From positions 13,950,001-14,014,000 of the forward strand of contig OX597825.1 of assembly GCA_951406725.2 (NCBI GenBank): a DNA stretch of 64,000 bases, in the 5' to 3' direction. This DNA is from Octopus vulgaris. Its lineage: Eukaryota. Made by a program: the position numbers and the translations under genes. Below are positions 1-64,000 of the stretch, piece by piece (position 1 is the stretch's first letter; each line of letters opens with the position of its first letter). The notes under the pieces are model-generated. The model was given only the letters and a program-made list of their open reading frames with translations, was not told the origin of the DNA and did not search any database.

Positions 1-40
1 ATTTGGATGAGGGGATTAGTCAATTACATTGACTCCAGTT

Positions 41-126
41 CTGAAATGTGTCCACAACAAGCAAAATGAGGATGCATATCCGTCCCATGTAAATAATGTA
101 CAGAATTCCTCATCTCTAAAATATGG
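41..126 (+). mobile_element. Diverged 3' tail remnant of the tRNA-hammerhead element
   Basis: ctgaaatgtgtccacaacaagcaaaatgaggatgcatatccgtcccatgtaaataatgtacagaattcctcatctctaaaatat aligns by eye to 42961-43048 and 35281-35349. Confidence 0.7.
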
Positions 127-205
127 TATTATAAACTTAGATATTTGTGGTTTCCTGTTTGATTCTTGTACGGAATCAAAGCCAAATCCTTGGATTAATA
201 TAACA

Positions 206-448
206 TAGTGGTTCCCAAAGTGGGTGGTATTGCACCTCTGGGGGTGATGGAAAATTTCCGAGTGGGGGCGTTGAAGAAAAGTGGGACGAATATGGGATAG
301 TAATTCATGTAAAAACAACAAAATAAACAACAAAATAATGGGTTTGTTGGGTTAAGTTTTATTTGTGAAATACAGTTTGGGTGGAGGTGCTAGGAATGTG
401 GCCTGGGTGTCAAGGGGACGGCAGCCTGAAAAAGTTTGGGAACCATTA
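206..448. mobile_element. hAT (Charlie-like) MITE
   Basis: 14-bp TIRs tagtggttcccaaa / tttgggaaccatta (1 mismatch); 8-bp TSD atataaca (198-205) / atctaaca (449-456). Confidence 0.85.
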
Positions 449-559
449 ATCTAACAGAAGAGTCTATGAGTTGAGCTAAAATTATCTTTCTATATCAGTC
501 TTTCTCCCTTTTAGTATTTTTTTAGTTTCTATGTTTAGCAGGATCAGTATATTTACGTG

Positions 560-965
560 TTTATATCCCACAAGGGGGCTACACATAGAGGGAACAAACA
601 AGGAGAGAGAAAGGGATTAAGTCGAATACATTGACTCCAGTGCATAACTGGTAATTATTTAATCGACCCCAAAATGATGAAAGGTAAAGTCGGCCTCGGC
701 AAAATTTGAACTCAGAACGTAACGGAAGACAAAATACCTATTTCTTTACTATCCAGAAGGGGCTAAACACAGAGAGGACAAACAAGGACATACAAACAGA
801 TTAAGTTGATTATATCGACCCCAGTGCATAACTGGTACATATTTAATCAACCCTGAAAGGATGAAATGCAAAGTCGACCTCAGCGGAATTTGAACTCAGA
901 ACGTAACGGCATACGAAATACGGCTAAGTATTTCACCCGGCGTGCTAACGTTTCTGCCAGCTCGC
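560..965 (-). mobile_element. Family B SINE (Meta-domain-like), tandem dimer
   Basis: Two successive reverse-complement copies of gagttcaaattccgccgaggtcgactttgcctttcatcctttcggggtcgat...gtaccagt; head (ctgccagctcgc) at ~955. Confidence 0.85.
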
Positions 966-1469
966 TGACTTTTTCATGAACATATCTTTAACTATTGCTC
1001 TCAAACACCAACTCCACCACAACTACCACCACCACCACCACCACCACTACCAGCTCCATCATTGTCATTTTTGTTGAGATCATTGCTTTAAGCTTCCTAA
1101 GTTAGAATAGTTAAAAGGTGGAAAAAAAAAAGTGCCCCAGAGAACATGTGACCCCTTGAACTCTGCTACTGACTATTACTTTCTACATTGTTAGACTTCT
1201 TCTGGCCTGGTTACTTGGTTAGAAAATTAGACAAGAGAAGAGACGAAGCAATGCAGAGAAAAATAGAGGGAACAAGAGAATGTGCATGTTTGTATGTATG
1301 CGTGTGTGTGTGTGTGTGTGTTTGAATGTCATCATCATCACCATCATCGTCATCATCTTAATGTCCCCATTTCTAGGACTAGGAAATGAATAGCACTGCT
1401 TTTATGATGTGAGAGTTGCTTAAAGCTATGAAATAATGTCAAGATAAGGAGAGACAAACAATACGTATA

Positions 1470-1632
1470 GGCACACATGTGACTGTGTGGTAGAAAAGCT
1501 TGTTTCCCAACCACACGGCACTGGGTTCAGTCCTACAGTGTGGCACCTTGGGCAAGTGTCTTCTATATTTATAGGCCAACCTATGTCCTGTGATTGGATT
1601 TGATAGACAGAAACTGAAAGAAGTCCACCATA
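1470..1632 (+). mobile_element. Family A SINE (tRNA head + CORE-like), 5' part
   Basis: gtgactgtgtggtag...gggttcagtcc (A/B-box-like), gtggcaccttgggcaagtgtcttcta core, gaaactgaaagaag. Confidence 0.8.
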
Positions 1633-1660
1633 TATAAATATATATATATATATAATTAAA

Positions 1661-1908
1661 ATCACAATAAGGGTGAAAAAAATTGAATATTAATTAATAA
1701 CACCAATTTAAAAACACCAAGTGGCCTAGCATAAAAAAACTGGGATACAGTAAAAATTATTAATACGAGTAATATTAATTAAATTATTAATACAAGTAAT
1801 ATGTATTAATAATTTTTACTGTATCCCAGTTTTTTTATGCTAGGCCACTTGGTGTTTTTAAATTGATGTTATTAATTAATATTCAATTTTTTTCACCCTT
1901 ATTGTGAT
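1661..1908. repeat. Fold-back inverted repeat, 106-bp arms
   Basis: 1661-1766 is the reverse complement of 1803-1908 with one mismatch; 36-bp AT-rich spacer; flanked by (TA)n. Confidence 0.95.
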
Positions 1909-1924
1909 CTTATTACTTATTACT

Positions 1925-1982
<58 letters not shown>

Positions 1983-2184
1983 GAAGCATTGGTTATAGAA
2001 CAAACATTAAATTTGCGTCAACGACTTTATATACAACACCATGGTGATTTTTATATATGATTAAATGTTTGAGGGGTGGTGTTGTAATTGAATCCATGCT
2101 TCTTTATCTTCGTCTCATTTATATTCAAGCACTTCTTTTGCAGTCCTATAAAGCCTTTTCTTTAAAAAGTGACAAATATTTCTC

Positions 2185-2294
<110 letters not shown>

Positions 2295-2301
2295 GTGTTA
2301 T

Positions 2302-2690
2302 AGGTGTAGGAGTGGCTATGTGGTAAGTAGCTTGCTTACCAACCACATGGTTCTGGGTTCAGTCCCACTGCGTGGCACTTTGGGCAAGTGTCTGCTACTA
2401 TAGCCTCTTCTATAGTGTGTGTCCTTGTTTTGACATCATCTGATAGTTGTGAATGAGTCTCACTGTCGTACAAGCAGTGTCACTCATTTCCAATATTCTG
2501 CAAGAACATGTCCGGTCATGGGTAAACATTACCTTGCTTGGAAACAGGTGAGGGTTGGCAAGAGGGAAGGCATCCAGTCATAGAAAATCTGCCTCAAAGA
2601 AAAAAAAAAAAAAAAAAACTTCATCCAACCCATAGAAGCACAGAAATTGCAGACAGTAAAACAATGGCAATGATGATGTTGATGATGATA
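2302..2690 (+). mobile_element. SINE with family A head/CORE-like domain and family D-like 3' tail
   Basis: ggagtggctatgtggtaagtagcttgcttaccaaccacatgg head; gggaaggcatccagtcatagaaaatctg...catccaacccat...(gat)n tail. Confidence 0.7.
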
Positions 2691-3312
2691 TTTACAAACA
2701 TCCACCTTATCTGTGTTAGTATAAAGACAAAAAAAACAGAAAAAAAAAGAAATCGAAAACTACTGAGAAATTTATTTTAGAAAGAAAAAAAAAAATTTTT
2801 TCATTAACATAAATACTTTCGATAATTCTCATTGACTTCATGAAACCATACAGGATTTCTAAAACTCTTTAAGTTAATTTCTCTGCTAATATTTCAGATA
2901 ATTACTGAAATATCTCAAGTTCTACCATAAACTAATTTGTTTCATATTAAAAGGTATTCGTATAATTTCTCCTCACTCAAGTATTTTCCACACCAAAAAT
3001 TAAAATGTCAAAACATGTTCTTTAATTAGTTCAAATTAGACAAGATTCTCACCAATTTTTCTGGTTTTATTTTATTTACTCGTTATCGTAGTTGTCTCCT
3101 GTCTCCCAAGTACTCGTCCTTCATCTCGACAAGATTAAACTCAACGAATCAAAATGTAAATTAGCAATCAAGTGCTCTCCATTAAAGAAAGCAGAAAATT
3201 CTTTAAATATAATCAATACCAGAATTTATTTAAGAATACAAATAATTGCAAGGACACATTTTATTTTAGATTCTCTCTCGATATATTTATATATATGTGT
3301 GTGTGCATGTGA

Positions 3313-3441
<129 letters not shown>

Positions 3442-4315
3442 CATGTATGTATGTATATGTATGTTGCCAGCCTACCTATAATAATATGTGATATAAATTA
3501 ATTTGTGAATGGGTGTATATATATGTGTGTGTATATATGTATCTTCAATGTGAGCTTGTGGGCAAATGTATGTATTATTGGTACAAGTGTATATAAAGAG
3601 CATATATGAGAATATGTATTTAAATTTTAACATGACAATTGGTTGTTGCCCATTAATGTTTTCTTTCTTTTTTTCTTTCTTTCTGTCGTTTTGTTTCTTT
3701 TTTCTTCTCCTTTCCTCTCTCTCCCTCTCTTTTACTATCTCACAGATAATTATACATATGTTTACACAGTATTCTCCTAATTAATTTCACAATTACCATA
3801 TGCCTATCCTCTTCACGCCAGGAAATATATTCAAAATATTTCTGTATATGAATTAGTGTGCGAATATGAGTCTATGAGTCTATGTGTCTATGTGTCTATG
3901 TGTGTGCATGAGGAGAGGGAGGGGGTGCAGAAGGGGGATAGAGAAATAGACTGTGAGAGAGAGGCACAGAGAGAAAGAGAGAAGAGTATGTGTCTGACTA
4001 TGTACATCAGAGGATGCGAAATGAAAATGAAAATGAAAATGAAAACTGTATATTAAGATATTTTGAGCCAACACAATAAGATCTACCGAGAAACATCATC
4101 TCCATCTGAATTCACCTCTGTTATGTTATTAGCGCTTGTTTTATTCAATTTAGTTGGATGATGCAAAGCAGTTGACTTTGAGTAGGTTTCTGAACTTAGG
4201 TTGACAATAACCATTCTCAATGATACTTTCAGCTTTTGGCTGAAGGCCACCAAATTTGAAGTTGCATCACCTCCCAGTACTTGACTGATTTTTTAATTTA
4301 TTGGTCCAAAGAGGA

Positions 4316-4970
4316 TTACTCTTTTAGCAGCATTCAGATTATTCTAGCAAATGTAAAAAGAGCCCCTTCAGTTTTAAATCACCATGGGATTGCTCTGTGA
4401 AAGTTCTCCTCCGAGGCACAAGTCTGAGCAAGGTTGTTTATGGAAGACCAGCAGTCGCCCTTGCATATCAGCCTCTTGGTGGCACATGGCCTAGTGGTTA
4501 GAGCAGTGGACACGCGGTCGAGGGATCATGAGTTCGAATCTCAGACCGGGTGATATGTATGTTTATGAGTGAAACATCTGAGCTCCAAGTGGCTCCGGCA
4601 GAAAGTAATGGCGAACTTTCTGCTGACTCTTTTGCCTGTGCCAGTTGCATGTAAACAGCACCCACTACACTAATGGAGTGGTTGGTGTTAGGAAGGGCAT
4701 CCAGCTGTAGAAACACAACCAGATCAGACTGGAGCCTGGTGCAGCCTCCTGGCTTCCCAGACCCCAGTTGAACCGTCCAACCCATGCTAGCATGGAAAAC
4801 GGACATTAAACAATGATAATGATGATGATGATGATGACGATGATGATTGATCGTTTAGTTTCAGAACAACATTGTAGCATGGGTGCGAGAAGCTAGATCT
4901 GGTCAATTTGAACATAAAACAGGTACAATCTTTTGGCCTAATATGGCCAGTTTGAATGCTAGAGGATTAA
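4316..4970. mobile_element. piggyBac-type MITE split by nested insertions
   Basis: Left end (tagcagcattcagattattc) and right end (gccagtttgaatgctagaggattaa) match the family at 18536-19057 and 53277-53497. Confidence 0.6.
4480..4848 (+). mobile_element. Family C SINE head joined to family D 3' part
   Basis: ggcacatggcctagtggttagagcag...gttcgaatctc head to ~4633, then gttaggaagggcatccagctgtagaaa...ggacattaaac(gat)n. Confidence 0.8.
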
Positions 4971-5442
4971 AGGCAAAGTCAGTTTTGATAGGATTTGAAC
5001 TCAGATCATGAGGAATCAAAAGAAATGCCTAGTAGATTTTTGTCCAGCACAGTAATGCTTCTGCTAGCTTTTCACCCGTGAACTATTGTAAATTACAGAT
5101 GTCAATTATTCTTACACTCTAGTGTTGTGGTCATCGCTTTACATAAATAAAAAGCAAATGTTTTGATTCATAAATTCACCAATTCACCAGTAGCTAATTA
5201 TCCGGTCTCAAATAATTAAGTAATTCTAACCCTGATTAACAGAAAGATGTTATTACAACAATTTATCTGTATGATCACTTATGCATTAAATGGGATATTA
5301 TGTGGTTATTACGTCAATAATTATCTAAAAATTTATCTGTAAAAAACGTTATTAAAACATTCTAGAACATAATAGGTACATAGTGTTAGATCTAGTATAT
5401 AAATATATTTGCAGAAATATAATATGTTAAGAAAATATAGAT

Positions 5443-5610
5443 CGGCTCAGGCGTGGCTTTGTAGTAAGAAGCTTGCTTCCCAACCACATGGTTCCAGGTT
5501 CAGTCACACTGTGTGGCACCCTGGGCAAGTGTCTTCTACTATAGCCTCAAGCCAGCCAAAGACTTGTGAATGGGTTCAGTAAGTGGAAACTGAAAGAAGC
5601 CTGCCATGTA
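5443..5610 (+). mobile_element. Family A SINE 5' part
   Basis: Same head and CORE-like motif as other family A copies. Confidence 0.8.
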
Positions 5611-5645
5611 TATATATATATATATATAATATATGTATGTAATTA

Positions 5646-5841
5646 AGAGAAATAAGCTCTATTAAGTATTTCAAAAGTGAAAGACATTATCTACATTAAA
5701 ACATAAAGGAAAAATTTAAATATGGAAAAAATTTAAATATATTATAATAAATATTATTATAATATATTTAAATTTTTTCTATATGATTTAATATAGATAA
5801 TGTCTTTCAGTACTGAATTACTTAATAGAGGTTATTTTTCT
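5646..5841. repeat. Fold-back inverted repeat
   Basis: Perfect 26-bp arms 5725-5750 / 5754-5779 with a 3-nt loop, extended by imperfect arms (ctctattaagta...tgaaagacattatct / agataatgtctttca...tacttaatagag). Confidence 0.85.
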
Positions 5842-6232
5842 GGGCGACGCATTGTGTTCATGAGTAAAAGACTTCATTTCATGTTGCTCCAGTTCACTCA
5901 GCTGGCAAAAACGAGTAACGCTGCGATGGACTGGTGTCCCATCCAGCTGGGGAACACATACATCAAGGCTATAGTAGAAGATATTTACCCAAGTGGAACT
6001 GAACTCGGTGGAATTGAACACGGAACCATATGGTTGGGAAGCAAGCTTCTTACCCTTACCACACAGCCACGTTGCTCCTCTTTATGTTCTGAGTTCAAAT
6101 TCTGCCAAGGTTCACTCTGCCTTCCATCTTTTCAGGAGCTGATAAAATAAGTACCAGTCGGGCACTGGAGTTGATGTAACTGACATATGACCACCTCTGA
6201 AATTGCTGGCCTTGTGCTAAAATTTAAAACCA
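5842..6232. mobile_element. Cluster of SINE fragments: C-variant (+), A (-), B (+)
   Basis: ctgcgatggactggtgtcccatccag; gtagaagatatttacccaag...accacacagccac; gagttcaaattctgccaagg...gtaccagt. Confidence 0.7.
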
Positions 6233-6624
6233 ATACCTTTGCCCGAATTTGATAATGCTCAATGCACAGAAAATGGGAATTCTGAAAATATAAAACAATA
6301 AATAAAAGGAATTTTAAATTGGGAAAACAGATTTCTTTATTGGCTCTGCTATAATGTACATAATTTTAAATGTCCCACAGAGTATAAAGCTGAATGAATG
6401 ATAGATTCAACAATTAGCGATATATTATAATAGCCTCCATTATTTTTATGGTGTTTAGAGAATTCCTCCAGATAAATGTTTATGTTAGCATTTCATGATG
6501 CATCTTATATAATTGCTGTCATTTTAACTGTGTAATATGTAGACATTTAACAAATTGTCTAATTATCTTACTCTCCCTTTTTTCCTTACTGGCTCCTTTT
6601 CTCTCTTCCTCTATAGATACATAC

Positions 6625-6708
<84 letters not shown>

Positions 6709-6709
6709 A

Positions 6710-7084
6710 CTAGCAGTATCGCCTGGCGTTGCTTGGGTTTGTTTCAACCCTTTAGAATTGAAATTTTTGAAAAGTACAAAATTTTGCATTATGTAGCTTG
6801 TTATTCTCTTCAATTGAACATTTTTCTGGTTGGAATACACCAAAAAATGGTGACATGGCAGTGAAAAAGTCGTAAAAAATAGGGATTTTCATAGAAAAAA
6901 AGTACCTTTTTGATGTAAAAAATATTTGGTGTTAATATGGTGAGATTTTGAATTTTTTCTTCTATGGAAGGAAGAGCAAGCATTCTTCTATCATACTTTC
7001 AATTTTGGTCAACTTGTGCCACAGGGTCTCGGAGGAGATAGTGTTAGTTGAAGGCTACCAAACCTGCCATACAAAGACAACTTC

Positions 7085-7155
<71 letters not shown>

Positions 7156-7190
7156 TTTCTCTCTCTCTCACTATATATATATTTATATAT
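6710..7190 (-). mobile_element. Non-autonomous Helitron
   Basis: Minus strand ends cccaagcaacgccaggcgatactgCTAG|T: a GC-rich hairpin ~10 nt before terminal CTAG, in a TA tract; 5' end obscured by a (CT)n expansion. Confidence 0.7.
7088..7170. repeat. (CT)n microsatellite
   Basis: Direct reading. Confidence 0.95.
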
Positions 7191-7569
7191 ATATGCGGAG
7201 CAATGTGTTGTGTTTTTGCTAGGCAAAGTTCTCATCAGTGGCTACACCACAACAATTAACATATATTTTAGAGACAAAATAACAGGTGCCTCATACAGGT
7301 TCCACAGTATGAACTCTTTTGACGTGCCTTTTCAATCCTCCAACTGAGAGGTGCCCCTTTCCTCATGCTGCACATGTTCTGTTGTGAACAACAAGCATAT
7401 CACAAATTACCATTGGTCAATTCCTATGAGTTCTCTCATTGCTGACCAGGCCCGCACAACTCAACCACCTCCTCCCACAAACCACACACACACAAAATGC
7501 AACACTCCCTCATTCTCCACATTGCTCCAGTCCACTCAGGGGCTAAAAGTAAGTAATCACACAGCCTTA

Positions 7570-7892
7570 TTGAGTTCAAATTTCGTCGAGGTCTACTTTG
7601 CCTTTCATCTTTTCAGAGTCGATAAATCAAGTACCAGTTACGTACTGGGGTCGATCTAATCGACTTAATCCATTTGTCTGTCTTTGTTCGTCCATCCCCT
7701 CTGTGTTTAGCCCCTTGTGGGTAGTAAAGAAATAGGTATTAATTTTGCTGCTGCATTCTGAGTTTAAATTCCGCCGATGTCGACTTTGCCTTTCGGGGTC
7801 GATAAATTAAGCACCAGTTACATACTGTGGTCGATCTAATCGATTGGTCCCCTCCACACAAAATTTCGGGCCTTCTGCCTAGAGTAGAAAAG
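7570..7892 (+). mobile_element. Family B SINE, two tandem units with different 3' tails
   Basis: Meta-like core twice; tails tttagccccttgtgggtagtaaagaaatagg and gggccttctgcctagagtagaaaag. Confidence 0.85.
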
Positions 7893-8479
7893 TTTATTTT
7901 TAAAATAATGCTTAACGCAGCACACAAACTTTTCCCTCGACCTAGTACTTGGAATATCCTGTGACTTCTGTTTGTTCTTAGTATAAATCCTTTCCCACCT
8001 TTTGAAATAATAACAACCAGTCAAGTGCAGCATCTATAATTTCTTCTCATTTTCATCTTTTTAACTGTAGGTAGGGTTTAAGTAAAAGACTATTTATTCT
8101 TGCATTTTTCTGTCAGAATGAAGGAAATGTCTCACAAGCGAAGGAGATTTATCAAATAAGTGGTGTCATTTTCCTCAACTAAAAGCATTAATAGAATAAA
8201 TAAGAGACGGCTAGGTTTAATTCAATTGAATTTCTACACTGCATTTGAAAACTGAATTTGTATTCTGGTTAAGGTGAACGACTTTGTATACAAGAAATAA
8301 CAAAATATACTTTTGGAATTTCTTATCCTTTTGTTTTACTTCCTCTTTTAAATTCAGTTCACTGAACTAAAAAGCAATTAGCAAGACTTAGTACACAAGA
8401 GGAGGGGAAAAAACCCAAACATATACATACATACATACACAAAAATAGAAATATGTATATATGTGTGTGTGTGTATCTG

Positions 8480-8580
<101 letters not shown>

Positions 8581-8599
8581 TACATATATACATATATAT

Positions 8600-8656
<57 letters not shown>

Positions 8657-10080
8657 ATATATATGTATATATATGTGAGAAAAAACAAAGGAGTAAATAC
8701 ACAACTTGAACTTATTCAACTTTGTAAAAATGTTCACATTATTTTTTGATTGGTTGCTGATTAACCATGCTGAAACGAATTAGAAATACATAAATACATA
8801 CATACATACATATATATATGTATGTATGTATATGTAATGTATATATGTATATATACAAGCATATATATAGATTGTGTGTTTATGTATACCAAGATCGAGT
8901 TGAAGAACATATAAAAATTAAATTAAAGAAATATTTCATGTGAATTATCTGAAAATCAATAACATTGTAAAAAACAAATTTTTTTCTAAATAGGTAATAA
9001 AGTTAGTCTTCCATTTCATAGTCTTGTTCTTGGAACTTATGAATACATATCAGTGGTGTATTTATATAACATAAGTATTTAGTTTTGTGCTATAAAAAAT
9101 ATATCAAACTTTTAAGTAATTTTATAGAAGTTAAAAAGTGGTAGGACATATTCACAATGAAATAAACTAACACATAGACTTATATATATATGTATATATG
9201 ATTTTTTTGGAAGTGTAGTATATACTTAGCTAGAATAGCAACAACATAGATTTCTTCCATCTCCCTGCTCTGTTAAAATATTTGGGAAAATTATATTAAT
9301 GTGTCCAACTAATTAAAATTCTATTTATTTGTGCAGCTGATGATAGCTCTGCATTTAAATTGATATAATGATTGCATTGTTCAATTAAATGGAGCTGCTA
9401 CAAATGGTTGTACAGCATCACTTCTTGATATCCTGTTGCTTATTTTGATATATATAAACCCACATAAAGAATATCTGTGAGAGGATTGTAGCTTGTGTGT
9501 GTTTCTATTGTTTTAAATGTTAAACATTAATGTACACTCACAAGCAATTATGTTGCATCTGGTCTACTTGGATTTATATTTTCGTACATTCTGTTAAATG
9601 CATGCTGTGGCCTCAGGCAAGTGTATCACTCAGAATTCATCTGGTGAACGTTAAGGGAGGAAGAAGAGAGAGAAAATATTGTAAAAATGGCTCTAAATTA
9701 TAATTACTGCATTCATACATACATAAATATATACATGCAGCATATGCCCTTGTTATTACATATTGACATACGTATAGGCCAGTACAAATATATACATAAA
9801 TATATACATATATATATTCATATGGAATTCATTGCAAGCCGAAATGCGGTACAGGATGAAGACAGTTGAATAAGAAACTATGATATACACACTCACACAT
9901 GCATGCGCACACAAGCACACATATGCATAATGCATGTATATGTGTGTGAGTATACATATATATATATATACATAAATATGTGTATATATATTCATATATA
10001 TATATATATATACATATATCTGTTTATATATGACAATATATGCATATATATATATGTATATATATATATATATGTATATC

Positions 10081-10124
<44 letters not shown>

Positions 10125-10127
<3 letters not shown>

Positions 10128-11185
10128 GTTGGCGTTATATGCACCAGGCCAGTATCTGGCAGTGTTTCTACATATATAGTGTATATATATATATCGGATG
10201 GTGTTTTATGTGCCACCGACACAGGTGCCAGACGAGGCTGGCAGACGCCACGCTCGGATGTGTGTGTGTGTATATGTGATATATGGTGTTTGTTACGTAG
10301 GCCAGTCTATGCGGTACTGGCTACGGCCACGTTCGGATATTTTCTGTGTGCCATCAAGATACAAATTCCATTTATGTTCATCTATTTTGATTTGATTTGA
10401 TTTGATTTTCACTTGCCTCACAGGTCTTCACAAGTGTCACACGGTGGACTGTCTACGTGCGGGTCTTCGGATGGTGTCTTTATGTGCCACGACACAGGTG
10501 CCAGATGTGGCTGGCGAACGGCCACGGGTGTCTTTATGTGCCACCGACACAGGTGCCAGATGTGGCTGGCGAACGGCCACGATGGATGGTTTTCTTGTGT
10601 CCACCGGTACTGGAACCACAGATACAAATTCCATTGATGTTCATCTATTTTGATTTGGTTTGATTTGATTTTGATTTTTGATTTTCACTTGCCTCAACAG
10701 GTCTTCACAAGTGTCACGCGTGTCACACACTTGCCTCAATGCCTCAACAGGTCTTCACAAGTGTCACACACTTGCCTCTGCCTCAACAGGTCTTCACAAG
10801 TGTCATAGAGGGAAGGTATGACAGGTGGACTGACTACGTCACCGGGTCTTTGGATGGTGTTTTATGTGCCACCGACACAGGTGCCAGGTGAGGCTGGCGA
10901 CGGCCACGATCAGATGGTTGTTGTGCCACGCACAGAGTCGATGCGGTACCAGCTACGGCCACGTTCGGATGGTTTTCTGTGTGCCACCTGTACTGGAACC
11001 ACAAAGATACAAATTCCATTGATATTCATCTATTTGATTTGGTTTGATTTTCACTTGCCTCAACAGGTCTTCACAAGGTACTTGCCTCACAGGTCTCCAC
11101 CAGTGTCACACTTGCCTCTGCCTCAATAGGTCTTCACAAGTGTCACACACTTGCCTCAACAGGTCTTAGTGTCATAGAGGAAGGT
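10125..11185. repeat. CpG-rich hierarchical tandem repeat related to family D internal sequence
   Basis: Recurrent units tttatgtgccaccgacacaggtgccag..ggctggcga.cggccacg, gatacaaattccattgat.ttcatctatttgattt and cacttgcctcaacaggtcttcacaagtgtca. Confidence 0.85.
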
Positions 11186-11254
11186 ATATATATATATATA
11201 TATATACTATATATATATATATATATATATATTGTGTGTGTGTGTGTGTATTTG

Positions 11255-11316
<62 letters not shown>

Positions 11317-11454
11317 TATATAGACACACATGCACACACATACACAAACACATGCAAATGCAAATATACATAAATGCATAAAGATGTATATGCACACATA
11401 AATACTCATACACACTCACATACATATAACCATGCACATATAAAGAAATGCCTA

Positions 11455-11507
<53 letters not shown>

Positions 11508-12464
11508 TTATATATACAATAAACATATCTGTAGATATATGTGTAGTATATATATTCCCGTATGTGTATGTGCATGTATATACATACAAACACACACACA
11601 CACACACACACATACACACATATATATATATATGCACACACACATATATATATATATACAAACACATATATATACACACACACATATATATATACACACG
11701 CATATATACACACACACACACATATATATATATATACGCACAACAATATACACACACATATATATACACACATATTAGCTTCTTTTCCTTTATATCTTCA
11801 AAAGCTAGTTTCATATTCACATACATTTATCAAAAAAAAAGGAAACAAATAAAGCAAAAACAAATTGTATGATGTAAATGCTATAGACTTACAAGATATC
11901 ATAATTAAAACATGACATAAGAGAAGACAGTGTTTTATTGGGATATTTGCATGAAAATCAAACTTTGGTCGTAGATCTAAATAATCGCAAAACAATCGAA
12001 TTCTTTGCAAGGGAGACACCATTGATGGCATCAAAGAACAGCATAAAGAACTATTTGAATAAAAGGAACATAGACTGAATTTAATAGCTAAACTTGGGCC
12101 ATATAGCGAAACTAGAAAGAAAAACAATCTTTAGATAAATTAAGGAAAAAAAAATTATTATGAATATTACATAATATAATGAAATATACTTGTCGATATA
12201 TTTTAAACATTTCAAGGGAGAAAGACAGTTTTCACATAATTCAACAAGAATTAAAATGACAAAAGAGGCAAACTTTGGTAAATTTAATTCGAAAATTTTT
12301 TCTCTTTGCATATATTAATTAATCCGGTTTTGTATTATGTGTGTGTAAAACTAATTTGCATTTTTGCATTTACATATAGTTAAACTCATGTCAATTAGTT
12401 TCAGATTGTCAAATTTGGATACTAGAATTTTAATTAACTTATCATGATTAATGGGATGCTTCAA

Positions 12465-12495
<31 letters not shown>

Positions 12496-13092
12496 TATAT
12501 ATATATATATACATACAAATATATATATACATATATAGATGTAGATATATACATACATATACATACATACACACACACATATATATATATGTGTGTGTGT
12601 GTGTGTGCTTGGAATGTGCCCAGTATGGAGCGAGGAAGCCCATAGTTCAAATGGGGACTTAGTATGCATGTTGTAAAGACGGGATGTATTAGTTAGTGGC
12701 CAAAGGTCCTAATGAGAGCTCATTTATTTCACAGGTCCAGAGGGTGAATTTGTGCGCATGTGCAGTTTCTTTTGTCGGTTCTGAAGTGAACTTATTAATC
12801 AAATAATGATTATGCATTTGTGTCAGAGAGAAAAGTGGCAGTGGTTATGTATGCGTGTGTGCATGTGCATCTGTGTGTATATATACACATAGACAAATAT
12901 ATGTATATATGAATATATAAGCTCAAGCATATATATATGTACATGTATATATATATATATATATATACCGGAATAAACACATAAATGTGAAACAAGGTGG
13001 AAAAAAAGAGTACTCAAATACCAGGGGTAGAGTAATATGCTTTATTTAAAAGCGGCAGAAATTCAACAAAACCTGTTACTCGGAGTTTCACG

Positions 13093-13230
13093 CTAAATCT
13101 CCCTGAGAACTACGTTAACGGTACACGTGCCTGTGGAGTACTCAGCCACTTGCACGTTAATTTCACGAGCAGGCTGTTCCATTGATTGGATGAACCGGAA
13201 CCCTTGTCGTCATAAATGACAGAATGCCAT
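13093..13230 (+). mobile_element. 3' part of another SINE-like repeat
   Basis: GC-richer block ctcagccacttgcacgttaatttcacgagcaggctgttcc recalled as an octopod repeat; only one copy in the window. Confidence 0.45.
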
Positions 13231-13999
13231 AGTAATATCGAACAGCTGTTCATTTACTTTCCAACATTACTCTCTCTCCATTTATTTAGTACAACATTTT
13301 TCTTGCTTATTCTCATTTCTCTGACAATACACTACACTAAACTACCAACACTACACTAATACATAAACAGACTTGCGCTCTGTGTTTTTCCTTTTTTTTG
13401 TCTAACTCTCTTGTGTTTGAGAAACATTTTTTACCTCCTTAATGCCTCATCTTGAATCAAATAATATATTAAGTAGTACCATAATTCATTCTAAGCTTGA
13501 GGCAATAGTAACCATTTTAGTATTCTGAGCATTATTTGACAATTATCTAATACCTTTTAGAATATAATAAAATATTAGTTATGCTTTACTCTGAGCACAT
13601 TAGCGAGAGTATTAATGCAGTTTTAAATGATGTTGCAAAATCATAATGCTACGCATTAAGATGTCTGTGTGTTTATATGTAATGTCTCAGACCACATGTT
13701 GCGTACATAGAAAATAATGTGTGTTTATGTGTAATGTCTCTGACTAAGTGGTACATACGTACAAAATAGAGACACGAGGAATATATAAAAGCAGACATCA
13801 AGGAAATACACACCCTCGTGGTTCAAATTTATCTTAATGAAAATATAAGCTATAATAAGGTGGTCTCTGTGAGTGCATATTGTTATGGTAACTATTGGTA
13901 AGATGTGTCTCCATGAAAGCAGATACAGAAAAAATAAGTGGAATTCTAAACTACAAAATACAAAACAACAAGCCTTGTATATGATATAATTGACTATAT

Positions 14000-14270
14000 T
14001 CATCATCATCATCATCATCATCATTGCTTAACGTCTGTTTTGCATGTTGGCATGAGTTGGATGGTTTGACTGAGATCTGGAGAGGCAGTGGCTGCATCAG
14101 GCTTCAATCTGATCTGGCAATGTTTCTACACTTGGATGCCCTTCCTAATGCCAACCTCTCTGAGAGTGTAGTGGGTGCTTTTTACATGCCACTGGCACAG
14201 GAGCCAGTCAGGTGGGCCTGGAATCGATCATGTTCAGATAGTGCTTCTTATGTGCCGCCAGCATGGGTGC
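14000..14270 (-). mobile_element. Family D element
   Basis: (cat)n + ttaacgtc...catg...tttctacacttggatgcccttcctaatgccaacc...gtagtgggtgcttttta. Confidence 0.85.
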
Positions 14271-14916
14271 CATTTGCGTGATACCAGTATCTTCCACAAC
14301 TGCAATTTCACTCAGCTTGATGGGCCTTCTTCTCAAGCACAGCATAATACCAGAGGTCTTGGTCATTGCTTCTGTGAGGCCCAACACTCAAAAAGAGCTC
14401 ATCCACATTTCTTCCTTAAGGCCCAATACTCAAAATGAACTCAGCCACCTCACCTCCGAAATATATATGAAATGAAATAAATGACAAACGAACAGGAAAT
14501 TATATAACAAACTTCATTGGCTTACAGCAGTTTCTGCTATAAGTTGCAGGTCACTCAGAGCAGGGTGCTAGTGCATCAATTCATAGCTTCCTCAGAGCTT
14601 CAAAATCTTAATGGAATATTAAATCTAAAGAGAATAATATTCACTTGAATAATTCTTGGAAACTACTAAGATATAAACTTAGAAAATAAAAGCATATTCA
14701 AACATATTGTACAACATTTCTTTTGCAATATTTACTGGTGAGAAATCTTAATGCTCTTTTAATTTCTAAAGAGATAAATTATTTTTCACTGTATTTGTAG
14801 TTTTTCATTTCTTAGGTTCAATGTAGGTTTTGTGGGTTTTGTTTCTTTATTAGAAGTGAACTAAAACTCAATATTTATCATTTGCAGCTTTTTTATCTTC
14901 TTTAATTTTTGTATAA

Positions 14917-14967
<51 letters not shown>

Positions 14968-16083
14968 ATCACATATAATGCATATTTACACTCACATTAC
15001 ATACGTGCATGTGTGTATATGTGTGTATGTGTGGGGGTGTTTTTGGACACAGAGAGAGATTTTTTGAGACATTACTGAAAACGAAAAACTCATAAAAAGT
15101 GTAATTATGGTTACATCTTTGATTTCTTTTTTTAAAATTTATTGCACTCATACCCAAACATGCAAACACACACACATCCACACACAGATGCCACATATGC
15201 ATGGAGCCACCCCATTAACTCACTATCTTATTTCTAACATTTCATATGTGTGCGTTTATATATGTGTGTGTGTGTATGTATTTGCATGCGTATGGGCATA
15301 TGTGTGTTTATGTGTGTGTCTATTTGTGTGAGACAAAGACACACACACACACACACATACACACATACCATTTGGTTCATTTAGTTTCTAGCTACCAAAT
15401 TCTAAGTTTTGGACCAGCCTAAGTTTATAGTAAAATACACTTGCCGAAAATGCCTCACAGTTGGACTGAACCTGGAACCATGTGATGGACAGCAAACATC
15501 TAATTACATGAGATAATTTTAAAACAGAATTTTTATCACCAATAAAGGGGCCGGTCACAAGCAGGTTAAACAGTGGAGGGAATAGTGAAAATGAGCCATC
15601 GACATCATGTAACCCCTGTGTTAATAAATGATTTGATATATGGATGTAATGTGTTTTTGCACTTTCTAAAATCATTATGCATTAAATGTGCAGTACTTAA
15701 CCGAAAATGCATGTTAAGAGCATCATTTAAGTGGAACGGCTCTTGATAATTACATTAGGGTATTTATGATGCCTTAGTGAACAGCAAAGAGAATTAAAGA
15801 TGCAAAGTTATTTCATACGGCTTCATAGGAGTTGTGTAGTAATGATCTGATATTGTGATTCACGTCAAACCTTGAGATATTAATTCAATATACGTTTACA
15901 GACTTGTGGTGTTTGTATTCTAAGCTTTGTATTAATTATTCAAATAGTTACACAACTTCAAACATACTCGCAAACACGTCCGCACAAATATATTCATATA
16001 CACTCGTACCTACCACCGCAGTCGTGAAACAGACGCGTTAAACACACCATACATGCTTTATGGCATTATATATATTTATATAC

Positions 16084-16169
<86 letters not shown>

Positions 16170-16289
16170 TATATGTATGTGTGTATATATATATGTATAT
16201 GTATATATATATATTATATATACGTGTGTATATATATATATATGTATATATATGTATATATATGTATATATATGCATATATGTATACAT

Positions 16290-16376
<87 letters not shown>

Positions 16377-16940
16377 GATGGTTAGTTGCATTTCTCACTA
16401 AATCAACAAGCTACAAATGAATACACTTGGATAACTAAATTAACTTGATCAAATGCAATAAATTACTTGACAGTAGCAGAGTGTTAACCATGTGGAATTG
16501 GTTTTGTGATGCAAAAGAGAGTCATGTGTCAGCTACGTCTTTGATCCCTTTCATAGCAATTTTTATTTAACTCAATTAACGAACAGGAAAATGAGGCTTA
16601 ATCATTTTCTGTTAATCTCTGTTGTTCACATAAATTTTCTAAAGTTCATTTACACCTCATATATGGAATGTCTTCTTAGCAGGTGGGAGTAGATTCACGT
16701 CAACGAGTAATAAGTCACGGGAGTTATATCCAGGTAATATTGTCCATAGACAAAGGGATACCACAATGAATGTCATACATCAATGTCCAAGTTCATGACA
16801 GAAATTCATTCCCAGGCATTCCAGGGGATCCCATTTATATCCTCCCCCTGTTTCTTTCATGCACTTTTGACACCGTCCAGTAAGGGACGCCCATAAAACA
16901 TGTAGCGATTCTTAGAATATCACAATCTATTACTATTTGC

Positions 16941-17325
16941 TTACTCTTTACTCTTTACTCTTTTGCTTGTTTCAGTCATTTGACTGTGGCCATGCTGGAG
17001 CACCGCCTTTAGTCAAGCAAATTGACCCCAGGACTTATTCTTTGTAAGGCTAGTACTTATTCCATCGGTCTCTTTTGCCGAACCACTAAGTTACGGGGAC
17101 GTGAACACACCAGCATCGGTCGTTAAGCGATGACGGGGGTACAAACACTGACACACAAACATATACATACATACACATATATATACATATATACGATGGG
17201 CTTCTTTCAGTTTCCGTCTATCAAATCCACTCACAAGGCTTTGGTCGGCCCGAGGCTATAGTAGAAGACACTTGCCCAATGTGCCACACAGTGGGAGTGA
17301 ACCCAGAACCATGTGGTTGGCAAGC
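16941..17325 (-). mobile_element. Family A SINE, near full length
   Basis: (tactctt)n tail, tttcagtcatttgactgtggccatgctggagcac, internal (CA/TA)n, gaagacacttgccca..gtgccac core, head. Confidence 0.9.
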
Positions 17326-17764
17326 TTGTGTAGATCTTGCTTAGATTCTTTTGGTCTTTTCTTTCTTCTTCCATCTACAATACATTCAGTTTTTATTCTG
17401 AAGATAACCGGTTAACTAAATAGTAAGCCAAGTGATATTATACACTGCTCCATAATTACACAAAAAACCTCACAACTTAGACTCATCTATTGACTCTCAA
17501 ACAAATGCTGCATTTATTGATGAAATCAGTTTTGAAATGCAATGAAACCAAATTTTCTAAAACATGGAACAATCCTTGATTTTCTTGAAAAAGATCAGTT
17601 TTAGGAAAGGAGAACCTATTGACGTTTTCAGGAAAAGAATAGGTTGTAAGATTTACAAGCAGTTGGTTTTTTAAACCTGATAGTTTGAGAACTGTGCAAA
17701 AACACATTTAAGAATTATGTTTTCTCCAGTAAATCTGTACTAAAAGCACTGGTGATAGTTTCAC

Positions 17765-18260
17765 ATAAAAAGCACTGGTGCTGGTGCCACATAAAAGGCA
17801 TGAAACACCCCGTACACTCTGGAAAGTTGTTGGTGTTATGAAGGGCTCCCAGCTGTAGAAACCATAACTAAACAGATAATGAAACCTTCAGATTGTCCCA
17901 GCTCCTGTAAAGCTGTCCAACCCATGCCAGCATGGTAAATGGATGTTAAATGTTGATGATGATGAAGTAGACAGAATAATAGCTTTTGGATGGGATCCTG
18001 TGCAGGTGGCACATATAAAGCGCCATTTGAACATGGCTGTTGCCAGTACCGTCTGACTGGCCCTTGTGCCAGTGGCACGTAAAAGCACCCACTACACTCT
18101 CGGAGTGATTGGCGTTAGGAAGTGCATCCAGCTGTAGAAACTCTGGCAGATCAGACTGGAGTCTGGTGCAACCATCTGGTTCGCCAGACCTCAGTCAAAT
18201 CGACCAACCCATGCTAGCTTTGAAAGCGGACGTTAAACGATGATGATGATGATGATGATG
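17765..18260 (+). mobile_element. Two adjacent family D elements
   Basis: Two ...ccagctgtagaaa...ccaacccatgc.agc...gttaaa.(gat)n units ending at ~17965 and ~18260. Confidence 0.85.
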
Positions 18261-18535
18261 AAATTGTTTACATTGTATCTTTTCTGATAATGTTTGTGGC
18301 AGAATAGGGTTTGTGAAATTTGAATATTAAAGGGAGCAAAAATATTGGTTTATAGACTGGTGAAGATTTTGCAGTTATTTCATTTTATATCATTGTCTTT
18401 TTTTTTTTTGTTCATTTGTTTTGCAACACACAGAGATACATAAAACCTGAGTGGCATCTATTTTGGGTTAACACCTTTCCATAGCAACACACCTGACACT
18501 ACCTCTGATTCTATAACATGAAATTCCTATTTCAA

Positions 18536-19057
18536 CCCTTTAGCATTTAAACTGGACATATCTGGCCCAAATATTTTACCTGTTTTATGTTCAAACTGGC
18601 CACATCTGGCCTCTCATACCTAATTGGTGGAGGCACATAGCCTAGTTGTTAGAGCAGTGGACTCGCGGTCGAGGGATTGCGGGTTCGAATCTCAGACTGG
18701 GAGTTTACTGTGTGTTTATGAGCGAAACACCTAAGCTCCGCGCGGCTCCAGCAGAAGGTAATGGCGAACTTCTGCTGACTCTTTCACCACAACTTTCTCT
18801 TACTCTTTCCTCCGGCATCTCGCAGCTCACCTGCGACGGACCGGCATCCCATCCTGGTGGGTAACCTACATGCCAAGGAAACCAGGAAACCGGCCCTTAT
18901 GAGCCAGGCATGGCTCGAGAAGAAACAAACAAACTCATACCTACCCTACAATATTATTCTAAAAATAAGCAATAACATTGAGATAATCCATGATTAATGC
19001 AAAATAGTGTGAATGAATAAGCATTACATTTGACAGAATTATCTGAATGCTAAGAGG
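18536..19057. mobile_element. piggyBac-type MITE carrying a nested family C SINE
   Basis: Termini (tcaa)ccctttagcattt / gaatgctaagagg(ttaa); body matches 53277-53497 in reverse. Confidence 0.75.
18627..18933 (+). mobile_element. Family C SINE (tRNA-Arg-like head, V-like domain), full length
   Basis: A box tagcctagttg, anticodon-like ggactcgcggtc, B box ggttcgaatct, cctgcgacggaccggcatcccatcc domain, (aaac)n tail; 10-bp TSD ctcataccta at 18613-18622 and 18934-18943. Confidence 0.92.
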
Positions 19058-19324
19058 TTAAATTTATATCTTAATCTTCCGTCAACATTTCTTATTAATT
19101 TATGGTCCAGTGACGAGCTTGATAATGATAAATTTGTTTCAATGAATTTTTTAGTATTTTCAAAATTAAGTGAAACACAGTCAGTGTATTTCAGTGGAGA
19201 TGTAGAAGAAAAGAATAGAATCAAGCAGACTGAAGAATGTTTTAGTATCATAACAATGCAGACAAGAAGTTCTGTATCTTATTTGTATTGTTTCTGTGCA
19301 TCAACAGCGAAAACAGTTTTGAAA

Positions 19325-20045
19325 GCGGTGAGCTGGTAGAAACATTAGCATGGTGGGCAAAATGCTTAGCAGTATTTCGTCTGCCACCGTGTTATGAGTT
19401 CAAATCCTCCCAAGGTCAACTTTGCCTTTCATCCTTTCTGGGTCGATAAATTAACTACCAGTTGCATACTGGGATCGATCTAATCGACTGGCCCCTTTCC
19501 AAAGATTTGGGGCCTTGTGCCTAGAGTAGAAAAGTATAAGGAGAACAATTTTGAGGGCAGCGAACTGGCAGAAACGTTCGCACGCTGGGTGAGATGCTTA
19601 GCAGTATTTATTTCGTCTGCTGCTGTGTTCTGAGTTCAAATTCTGCCAAGGTCGACTTTGCCTTTCATCCTTTCAGGGTCGATTATTTAAGTACCAGTTA
19701 CGCACTGGGTTTGATGTAATTGACTTAATCCCTCTGTCTGTCCTTGTTTATCCCCTCTATGTTTCGCCCCTTGTGGGCAATAAAGAAATAAGAAATGATA
19801 GCACGTTGGGTGAAATGCTTAGCGGTATTTCGTCTGTCTTTATGTTCCGAGTTCAAATTCTGCTGAGGTTGACTTTGCCTTTCATCCTTTGGGGTCAATA
19901 AATTAAGTACCAGTTGCATACTGGTACTAAAAGGATGAAAGGCAAAGTCAATCTCGGTGGAATTTGAACTCAGAACGTAAAGACAGACGAAATACTGCTA
20001 AGCATTTTGCCCGGTGCACTAACTATTCTGCCAGCTTGCTACCTT
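19325..20045. mobile_element. Cluster of four family B SINEs (+,+,+,-)
   Basis: Meta-like core at ~19395, 19630 and 19850 (+) and 19930-19980 (-). Confidence 0.88.
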
Positions 20046-20840
20046 ACCTTGCCACATATATATCTATGTGTGTGTATGTCTGAGTATGCATTTGTCTCCC
20101 GGCACCGCTTCACAGCCAGTCTTAGTGTGTTTATATCACCATAACTTAGCAGTTTGACCGATAGAATAAGAGCCAGGCTAAAAAAAGAAATAATGGAATC
20201 AATTCATTCATTCATTCAACTTTCCTCAAGGCAATGCCCCAGCATGGCCGTGGTTAAATGACTGAAACAGGTAAAAGATAACAGACAAGAATAAATGAAA
20301 CAGAGAGTCTTGTTTAAATACATGTGACTGTTTGAAGTCTGATCTGGTGGATGTTAATACAAACATATCCAGCATTCTGTAAAACAGTTAAAAGAGATAA
20401 CTATGAGCGATAGGTTTTGTGATGTATATTACTTCAGAAAGATTAGTGGTTTTGTGATACTGATTGGAGAGAAGATTAGCATATTCTGTAAATTTTTTTG
20501 TTTGTTTTTTTTAATCTTTGGCTGGTCTTTTTTTTTATGTAATTTCTGTTTCTTTTACTTTTATGCTTCCTGGCTTTTGGTTTCAGTCCTGAGAAATACT
20601 CGTTTTGTGGTTGATTTACTAGATTTTAACAGATAGTTTGTCTGTGAGTTGGGGGTGGAATTCAGTAGTAAATTCTTAAATGCAGGCAAAATAACCTTAT
20701 AGAAGAAAGTAAAACAGTGTAGGTCTATTACTAAATTAGTGGTGAGTTTCTCTGTCTTTCTCTCAAAATGATCTTGTCTTTTGCATTGAAAAGAGGCCTT
20801 CAAAAATGTTAGAATAAGCAGGTAGATATATAATAACGAT

Positions 20841-20842
<2 letters not shown>

Positions 20843-20874
<32 letters not shown>

Positions 20875-21060
20875 GTTTAACGTCCGCTTTCCATGCTAGC
20901 ATGGGTTGGACGGTTCAACTGGGGTCTGGGAAGCCAGAAGGCTTCACCAGGCCCAGTCAGATCTGGCAGTGTTTCTACAGCTGGATGCCCTTCCTAACGC
21001 CAACCACTCCGTGAGTGTAGTGGGTGCTTTTTATGTGCCACCGCTTTTTTATGTGCCACC
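20843..21060 (-). mobile_element. Family D element, low divergence
   Basis: (cat)n cgtttaacgtccgctttccatgctagcatgggttggacgg...ctggatgcccttcctaacgccaacc. Confidence 0.9.
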
Positions 21061-21061
21061 A

Positions 21062-21311
<250 letters not shown>

Positions 21312-21497
21312 CTCGAGAAGTACATGGAACAAACAGGGGCTGCAATAGGGGTGAAGCACTTGCAGAAAACAGCACTGCTTGGAACCGCTCGAATACTCCG
21401 GGAGGTGGTTGAAAAATAAGGGCTGTTACCTTAGTTCACTGGTAGCGAACAGCTGACACGGTAGTACATCTCCAGTATTAGAAGCTGTACAAAGGCA
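21312..21497 (+). mobile_element. 5'-truncated R4/Dong-clade non-LTR retrotransposon (ORF C-terminus + 3' UTR)
   Basis: Translates LEKYMEQTGAAIGVKHLQKTALLGTARILREVVEK* (stop 21417-21419), matching the LQK..LLGTARILR.V terminal motif of RLE-encoding R4/Dong elements; (AAT)n on both sides. Confidence 0.85.
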
Positions 21498-21526
21498 ATG
21501 ATAATAATAATAATAATAATTATAAT

Positions 21527-21567
<41 letters not shown>

Positions 21568-21569
21568 TA

Positions 21570-22020
21570 ATCCCTTCTTTATTGGCCACAAGGGCCAAAC
21601 ATAAAAAAAACATATAGGGACAATATGAAAACAAGGGACATGTGTAGTTTAAAACAAGGCATGTAAACAATAAAAAACAAAAACAGTTATCAAAAAATTC
21701 TAACAATAAAACTTTCCAATAGGAAGGAGTTCCACCCAGGGTCAACCAGGGTACCCTACACCTCCTGGTCATCCCAACTGCCAAGGGTAATAAAATGCTC
21801 TATCAGGGGCAATGAAGGTTTTGAGATTATAGTTTGGCCACAGGAGCAAGTAAGATTGAGAGCTCTGAGAAGTAAAATATAGTGGTAGCAATACTCCTGT
21901 GTTTTTCTCTCTCACAACATATAAATGAGAAAGGAAGGGGTGATAGATGAATAAGGGAGGAAGGGGTGATGGCAAACTTGGTAGTGGGATGATGGAAGTT
22001 CTACGGTGAAGAGAAAACTC
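21570..22020 (-). mobile_element. Probable LINE 3' UTR fragment
   Basis: Minus strand ends atgtttggcccttgtggccaataaagaagggat followed by (ATT)n; resembles the family B tail; no ORF recognised. Confidence 0.45.
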
Positions 22021-23064
22021 AAACAGCGTTTCAACTCTGTGTGAGTGTATGTTAAAGGGAGGTATGGGAATGTTTGTGTGTGTGTATGTATGTGTGTGTG
22101 AGTGTGTGTGTGTTTGAGTGTGTAAGCATGTGGCTTAATGGTTAGGTGTTAATCTCATGTTCATAAGATTGTGGTTTCAATTCCTAGACCGGGTGTGTGT
22201 GTGTATTTGTGTGTGTATGTGTGTGTCTGTGCATGTGCATGTGTGTGTGCATGTGTGTGTACATGTGCATATGTATCTGTGTGTATTTATGTATTATTTG
22301 GCTACATGTGCACAAGTACGTATCATCATTTTCATCACTATATGTTTTACATCTGCTTTCCAAGCCAGTATGGGTTAGACAGGTAGTTACTGCACTCCGA
22401 GATGGGTTGGACAGTCACATCTTACTCATAAGATTTATTTAGGGCTTGACCTCTTTGTCTGGATGTTCTTCCTAACACCAACCACTCTACAGAAAATACT
22501 AGGTGTACTTGTATGAAGTACAAATCTCAGAGCCGCTGATAAATTTTAGAGATCATCAATTTTGTCCAGACATAAAAACAATGTTTGGATATCTTTCTGA
22601 AATAATTTTGAAATTATTGTTATAAAAATACATAAACTTAAGCGAGGAATTGGAAAACCTTTTTCCAAAAGCATGAATTTAATTTATCTAATGCAAATTT
22701 GCGTTTAGCAGAAAAATTCCAAAATAGATTCATAACAAGCAATTTTTGATATTTATATTTATGGTTTAGAGTTTGTATGTTTGTTTTTGTTTTTCTTTGT
22801 TAATTTTTTTTTCTCATTTTTGTACACACGTTTTGCATTTAATAAAGATACATATGGTCTTTGAACAATCCTAGCTTATTAATAAATTAATTGTTTTATC
22901 ATTCATTTTTAATTATTAAATGTTTATTCCGTATGAATGTCACTATGACATCAAGTTTACTTTCGTTGTTTCTTTTTACGTATTCTAAATATATGCCTGG
23001 GGTGGGGGAATGGGTGGTTAATCCTTTGGAATGTAACTCCCCATAAAAATTTAAATCTTCTGTT

Positions 23065-23415
23065 GTCATCGTCATCATCATCATCACTTCTCCTTGCTGA
23101 TGCGGTTTCGATGGTCTCACAAGAGTTGGCAAGCCAGAGAGCCTCACCAGACTCCATCTCTCTGTTTCATCAGGGTTTCTATGGTTGGATACCCTTCCTA
23201 ACTTCAACCACTTTACAAAGCCTGCTGGGTGCATTTCCCGTGGCACCAGCGCAGGTGCAGCTTTACATGGCACCAGCGCAGGTGCAGCTTTATGTGGCAC
23301 CAATACAGTTACTTTTATTTTTTTCACGGCAAGACGTATGGATATTTTTTGATGTGGCACCAAGAGGGAGCAATTTACATGGTACCAGCAAGGGTGTTCT
23401 TTAAGTGGTACCAAC
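23065..23415 (-). mobile_element. Diverged family D element with internal ~26-bp tandem unit
   Basis: (cat)n, ggatacccttcctaact, repeated tggcaccagcgcaggtgcagcttt. Confidence 0.7.
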
Positions 23416-25559
23416 ACAGGGCTTTATATACGGCACTATATATATATATAGACACCCACATGCCCATACAAGGTTGTCCCAAAAATAATGCCAAAGTGGA
23501 CATACCATTTTAATTAATTGACACAGGTCAGTCAAATTTCACACGTTGGTAGAGTAACTCTTCTTGTTTTTCTTCATTACTAACAAATACAGAACCTGAA
23601 ACAAAAGCAACATGCCATCATTAATTTCTTGATGGAGGCTGGCTTTACATGCCACTAAAGAATTTCCCTACCTTGTTAAGTGTGTCTTTGTGTGGTGCAC
23701 GCATGTTTCTGTATTTTATGTTCGTCTCTCATCATCATTAATATTTTACATTTGCTTTTCATGCAGGCATGAGTCAGATGGATTATCACAGTTAGTACAT
23801 ATTCAGGATTATTGATTAATCCAATACATTTCAGTTTGGCTTGGTTTCTATGACTTGATGCTCTTCTTTCCCATCACCAACCACTTTACAGTCTACTGGT
23901 TGCATTTGGGAGGGAAATCAGCATATTTAGATAGGTGTCGTCTCCTTAACAAAACTAAAGGGTTCTCTTGCTTTTGCACTTTACAAAGTGTAATTTGTCA
24001 TGACACTGGCACAAGACAGGGGATTATGTCTTTAATGCATTAAGAAGGACTTCGCGATTCTTTATGTCTGCTTGTTTGTCAGGCCTTTTAAAGGTGGGAA
24101 GCAAACGTGTTATAAGGGATGACTAATGGAGTGTGAGCTAGGGGCCACTTAGTGTTCTGAGATATGTGCATAGAGATATTCAGGACAGCATGTGTGTGTG
24201 TGGGTCTACCTATCTATACACACACACATATATGTTTGTGTGTGTGTGTGTATCTGTGCGTGTGTGTGTGTGTGTGTGTGTATATACACATACATATATA
24301 TATCTGCATATATATATATATGTATATACATATAAATATTCAAAAATGCATGGAATTATTATTGGATATATATGTGTTTACAAGCATTTGTTTATATATG
24401 TGTGTGTGTATGAGAGAGAGAGAGAGAGAGAGAATGTAAGTGCGTGTGTGTGTGCATACATGTGTGTGTCAGTGAGTTGGCAAAAAGAGACGGAGAGAAA
24501 ACCAGACTGAAGCTGAGTGCTAACTAGCATCTATTGATTTTCAGAACTTTCCGTTTTTATGCAGTGCTAGGGTTAATTTTACAGATCATAAGTTTTATCC
24601 TGTATCTAGGTCAGATCCACAAATTTCTCTGCAATGTAATATTCTCTGCAAATGCAGCTCTTACTCTGCTGTCTTTATCCACCTCTTACCTCTAAAATAT
24701 AAAATATTCCAGTTGCTAAAATAGACAACACAAAGCCCTCTGCATTTGTTTCTCCAAGAATTTCTGGATATTTCTTTAAATGACAGGGTCTACTTCTATG
24801 TTTGGTCTTTAACTTAAATTCAGTAATCATCTGAGACTTACAACCACCTACTTTTCCTTACCTTAAATAATATAAACTGTTACGTTTTTATTTTTTTCAT
24901 ATAAAACTTTGGCTGTGATTTATTTGAAAACTAATTAAAATTAATTTCAGAATTTTAGTGGTATGTTTAGAATTTTCAATTCAGCATCATTTTTTTTTTT
25001 CTCACATTGTTTTCATCTGTGGCACTAAAATTTACATCAAAAATGGTTGTCAAAGACTAAATTATAGACATAAATATCCCAGTGGGACTTATGTGTTAGT
25101 ATTTCATGAATGTAATGAATTAAAATTATTAAAATTATTAAAATTATATTTGTTATAGTATCTTCTTAGCTTTGGTCTGAACAAACAAAGTTGTACTACA
25201 TTTATATAATTTTTCGCTACCTTCTAATAAAATTTATTAAAATTTATAAAATGTATAAATGTGAAAGTAAAAAAAAATTACAAACGGATTAACATAATCG
25301 GTAGTCACCATAAAAGACACTATCGTTCCCTACGTCAATTTAGAAATGATTTTAATAATGGTAAAATTGTAAATATTGTTTTGATTGAAAGTAAAAATAC
25401 ATCTGGATTTGAAAGCAAATGAAAATACAGAAAAACCAAATAATCACCTGTTTTGACAATAACGACAATGATGATGATTATGATGATGATGATGATGATA
25501 GTAACAACAACAACAACAATAATAATGATAATAGCAATAATGATAATATTAATAATGAC

Positions 25560-25621
<62 letters not shown>

Positions 25622-25639
25622 TAATAATAATAATAATTA

Positions 25640-25688
25640 CCAAGCTGCACTTGGTAGTGAAGTGAAAGCACGATACTAAAAAAAAACA

Positions 25689-25692
<4 letters not shown>
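25640..25692 (+). mobile_element. Short unique insert within (AAT)n, probable 3' tip of a TAA-targeting retroelement
   Basis: caagctgcacttggtagtgaagtgaaagcacgatac... bounded by AAT arrays. Confidence 0.45.
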
Positions 25693-25732
<40 letters not shown>

Positions 25733-27000
25733 TAATAATAATAATAATATCAATGTCTCATGGAAATTAAATATTGCATCAACTGTGATGACTGATTGAT
25801 ACGGTGTCACATTAAAAAAATAATTAACTATGATAATGGTTTGGCATTTAATTTTGATTGAAAGACCTATGGAAATAGAATTTTCATTTTGGTGTTTTGA
25901 AAATTCATATGATAACTTCTAACTTAAATATTATTCCATCACTTTTGTTCCCGACATTATGAGAAATTGAAAAGTTTGAGAGACTTGGAATAATTTGTAT
26001 TTAATGGTGGAACTTAAAATAGATAAAGCTATGAAGAATAGAATACAAATATATTGGGTCAAAAAAAATCCTTTGGAAATGTTAAAGTTGAAGGCTTTTT
26101 TTTTTACTTCGAGTTCCACTGTTAAAACAAATTACTTGTGTTCATATTTTCAAAGAATTCTGAAGAATAATGTTTATGGATAAGTGAAGTCAATCTAAAG
26201 TGAAAATATTGGATGTTTTATGTAGCATAAATTCTATTGTAATAACCACAATTCCTTCTTGGTTACCATATTTGAGAATAAATTATTTTCTTTGACAGTT
26301 TCCTCACGACGAAACTAAATAATTCATTTTGCTTAGTCTTACACCTTACTTTGGTTAGCTATAATATTCTTCTCTATGTCTACCAAATACACACAACTGC
26401 GGACACACAGACACACGCACATACAAGTACATACACACAAATATATATAAATATATTTTTGCATACTTTTTAAACAGATTCGTTACAACAGGTTGATTCA
26501 CTTTATTAATTACTGAAAGTAACCCTGTTTTAATTTATTTTGTTTCTGATATATATTTGTGCCTGAATTTTATGCATTCCTTTCTTGATGAACTATCACT
26601 CTTAATTAAAAACATATATCAAAATATTATTTAAATTATTTTTTTTTTATTTATAACTAACTTCAATCTGAAATATATATCTACGTTATATTGATGTATT
26701 CGTGATTACATTAATGTGCACTCACATGTATATTTACAAACTCCATGTATTTAAGCAATCTTTTACATGTGTTTGTGAGAGAAACCAAACATTTTAATAT
26801 CCTGAGTTCAAGCATTGTCTGTAATTTTATTCTGGATTAAAATTTGAGTAGAAGCTATGGTACAATGTGACATACATTTATGAATATATATATCTAAATG
26901 TGTGTTTATTCAGTACCATCTTTGTATGTATATATTTCTCATGAATACATGAATATTTAAATGGTTTGTTATATATATATATATGTATATCTGTATATTA

Positions 27001-27059
<59 letters not shown>

Positions 27060-27331
27060 CATGTATATGTATGCATATATATGTGAATGTATATGTATCC
27101 ATATGTATGTATGTGTATGTATATATACATATGTAAATGTGTGTATATGTATATATTATATATGTATGTATGTATATGTATATATGTATGCATGTATATG
27201 TGTATATATGCATATATATGCATTATATATATATATATAGATATAGGTATATATGTATATATATATATTTATTTATATATGTACATATATCTATATATGC
27301 ATGTGCATGCATGTATATAAATGTGTATATG

Positions 27332-27372
<41 letters not shown>

Positions 27373-27958
27373 GTGTGTATGTATATATACATATATATAT
27401 ATATGTATATATATATGTATATATAGATAAACATACATATACACACACATACACACCTATACATATGTATGTAAGCAAACGCTGGAGAGTATATACACAT
27501 ATATAGATATAATTTCACTTATATACTTATGCAAGCATGGCTATATGATTTAAGAAGAATTTCCTTTCATGACCCAACCTCTTGGTTCCAGTTCGAATCC
27601 CCTATATTGCATGGAAGCTTGGGCAAATATACATTCTAGCATCACTTTGTATCAATCTAAAGCTAAATGAGTGAAATTAGGCAGAAATTATGCGGAAACT
27701 CATCAGATTGTTTTCTTCTTGTGTGATAGATTGAAAATGTGGGTTGGTTTAACACCACCACTTGCCCTCTGGGTGCCTTTAGTGAAGTCCACTCTTTTAC
27801 AAGCGTTTAGACCAGATCTCAAGTTCGAAGGTAACTCACAGTTTGTACAGTATTTCTCCGTTTCGCTCACCTTTCTCATATGTCCATAGAACTTTACATA
27901 AAAGGTCATGGACATTTCCTGTTCCTCTTTTGACCCAGCCATGTAAAAATATGTATGT

Positions 27959-28017
<59 letters not shown>

Positions 28018-28384
28018 TATATATATATATATACATATATATACATATGCATATATATAAATAGATATATATACACATATATACATATATACATATATAT
28101 AGTTATATATATGTATATACAGTGTCTATACATACATATATATATACATTGAAAATGGGGAACTCTGGTTTATGGGATTACCTTAGGTTTCTGACCCATA
28201 AAGGGGTTAGCATTATGGTGTATCGTCAGATCCCAAAAGCCTTTTGCCACATCTATACATATGTGTGCGTGTCTGTGTGTGTGTGTATGTCTGTATACAC
28301 ATATACATGCCTATATATATATATATATATATATATATAGGTATGTATATGTGTATACACACATACATACATATGTATTTCTAC

Positions 28385-28503
28385 GAAGGGCATCCAGCTG
28401 TAGAAAAATTGCCACATCGGATTGGAGCCTGGTGTAGCTGCTGGCTCTCCAGACCTCAGTCAAACCGTCCAACCCATGCCAGCATGGAAAACGGACGTTA
28501 AAC

Positions 28504-28544
<41 letters not shown>
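28385..28544 (+). mobile_element. Family D 3' part
   Basis: gaagggcatccagctgtagaaa...ggacgttaaac(gat)n. Confidence 0.88.
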
Positions 28545-28545
<1 letters not shown>

Positions 28546-29589
28546 ACATATACACATAGTAGATTCAAGAATAAATATTAGGTTCACACCACAAGCCGAA
28601 TTCTTGAATTCACTGTATTATTCTCTGTGACTAATAAATTGTCCCTGGAATTTTCAACAATTTGCATAAACAGTTTCCTTTAAGGAAAAGCATCCAATTC
28701 TCTGCATTCAGTCAGCTACTTTCCACAGAAGTGCAGGCCAATGATACAGCTCAGATTTCTCAATTCCCTTTTTTATTATATAAACTTATATATATATTTG
28801 ATACTTATTCTAACATATGTCTATGTACAGGTATGCTATTTAATATACACTTGATCTTAATATACGTTTGATCTTAAAATTCTATTGATAGATTAAAAGG
28901 ATAGCTACTGAAATCAAAGCTTAAGAGTACATGATTATTTATAAATAATATCGAATTTCATGTTACGTCGGTTGATAAAATTATTAACTAAATCTAAACT
29001 GAATATATCTCGTTTCAAGGAATATCTTTCCTTGAAAGACAAAGAACAAAATAAGAAACCCACGCCCAAATCATAGCAGAAATAAAAATGGTACAAAATA
29101 AAATTTACTTTTGTAATTAAATTGTACCATAATTTTTGTTCATTTCAGATAACTGTTTTCCCTTCCCAGGAGATTGCGAAGATAAAAAGAAAGGTTTTGT
29201 TCATTGATTCTTCCACTAGTCAATGGAATATCTTCCGTGCAGAGATGGATTTCATACAGAGACAACAGAAAGCATTGATTACTTCGTTAATTTATGAAAC
29301 AATTAAATAGTAATAAATAACACTTCGCTATTCGGTTACTTCATTAACATAGAAAACAATTAGTTTAATTACTTATAGATAACGCTTCTACGCTGTTTAT
29401 TAGTTTCCACTGTTTGACATTATGGTACACTGTTTACAATTAAAGACGGAAAAGCATTTAATATGAAAGAAAATAATTCTTATAGCTATAGAGCAATTTG
29501 TTACAATGGATATTCTAATACACCTGACTTTCTGGTTCTGGTCTGAGCCTAATTAATCAGACGACCATAGAGACAGTGTATGCTTTCTG

Positions 29590-29658
<69 letters not shown>

Positions 29659-29740
29659 TGAGGGAATATTATTCCAAACTTACAAGGAATAATTCAATTT
29701 AGAAATACTAAATCAAATTTACAAAATATAATATATATAT

Positions 29741-29832
29741 ATATAAATTAGAAAATAACCACCTTTTATCAATTCAATAGATGGTATAATTTAATTTTTC
29801 ATTATTGAATTGATAAAAGGTGTTTTTTAATC

Positions 29833-29836
<4 letters not shown>
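29741..29836. repeat. Fold-back inverted repeat between (TA)n tracts
   Basis: Perfect 20-bp arms caccttttatcaattcaata (29760-29779) / tattgaattgataaaaggtg (29803-29822), with imperfect extension. Confidence 0.8.
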
Positions 29837-29897
<61 letters not shown>

Positions 29898-30476
29898 TGT
29901 TGTATTTCGGAATGGTCATTTTGCCAGTTTAGCCAGTAAAAACACACGCACTATATATTTCGTGTTACTTTGCTTCAGTGTTATTTCAACACACAACTTA
30001 ACATAAAAAATCTTGCACAACAAATATATATATATATATATATGCATACATACATACACACACATACCCATATATATATATATATATTGCATACATAGGA
30101 AAAGATATGATAAACACAACATGTAGTTTATATTATTCATTCCCTACACATGTTTCAATGTTGTGGCTATTTGCCTGCTCTGCACTGGATGTTCACAGTG
30201 CATTTGAATGTAGAGCCACAACAGTTATTCAGGGAACCGCAATATTACATTACATTAAAACTATAGATATTTACACATGGACATGCATTTTTATATTACA
30301 CTACAAGTAAAAGTTTTATAAGTTTTAGTGAAATAAGGTCTTCATCTATTTATTTCTAAAGGATTCTCTAAGCTTTGAAACCTAAAGAGTTACACAGAAC
30401 CATTTAAGAATGCATTGCAGTTGAGTTGGGCAGGTTTTAACATTTATCTATATAAATATCAACACATTATTATTAC

Positions 30477-30587
<111 letters not shown>

Positions 30588-31656
30588 TATTAATATTATT
30601 TGTAAGATAAAAATACTTGGCTTTCTATTATCTCTTGTATGAATTTCATTCGATTTAGGTTCCCCTCCACCCCCTTTTTTAGCCATAGAGGCACTCAGCA
30701 CATTTCTGCTTGACCAAAGAGCAAAGGTCACTCACACAAAACAAGAGAGGAATACAAATAAATCAGGCACTAATGCAATTTAGCCATATTATGGATCCTT
30801 TGTCTTTTTCCCCCCTCGCCAAACTGTTACACATATTTCTATTCACTATGCTTTTTACCTTTATTCCGTCTTACTTCGTTTTCTTACCTTTTTATGCTCA
30901 TCTTTACCTTTTTCCCGGCCTTTTAATGTTTACCTCTGTCTAGTTAATGTTTCTATTTTTCCTGTTCATTTTTTTCTTTTTGTTTCCTATTCTTCTAAAT
31001 GTCTATATTTGAATCTCACCACCCCCCACTTGAATTTTTTTATTTCTTGATTTTCTTTTTTCTTTTCCGTTTCTTCTGACCTCTCTCTTTCCTGACATGT
31101 CCAAAAGTTTTCTGAACATACAGCTCATTTCTTTGAAGGTTGTTATTTAAATATGCTCGCTCACTTCCTTCACAGAGTATAATGCGCCTTAATATTTTTT
31201 TACATGCTATTTTGGATCAAGAGCAGGAAGGTAGGTTTAAACCCATCAATAGCTTCGTATTTTAACTGGTCTGTGTCCACTCGAACATCTGAACAAAATA
31301 TACCGAGCAGTGAAGTTGGTCTTCTTCGGCTTATATCCTCTAACCCTTTCCCGCCAAATGATAACCATTATTCTTATGGTTTTTTTCTTACCCTTCTTTT
31401 TCTTAAATCCTTTGCTGACTTAATTATTGTTTTTTTCTTTATTTTGGCCCTCTTGAATTTTTCTCACTAATTGACTCATCAATTTTTTACATAATTTTTT
31501 TCATGCTTCAACTAAAATACAAAACAAGAAATGAAAAATTTATAAAAAAAAAAATAATAATTAAATCTAGTATAAAACAAATTCAATCTGCAACAACATC
31601 TTTCTTCACAAACTCAGACTCTGTGATAAGAAACATCCTTATTTTAAGCTTCTTCA

Positions 31657-31870
31657 AGGCAGCAAGCTGGCAGAATCGTTAGCAAGCCAGGCAAAACACT
31701 TAGCAGCATTTCCTCCGTCTTCATGTTCTAAGTTCAAACTCCAATGAGGTCAACTTTGCTTTCATCCTTTCAGGGTCAATAAAATAAGTACCAGTTATTC
31801 ACTAGGGAAAATTGTAATCAACTTATCTCAGCCCTTGAAATTGCAGGGCCTATGCCAGAATTCGAAACTG
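31657..31870 (+). mobile_element. Family B SINE
   Basis: aggcagcaagctggcagaatcgttagc head, Meta-like core; flanked by repeated ttattttaagcttctt (probable TSD). Confidence 0.85.
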
Positions 31871-32289
31871 TTATTTTAAGCTTCTTCTTTTCTTAATTAA
31901 CGTGAATAAAACTAATTAATAATCTACTCAAATTTTGTGTCATTCCAATTAGGTTTGATTGCAACCTTGATATATATGATATACATACTAATATAGTGTC
32001 TAATTAAATATTTTTTTAATTGAAAAAATATTATGGAGGGATTTTTCTTTTTGTCTAGGTAAATGACAAATTAAAGAGGGATTAAAATTAACTTTATTGG
32101 TTGTACAGTGTCTGTGTGTCAGATTGAAACCGTACACAGAAAATGTAAAATGGACTCAAACATTTCAATGTAAGATTATAATGAGGAATATTATATTTGC
32201 AATTAGTTTTAACTTGTCTTCTTTTGATATCTTCATTCGAAATCTCTGGCAGCTACATTTCCATTCACTAATTACCAATACATATTAAT

Positions 32290-32590
32290 GTGGAGGCACA
32301 TGGCCTAGTGGTTAGAGCAGTGGACTCATGGTCGAGGGATTGTGGGTTTCAATCTCAGACTGGGCGATGTGTGTGTTTATGAGCGAAACACCTAATTCCC
32401 ACGCGGCTCCGGCAGAAGGTAATGGCAAACTTCTGCTGACTCTTTTGCCACAACTTTCTCTCTCTCTTTCCTGTTGCAGCTCACCTGCGATAGACCCGTG
32501 TCCTGTTCAGGTGGGGAACCTATATGCCAAGGAAACTGGGAAACCGGCCCTAATGAGCCAGGCGTGGCTCGAGAAGGAACAAACAACAAT
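32290..32590 (+). mobile_element. Family C SINE, full length
   Basis: Collinear with 18627-18933. Confidence 0.9.
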
Positions 32591-32930
32591 ACATGATAGG
32601 CATTCCTCTGCTGATATACAGCTGAGGATCTTTATTTACTGAGGAAATATTAAATAATACTATCGCATTGTAACGAATAAAAATGATGCCCTTGTAGGGA
32701 TTTCATCAAAACCTTATAAGAAGTAATACACATTTATCTGCCATTTTACTTTAGCAAACTGTGTACTGTAATCTGCCCCAGCCCAGGTCAATCCCGCCAC
32801 ATTTTCTTCATTGCCCTAATTCCAACCCTACAAATATTTTAGAAATAATCTTTCCTCCCAAGGGACTACAATCTTCTAGAATTTCTTTCATGTCCAATGT
32901 TTTAGAAATACAAACTGAATATTAGTTATA

Positions 32931-33322
32931 GGCACAGATGCAGCAGTGTGGTAAGAAGCTTGCTTCCCAACCACATGGTACTTGGTTCAATCCCACACTG
33001 TGGTACTTAGGGTAAGTGCCTTCTGCTATAGCCTCAGGTTGACCAAAGCCCTGTGAGTGCAGTTGCTAGACAGAAACTGAAAGAATCCTATTGTATATGT
33101 GTGTATGTGTGTATATATATAGGTTTGTGATTGTGTCTGTATTTGTCTGCTAGCACTGCTTGACAAACGGTGTTGGTGTGTTTGCATCCCTGTAACTTAG
33201 CAGTTCAGCTTAAGAGACTGATAGAATATGTACCAGTTGATTCATTCAACTAAAAATTCTTCAAGGCAGTACTCCAGTATGGTCGTAGACTAATGACTGA
33301 AAACATGTAAAAGTTAAAAGAT
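32931..33322 (+). mobile_element. Family A SINE, full length, diverged
   Basis: Head, CORE-like motif, internal microsatellite, aatgactgaaaacatgtaaaag tail. Confidence 0.85.
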
Positions 33323-34959
33323 AAATGGTTAAAGCTATTGATAGCATTAGACTGGGAAATGTGTAAAGATTATAGCCGTTGCACTACTTCCTACAAATTT
33401 TAACAAAATTTCCATTTTGATAACAAAACATGGTAGGGGTACAGTCAATTGCTTGAACAGCTATCAAACCTGAAGTGAAAAGGGCAAATAAAAGGGGACA
33501 AAATAATCTAATCCGAAAAAAAGGGAGTTAAAGAATATTTCAAGAGAGTTGAACGACAGAAGGTCTTCAGAGAAGAAACCCTCCTCAGGCAAGTATTTTA
33601 GCTCTTCTTACACTCTAAAGGGGCTAGGTTGCATGCTTGTTATGACCCCTGGATGCCCATCTGCTGACACTTTTTAGCTGCTTAGGTAAAAAAAAGGTCA
33701 AGTTACATTCTTGAGTCATAGTGACTCAAAAGGGCCAGTTTCCTGCTTTCCATGACATATATATTTCCCACCCCCCTGGATGGGGTGCGAGTCCAGAGCA
33801 GGATTAACTCACTTTTGCCAGCTGAGTGGACTGGATCAAGACCTAAAACAATGCAAAGTGCATTGTGACTAGCGATGTATATCATCTGATAGTCTGGTCG
33901 ATACCATAGTACCATGATATATTTTTGTACTACATCTCTCTTTGTTTATGATAGCTGCTTCAAGAAAAAAAAGAAAAAAAGAAGAAAGAAAAACGTGAAA
34001 TGAATCTGAGACAAATGAATAACAGAACATATAAGAAGAATCGGTTTTATTCTGAGACCCTAAGTTACCTTAAACATTGTGGATGGTTACTAGGGAATAT
34101 TTTTGTGGTTCAGGCAGAAACTTTGACAGGTTACTGAGCCATGTTGTCTTAGATCATTTTGTGATAAGTATTACATGGTTCACAATTGAGCAATTGAACA
34201 TCCCATTTTATTCTCAATAAATGATGGATCAATCTGTTATAAGTTAGGATAAATGCATTGCCTTCTCTGTAAACATTTCCCAAATGACTCTTATTCATAT
34301 CTGTCTTTCAGACTATAAACTCCATTTAAATCTATAAACTCTGGTCCTTGTATATTTGTGTATTTAATATAGATCAAATAGAGTGACAAATGGTCTGGCC
34401 TTCTGCAAAGTATTATACATTGCTTAATTATCTTTCTCTCAATTCTGAATCCAAATTCCTTTGTGATTGTCTTTGTCTTTCAGGATTGATATAATATGTG
34501 CCTATATATGCACTGCAGTTGATTCAATTTGAACCTGTGTTCTAGCATTATTTATCATAGACAATATACTGAAAACAGATGACATTCTAAATGATATTGC
34601 TTTCTCCACTCTCAATAATTTAGGTGGCTGAGTAGATAAGAATTAAAATGATCAATTTGAAATTTAAGGGAAATGATGTCTAACCCTTAGCATTCAGAAG
34701 CTAGCATGGCCAAATTTCATAACTCTTAAAAGGTCCACTCGACTAAGCTATAAAGAGGAACCACTTAACAAGCAGTAGCCATTCAGTAAATTTCGGTAAA
34801 TGTTTTATTAGAATGCAAATCAATGCTTTCTATCCCGCTTTACATTCTGAGTTCAAATTCTACTGGAGTCAACATGCCACTTATCCTTTCGGGGTCGATA
34901 AAATAAGTACCAGTTTAACACTACGGTTGATGTAATCAACATGGCCCCTCCTCCACTAT

Positions 34960-35049
34960 GGCATACAGCATAGTGGTTAAGAGTGTGGGCTACTAACCTT
35001 AAGATTCCGAGTTCAATTCCAAGTGGTGACCTGAATAATAATCATGATG

Positions 35050-35092
<43 letters not shown>

Positions 35093-35349
35093 TATTAATA
35101 ATAATAATTATTATAATAATAATAATAATAATCATAATGATAATAATAATCATAATGATAATAATAATAATAATCATAATAATAATAATAATAATAATAA
35201 CATCGAAAAATACCTTAGGAATGAGAACCCGGTTCGAAATTTCCCCAAGAACAGCTGATGAAGGCTGGAGGGTATATCAGCTGAAACGTTGTGTTGACAA
35301 CAAACAAGATGAGGATAAATATCTGTCAAATGTAAATAATGTAAATAAT
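34960..35349 (+). mobile_element. tRNA-headed element with internal (AAT)n and a Penelope-like hammerhead-bearing 3' module
   Basis: A box cagcatagtgg, B box gagttcaattcc (35009-35020), AAT array 35034-35200, hammerhead 35250-35295; second copy at 42604-42893 (-). Confidence 0.8.
35250..35295 (+). ncRNA. Minimal type I hammerhead ribozyme motif
   Basis: aacag-CTGATGA-a-ggctg[gagggtatat]cagct-GAAA-cg-TT-gtgtt: both core boxes, stem II and a palindromic ACGT in place of stem III; stem I has a mismatch next to the core. Confidence 0.65.
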
Positions 35350-35410
35350 GACTTTCCCACTGTGTTATATATAAACTTATTGTCTATACTTTCTGATTTT
35401 TATCGTGTTT

Positions 35411-35848
35411 TTTACTGGTTTTAGTCATTAGGTTGTGGCCATGCAGGAGCACCACTCTGAAGATCTTTTAGTTAAATGATTCAGCCTCAGTACTTTACTT
35501 TTTTTTTATAAGTCTGGTGCTTATTTTGTCAGTGTCTTTTTGCCAAGCTGCTAAGTTACAGAGATGTAGACACACCAACATCAGTTGTCAAGCAGTAAGG
35601 GGAACAAACACAGACACACATACACACACACATACATACTTAGATAATACATACATATATACACTCATCCATACATGTGTGTGTGATAGGCTTCTTCCAG
35701 TTTCTGGCTACCAGATCCATTCACAAGGCTTTGCTTGGCCTGAGGTTATAATAAAAGATACCTGCCCAAGGTGTCATGCAGTGGGACTGAACCAAGAACC
35801 ATGTGACTGAGAAACAAGCTTTTTACTACACAGCCACATCTGTACCTG
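35411..35848 (-). mobile_element. Family A SINE, full length, diverged
   Basis: Collinear with 38140-38520. Confidence 0.85.
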
Positions 35849-36744
35849 TATCACCTGTGCCTATGTAGCAATACCTACACTTAACCATTATTAATTCCTT
35901 ACTTAATTACTCTAACTTTATGTACGCATCTCAGTAAAAACCCCTGTATTCAAAGAAGCCCATCAGATGCAGCGTTTTGTCCCTACATTGTTTCTACCCT
36001 TTTTATAATTATTTTTCACCTTTGACCTGATACATTTACCTGTGTCAGTAATGAAATTTTGTCATCACTTTCCGGTATATATTTTTATTAAGCAATTTCT
36101 TTTTCCTAAATCTTGTCTTTTCTCTCTCTCATTTCGCCAGCTTTCATTTCTTAATTTTCCCTAATTTATTCATTACCTATTCATTAGTTTATTGTTTCAT
36201 TAATTTGCACAAATATAATTGGAATTTTTACATTTTTATTTTTCAATAATTTCCTATATTTTTGTCTACCAATAATCTTTTTTTTGTTGCCCAGACATCC
36301 TTCTAACTTCAATAATCTCTCTCTCTCTCTTCCTATACCTTTCTTCCATCTCCCACCCCTCCCCTCAACTAAGCCATTATCAAACTATTAATTATTTCCT
36401 TTATTATCTACTTAATTAATATACTTACAAATTTTAGCACAAAACCAGCAATTTTCGTGCCAGCAGTGTGCGTGGGTGGGGCAGTCGATTCATGTCAACA
36501 CTTCCCCTTCCCCAGCGTTCAACTTAATCCTACTTTATTGACCCTGCCAAATGGATGCGTACATGAAAGGCAAAACCGAGCAAGGTGGAATTTGAACTCA
36601 GAACATGAAGTGTTAGAAGAAATACTGCTAAACATTTTGCGCAATATCCTATCCCAAAGCATTAATAATTCTGTCAGCTAGTTACCTTAATCTATTTATC
36701 ACAATAATTCTTTCCCAGATTTGTTTTCTGTCATAATCAATTCT

Positions 36745-36778
<34 letters not shown>

Positions 36779-36782
<4 letters not shown>

Positions 36783-36956
36783 AAATTAAAAAAGGAAAAT
36801 ACACACACTTACATGGTTATAATATAATTTTTAATATATCGACTGGTTTCACAATCGCTATTCATGATATAATGTTTAATTTATATGAATATATAGTTTT
36901 TCTTAAATTATATTATAACCATGTAAGTGTGCGTATTTTCCTTTTTTAATTTCTTA
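36779..36956. repeat. Fold-back inverted repeat, 52-bp arms, decayed hammerhead-like motif in the loop
   Basis: 36779-36830 vs 36905-36956, one mismatch; between (TA)n tracts. Confidence 0.9.
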
Positions 36957-37009
36957 TATACATTACAATCCACTACGTGGGGACAACCGAAATTCATCTT
37001 TTCTGTTAC

Positions 37010-37059
<50 letters not shown>

Positions 37060-37064
37060 TTTTA

Positions 37065-37270
37065 TTCTTTTACTCGCTTCAGTCATTTGACTGCAGCCAT
37101 GCTGGAGCACTGCAAAAGAGTCAGCAGAAGTTCGCCATTACCTTCTGCCGGAGCCACATGGAGCTTAGGTGTTTCGCTCATAAACACACACATTGCCCGG
37201 TCTGAGATTCGAACCTGCGATCCCTCGACTGCGAGTCCGCTGCTCTAACCACTAGGCCATATGCCTCCAT
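37065..37270 (-). mobile_element. Family C head abutting a family A tail
   Basis: 37113-37270 is the reverse complement of the family C head; 37065-37112 is the family A terminal segment. Confidence 0.8.
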
Positions 37271-37470
37271 ATATCATATAAGTACCACTAAAAACAATGT
37301 TTTCTTGTAGTGTATGTTTGGGACAATACTGCCGGTCCTCTTTAACCCCAGCTGGTCTACTGTGGCTGCTTATAGCGATCAGATGTTTGTTCTCTATAGT
37401 ACTGCCATTTTTTCCAGTTTGAGGAACTGGGCCACAACAGGCAGGAACCATCGTCAAAGAAAATGAACTA

Positions 37471-37841
37471 GGCACAGGCATGGGTGAGTGGTAAGACGTT
37501 TGCTTCCCAACCACATGGTTCCAGGCTCACTCCCACTGTGGGGCACCTTGGGTGAATGTCTTCTATTATAGCCTCATGGATTTTGTAGATGGAACCTGAA
37601 AAATGCCCATCATATATATATATGCATATGTGTGTGCCTTCATTTGTCCTCAACCACTGCTTCACAATCGGTGTTAGTGGGATTACATCCCCATGACATA
37701 GCAAGTCAGCAAAAGAGACTGATAGAATAAATAGCAAATTTAAAAACAAAAATAAGCACCGGGATTGGTTCATTCAACTAAAATTCTTCTAAGCAGTGCC
37801 CCAGCGTGGCCACAGTCTAGTAACTGAAAGGCATAAAAGAT
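37471..37841 (+). mobile_element. Family A SINE with internal deletion
   Basis: Head, gggcaccttgggtgaatgtcttcta core, tail gcagtgccccagcgtggccacagtc. Confidence 0.85.
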
Positions 37842-38139
37842 AATCAATAATTGACACTGACCATTCAACTTGACCTACAGCATTCTCTAACATTTTTTTG
37901 GAACATTAGTTATATTATAATTTCTTTAATTATTTTACAGTTAATGTCTGTTGTCGTAAATCTTTAAAACAAAAAAAAACAAACAAAGATTAGCTTCTGG
38001 ACAGTTATCGCTTTAGGAATTAAAAATTAATAATCTAATGTCTAATATAAAGCAGTACCTCCATTATTTGTTGTTTATCTCATCAGTCAGGGAGATCTAA
38101 AATTTTTAAGCATTTCAACCACGTTTTTTTTTCTATACT

Positions 38140-38520
38140 ATTTTACTCTTTTACTTGTTTCAGTCATTTGACTGCGGCCATGCTGGAGCACCACCTTTAG
38201 TCGAGCAAATCGACTCTGGGACTTATTCTTTGTAAGCCCAGTACTTATTCTATCGGTCTCTTTTGCCGAACCTCTAAGTGAGGGGGACGTAAACACACCA
38301 GCATCGGTTGTCAAGGGGACAAACACAGACACACAAACACACACACACATACATATATACGACAGGCTTCTTTCAGTTTCCGTCTACCAAATCCACTCAC
38401 AAGGCATTGGTCGGCCCGGGGCTATAGCAGAAGACACTTGCCCAAGATGCCACGCAGTGGGACTGAACCCAGAACCATGTGGTTGGTTAGCATGCTACTT
38501 ACCACACAGCCACTCCTGCT
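38140..38520 (-). mobile_element. Family A SINE, full length, low divergence
   Basis: Very similar to 44131-44540. Confidence 0.92.
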
Positions 38521-38897
38521 CTATGGTGGTGTAGTTTTTGCAACAACTTGATTTATTGTTTCCTAGCTTCTTAAAAAAACTTGGTGTGATTTTGTGGAAT
38601 TTTGGTACTAACTTTTGCAAGTTGAGTCACCAGAGATCACAGTAACACTCTCACTGGCTGTTGTATCCTCCATCTCCGATACTGTGGTACTGCCACGATA
38701 TTGTGAGGAATGGTTTAGAAGTAGTGTACCAGTGTTGTAACAGTAAACAAGATAAGATAACAATGCAGCCGTCATAACAACATAGCTATCCAACAATCTC
38801 TTCATGAACCAACACTCATTGTTCCAAACGAACTGACCAACTCACACCTTCTGACTTCATTACAAACTCAGCTTGAACTAACACACAAACTTTACGA

Positions 38898-39052
38898 GTA
38901 CAACAGGGGTCACCCCCCCCCTCCTGCTGGAGCCTTGTGGAGCTTTAAGTGTTTTCACTCAATAAACACACACAAAGCCCAGTCTGGGAATCAAGACCGC
39001 AATCCCCCGACCATGAGTCTGCTGCCATAACCACTGGGCCATTGCGCCTCCA
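38898..39052 (-). mobile_element. Family C variant SINE 5' part
   Basis: taaccactgggccattgcgcctccac is the reverse complement of the head; same variant at 58838-59030. Confidence 0.8.
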
Positions 39053-39448
39053 CATAAACTGTATATAGTGTTTATATCCTTTCATAAATACAAGAGTGTG
39101 TGTGTGTGTGTGTGTATGTGTGTGAGTGTATGGAGATGTGTATGGGCATAGTTTTGCCATGTGATGAAGAATTTTGCTTCATAATAAGAATTATATGAAG
39201 GGCAATGTATCCCTATGAATTGCTCTGGTACTGAAATGAGCTTGTGATTCAGTTGACTGAATAACAGAAGACTCATCCTTGAAACTCACTGAGGTCCATG
39301 TATGTATATGTTTATTCATGTGTGTCTGTTATGCTGTGCATGTATTTACAATGTGCAGCTGATTATATTTCAAGAATGCTGTTTTGCAAATGTGAGGCTG
39401 TTTTGAAAACATATAGTGAGTGTATGAATTTTAGATTATCACTTATCT

Positions 39449-39687
39449 ATATTCCGTTGTGTCTGAGGAGAGTCATTTTCTTTTTGTGCCTTATAATGTA
39501 ACACACTCACCGGTAAAATTTCTACTTATTTCTTATTGTTATTTTCCCAAAATTTTCGTTGCGTCTTGCAACATTTTCAATAGTCTTAGGAAAGTAAAAA
39601 TAAGAAATAAGTGGAAATTTTACCGGTGAGTGTGTGAAATTATAAGGCACAAAATGAAAATGACTCTCCCCAGACACAACAGAATAT
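39449..39687. repeat. Fold-back inverted repeat, ~100-bp imperfect arms
   Basis: 39449-39550 vs 39586-39687 (e.g. acacactcaccggtaaaattt / aaattttaccggtgagtgtgt); 35-bp loop with gttgc/gcaac hairpin. Confidence 0.92.
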
Positions 39688-40895
39688 GCTTCAACACACG
39701 AAATCATATAAAGAATCTTGCAAACCAAATCCAAAAACGAAATCTTATCTATAGGATTTTGTTTATAAAACAACAGGAAACCATTTCACTAAAACAGGTC
39801 CATTGACATAAATATGTAAATATATCCAGATCAAATCTGCCAATAGACATGCATAGATTTGTAATAATTTCTGTTTTCTGTACAAATCATTTTTCAAAAT
39901 ATATATATATATATATATATATATCAAAAAAAAAAAAATCGTGTGTGTAATTGAGAAACAGAGATGTGTGCACAACTTGGCACATTTTCATTGGTGGATA
40001 TTTGTTGTCACTGATGAGAAGGAAGGCAGGTTAATTTGGCTTTGATGAGATTTTGAAAGCAGAGTAGTCAGATTCTAAACGACATGCCATAAAGATTTTA
40101 ATCTTGCTGTCTGCTTCAGTTTCAGCCTGGCTGACTCTCAACCAGATATAATTCATCTCCTCCATATAATCTTGCAGAGGAACTGACATATAAGTCTCTT
40201 TCTAGCTCTGTTTCTGCGTGTGTGTATCTGTAATAAAATTTATATCTTTGTGCATAATACGCATGTGCACCCCCACACACACAAGTATATATAATCGAGC
40301 GAGAAAGAGAAATCTACTGACATATCTAAACCTATTTATTTGTCTAGTTTTGAAGCTGGCATCTGTTGGGTTGTTTGTACCTAATCCAAGTCTGTTCCTT
40401 TTTTTTTTGTTTGTAGTTACTTTGTTTTCAGAAGGATAAGATGACCATGTCCTACATGTGACCTTAATGTTTTGCAAGGTCTGTGGCTGGGTACCCTTCC
40501 TAACACCAACACCTTTACATAAGGCACAGGGTACATTTTATCCTGGTGCCATCACCAAAGAAGTTATCATGCCCTAGATATATCATCATCATGCTCATCA
40601 TTTACATGTGGTGTACAAGTTCACCTTGTGATCACATGATTTTGGGTTCAGTCCTATTGCGTGGCACTCCGGGTATTATATCCCTGGGTCAACCAAAGAT
40701 TGGTACATGAATATTGTAGACTGAATCTCTAAAAACACTTACATCCAGCACTTTTTTAAAAACGATACAGCAATATTTTTTTACATAAATATTTTTCTTT
40801 ATTAAATGGTAATTAAAAATTTTTCTTCATCAAACGGTAATTAAATTGTCAATCTTAAACTGCCAGGATCAAACCACCATAATTACATTCATTAA

Positions 40896-41110
40896 CCCTT
40901 TCGTTACTGTATTTATTTTGAGATGCTCTTTGTTTCCTTCAATTACTTTAAATATAACAAAGAATTTTGTAAAATAACTTAGTTATCATTCAGCCATTGT
41001 TAGGAACATAAATTGTGACTAAGGATTTGGTGGAAGATTTAAATTAAAAACTTATGAAAACAAGACTTTTGTACTCAGAGCCGGTTTCAGCCGGGTTGGT
41101 AACGAAAGGG
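40896..41110. mobile_element. piggyBac-type MITE, copy 1
   Basis: TTAA|ccctttcgttac ... gtaacgaaaggg|TTAA; perfect 12-bp TIR. Confidence 0.9.
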
Positions 41111-41141
41111 TTAAGAATTGTTTCTCTATTATATATTTTAA

Positions 41142-41361
41142 CCCTTTTGTTACCATATTTCTGTTGAGATGCTCTGTGTTTCTTTCAATTACTTTAAATA
41201 TAACAAAGAATGTAGTAAAATAACTTAATGATCATTCAGCTAGTGTTAGGAACATAAATTGTGACTAAGGTTTGGTGGAAGATTTTAATTCAAAACTTAT
41301 GAAAACAAGACATTTGTACTCAGAGCCAGAGCCGGTTTCAGCCGGGTTGGTAATGAAAGGG
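41142..41361. mobile_element. piggyBac-type MITE, copy 2
   Basis: TTAA|cccttttgttacca ... tggtaatgaaaggg|ttta; body collinear with copy 1. Confidence 0.88.
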
Positions 41362-41829
41362 TTTAAAGGAAGTTATGAAGTTCGTAATCTGAGGAAATAT
41401 GCTTTAGCCAATGGTCATCATTTTTTGAGCTGGACATTAACTTTATGATTCACAGGTATCCCTTGTTCTCTTAATTACATAAACACCTGAGAAAGCAAGA
41501 TAAGCTTCAGACAAGCGAACCTGTAGGCTTCAGACATAATTTGTTTTAAATTTTTATTTTCGTGTACATACATATCTCTCTCTCTCTATATATATTTACC
41601 TAAATATATCGATAATCTTATGCACTTCTCATTCAGACCAATTCACTTGCTCAGTGTGTTGTGTTCAGATGTTGATCAAGTATTTTTGTTATCTATTCAT
41701 TCCTAATAGAATTATCAATCTTATTGATATAAGATATTTATGATTATCACAAAATTATTACTCATTATCTTGATTGTGATTGCTGTTTATAATTCTGTTA
41801 ATTATTGTTGATATTGTTATTGTTGCTGA

Positions 41830-41900
<71 letters not shown>

Positions 41901-42598
41901 TGTGACTATGAACAGCTTCAATAAATCCCTGGCCTGACAGTTCTGTGGTTGGTGGGTACAGCTGGTTTGATATATAAACTCTACAGGCATGATTCCACTG
42001 TCAGTGAGGCTTTGGCCCTAGACATGCGTAGATCTACGGCGTACTTCAGTCAGCACATTTTAATATGTTGATGACTTGTAGACTTATGTTTTTGCTGCTA
42101 ATGGTGCATGTAGAATGGATGCAGCTATCAGCCAAATCTTTCATGCGTATCGACCCTCTGCCCGCCTTTCATCGGGAAAAGTTAAACAATTTTCCTCTAT
42201 CTTCTGGTGGTGATGGTGAAAATATTGTATGGGGGACAAATTTCAAAGGATAGAAAGCATTTTTGCTTTCAACATATTTTTTTTTATACATAAGTCCTTT
42301 AGCTCCTGGAGATAAGGTCAAACAATTGTCATGCTAACGAGGACTAATGAGCCAGAAACATGTCCAACACTGTTTTCTTATCTCCAGACAATAAGCCTCT
42401 CCTTTTCCTTCATGGTATTCTTTTCTTCTTTTATTCTTTTACTTGTTTCAGTCATTTGACTGCAGCCATGCTGGAGCACTGCCTTGAAGGGTTATAGTCA
42501 AACAAATCTATTCCAGGACTTATTTTTTAAGCCTAGTACTTATTATATCAGTCTCTTGCACTGAACCGCTAAGTTACGGGGAATGTAAACACATCAAC

Positions 42599-42750
42599 TC
42601 CACTTATTTACATTATTTACATTTGACGGATATTTATCCTCATCTTGTTTGTTGTTAACACAACGTTTCGGCTTATATACTCTCCAGCCTTCAATAGGTG
42701 TCACGGGGGAATTTCGAACCTGGGTTCTCACTCCTAAGGTATTTTTCCGA

Positions 42751-42825
<75 letters not shown>

Positions 42826-43055
42826 TATTATTATGCCTGGAATCGAACTCAGAATCTTGGGGTTAGTAGCCTGTGCTCTTAACCACTAAGCCCATGGGCA
42901 TTAGAACCCAGGTTTGAAAATTGCCCCAGGACACCTGATGAAGGCTTGAGAGTATATCAGCTGAAACGTTGTGTTAACAACAAATAAGATGAGGACAAAT
43001 ATCCGTCAAAAGTAAATAATGTACATAATTCCTTATCTCTTAAATATAGAACTGT
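42599..43055. mobile_element. tRNA-hammerhead element (-) with an inverted second copy of its 3' module (+)
   Basis: 42604-42893 is the reverse complement of 34960-35349; 42903-43028 is the reverse complement of 42604-42728. Confidence 0.85.
42929..42975 (+). ncRNA. Minimal type I hammerhead ribozyme motif
   Basis: ggacac-CTGATGA-aggcttgagagtatatcagct-GAAA-cg-TT-gtgtt; stem I gacac/gtgtt pairs with one G-U. Confidence 0.7.
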
Positions 43056-44130
43056 ATCAACATCACTTGTTAATCAATGAAATGGGAACAAAGACATAAA
43101 GACACACACACACAGACATATACATGGTGGGCTTCTTTCAGTTTCCATCTACCAAATCCACTCTAAGGCTTTGGTCAGCCCAAGGCTATATTAGAAAACA
43201 CTTGCCCAAGGTGCCACACAGTGGGACTGAACCCAGAACTATATGGCCGAGAAGCAAGCTTCTTACCACACAGCTGTTCTTAATTCCTGAGATCATCTCT
43301 CTTTCTCAACTGGAATTGATCTTAATTGTCATTTGGTAATTATGATATATTCTCTAGAGGTGGAAATGATATTTAATAAATGAAGAATTTATGTTACACG
43401 GCATTTGACATATCCCTATATTTGTCTGTTCTTCAAATTCCTGCCAGTAGTCAACTTTGATTAATTTCTTTAGAGGATCATTTCCATTTAATTTTTGTTT
43501 CTCTAGACTAGTTGTCTTCAAATTCCATCCACTTGAAAATAAAAGTCAGGTGGAGAGAAAAACCGATTCCACCCTTTAAGAAATTTGCTCAAAAGTTGAG
43601 GAGGGTGGTAACAATGACCCACATGAAATGGCATGCTCTCAGCATGAGCTAGTAGTCTGGAAACTGGAGAACCCAGCTGTGAGAGGGGCCTGGATTAGTG
43701 GAGTTTATTGTTTACCTGTAGCTGATTGCCAACTTCTTAAAACATCTCATTTCATTTCTTTTCAATTCTGATCTTTCTTTTTGTCTTTTCAATGCCTGTT
43801 ATTTTCATAATCAATTCTCTGTAAAAACTCATTAAAAAAAAAAACTCATTAATTGATTTTAGTTTATTTTTTTTTTTATGATATCTCTTTATCTGTCTTA
43901 CTTGTTCTTAATAAAAGAAACATAAAAAAAATAACAAAAACGATCATTATCATTATTATTGTTGTTGTTATTGTGAGAAAATTTGGTGGAAATTTCTCTG
44001 CAAACTTAGTTTGTAATTCCGTGATATTCTTCTATTTGGTGCCATTTCGTTAACGATTTCATTAATGATTTTGGAAATCCATGAACGCTACTTCTTCCTA
44101 AATTCTTCATTTTGGTATTTGCAGCTACAT

Positions 44131-44540
44131 TCTCTTTTACTTGCTTCAGTCATTTGACTGCGGCCATGCTGCAGCACCGCCTTTTTAGTCGAGCAAATCG
44201 ACCCCGGGACTTATTCTTTGTAAGCCCAGTACTTATTCTATCGGTCTCTTTTTGCCGAACCGCTAAGTGACGGGGACGTAAACACACCAGCATCGGTTGT
44301 CAAGCAATGCTAGGGGGACAAACACAGACACACAAACACATACACACACACACATATATATATATATATACATATATACGACAGGCTTCTTTCAGTTTCC
44401 ATCTACCAAATCCACTCACAAGGCATTGGTCGGCCCAGGGCTATAGCGGAAGACACTTGCCCAAGATGCCACGCAGTGGGACCGAACCCGGAACCATGTG
44501 GTTGGTTAGCAAGCTACTTATCACACAGCCACTCCTGTGC
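44131..44540 (-). mobile_element. Family A SINE, full length, low divergence
   Basis: All family modules present, CpGs retained. Confidence 0.92.
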
Positions 44541-44845
44541 CTGATTGTTTACGATTGCTACCTTAAATTAGTTACATGCCTTCATCCCCCCCACACACAC
44601 ACATGCAGTGAATTTGGTACGATACATCAGAGGAAGTATGAAAACAGAGAGCTCAATTGAAATTGAATAAGTTATAACAACATGGTGTTATTAGATTATT
44701 CTATTTATATTTGATCAGTAACGAGACTTGATTTGGAAGGAGACAGAGAAACGAAGGAAATTTATAAGTATGTGTGTGTATATTATTATTATTATTATTA
44801 CTATTATTATTACCCACATGCACATATATCGATATAAATAGGACC

Positions 44846-44846
<1 letters not shown>

Positions 44847-44877
<31 letters not shown>

Positions 44878-45022
44878 TCCATCTATCTGTTTATCTGTCT
44901 GTCTATCTATCTATATCTATCTGTCTATCTATCTATCTATCTATCTATCTGTCTTTCTATTTATCTATCTATATGTCTGCCTTTCTATCTATTCCTCTAT
45001 TTATATATCTATCTTTCTATCT
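44847..45022. repeat. (ATCT)n/(GTCT)n microsatellite
   Basis: Direct reading. Confidence 0.9.
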
Positions 45023-45534
45023 GTTCATCCTTCTCTATCTATTCATGCTTGCATTCATAATTAAATACAGGGCACCATACGTAATACGTTTGGTTGAACA
45101 TCATTTGCAAGAAATCAAAGTTATCCACATAACAAGAAGTAAATTACTTTGGAAAGAAACAAAATGCCAGCTACTTTCACTATTTAAAAACCCATGTGTT
45201 CATTAGTTGCTCTGTTTATAAGATATATATATATATATTCTTTGTAAACTAACTTTAGTCATAGTAACCTTAGTGGTTCTCAACCAGGACTCAAATGGTT
45301 CCTGAAGGTCCATATAATATTTTTAGGGGTCCATGTAATAAAACAGTTAATTGGGGGGGCCACAATAGTATATTATGGGCCCCTGAAAATATTTTGTTTT
45401 AGGTGCATGTATTGATATGTATTGCAAGAAACAGCTGGGTTTCTTTCTCGACAGGCGAAATTACACTATGCATTTTTCCCAATATGCTAGCGATTCTGCC
45501 AGTCTGCTAACGATTCTTCACAATAATGATAATG

Positions 45535-45870
45535 TCCAAGAAGGAAGTAAAAAATATTCGACATATGTAATCCTCTAAAACATGAGGTCAACTGATGATG
45601 GAAAACATAAAAAGGTGAAAAGAGCGTGAATTATTTTTGAGTCCTTGGGGACAGCATCGGAAGATGACAAGAGGAATATAAAGGAAATTGAAATAGGGTG
45701 CCCAGGAGAGCTTGTTACAAATTGTTACAAATTGTTTATCCCCTGAGCATGGCCAGAATCACCAGGAAAGTTTTAGTTGAAAAGAACAGATGGCATGTTA
45801 CTTTTGGCTGCAGGTACCAAGCTTGCTAAACATGCAAGACTCCAGGAGTTCAAAAAAAATCTGAGCTAAC
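45535..45870 (+). pseudogene. Decayed R4/Dong-clade ORF C-terminus + 3' UTR
   Basis: Frameshifted fragments ..SLGTAS.., ..KEIEIGCPGEL.., ..LSMARITRKVL.. parallel the GALG...LGTARI.RKVL terminus; directly followed by a long (AAT)n. Confidence 0.65.
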
Positions 45871-45896
45871 ATAATAATAATAATAATAATAATAAC

Positions 45897-45950
<54 letters not shown>

Positions 45951-46086
45951 AAGAAGAAGAAGAATGATAATGATGCTGATGATAATAATAATAATAATAA
46001 TAATAACAATAATAATAATTATAATAATAATAATAATAATAATGAGAAGAAGAAGAAGAAGAAGAAGAATGATAATGATGTTGATG

Positions 46087-46195
<109 letters not shown>

Positions 46196-46481
46196 TGATG
46201 ATGATGATGATGATGATGAGGATAATCCTTTCACAAGACCTGAAATTTTGGGGGATAGGCAAAGTCGTTCACATTGATCCTGGTACTTGACTGGTACTTT
46301 ATCTATCGACCCTCAAAGGATGACAGGCAAAGTTGACCTCGGCAGAATTTGAACTCAGAACGGAAGGACAGACAGAATGCTGCAAATCATTTTGCTCGGC
46401 ATTCTAACGAATTTGTCATCTCCTTGTCTCATAATAATAATAATAATGATAACGATGATAATATTGATACCAATAATGATA

Positions 46482-46530
<49 letters not shown>

Positions 46531-46869
46531 TAACAACAACAATAATGGAAAATTAAAGGTTTCTGTAGAGTTGTTTTCAATCTAAATCAATTTTGCATCC
46601 TCTACTTAGTGAAAATGGAGCAATTAGAACTGTCTTTGTTAACACCAAAAACTGTTAATGTCTTAATGATTAAAGACAACTGCCATCTTTTGACTGCAGC
46701 TGATGGCTGTGTGGCAAATAATCTTGTGAAGAGAAATTTGCCATTTCCCCCACTAGAATAACTCTCTCATTTTAGTAAAACTAAGATTTGAGGGTTAAGC
46801 ATTGCAAGATATTATACATATTCATAAACAAGATATTGTAACTAGTGTCAATGATATTGAAGAATGTTA

Positions 46870-47305
46870 AGGCGGCGATCTGGCAGAAATTTTAGCATGC
46901 CGGGTGAAATGCACCAGTTATGCATTGGGGTCGATATAATCGACTTAACCCGTTTGTCTGTCCTTGTTTGTCCTCTCTGTGTTTAGCCCCTTGTGGGTAG
47001 TAAAGAAACAAGTATTTCGTCTGCCGCTACATTCTGAGTTCAAATTCCACCAAGATCGACTTTGCCTTTCATCCTTTCGGGGTCGATTAAATAAGTACCA
47101 ATTACGCACTGGGGTCGATATAATCGACTTAACCCATTTGTCTGTCCTTGTTTGTCCTCTCTGTGTTTAGCCCCTTGTGGGTAGTAAAGAAATAGGTATT
47201 TCGTCTGCCGCTACGTTCTGAGTTCAAATTCTGCCGAGGTCGACTTTGCCTTTCATCCTTTCGGGGTCAATAAGTTAAGCACCAGTTATGCACTGGGGTT
47301 CGATG
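46870..47305 (+). mobile_element. Family B SINE, tandem multimer
   Basis: Head ggcggcgatctggcagaa, then ~185-bp units repeated (46915-47010, 47010-47195, 47195-47305). Confidence 0.9.
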
Positions 47306-47316
47306 TAAAAAAAACT

Positions 47317-47482
47317 TTATAAGAGGTGTTGAAAGTGTCATCCTTCACTTTCAATACATAAGTTGACTCGTCCTTCTACACATGTTTTGAAATACATTTT
47401 GGAGAGTCTGACGTGGTATGGACTGTGTGGAGGTTATGATTGAATCTTTTAGCTTGTTAATGGTTTTCATGCAATTCTTGTA
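47317..47482 (-). pseudogene. Tc1/mariner-superfamily transposase C-terminal remnant
   Basis: YKNCMKTINKLKDSIITSTQSIPRQTLQNVFQNMCRR/RVNLCIESEG*HFQHLL* (one frameshift, one stop) matches the Y...T..ELK..I...IP...L...R...CI...G.HF.HLL terminus. Confidence 0.75.
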
Positions 47483-48300
47483 TCATTTCGCCCGGTGTGC
47501 TAACGTTTATTCCAGCTCACCATCTTCAATCTATCAATCTATCTATCTATCAATGTATCTATCTATCTATACACACACGCGCACACACACGCGCACACAC
47601 ACGCGCACACAAATATACACATACACACACAATGGATTTCTTTCAGTTTCTGTACATGAAATCCACTGATTACACTTTGATCAACATGGGGCTAAGGTAG
47701 AGGTGCAATTTGCCAGACAGTGCAATTGAACCAAAGACTCCATAGTTTGGAGACAAGCTTCCTAACCTCTTAGCCATTCTTACGCTTTGATGCAGTTGAT
47801 CATAGTTTTACAAAGCGAAACAAAAATCAGAAAAAAAAAAAATTTTTTTCATTTTATCAAAACTTTGGTGTTGTTACTAAAATTGATTATTACAACTCCT
47901 TTCCAATAATCTTTTGACAAACGCTAGAAACTTTGAAAATTATAAAACAAAATCATACCCATAATGTTACTCGGATAATTTTCTTTAAATAAGGGAGAGA
48001 GCATGATGCATATTAAGAAATGTGAATTAGTAAGCTTAAAAAAATAGGGAGAAACTTTTAAAAATGAAATATCTTTATTTGCGAAAATTAATCTTGATTG
48101 GCAATCTTCAATTCTCAGTCATAACAAGTCTCTCTGTTTGCTGCTTTGTTCTCTGGAAAACTTGGGAAATTTTGCACACTAGAATATAGTTCCAAAATAT
48201 GGAATGCACTGTCGAATCTATAAAGAAAATTCTGAACGATTTACATTCTCGAAATGGAATTGAAATCTTTCTATCCATTAAGAGGTAATATTTATTCCTT

Positions 48301-48548
48301 TGTGGATGTGTGTGGCTTAGTGGTTAGGGTGTTGAACTCATGATCGTAAGGTTGTGGTTTCGATTCCTGGACCGGGCGATGCATTGTGTTCTTGAGCAAA
48401 ATACTTCATTTCACGTTGCTCCAGTCCACTCAGCTGGCAAAAATGAGTAATCCTGCGATGGACCAGCGTCCCATCCAGGTGGGGAATTTCTACACCACTG
48501 AAACTGGGAAACCGGCCCTTATGAGCCTGGCATGGCTCAAGAAAAAAC
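48301..48548 (+). mobile_element. Family C variant SINE
   Basis: tggcttagtggttagg A box, ttcgattcc B box, cctgcgatggaccagcgtcccatccagg V-like domain, shared tail ggaaaccggcccttatgagcc. Confidence 0.85.
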
Positions 48549-49006
48549 ATTTATTTTTTATCTATTCCTACAAAGGCGGCAAGCTGGCAGAATCATTAGC
48601 ATGCCAGGTGAAATGCATAGCAGTATTTTGTTTTTTGGAAAATTTATGGATCATCTGTGACATCTATAAGGAATGTCTTGCTTCATAAAATGTTTTGATT
48701 TATGTGTCTCCGGTCGTGTCATACTGATGATTTCTAATAAGAATGAAATGGTACTTTACAGGATTATCTATGATTAGAAATTTTAAGAACTTTGTAGTAA
48801 GAAAACAAAGGTTAAATATGTATATTCTATGTATTTTCTTCCTTGAACTCAAATTTAAAATTCCAACTTCTACTCCTGACAAGATTCGTTTGGAGATGAT
48901 TTTCTCCTTTACAATAACAACCCACCGGGAACATACCACACAATTTCAACAACATCTCTTCATTTATGCACAATTTTTTTTTTCTGAGAACTGATGAATT
49001 ATTTGG

Positions 49007-49043
<37 letters not shown>

Positions 49044-49754
49044 TTGTATGACTTTTGATCTTTTGGAGTCCAAGGTGAACAAGTACCTACGTTCACTAAT
49101 GTTAATGGTTTCCTTCATTTCGGTAATTTTATCAGTTCTTTTATTACCACCTCCAATTTATTTCATTTTATTAGCTCCTTTATTGTAGTCTCATTTACCA
49201 TATTTTATTGTCATCAGTAATTTTATTACCTTGGCATAGTATTTTATTTAAATCTTTTATCATTTATTTTATTACCATCTTTCATTTACTATCTTAAAAT
49301 ATGCATACTTATATGTGGGCCCTCCTGGGGGAGAATTCAAATGAAGAAAAACTGTTGTTGCAATATCAATAGTAATTATGAAAAATATTCTAACTTTTGG
49401 TATTGTCTTCTTAATTTGGTCTTAATTAGAAATATTTTCTTTGTATCTAAGTTACATAAAAAAAAGACAAATTTTTGGTGGCATTGAGGTTAAATGAGAG
49501 GAATGGTTATATGAGGAGATAAAATACTTTTCACTATTTAGTTCCATTCCTCTTGGAGTCTCTGTTCAGCTAAGTTCACCTTTCTTATCATATTTTAAGA
49601 GACAATGGTTACAATATACATGAATCACAAGGTAGTATCTCATCTCTTGTGTGAAGAAAAGATCCATTATATTTCATTAACTTTCATTTTCTTACATCAT
49701 CATAATCATCATCCCAGTAATAAAACTAATTATCATTATCATTATCATTATTAA

Positions 49755-49975
49755 GGTGGTGAGCTGGCAGAATCATTAGCACGCTGGATGAAATAAATGC
49801 TCAGTAGCACATTTCATCTACTTTTACATTTTGAGTTCAAACTCCACTGCTGTCAGCTTTGCCTTTTATCTTTTTGGGGACGATAAATTAAGTACCAGTG
49901 AAACATTGGGGTCAATGTCATTGACTAGTACCCTCACCCAAAATTTCAGGCCTTGTGCCTTTATTAGAAAGGATC
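49755..49975 (+). mobile_element. Family B SINE
   Basis: Head, diverged core, tail ggccttgtgcct...agaaaggat followed by (ATT)n. Confidence 0.8.
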
Positions 49976-50003
49976 ACTATTATTATTATTATTATTATTA
50001 TTA

Positions 50004-50100
<97 letters not shown>

Positions 50101-50105
50101 CATCA

Positions 50106-50140
<35 letters not shown>

Positions 50141-50465
50141 GAGTGAGAGAGCAGTGCATGCCATCAAAGTGAAAATGGAGTAAAATATACAAAGCCCAGT
50201 ATACCCACCAGGCACATGCATCAGAACCATTTGTGCGCGACATGGTGATCTCATATCAAGAATAACAGTGCATGACCATGCAGGTGGGGCTCTGTTAGAA
50301 TTTTCTTCAAGTTGAGTAGCCCATCCCACTCAAAAGCTCCCTGAATAAAGGTCGCTTAAGGATGTTTGAACAAGACACCCATGTTTCTAGAGCTGAATTA
50401 TCCAATCCCCAAAGATGTTCTCTCAACAGATGGCTATGATGCTACCCCACTACTTCTGCTTGTGT
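50141..50465 (-). mobile_element. Family E: (AAT)n-tailed retroelement fragment
   Basis: 3' end cactttgatggcatgcactgctctctcactc-(aat)n shared with 54187-54259 and 63288-63453. Confidence 0.75.
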
Positions 50466-51017
50466 CAGACAAATAAGTACCTTGCATTAGAGAAAAACCA
50501 AAAAAATACTGGGATCAATTCATTCCCAAAAATTCTTCAAAGCAGTGCCCCCAGCATGGCCACAGTCTAATGACTGAAACAATTATAAGACAGATGGTAA
50601 AACGAGTCTGCACATTACGTTAAAGATCTTGATTCTGATCCCAGAAAGCGGTATACCATTATCATCCTTAATCTGCTTCATGCAATGTTATGCGAGAATG
50701 GAATGTTATCAACCCCTTATTTTATGGGTGAGCAGAAATCATATATATGGCTCCCAGAAGATTTTTCGCTGAAATTTATATCTATCACTTAAATTACTGC
50801 ATCCTGTTTTTGTTAAGATTATTTTTTGGCAGAAGGGATTTTTTTTTGCCTGCATTTCATTTCTTTTTGTTTTTTCTTTATGAATGTCTCTTCCATACAT
50901 AGGGAATATTCTTAACTGTACAGAAAGTAACGCAATATACTCGCACACCCCTCGGTAAATTCTTGGTTTCATGAGTATACATACAAACACACAGTCACAC
51001 ATAAAAACACACACACA

Positions 51018-51285
51018 CACTTTTACATAGACTTATTCATACACATGTAGGTCCACACACATATATACACTCACTAACATATGCACAATCTTACACTCAT
51101 TTGCACACATATTCACAAGTATCACACACACTCACACACACACACACACACACATTCACTCACTTTTACATAGACTTATTCATACACATATAGGCACACA
51201 CATATATATACACTCACTAACATACAATCTTACACTCACTTGCACACATATTCACAAACATCACACACACACACAGTCACACATA

Positions 51286-51321
<36 letters not shown>

Positions 51322-51584
51322 CTCACACACAAACACACACAATCATTCACTCACTTTTACATAGACTTACTCATACACATGTAGGCACACACACATACAT
51401 ACACTCAATAACATATTCACAATCTTACACTCACTTGCATACAGACATACACATACACACACACACACAGTCATTCACTCACTTTTACATAGACGTATTC
51501 ATACACATGTAGGCACACACACATATATACGCTCACTAACATATTCATTATCTTACACTCATTTGCAGACATATTCACAAACAT

Positions 51585-51621
<37 letters not shown>

Positions 51622-51878
51622 ATTCACTCACTTTTACATAGACTTACTCATACACATGTAGGCACACACACATATACACACTCACTAACATACTCGCAAT
51701 CTTACACTCACTTGCACACGTAATCACAAATATCACACACACACACACATACACACACTCATTCACTCACTTTTACATAGATTTATTCATACACATGTAG
51801 GTACACACACACATATATACTCACTAACATACGCCCATTCTTACACCCACTTTCACACATATTCACAAACATCACATA
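51018..51878. repeat. Minisatellite, six ~130-190-bp units with variable (CA)n
   Basis: cacttttacataga.ttattcatacacatgtagg unit starts at 51018, 51161, 51352, 51480, 51629 and 51768. Confidence 0.92.
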
Positions 51879-52664
51879 CAAACGAACGTCAAACACACAT
51901 ATACTTACTTACACACGTGCCCACACACTTATGCACACAAACACCCATTAAATGGCAGATGTATAGAACTGGAACACTTAAAAGAAGAAAAAAAAACCAT
52001 GTAATCGAAGCACAAACAAGTTAAAACAAACAGAGAAAGTAAAACCATTTCGAGCTATGAAATCATTGAGGATGCAAACCCTTTGAAAACAGACCTGAAA
52101 CATGCAAAACTAAAACAAACAAACAAACAAACAGACAACAACAACAACAGCAGTAGTAAAATCAAGCATGATCAACAAAAGCCAAACCAGAAACTACATC
52201 AAGGGAAAACCAAACTAGAACAACAGCGCCAAAGAAATTATGAAAACCAGAGCAACCTCAAGCAGAATGAAATTATATCTATGTGCTCTGATTAGAAGGG
52301 AATGATACTTATATATATCGTATATGTGTGTGCATAGATGGAAATTTATAATGTTTCCCATATTGCAGTATCAAATTGATAGGTGTATCTATAAATGATT
52401 ATAAAAACGGAAAAAAGTTGGAAATATGCATAAAAAATAGCTTCCAAATTGCACGTTTTTTTTTCCTTTCACCCTGAAATTTATTCTGAATGTTCTAATT
52501 AGAAATAAAATTATCAATTTGGTGGAAAAATTTGAGCATTATTTTTCTTTTATGCAAACATTATTTGATATACCGATACAAGCATGAGTAGTACGACGCA
52601 TAAGACTGTTCCGAAGGTTAGTCTGTAAATGAAAATTCTTCATTCAAGTCTAGTTTGATTCCCT

Positions 52665-52797
52665 GCCACATGGTTCCAGGTTCAGTCCCACAGCATGTTA
52701 CCTTGGGCAAGTTTCTTCTAGTACAACCTCAGGCTAACCAGAGCCTTGTGAGTGATTTCGTCAAGGGAAACTAAAAGAAGCCTGTTGCATAGATGTA

Positions 52798-52832
<35 letters not shown>

Positions 52833-53057
52833 ACATGTGCGTTTGTCATCCACCATTGCTTGACAACCAGTGCGGGGTTTGTTTCCATTCCCCCTAACTA
52901 AACAGTTTAGTAAAAAGAGACCGATAGGAAATGTACCAGGTTTAAAAAGAAAACAGTTAGTACTGAGGTTGATTCATACATTTAAAAATTCTTCAAGATA
53001 TTGCCCCTGCATGGCTGCAGTCTAATAATTGATGCAAGCCAATGAAATAGCTAAAAG
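52665..53057 (+). mobile_element. Family A SINE, diverged
   Basis: ccacatggttccaggttcagtccc, ccttgggcaagt, internal (GT)n, tail. Confidence 0.82.
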
Positions 53058-53073
53058 AAAATCTCCATGAATA

Positions 53074-53119
53074 CCACACCTGATGATGTGCGGAGATCAA
53101 ATTCATTGAAACAATGTGG
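53074..53119 (+). ncRNA. Degenerate hammerhead-like motif of a different family
   Basis: ccacac-CTGATGA-tgtgcggagatcaaattcatt-GAAA-caa-tgtgg; stem I ccaca/tgtgg; stem II weak, no clean NUH. Confidence 0.35.
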
Positions 53120-53276
53120 AGAATTTAAATATATCGCAATAGAGGAAGTTAACAGTCTGATTCAATGGCACCAATTGGGTGGAACCAAAATGACGATACC
53201 CAAAACACCTCGTACCCTACTTCATCCCATCCTTTCTGGTCTCTTCGAGTGTATTCTTACAATGAATATCTTTGAA

Positions 53277-53497
53277 CCCTTTATCGTTCAGATGATGCTC
53301 TCAAAATGTAATGTTAATTTATTCACATTGTTTTGAATTAATCATGCATCATCTTCTGGCTTATAGATTTTCATAGTGTGATCACTTATATTTAGAATGA
53401 CATTGTAGGATAGGTGTGACAAGCTAGATCTGGCCAGTTTGAACACGAAACTGGTAGAATATTTAGGGTGGATATGACCAGTTTGAATGCTAGAGGG
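53277..53497. mobile_element. piggyBac-type MITE, diverged
   Basis: Termini ccctttatcgttca / tgaatgctagaggg, TTAA-like flanks; same family as 18536-19057. Confidence 0.7.
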
Positions 53498-53694
53498 TTG
53501 AAGTCAATTATGATTATAGGTCTACTTGCTCAGGGCCGACTTGGAGCTAAATAGCAATTAATATGAGTCTTATAATATGATATTTGTGTATAAGCAGGCT
53601 GACTACAAATCCTAATAACCATATACAAGTATATACAGATAAACAAATATATATATATACATACACACACATACATATATACATATATACATAT

Positions 53695-53793
<99 letters not shown>

Positions 53794-54015
53794 CGTATAT
53801 ACATATATATACACATATATATACAGATATATACACACATATATATATAAACATATTTTCCTACTTATATATATTTATATATACATATATATTTGTATAC
53901 ACACACATGCAAACACATGCACAAACACTCACATACACGGTGGAATTTGAACTCAGAATGTTAAGTCAAATGAAATGACTCTAAGCATTTTGCCTCATAT
54001 GCCAGCCTGCTGCCC

Positions 54016-54067
<52 letters not shown>

Positions 54068-54186
54068 CATAACAAAATACAGATAATGGCGATGCCCCAG
54101 CATGTCCACAGCTCGTGAGCTGAAACTAGATAAAATAAAAAAATAAATAAAATTAAAAATAATGATAATGATGATGATGATAATTC

Positions 54187-54259
54187 TCATGATGGTATAT
54201 GGGGCTTCGTATATTTTGCCCCACTGACACTTTGATGGCATGTGCCACTCTCTCACTCA
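54187..54259 (+). mobile_element. Family E 3' tip
   Basis: gacactttgatggcatgtgccactctctcactc followed by (aat)n. Confidence 0.75.
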
Positions 54260-54333
<74 letters not shown>

Positions 54334-56707
54334 TGATGATGATGATTGGTTCACACTAGGTTCTAGCTTGTAATAGGTAGAAGCAAAAGCAACACAATAA
54401 CAACAATAACGACAACAACATCTTTTATTATTATTATTATTTTTTTTTTCTATGGAACTTTCTGCTTCCAGTTAATAAGTATCAAATGATTTCTTTTGGA
54501 TTTGCTGACAATACCATCATTATGCGAAGTGTTACAGTTAGATTCTATACCACTTTTGAACATTGTTCTCTAAGTCATAACATTAAGTGTAGAATGTCAT
54601 TTTCTATACAATACTTGGCATTTAAAATCCTCTTACATTATTTTTTTTTTTTTATAAGTAATTGTAGAATGTTTGAATGTGAGTCTCGCGTGTAGTTAAT
54701 CCGAAATATTTGAAAGTAACTTTACTAGTGAGTTTCAATGTGTCTTACAAATAACAAACAAACTGTTTGTTTATTGTGTTTATATTTTTCTATAAGTTGT
54801 ATTTTAACTGGAAAAGAAAAAGAAAAGAAAAAGAAATAAAAACTGAGGTGTAAATTTATACACAGAACAATGGTAAAACTATGAAGTGAAAATGTTTTGA
54901 ACCAAGATTTGACTTTAAATTTGAGGTGTGAATTATACACAAGTGAATATGGTGTGTGTATGTGTAATGCTATAGTTATGTAGAATAATATACTGTGCTT
55001 CAAGCCTCTGTGTCGATGATAAAAGAATTGCTACACTTCTTCAGCTGTTATAATTTTTTCAAACATTATATCATTCAAATAGAAACTTGAAGTGTTGTAT
55101 GTGAGTCTCTATAGCTGTATCATTCGCTGAATATTGTCCTTTATTAAAACAAATATTGAGGTCCGGCTCTTTTGCTGTCATTTGTGGTTTGTAAATATGT
55201 TTACAGCATATATACACATAATACACATACACACATATGTATATATGCACACATACACACACAGAGTACATATAGTCACGTAAATATTCATTAGTCTGAA
55301 AAAATAGGCACTCATATTTTTGCTAATAGAGTGGGTTATATATACAGAACTATGTATTTCTATGCTGTTTTCAATTCAAAACCATGCTTCCGTCGAACCC
55401 ATGCTAGCATGGAAAATGGACGATAAATGATGATGATGATGATGATGAATATAGAAAATGTTAATTCTCTGATTCAATTCAACATCATTAGAAGTATCAT
55501 CTACCACCTACTTTCTCAACCTTATTAGTGTTTCACAACTAATTTTCCATTTTGACTTCAGTGGGACAGGTGGCTTTCTTCTTTGTACATATCATTGCGA
55601 TATTTTATATTTGTAGCTGGATTCCCTTTCTTAATATTATCCATCTCTAAAACGTAAAACGAAAATAGAATTGAATGAGTTCTCTTCTATATGACTGCTA
55701 GATGCTTCTGGAAAATAACTTGGCTGCAGAGTTCACGAACGAACAAAACCTCACAGCTCAGCTCTATTTCATTTCGCACATGTATTTCAATCCTAAAGGG
55801 AGATCAATTTTTTATTGTATCAATAACAAAAATATATTTCTTTAATTTATTGCACAGTGAAATATAAAAGATAAAAAATACAAAAAAAAAAACAAAAATA
55901 AGGACCATAAATTTAAAAAAAAAATTATATATAAAATTCTCAAATATTTGCATTCTGTTCTTCCTGGTTAATGGCTTACAATTCATGAACTAGATTTTAC
56001 AGCATGAAGTAAAAAAAAAACAAAATTGACTTTAAATAAATGTATAGGTATATTTGTGTATAAGAGTCACGTATATTGAGATTTTAGTTATTTATCAGGA
56101 ACTCTGCCTCTCCATGTTTTCACTCCAACAACTTTAACATTTCATGCTTTGCATTTTCTATCCTTCACTTACTGCCATATACAGTACCACATTACCACAT
56201 TACCACAGTACCACAGTACCACAGTTTTGTAACTTCTTATATTACAGAATAAACAGCAAATGGATCTACACGTGTATATGTAAGCGTGTGTAGTGTGTCT
56301 TATATGATGATGTGTATGTATAATGTATGGGAATGTGTGATGCAAACAATGTATGTGTGCGTGTGCATTTGTGTGTGATGTATACAGTGTGTATGTGTAT
56401 TGTGCGGTGGTGTGTTTAATATAATGTGTTTGTTTTTACTATCCTTTTGTTTCCATCTAACGTAGTTCTTTCAGCATTTTATGCCTCTCCTATAAACCTA
56501 TATATTAGAAATTGGTGATTTCAAATTCTATGTTAAGTGTCAATATACTCAAACGTGAAAATATATAAAATTAGTGACTGTGTTTTTTGTGTGCAAAAGG
56601 AAGGGAAAAAAACAAAGAATTTGAAATCTGTGTACTTATATTGCTATGGAAAAGAGAGCATAATACTATTTGAAGAAAAATGCTTATTTGAAAATTTAAA
56701 AAAATAA

Positions 56708-56992
56708 GAGTGGCTGTGTGGTAAGTAGCTTGCTTACCAACCACATGGATCTGGGTTCAGTCCCACTGCGTGGTACCTTGGGCAAGTGTCTTCTACTTAG
56801 AATGTTTATTTGAAGATTTTAAAAAATTGGAGTGGCGGCTGTGTGGTAAGTAGCTTGCTTACCAACCACATGCTTCTAGGTTCAGTCCCACTGCATGACA
56901 ACTTGGGCAAAGTGTTTTCTACTATAGCCTCGGGCTGACCAAAGCTTTGCCAGTGGATTTGGTAGATGGAAACTGAAAGAAGCCTGTCGTAT
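56708..56992 (+). mobile_element. Two tandem family A SINE heads
   Basis: Head + core at 56708-56797 and 56830-56992. Confidence 0.88.
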
Positions 56993-57228
56993 ATAAGTGT
57001 ACATGGGTGTGTTTGGGTAAGTGTGTTGGTAGATGATGCTAGATGGACTTATGAAAGTGGCAAGTGTTTGTTATGACTTTAGGAAATTTGCTGTTCTAGA
57101 CAAATTGGCAGGAACATACGTGAAAATGTAAGAAACATTCTGGTAAATCTAGAACACAGTTGAGTTTTGAATACCACACACACAGGCACACAAACACACA
57201 CACACATGCATGCTTGCACACATGTATG

Positions 57229-57292
<64 letters not shown>

Positions 57293-57475
57293 GCATGTAT
57301 ATGTGAATGTCTATATATATATACATGTGTGTGTGTGTGTATGTGCATGAGTATTTGTGTGTGCATGTATTTATATGTATGTGTGTGTACATAGATGCGT
57401 GTGTATATGTATGTATATGTGTGTATATATATATATATATGGATATATACGTGTGTGTGTGTATATATATGTATG

Positions 57476-57526
<51 letters not shown>

Positions 57527-57565
57527 ATATATATGTGTGTGTGTGTGTGTGTATATATATGTATG

Positions 57566-57611
<46 letters not shown>

Positions 57612-57879
57612 GGTATGTAGAAAAATACAACATGGACAAGAACGTATAACTCTTAGAAGACGATACAATAAACACGGACAGGACATTCGAAACCCTCAGT
57701 CTTCAGTCAAGAACCGGATCATCGTAGTAATTTCGGCTGATTAATCTTGACATTACTAGATCACGGCCAGCCCTCCAAGAAAAACTAAGCAACGAGCATT
57801 AGAAAAACTAAGCTGGAAGCGTAGATTTCCTGGAAGAAGGCTCGAATGCATACGAACACCAGGACAGCAAAAGAGACAG

Positions 57880-57917
<38 letters not shown>

Positions 57918-58077
57918 AATAATGGAATACAGAAACATGAAATACAGAAGCATTAACGGTGAAAACAACAAGTGTCTTACGACTGATAACAAGCAAACAA
58001 ATATATATATATATATATAAGTGTGTGTGTGAGTGTATACATGTAAGTTTATATGTATATTTGTAGTATCAGGTGAT

Positions 58078-58368
58078 TCAGTCCTGACTCAGATTTATGG
58101 CTCTGAGACATGAATATCAACAGCGATATCAAATACGTTGATTTCAGAGATTTAATCACACGACACTACAAACATTCTTGAACATCAAGATGTACTGGCA
58201 AGAAAGAAATCGATGAGACTCAGAACCATCAATGACCAAAAAAACAAAAAAAATCAAGTCTAACAACTAGGACATGTAGCACACACTAAACACAAGAATG
58301 CCTAAATGTCCTGTTCTTTGAATTTATAGAAAGTCTGCTGCCAAAGGCTGCACCTAATAAAGTGCTTT
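58078..58368 (+). pseudogene. Heavily decayed RTE-clade LINE fragment
   Basis: VLTQIYGSET* (cf. LLYG.ETW), later LGHVAH and RMPK fragments in the expected order. Confidence 0.55.
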
Positions 58369-58433
58369 TGTGACACAGTCAACATCATGCTGTTATCCAA
58401 CAACAACCAATGACAGAGAAATATGGACTGTGG

Positions 58434-58552
58434 TCTTCTTCTTCTTCTTCTTCTTCTTCTTCTTCTTCTTCTTCTTCTTCTCCTTCTCCTTCTCCTCCTC
58501 CTCCTCCTCCTCCTCCTCCTCCTTCTTCTTCTTCTTCTTCTTCTTCTTCTTC
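58434..58552. repeat. (CTT)n/(CCT)n polypyrimidine microsatellite
   Basis: Direct reading. Confidence 0.95.
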
Positions 58553-58837
58553 CAACCGGGACTCACGCCATTAACCACAAAGAATAATCTCTAATTCGAG
58601 CCTACTCTAAGCTACTAAGAATGCGTGTGGCAAATGAAGATCCACCCATCACACGCGATAAACTGGCAGTTGCACGGGTGCGAAAGCTACATTGTTATCC
58701 TCATTCCGTAAACGGTGGCTTTTAACGGGTGGAGAGCTGAACCATCCTGGGGTACAGAGGATTTGCAATCTAGACTAGGGTCTGAAAGTTTACCACACCA
58801 TAGTGGGTTACACCATGGTTCCTTTGCTTTGTGGCAG

Positions 58838-59030
58838 AAGTAGGAAGAAAGAGTGAGAGAAAGTTGTGGTGAAAGAGTACAGCGGGGTTCACCACCCCTC
58901 CCTGCCGGAGCCTCATGGAGCTTAGGTGTTTTTGCTCAATAAACACTCACAATGCCTGGTCTGGGAATCGAAACTGCATTGTTACGACTGCGAGTTTGCT
59001 GCCCTAACCACTGGGCCATTGTGCTTCCAC
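58838..59030 (-). mobile_element. Family C variant SINE 5' part
   Basis: Reverse complement of the family C head; a family C 3' part lies at 59245-59383 (-). Confidence 0.82.
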
Positions 59031-59244
59031 TGGGCTGTGGTTGCTGAAGACATGTGAGGACTTGAAAGAAATGAAGCCAGCATGCTCTGCTGGATTTGCA
59101 ATGTCAGTATGCATGTGTGACAGAATGTAAGTGTTTTAAGAGAAAAAATATTGGGCATAAGAGTCATTGGAGGTAGTGTGGAAGAGAGAAGACCATGCTG
59201 GTATGGTCATATGATGCATATAGATGAAAACAGCTGTGTAAAGA
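59031..59244 (+). pseudogene. RTE-clade LINE ORF fragment (post-RT region)
   Basis: In frame WAVVAEDM*GLERNEASMLCWICNVSMHV*QNVSVLREKILGIRVIGGSVEERRPCWYGHMMHIDENSCVK, matching the RTE motif E..MLRW...RRL.W.GH..RM. Confidence 0.85.
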
Positions 59245-59893
59245 CGTTGTTTGTTCATTCTCAAGCCACGCCTGGCTCATAAGGGCCGGGTCCCAGTTTC
59301 CTTGGTGTATAGGTTCCCCACCTGATGGGACGCCGGCCCATCGCAGGTGAGCAGCAAGATGCAGGAAGAAAGATTGAGAGAAATTCTTTCTCTATCTTCT
59401 GGAATTGCTAACTGAATTATACATATGTGTGTAAATGGGTGTGTCTTAGTGACTGTGTGTGTGTGTATGAGTAATCTTTTAATCTAATTGAAATCTGACT
59501 TTGCTCAATCAAAGTGCAACACTATCATTTAGACAATGGCAAAGCCAGTTACCATAATATTAGTTGTGATTGTAAAGAGATCCATTTCCATGGCTAATTT
59601 GAAATAATATACATTCTATCCTTGTCTTCTCAGAAAATCTTATTCAAGTGTTCAGCTGTTTGTTGATGTGCTGTTAAATTTAGAACCAAACTGATGGCAT
59701 ATTTGTGTTGCTAATTGTTGAATGCTCAAGAATTTAACAAGAATATTATCATAAAATGTTTATCTGCTAAGCTTGTCAATTTGTTCTTATTTATATATCT
59801 ACTTCTATGCTTTTACGTTATTCATACCAGATCTTTCTCGATTCTTATTTGTACATGGTGCACATATCTAAGTAGCAATTCAGTTTTTCATTA

Positions 59894-60266
59894 GGTGCTG
59901 CCATGGCTGGGTGGTTAGAAAGCTTGCTTTGTATCCACATAATTTTGGGTTCAGTCTCAATGTGCAGCACCCCAGAGAGTATCTTCTACTATAAACCACA
60001 GGTTGACCAATGCCTTGTGAGGGAATTTGGTAGATGGGAAAACTGTGTGGAATCCCACCTTATATATTTGTGTTTTTGTGTGCGTGTTGGTGTTTGTTGG
60101 TTTGTTTGCATCCCTGTAACTTAGTGGTCTGGTAAAAGAGATTGATAGAATATTACCAGACTTAGAAAGGAAAATAAAGAATTGCAGTTGATTTGTTCAA
60201 CGAAACCCTTCAAGAAGGTACTCCAGCATGGCCTTAGCCAATGACTTAAGATAAAAAGATGAAAGA
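59894..60266 (+). mobile_element. Family A SINE, diverged
   Basis: Head, decayed core, tail ctccagcatggcc...aatgact. Confidence 0.75.
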
Positions 60267-60345
60267 CAAGTTCTTTTGAAATATTACAATTTTGTTAAAT
60301 AAATATCAATGCAATATTTCTTTTCTGTTATTTATTTATTTATTA

Positions 60346-60406
<61 letters not shown>

Positions 60407-60407
<1 letters not shown>

Positions 60408-60840
60408 GGTGGCAAGCTGGCAGATTTGTTAGCATGCTGGACGAAGTGCTAAGTGGTATTTTTACCATGGCTACATTCAAAGTTCAAATTCTGCCAAAAT
60501 CGACTTTGCCTTTCATCATTTCAGGGTAGATAAATCAAGCACCAGTTGTGTACTGGGGTTGATCTAATCGATTGGTCTACTCCCTCAAAATTTCGGGCCT
60601 TGTGCCTAGAGTAGAAAAGAATATTACTGTAACCAAAGGCAGAGAGCTGGCAGAATTGTTAGCATGCTGGGGGAAGTGCTTAGCAGTATTTTACCCTTCA
60701 CTACATTCAGAGTTAAAATTCCACTAAGGTCGACTTTGCCTTCCATCCTTTCAGGGTCAATAAATTAAGTACCAGTTGATCAAAATGACTGGCACCCTGC
60801 CCCCAAATTTCAGGCCTTGTCTCCACAGTAGAAAGGATTA
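60407..60840 (+). mobile_element. Two tandem family B SINEs
   Basis: Heads at 60407 and 60637, Meta-like cores, ggccttgt....agtagaaa tails. Confidence 0.88.
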
Positions 60841-60946
60841 TTATTTAATCTACATGTGCACAATGTCAGTAGGGCTATCCTGACCAGGGAGGTTCATGAA
60901 ATTGGTATTTGATACAAACTTTTACAAGTATTAATAATATCCAGGC

Positions 60947-61182
60947 CAGAGTTTCTCAACCCTTTTTAACCTATGGACCCCTTTGATTACTATTTTATTT
61001 AGGTTGGCCATCAAAACCATTTGATATTTTTAAAAGTTACATCATTTGTTTATAATTAAATATTAATAAGAATTGCATTAAAAAATTGTTAAAATATTTT
61101 GCATTTTGTAGAAATTTAACCAAATTATTACACATAAACTTTAACTACAAAATCTTAAATGGACCCCAGTTGAGAACCACCA
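60947..61182. mobile_element. hAT (Charlie-like) MITE, diverged
   Basis: TIRs cagagtttctcaac / gttgagaaccacca, subterminal atggacccc twice, 8-bp TSD-like atccaggc / gtcaaggc. Confidence 0.7.
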
Positions 61183-61782
61183 GTCAAGGCAGAAAGTATA
61201 TTGACTGTGCTGTAGCCTTAGAGAGAAAGAAAGGGGTTATATGGCAAAATAGAATCAGGGTGATAAGTTTTAAAGGAACGGATACATATGGTAGGGTTGT
61301 ATCTATGGGAAGAGACACAATGAAATAGTTTACCCCTGCATTGCTGGGTTGAAATACAAATAGATAAGTCAGTTTCTGCGTGAATATCATAGCTGTTTCT
61401 GTAGTGTGAAATCTCGTTAATTGAATTTGATTAATACTTAATATCTGTAAAGATAATTAGTGTTTTTGCTTCAGCTGAAGGTTGTGTTTGAAAAGATGTT
61501 GTTTATCTAGAAAGGTGAAATATATCCCCTTTGAGTTGATCCACTTAAGAACAAACTAACAGTCCCTAGTCAAATGTTCTAGGATTCAATCGCTAATATA
61601 GATTTCATATTTTGGCTCAAGGTCAACAGTTTTGCGGGAAGGGGTATGTCAATTATGTCAATCTTAGTGCTCAACTGAGATTTATTTTGTCGATGGTCAA
61701 TGCCAGTGCTGGCTAATTGATCCCATGCCGGTGGCACGTAAAAAGCACCGTTCAAGCATAGTCATTGCCAGTACTGCCTGAC

Positions 61783-61942
61783 AGGCTTCTTTCAGTTTCC
61801 GTCTACCAAATCCACTCATAAGGCTTTGGTCAGCCTGGAGCTATAGTAGAAGACACTTGCCCAAAGTGCCACACAGTGGGACTGAACCTGGAACCATGTG
61901 CTTCAGAAGCAAGCCTCTTATCACAAAACCATGTCTGTGCCA
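61783..61942 (-). mobile_element. Family A SINE 5' part
   Basis: ggcttctttcagtttccgtctaccaaatccactc...gaagacacttgcccaaagtgccac. Confidence 0.85.
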
Positions 61943-61948
61943 ATAGTG

Positions 61949-61992
<44 letters not shown>

Positions 61993-62052
61993 CATTATTA
62001 TTAGCATTAAGAATAAACATTACTTCTATTATTATTATTATTATTATTGTTA

Positions 62053-62270
62053 AGGTAGCAAGCTGGCGGAATTGTTAGCATGCTGGATGAAATGCTTAGC
62101 GCTATTTCACCTGTCGCTACATTCTGAGTTCCCATTCTACCAAGGTCAACTTTGCCTTTCATTCTTTCGGGGTCGATTAAATAAATACTAGTAACGTGCT
62201 GGGGTTGATGTAATCGACTTAATCCCTTCCTTACCAAATTTGAAGCCTTGTGCTTCCAGTAATAGGATTA
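62053..62270 (+). mobile_element. Family B SINE
   Basis: Head, Meta-like core, tail. Confidence 0.85.
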
Positions 62271-62282
62271 TCATCATCGTCA

Positions 62283-62313
<31 letters not shown>

Positions 62314-63287
62314 GAACGTTGATTGTATTCATTGTAGTTAAGGCAGCCGCTTCTTCAATGAAGAAATATCAACATACAAAAGTGCAGTGTGCATAAACCT
62401 TTGTTTCCCCTTACATATCTTTTTTTTTATCTAATAGTATTAAAAATAGCGTATTTGGAATGTCATCTCTTTGAAGTCTTTGATGTATTTCTTTGAAAAA
62501 AAATTTTCTCTTTATCTAATACGTTGGTTTGAAACTTAAAGCAGTCTTAAAACTAGCAAATGAAATTGAAAAAAGGAAAAAAAAAAAGCAAAAGAAATCT
62601 ATTTGTTCTTTGAAATCTTTTATTGCATTAATCACATGAAATTCAGAAAACTGTATTAATATTATTATCAATTAGATAAATCTTTCTAATTTAATAGAAG
62701 CAATAGATATATCACACAAGTAGGAAACAGAAAACTCAAGCCACAATGTTTTGAATTTACGTACAATACTTACTCTTAAAAAACCAAAAATTGTAAACTT
62801 TAATTAGAAAAGAAAAATATCTAAATTAGGAAAATAGTATTGAAAATGCATTCATAATTACAGAGTTTTCTCAATAAACACTCATATTATACTCTTTGTT
62901 ATTTTTCACTCTGTAGAAAACATTATTACTAGCGGCATCAACACATTCATAAATGCGCTTTTGTTTAAGCGAAGACAATTTTTTTCAGCTCCGTTAAGTA
63001 AACATTATTACTTATGATGTATATGCTATATATATATTGACAGAAATATGTATAACATATTGCTGTAGACTTTAAGAATCACAGAAATGAAATTTGGAAA
63101 TTTGGAACCAAGTTTTGAAAAATTTTGTTGTTGATTTGTTGTTGGGTCACCAGATAGCAAGACATTATACCCAATGTTTGTATGTCTTTATACTGGATGT
63201 TATTAGCTGAAAACATTGAGAAACATAAAGATAAGAATGGGGTAATATTGTCAAAGATATAATAAAATAATAATAATAATAATAATA

Positions 63288-63453
63288 AGGTCATGCGCTG
63301 TTTATCTCGATATGATATCACCATGTCGCGTACATATGATTGTGATGCATGTGTCTGGTGTACCCTTATCAGACAGTTAGTCATGATGGGTATACTGGGC
63401 TTCGTATATTTAACCCCTGTGTCACTTTGATGGCATGCACTGCTTTCTCACTC
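63288..63453 (+). mobile_element. Family E fragment within (AAT)n
   Basis: Collinear with the reverse complement of 50141-50280; AAT arrays on both sides. Confidence 0.78.
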
Positions 63454-63490
<37 letters not shown>

Positions 63491-63644
63491 CAATTTTCTT
63501 ATGGTTTGTTAAACATTCTGCAGAGCAACACTATGTACAAAACCAAATATATGGTACCCTAGGCATAACACTAACATGAACTTGAGGCCTCTGGGTGAGA
63601 CATGGAGCCAACTTGTAGAGATGTGAAGCAAAAGTCAAACATAA

Positions 63645-63676
<32 letters not shown>

Positions 63677-64000
63677 CAACAACAATAATGGGAAAATTTG
63701 TAACTTGAAATTGAACTAAATGCTTTATTATATCGATTGCATGTTAACCCGGAAACATTCTAGCAAAACTTGATAACGAGAATGACAAGAACCATATTTT
63801 GTGGAAACTATATACATATATATATATATGTTTATTTTATACATATATGTGTGTGTGCATGTATGTATGTGTGTATGTATGTATATACACACACATATAC
63901 AAATAAATACACATCATATACGATATCGATACTGTTTTATCAGAGATATATAGGATCATTTCATAAATCTTTGTAGTATGGGAGTGGCAACAGATAATAC

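Follow-up and report, generated by a model that had tools for sequence, protein, structure and literature searches.

A head-to-head pair of Penelope-type pseudo-LTR pieces inside an octopus SINE, and a tRNA-derived head with a predicted promoter

The window analysed here is a 64,000-nt stretch of the Octopus vulgaris genome. It contains a single insertion, composed of two head-to-head arms and lodged inside a SINE (Table 1). The arms, 42604-42728 and 42903-43028, are inverted copies of one another with 88.9% identity over 126 nt (blastn) and a fold z score of -17.9, just where the first-pass annotation had placed them. That annotation described the minus-strand arm as a full element, but the arm ends at 149 of the module's 177 positions and has no counterpart of the 28-nt tail seen on the plus arm. 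Its reading of the two hammerhead cores is borne out by the sequence, the minus-strand core having decayed to CTATTGA and the plus-strand core being intact (CTGATGA). Both motifs are of the minimal type I kind (PMC4209133); in the plus-arm copy, stem II carries two changes although the core is intact. The block is very likely an old, 5'-truncated insertion of a Penelope/Poseidon-type element, built purely of pseudo-LTR (pLTR) pieces.

Table 1. Features of the insertion and of the SINE that hosts it (window coordinates; module positions refer to the 3' part of the pseudo-LTR)
Feature	Position	Strand	Details and basis
Host SINE, 3' part, left of insertion	42426..42605	-	blastn to other window copies, alignment
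Target-site duplication, left copy	42593..42605	.	probably 13 bp long with 11 matches, exact over the first 6 bp; alignment
Tail-less arm	42604..42747	-	covers 6-149 of the pseudo-LTR module, with the ORF start, hammerhead and a short 3' end; 93% to family majority
Decayed minimal type I hammerhead	42657..42702	-	core CTATTGA; sequence reading
(AAT)n spacer of pseudo-LTR	42748..42833	-	sequence reading
tRNA-derived head	42826..42894	-	has A and B boxes; each end slightly deleted in focal copy; alignment, tRNA comparison
Native linker/head boundary with palindrome	42890..42903	-	junction microhomology ~42897-42903; linker alignment
Tail-bearing arm	42903..43056	+	module positions ~25-177; module alignment
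Minimal type I hammerhead	42930..42975	+	intact core, weakened stem II, palindromic helix III, predicted cut after 42970; sequence
Penelope 'tail', on plus arm only	43029..43056	+	module alignment
Host SINE, 5' part, right of insertion	43056..43276	-	blastn to other window copies, alignment
Target-site duplication, right copy	43056..43068	.	alignment

Compared with six other copies in the window, the minus-strand host SINE comes back into register past the insertion. The hexamer ATCAAC is repeated on the two sides, at 42593 and 43056, as had been noted, but the duplication is probably 13 bp long, with two mismatches, rather than 6 bp. Taken alone, the focal duplication is borderline (score 7, a value reached by 13 of 217 control pairings). 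Its length fits the family: scores of at least 8 were obtained for 39 of 55 family insertions versus 6 of 217 mismatched controls, and 29 of these 39 duplications are 11-14 bp long. An empty-site check against the contigs of four runs gave no joint spanning the insertion among the matches listed; X4 and X5 yielded one piece over the right junction with just 27 letters on the element side, too short to bridge it. In X4, the contig over the right flank (43030-43782) has about 7 times the depth of the left flank.

The window contains other pieces of interest. At 34955-35349 lies a further member of the family, with a head, a long (AAT)n stretch and a module with the short 3' end; the inverted module arm is absent. 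An older module fragment, 80% identical and including the tail, occupies 41-124. A different hammerhead-like motif at 53070-53125 belongs to another family.

The annotation had regarded the tRNA-headed unit as a distinct element that borrows Penelope machinery. Upstream of the head, however, some copies run into coding sequence. A genome search with the upstream peptide gave 150 scored matches out of 4801 candidates, and in all 30 loci retrieved the head lies behind the stop codon, mostly at a distance of 32-34 nt; the module comes directly next in 24 of them. At the other end, the module runs on into the ORF, so that the pseudo-LTR, which arises from partial tandems, overlaps the ORF start, and the peptide encoded by the module is homologous to the N-terminus of a relative (P0003). 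Given that the head comes after the ORF stop in all 30 ORF copies and that the module encodes the N-terminus, the head, (AAT)n and hammerhead module together are the pseudo-LTR of a protein-coding Penelope/Poseidon-type element rather than of a borrower. In the parent, the ORF stop is followed after ~32 nt by the tRNA head, next by (AAT)n and then by the ORF start, which holds the hammerhead and tail; one decayed copy (L177) has the arrangement pLTR-ORF-pLTR. The hammerhead of the family pLTR, a predicted ribozyme read from the sequence, consists of the core, stems I and II and a palindromic helix III.

The majority sequence of 25 long copies contains an 818-aa stop-free frame, which starts inside the module and has RT and GIY-YIG-type motifs. 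About 60 nt near the ORF start are missing from this majority frame and deleted in L177 and are present in other copies. RVT_1 matches one copy (L161) with an E value of 2.7e-6 and 27.7 bits, slightly below the cut-off of 29.6, and the ORF protein has 2735 homologs at E<=1e-30. At the C-terminus we picked out by eye what we take to be a GIY-YIG-like motif with two inner cysteines. Pfam GIY-YIG gave no match to the endonuclease of the Penelope family, and PF01541 was found on 3 of the 120 homologs listed. By inspection, the 818-aa frame lacks the CX2-5CxxC linker motif, which is present in the genome's Neptune-type family and marks Neptune and Nematis (PMC8557442). Assignment to the Penelope/Poseidon type is by motifs, pLTR layout and homology. 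A Pfam GIY-YIG genome search yielded Neptune-type families, which are without the module. A young Neptune-type Penelope family (L231-L238, L246) has intact frames of 771-781 aa and tandem subrepeats after the stop codon; in L067 and L072, no canonical hammerhead was seen within 1.5 kb of the endonuclease.

A perfect 10-bp palindrome, GCCCATGGGC, had been placed at the inversion point. It does occupy 42890-42899, but it lies wholly in the minus arm, with the junction (~42897-42903) just to its right. Nor is it a product of the inversion: the palindrome is native to the Penelope element, because it is present right after the ORF in copies that are not inverted there. Among 21 parsed linkers from this position, the perfect form was seen three times and a CpG-bearing form twice, the others being decayed variants; CpG decay likely made the palindrome perfect. 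Perfect 10-bp palindromes are common, with 67 in the 64-kb window.

How usual is the inverted form? An exact 34-mer from the hammerhead region occurs 3061 times in the 2.8-Gb genome (reversed control, 0), and one from the head occurs 546 times. For an insertion sample, we used 92 of the 100 places listed for the hammerhead 34-mer, all on contig C1, which gave 90 loci and, after removal of two duplicates, 88 insertions. Both orientations are present in 57 of the 88, and since the sampling favours two-armed insertions by a factor of up to two, the true inverted share would be roughly 48%-65%. Inversion is the usual form of the family, and the count of inverted tails that the annotation had proposed speaks for its reading of a single integration. 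All 57 pairs are arranged head-to-head. The 3' ends are bimodal: of 345 ends from all fetched family loci, 167 fall at module positions 138-157 and 152 at 169-177, with one between and 25 earlier, and tail length is 27-33 nt across the family. The two classes are combined in a regular way. Fifty-five insertions have modules at each outer end: one end is short (138-151) and the other long (172-177) in 47, both are short in six, and two are of other kinds. Hammerhead monomer arrays were absent from the 88 insertions, which contain at most two or three tandem pieces; identity with the tandemly arrayed non-LTR retrozymes was rejected on this basis.

We put the probability that the focal block stems from a single Penelope event, as the annotation had proposed, at about 0.93. 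Besides the frequency of inversion, this reading draws on the relation between the arms. In 70 arm pairs, which include loci picked for likeness to the focal arm, 55 non-CpG variants are common to both arms, compared to 16.9±3.9 when pairs are permuted (0 of 2000 permutations), and at two linked sites that define subfamilies both arms of a pair agree. The focal arms carry the major alleles at these sites, placing them in the same subfamily. They differ from the family majority by 9 and 10 changes in 117 non-CpG sites, and hence are of equal age. The focal arms have only one variant in common, at a mutation hotspot, so at this particular locus the argument for one event is carried by the duplication that brackets the arms and by the pattern of the family. 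For module site 72, A-to-I editing was considered and dismissed: an asymmetry of A>G versus T>C is absent, and the site is a mild hotspot (19/168). It could be argued that two independent insertions occurred, the second targeting the first and landing head to head by chance. Penelope elements do insert beside their own copies (PMC6765202), and the focal arms differ from each other at 16 of the 117 non-CpG sites. Yet a single duplication brackets both arms, all 57 pairs are head-to-head, short ends are mostly paired with long ones, alleles are shared across pairs, and the focal divergence is equal on the two sides. These data largely refute independent insertion, which we regard as scarcely credible.

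How could one event generate two opposed arms? We consider twin priming, that is, two reverse-transcription starts, one on each cut target strand, to be fairly likely. In this scheme, the endonuclease would nick the two target strands ~12-13 bp apart. The right-arm cDNA would be primed at the tail end and the left-arm cDNA ~30 nt upstream; the left cDNA would have reached the 5' end of the RNA and the right one ended early, before the two were joined via microhomology. The template RNA would likely begin at a tRNA-derived Pol III promoter inside the pseudo-LTR. The alternative is self-priming, in which the native palindrome lets a cDNA (or an antisense template) fold back and copy itself to give the inverted arm, the 5' pile-up described below then reflecting a hairpin and not a promoter. 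Many junctions do lie at the palindrome, alleles are common to both arms, and self-priming has been proposed for Adineta vaga elements that have palindromes at the junction (PMC3846280). A fold-back copy, though, would be nested within its template. Among the 47 short-plus-long pairs, the tail-less arm extends >20 nt further 5' in 24, the tailed arm does so in 12, and the two are similar in 11; the focal locus belongs to the first group. Thus, neither arm contains the other in 24 of 47 pairs, which favours two RNA-templated primings, although later deletions could mimic non-nested arms. In addition, many junctions are distant from any palindrome, and the head is the start of solo copies too. 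Self-priming is, in our view, unlikely. The hammerhead cut is not evident as a source of 5' ends either, with 9 of 89 starts near the cut and no excess (P = 0.64).

On balance, the head may well act as a Pol III promoter. Its A and B boxes are intact, and its best match among the genome's tRNAs (taken from 30 loci) is tRNA-Arg(TCG), with a score of 64 versus a maximum of 52 in 300 shuffles. A model built from 18 of the genome's own tRNAs matches all four head loci it was given (E 0.002-0.1). ARAGORN called no tRNA in 10 of 10 loci, the Rfam tRNA model did not match the head, and scanning the window, L202 and L307 with Rfam revealed neither hammerhead nor tRNA among the matches listed (in one scan, all but 36 of 186). 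Fifty-five arms extend to the head start; 44 of them end within -17 to +5 and 11 continue into the ORF. The density of 5' ends in this interval is 6.8% per nt, compared to 0.7% and 0.4% on either side, with the palindrome blurring alignment starts between -17 and +1. Clean solo copies begin 1-7 nt before the head or at +4. A predicted hairpin at the head start (-13.5 kcal/mol) is a rival cause of these cDNA ends. Among 30 ORF-start copies, only one (L405) has a clean start at the head and continues into the ORF.

The composition of the element is relevant as well. The 2507-nt majority sequence contains no TTTT run and 31 AAAA runs. TTTT runs number 7-9 in nine Neptune-type copies of equal T content, 8 in another PLE frame, and 3, 1 and 0 in three LINE frames. 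The chance of finding none is 0.02 by synonymous shuffle, 0.004 with Phe codons freed and 0.055-0.13 under Markov models, and none of 23 long frames from metagenome relatives showed significant TTTT depletion. Absence of TTTT is only suggestive of Pol III transcription.

Two other readings of the head need to be weighed. It might belong to a separate non-autonomous SINE, a tRNA head with a captured Penelope 3' module, mobilised in trans by the Penelope protein. Most copies are indeed head-to-tail pieces without the ORF, with 5' ends clustered at the head start as in SINE transcripts, and solo pseudo-LTRs may serve as sources. This reading is rather improbable given the contiguity of head and ORF in 30 of 30 ORF copies, the presence of ORF-side linker bases in several short copies, and the 30 head-anchored loci, in which there is no head-only family having its own 3' end. 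Alternatively, the head could be inert, a passenger left in the 3' UTR by the fixation of an old SINE fragment, with the element read by Pol II like Drosophila Penelope. Protein-coding RNA made by Pol III would be uncapped. By inspection or search, no such head was seen in six further relatives that have a hammerhead behind the ORF (L312, L313/L314, L316, L326, L355), and D. virilis Penelope has an internal, LINE-like promoter (PMC2377424). We nonetheless find an inert head doubtful, in view of the 5' pile-up at the head start, the intact A and B boxes, the lack of TTTT beside the 7-9 runs of the Neptune-type element, and the similar layout of L307.

L307, a metagenome contig, carries a tandem Penelope-type element with a 2791-nt unit and 38% protein identity. 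At 1920-2200 and 4711-4960, between stop codon and hammerhead, it has a tRNA-like A-box/B-box stretch that ends in CCA and is followed by a short AAT run. With the box pattern fixed beforehand, 12 metagenome loci were screened, and the pattern was found between stop and hammerhead in both L307 pseudo-LTRs; a match in L313/L314 was false, as it falls inside the ORF. By chance the pattern is expected with a probability of 0.00055 per window searched, and among 300 shuffles one gave an equally good alignment to tRNAs. The L307 head was matched neither by the own-tRNA model nor by Rfam. Only two TTTT runs occur in L307, both within 370 nt of the unit's start. The most far-reaching possibility would be a protein-coding Penelope/Poseidon lineage transcribed end to end by Pol III, with TTTT purged from the 2.5-kb ORF, pseudo-LTRs that are self-contained SINEs, and a design that recurs in the unrelated eukaryote represented by L307. 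We judge that combination unlikely to hold. A search of viral contigs found no relative. Genome contigs gave a sole, partial locus (L416), where a piece of a Penelope-type RT lies on a contig binned with a bacterial genome and may be a contaminant.

The inverted arrangement is itself a published Penelope signature (PMC3846280). In Adineta vaga, the Penelope/Poseidon elements have pLTRs in inverted orientation, a 31-bp tail on one side, target duplications of 8-10 bp and palindromes at the junctions. Like the octopus element, Pen2a_Av has pLTR-ORF-pLTR plus an inverted pLTR, a tail on one arm only, the first ORF codons within the pLTR, and palindromes at inverted junctions. The Adineta pLTRs, however, have TATA/Inr-like motifs where the octopus pLTR has a tRNA-derived A/B-box head and (AAT)n, and the octopus duplications are longer, mostly 11-14 bp (PMC3846280). 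For Poseidon_Ac of Anolis, two RT start sites bound the tail in vitro and both target strands are extended (PMC11167929). In both elements the hammerhead is at the ORF start and the two start sites bound the tail inside the ORF, and neither gives a sign that hammerhead cutting sets the ends. The octopus tail ends, by contrast, lie ~123-129 and 156 nt into the ORF, and a tRNA head goes unmentioned in the available part of the Poseidon_Ac description (PMC11167929).

Promoter-plus-hammerhead repeats have precedents. The SINE-like Sm-alpha and Sj-alpha of schistosomes have a Pol III promoter followed by a hammerhead (PMC6765202), an order shared by the octopus unit with its putative promoter. They are described as non-coding and often tandem, whereas the octopus unit belongs to a protein-coding element as its terminal repeat and occurs in inverted pairs. 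Helenus, Ajax and Cassandra (TRIMp3) similarly have a small-RNA-derived promoter within the terminal repeat, as the octopus element putatively does. Those are non-autonomous LTR elements, whose autonomous partners must use Pol II (PMC10886601); the octopus repeat belongs to another class of element, one that bears the ORF itself. Animal non-LTR retrozymes share a type I hammerhead related to pLTRs and presumed Penelope mobilisation, but form tandem monomer arrays, and the main text describing them is without a tRNA or promoter term (bioRxiv 10.64898/2026.07.22.740005). The repeat library of PMC13282606 may already contain the family.

The less ordinary part is the apparent tRNA-derived A/B-box head, a predicted promoter, within a Penelope pseudo-LTR; among the papers and passages covered, our literature search found no description of a tRNA-derived promoter in such a position. 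The arms add a mechanistic argument: derived from the same source yet non-nested, they fit two RNA-templated primings better than fold-back, and match the two start sites found in vitro. If the head does work as a Pol III promoter, this would be a protein-coding retroelement with a ready-made SINE as its terminal repeat. The many short copies would be explained, a possible route to promoter-plus-hammerhead repeats such as Sm-alpha would be apparent, and the translation of a Pol III RNA would become a question.

Several loci show the module in other contexts. In five (L036, L037, L043, L054, L099) it immediately follows the (AAT)n tails that end LINE-like ORFs, which we presume from their motifs to be R4/Dong-like; target preference or co-mobilisation could be involved. 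In another six (L023, L040, L052, L059, L098, L101) it comes after the terminal (AAT)n of a different common repeat. Finally, among L387-L415, many ORF-start copies stop 75-370 nt into the ORF body and then jump to the head or module, which suggests template switches between short RNAs.
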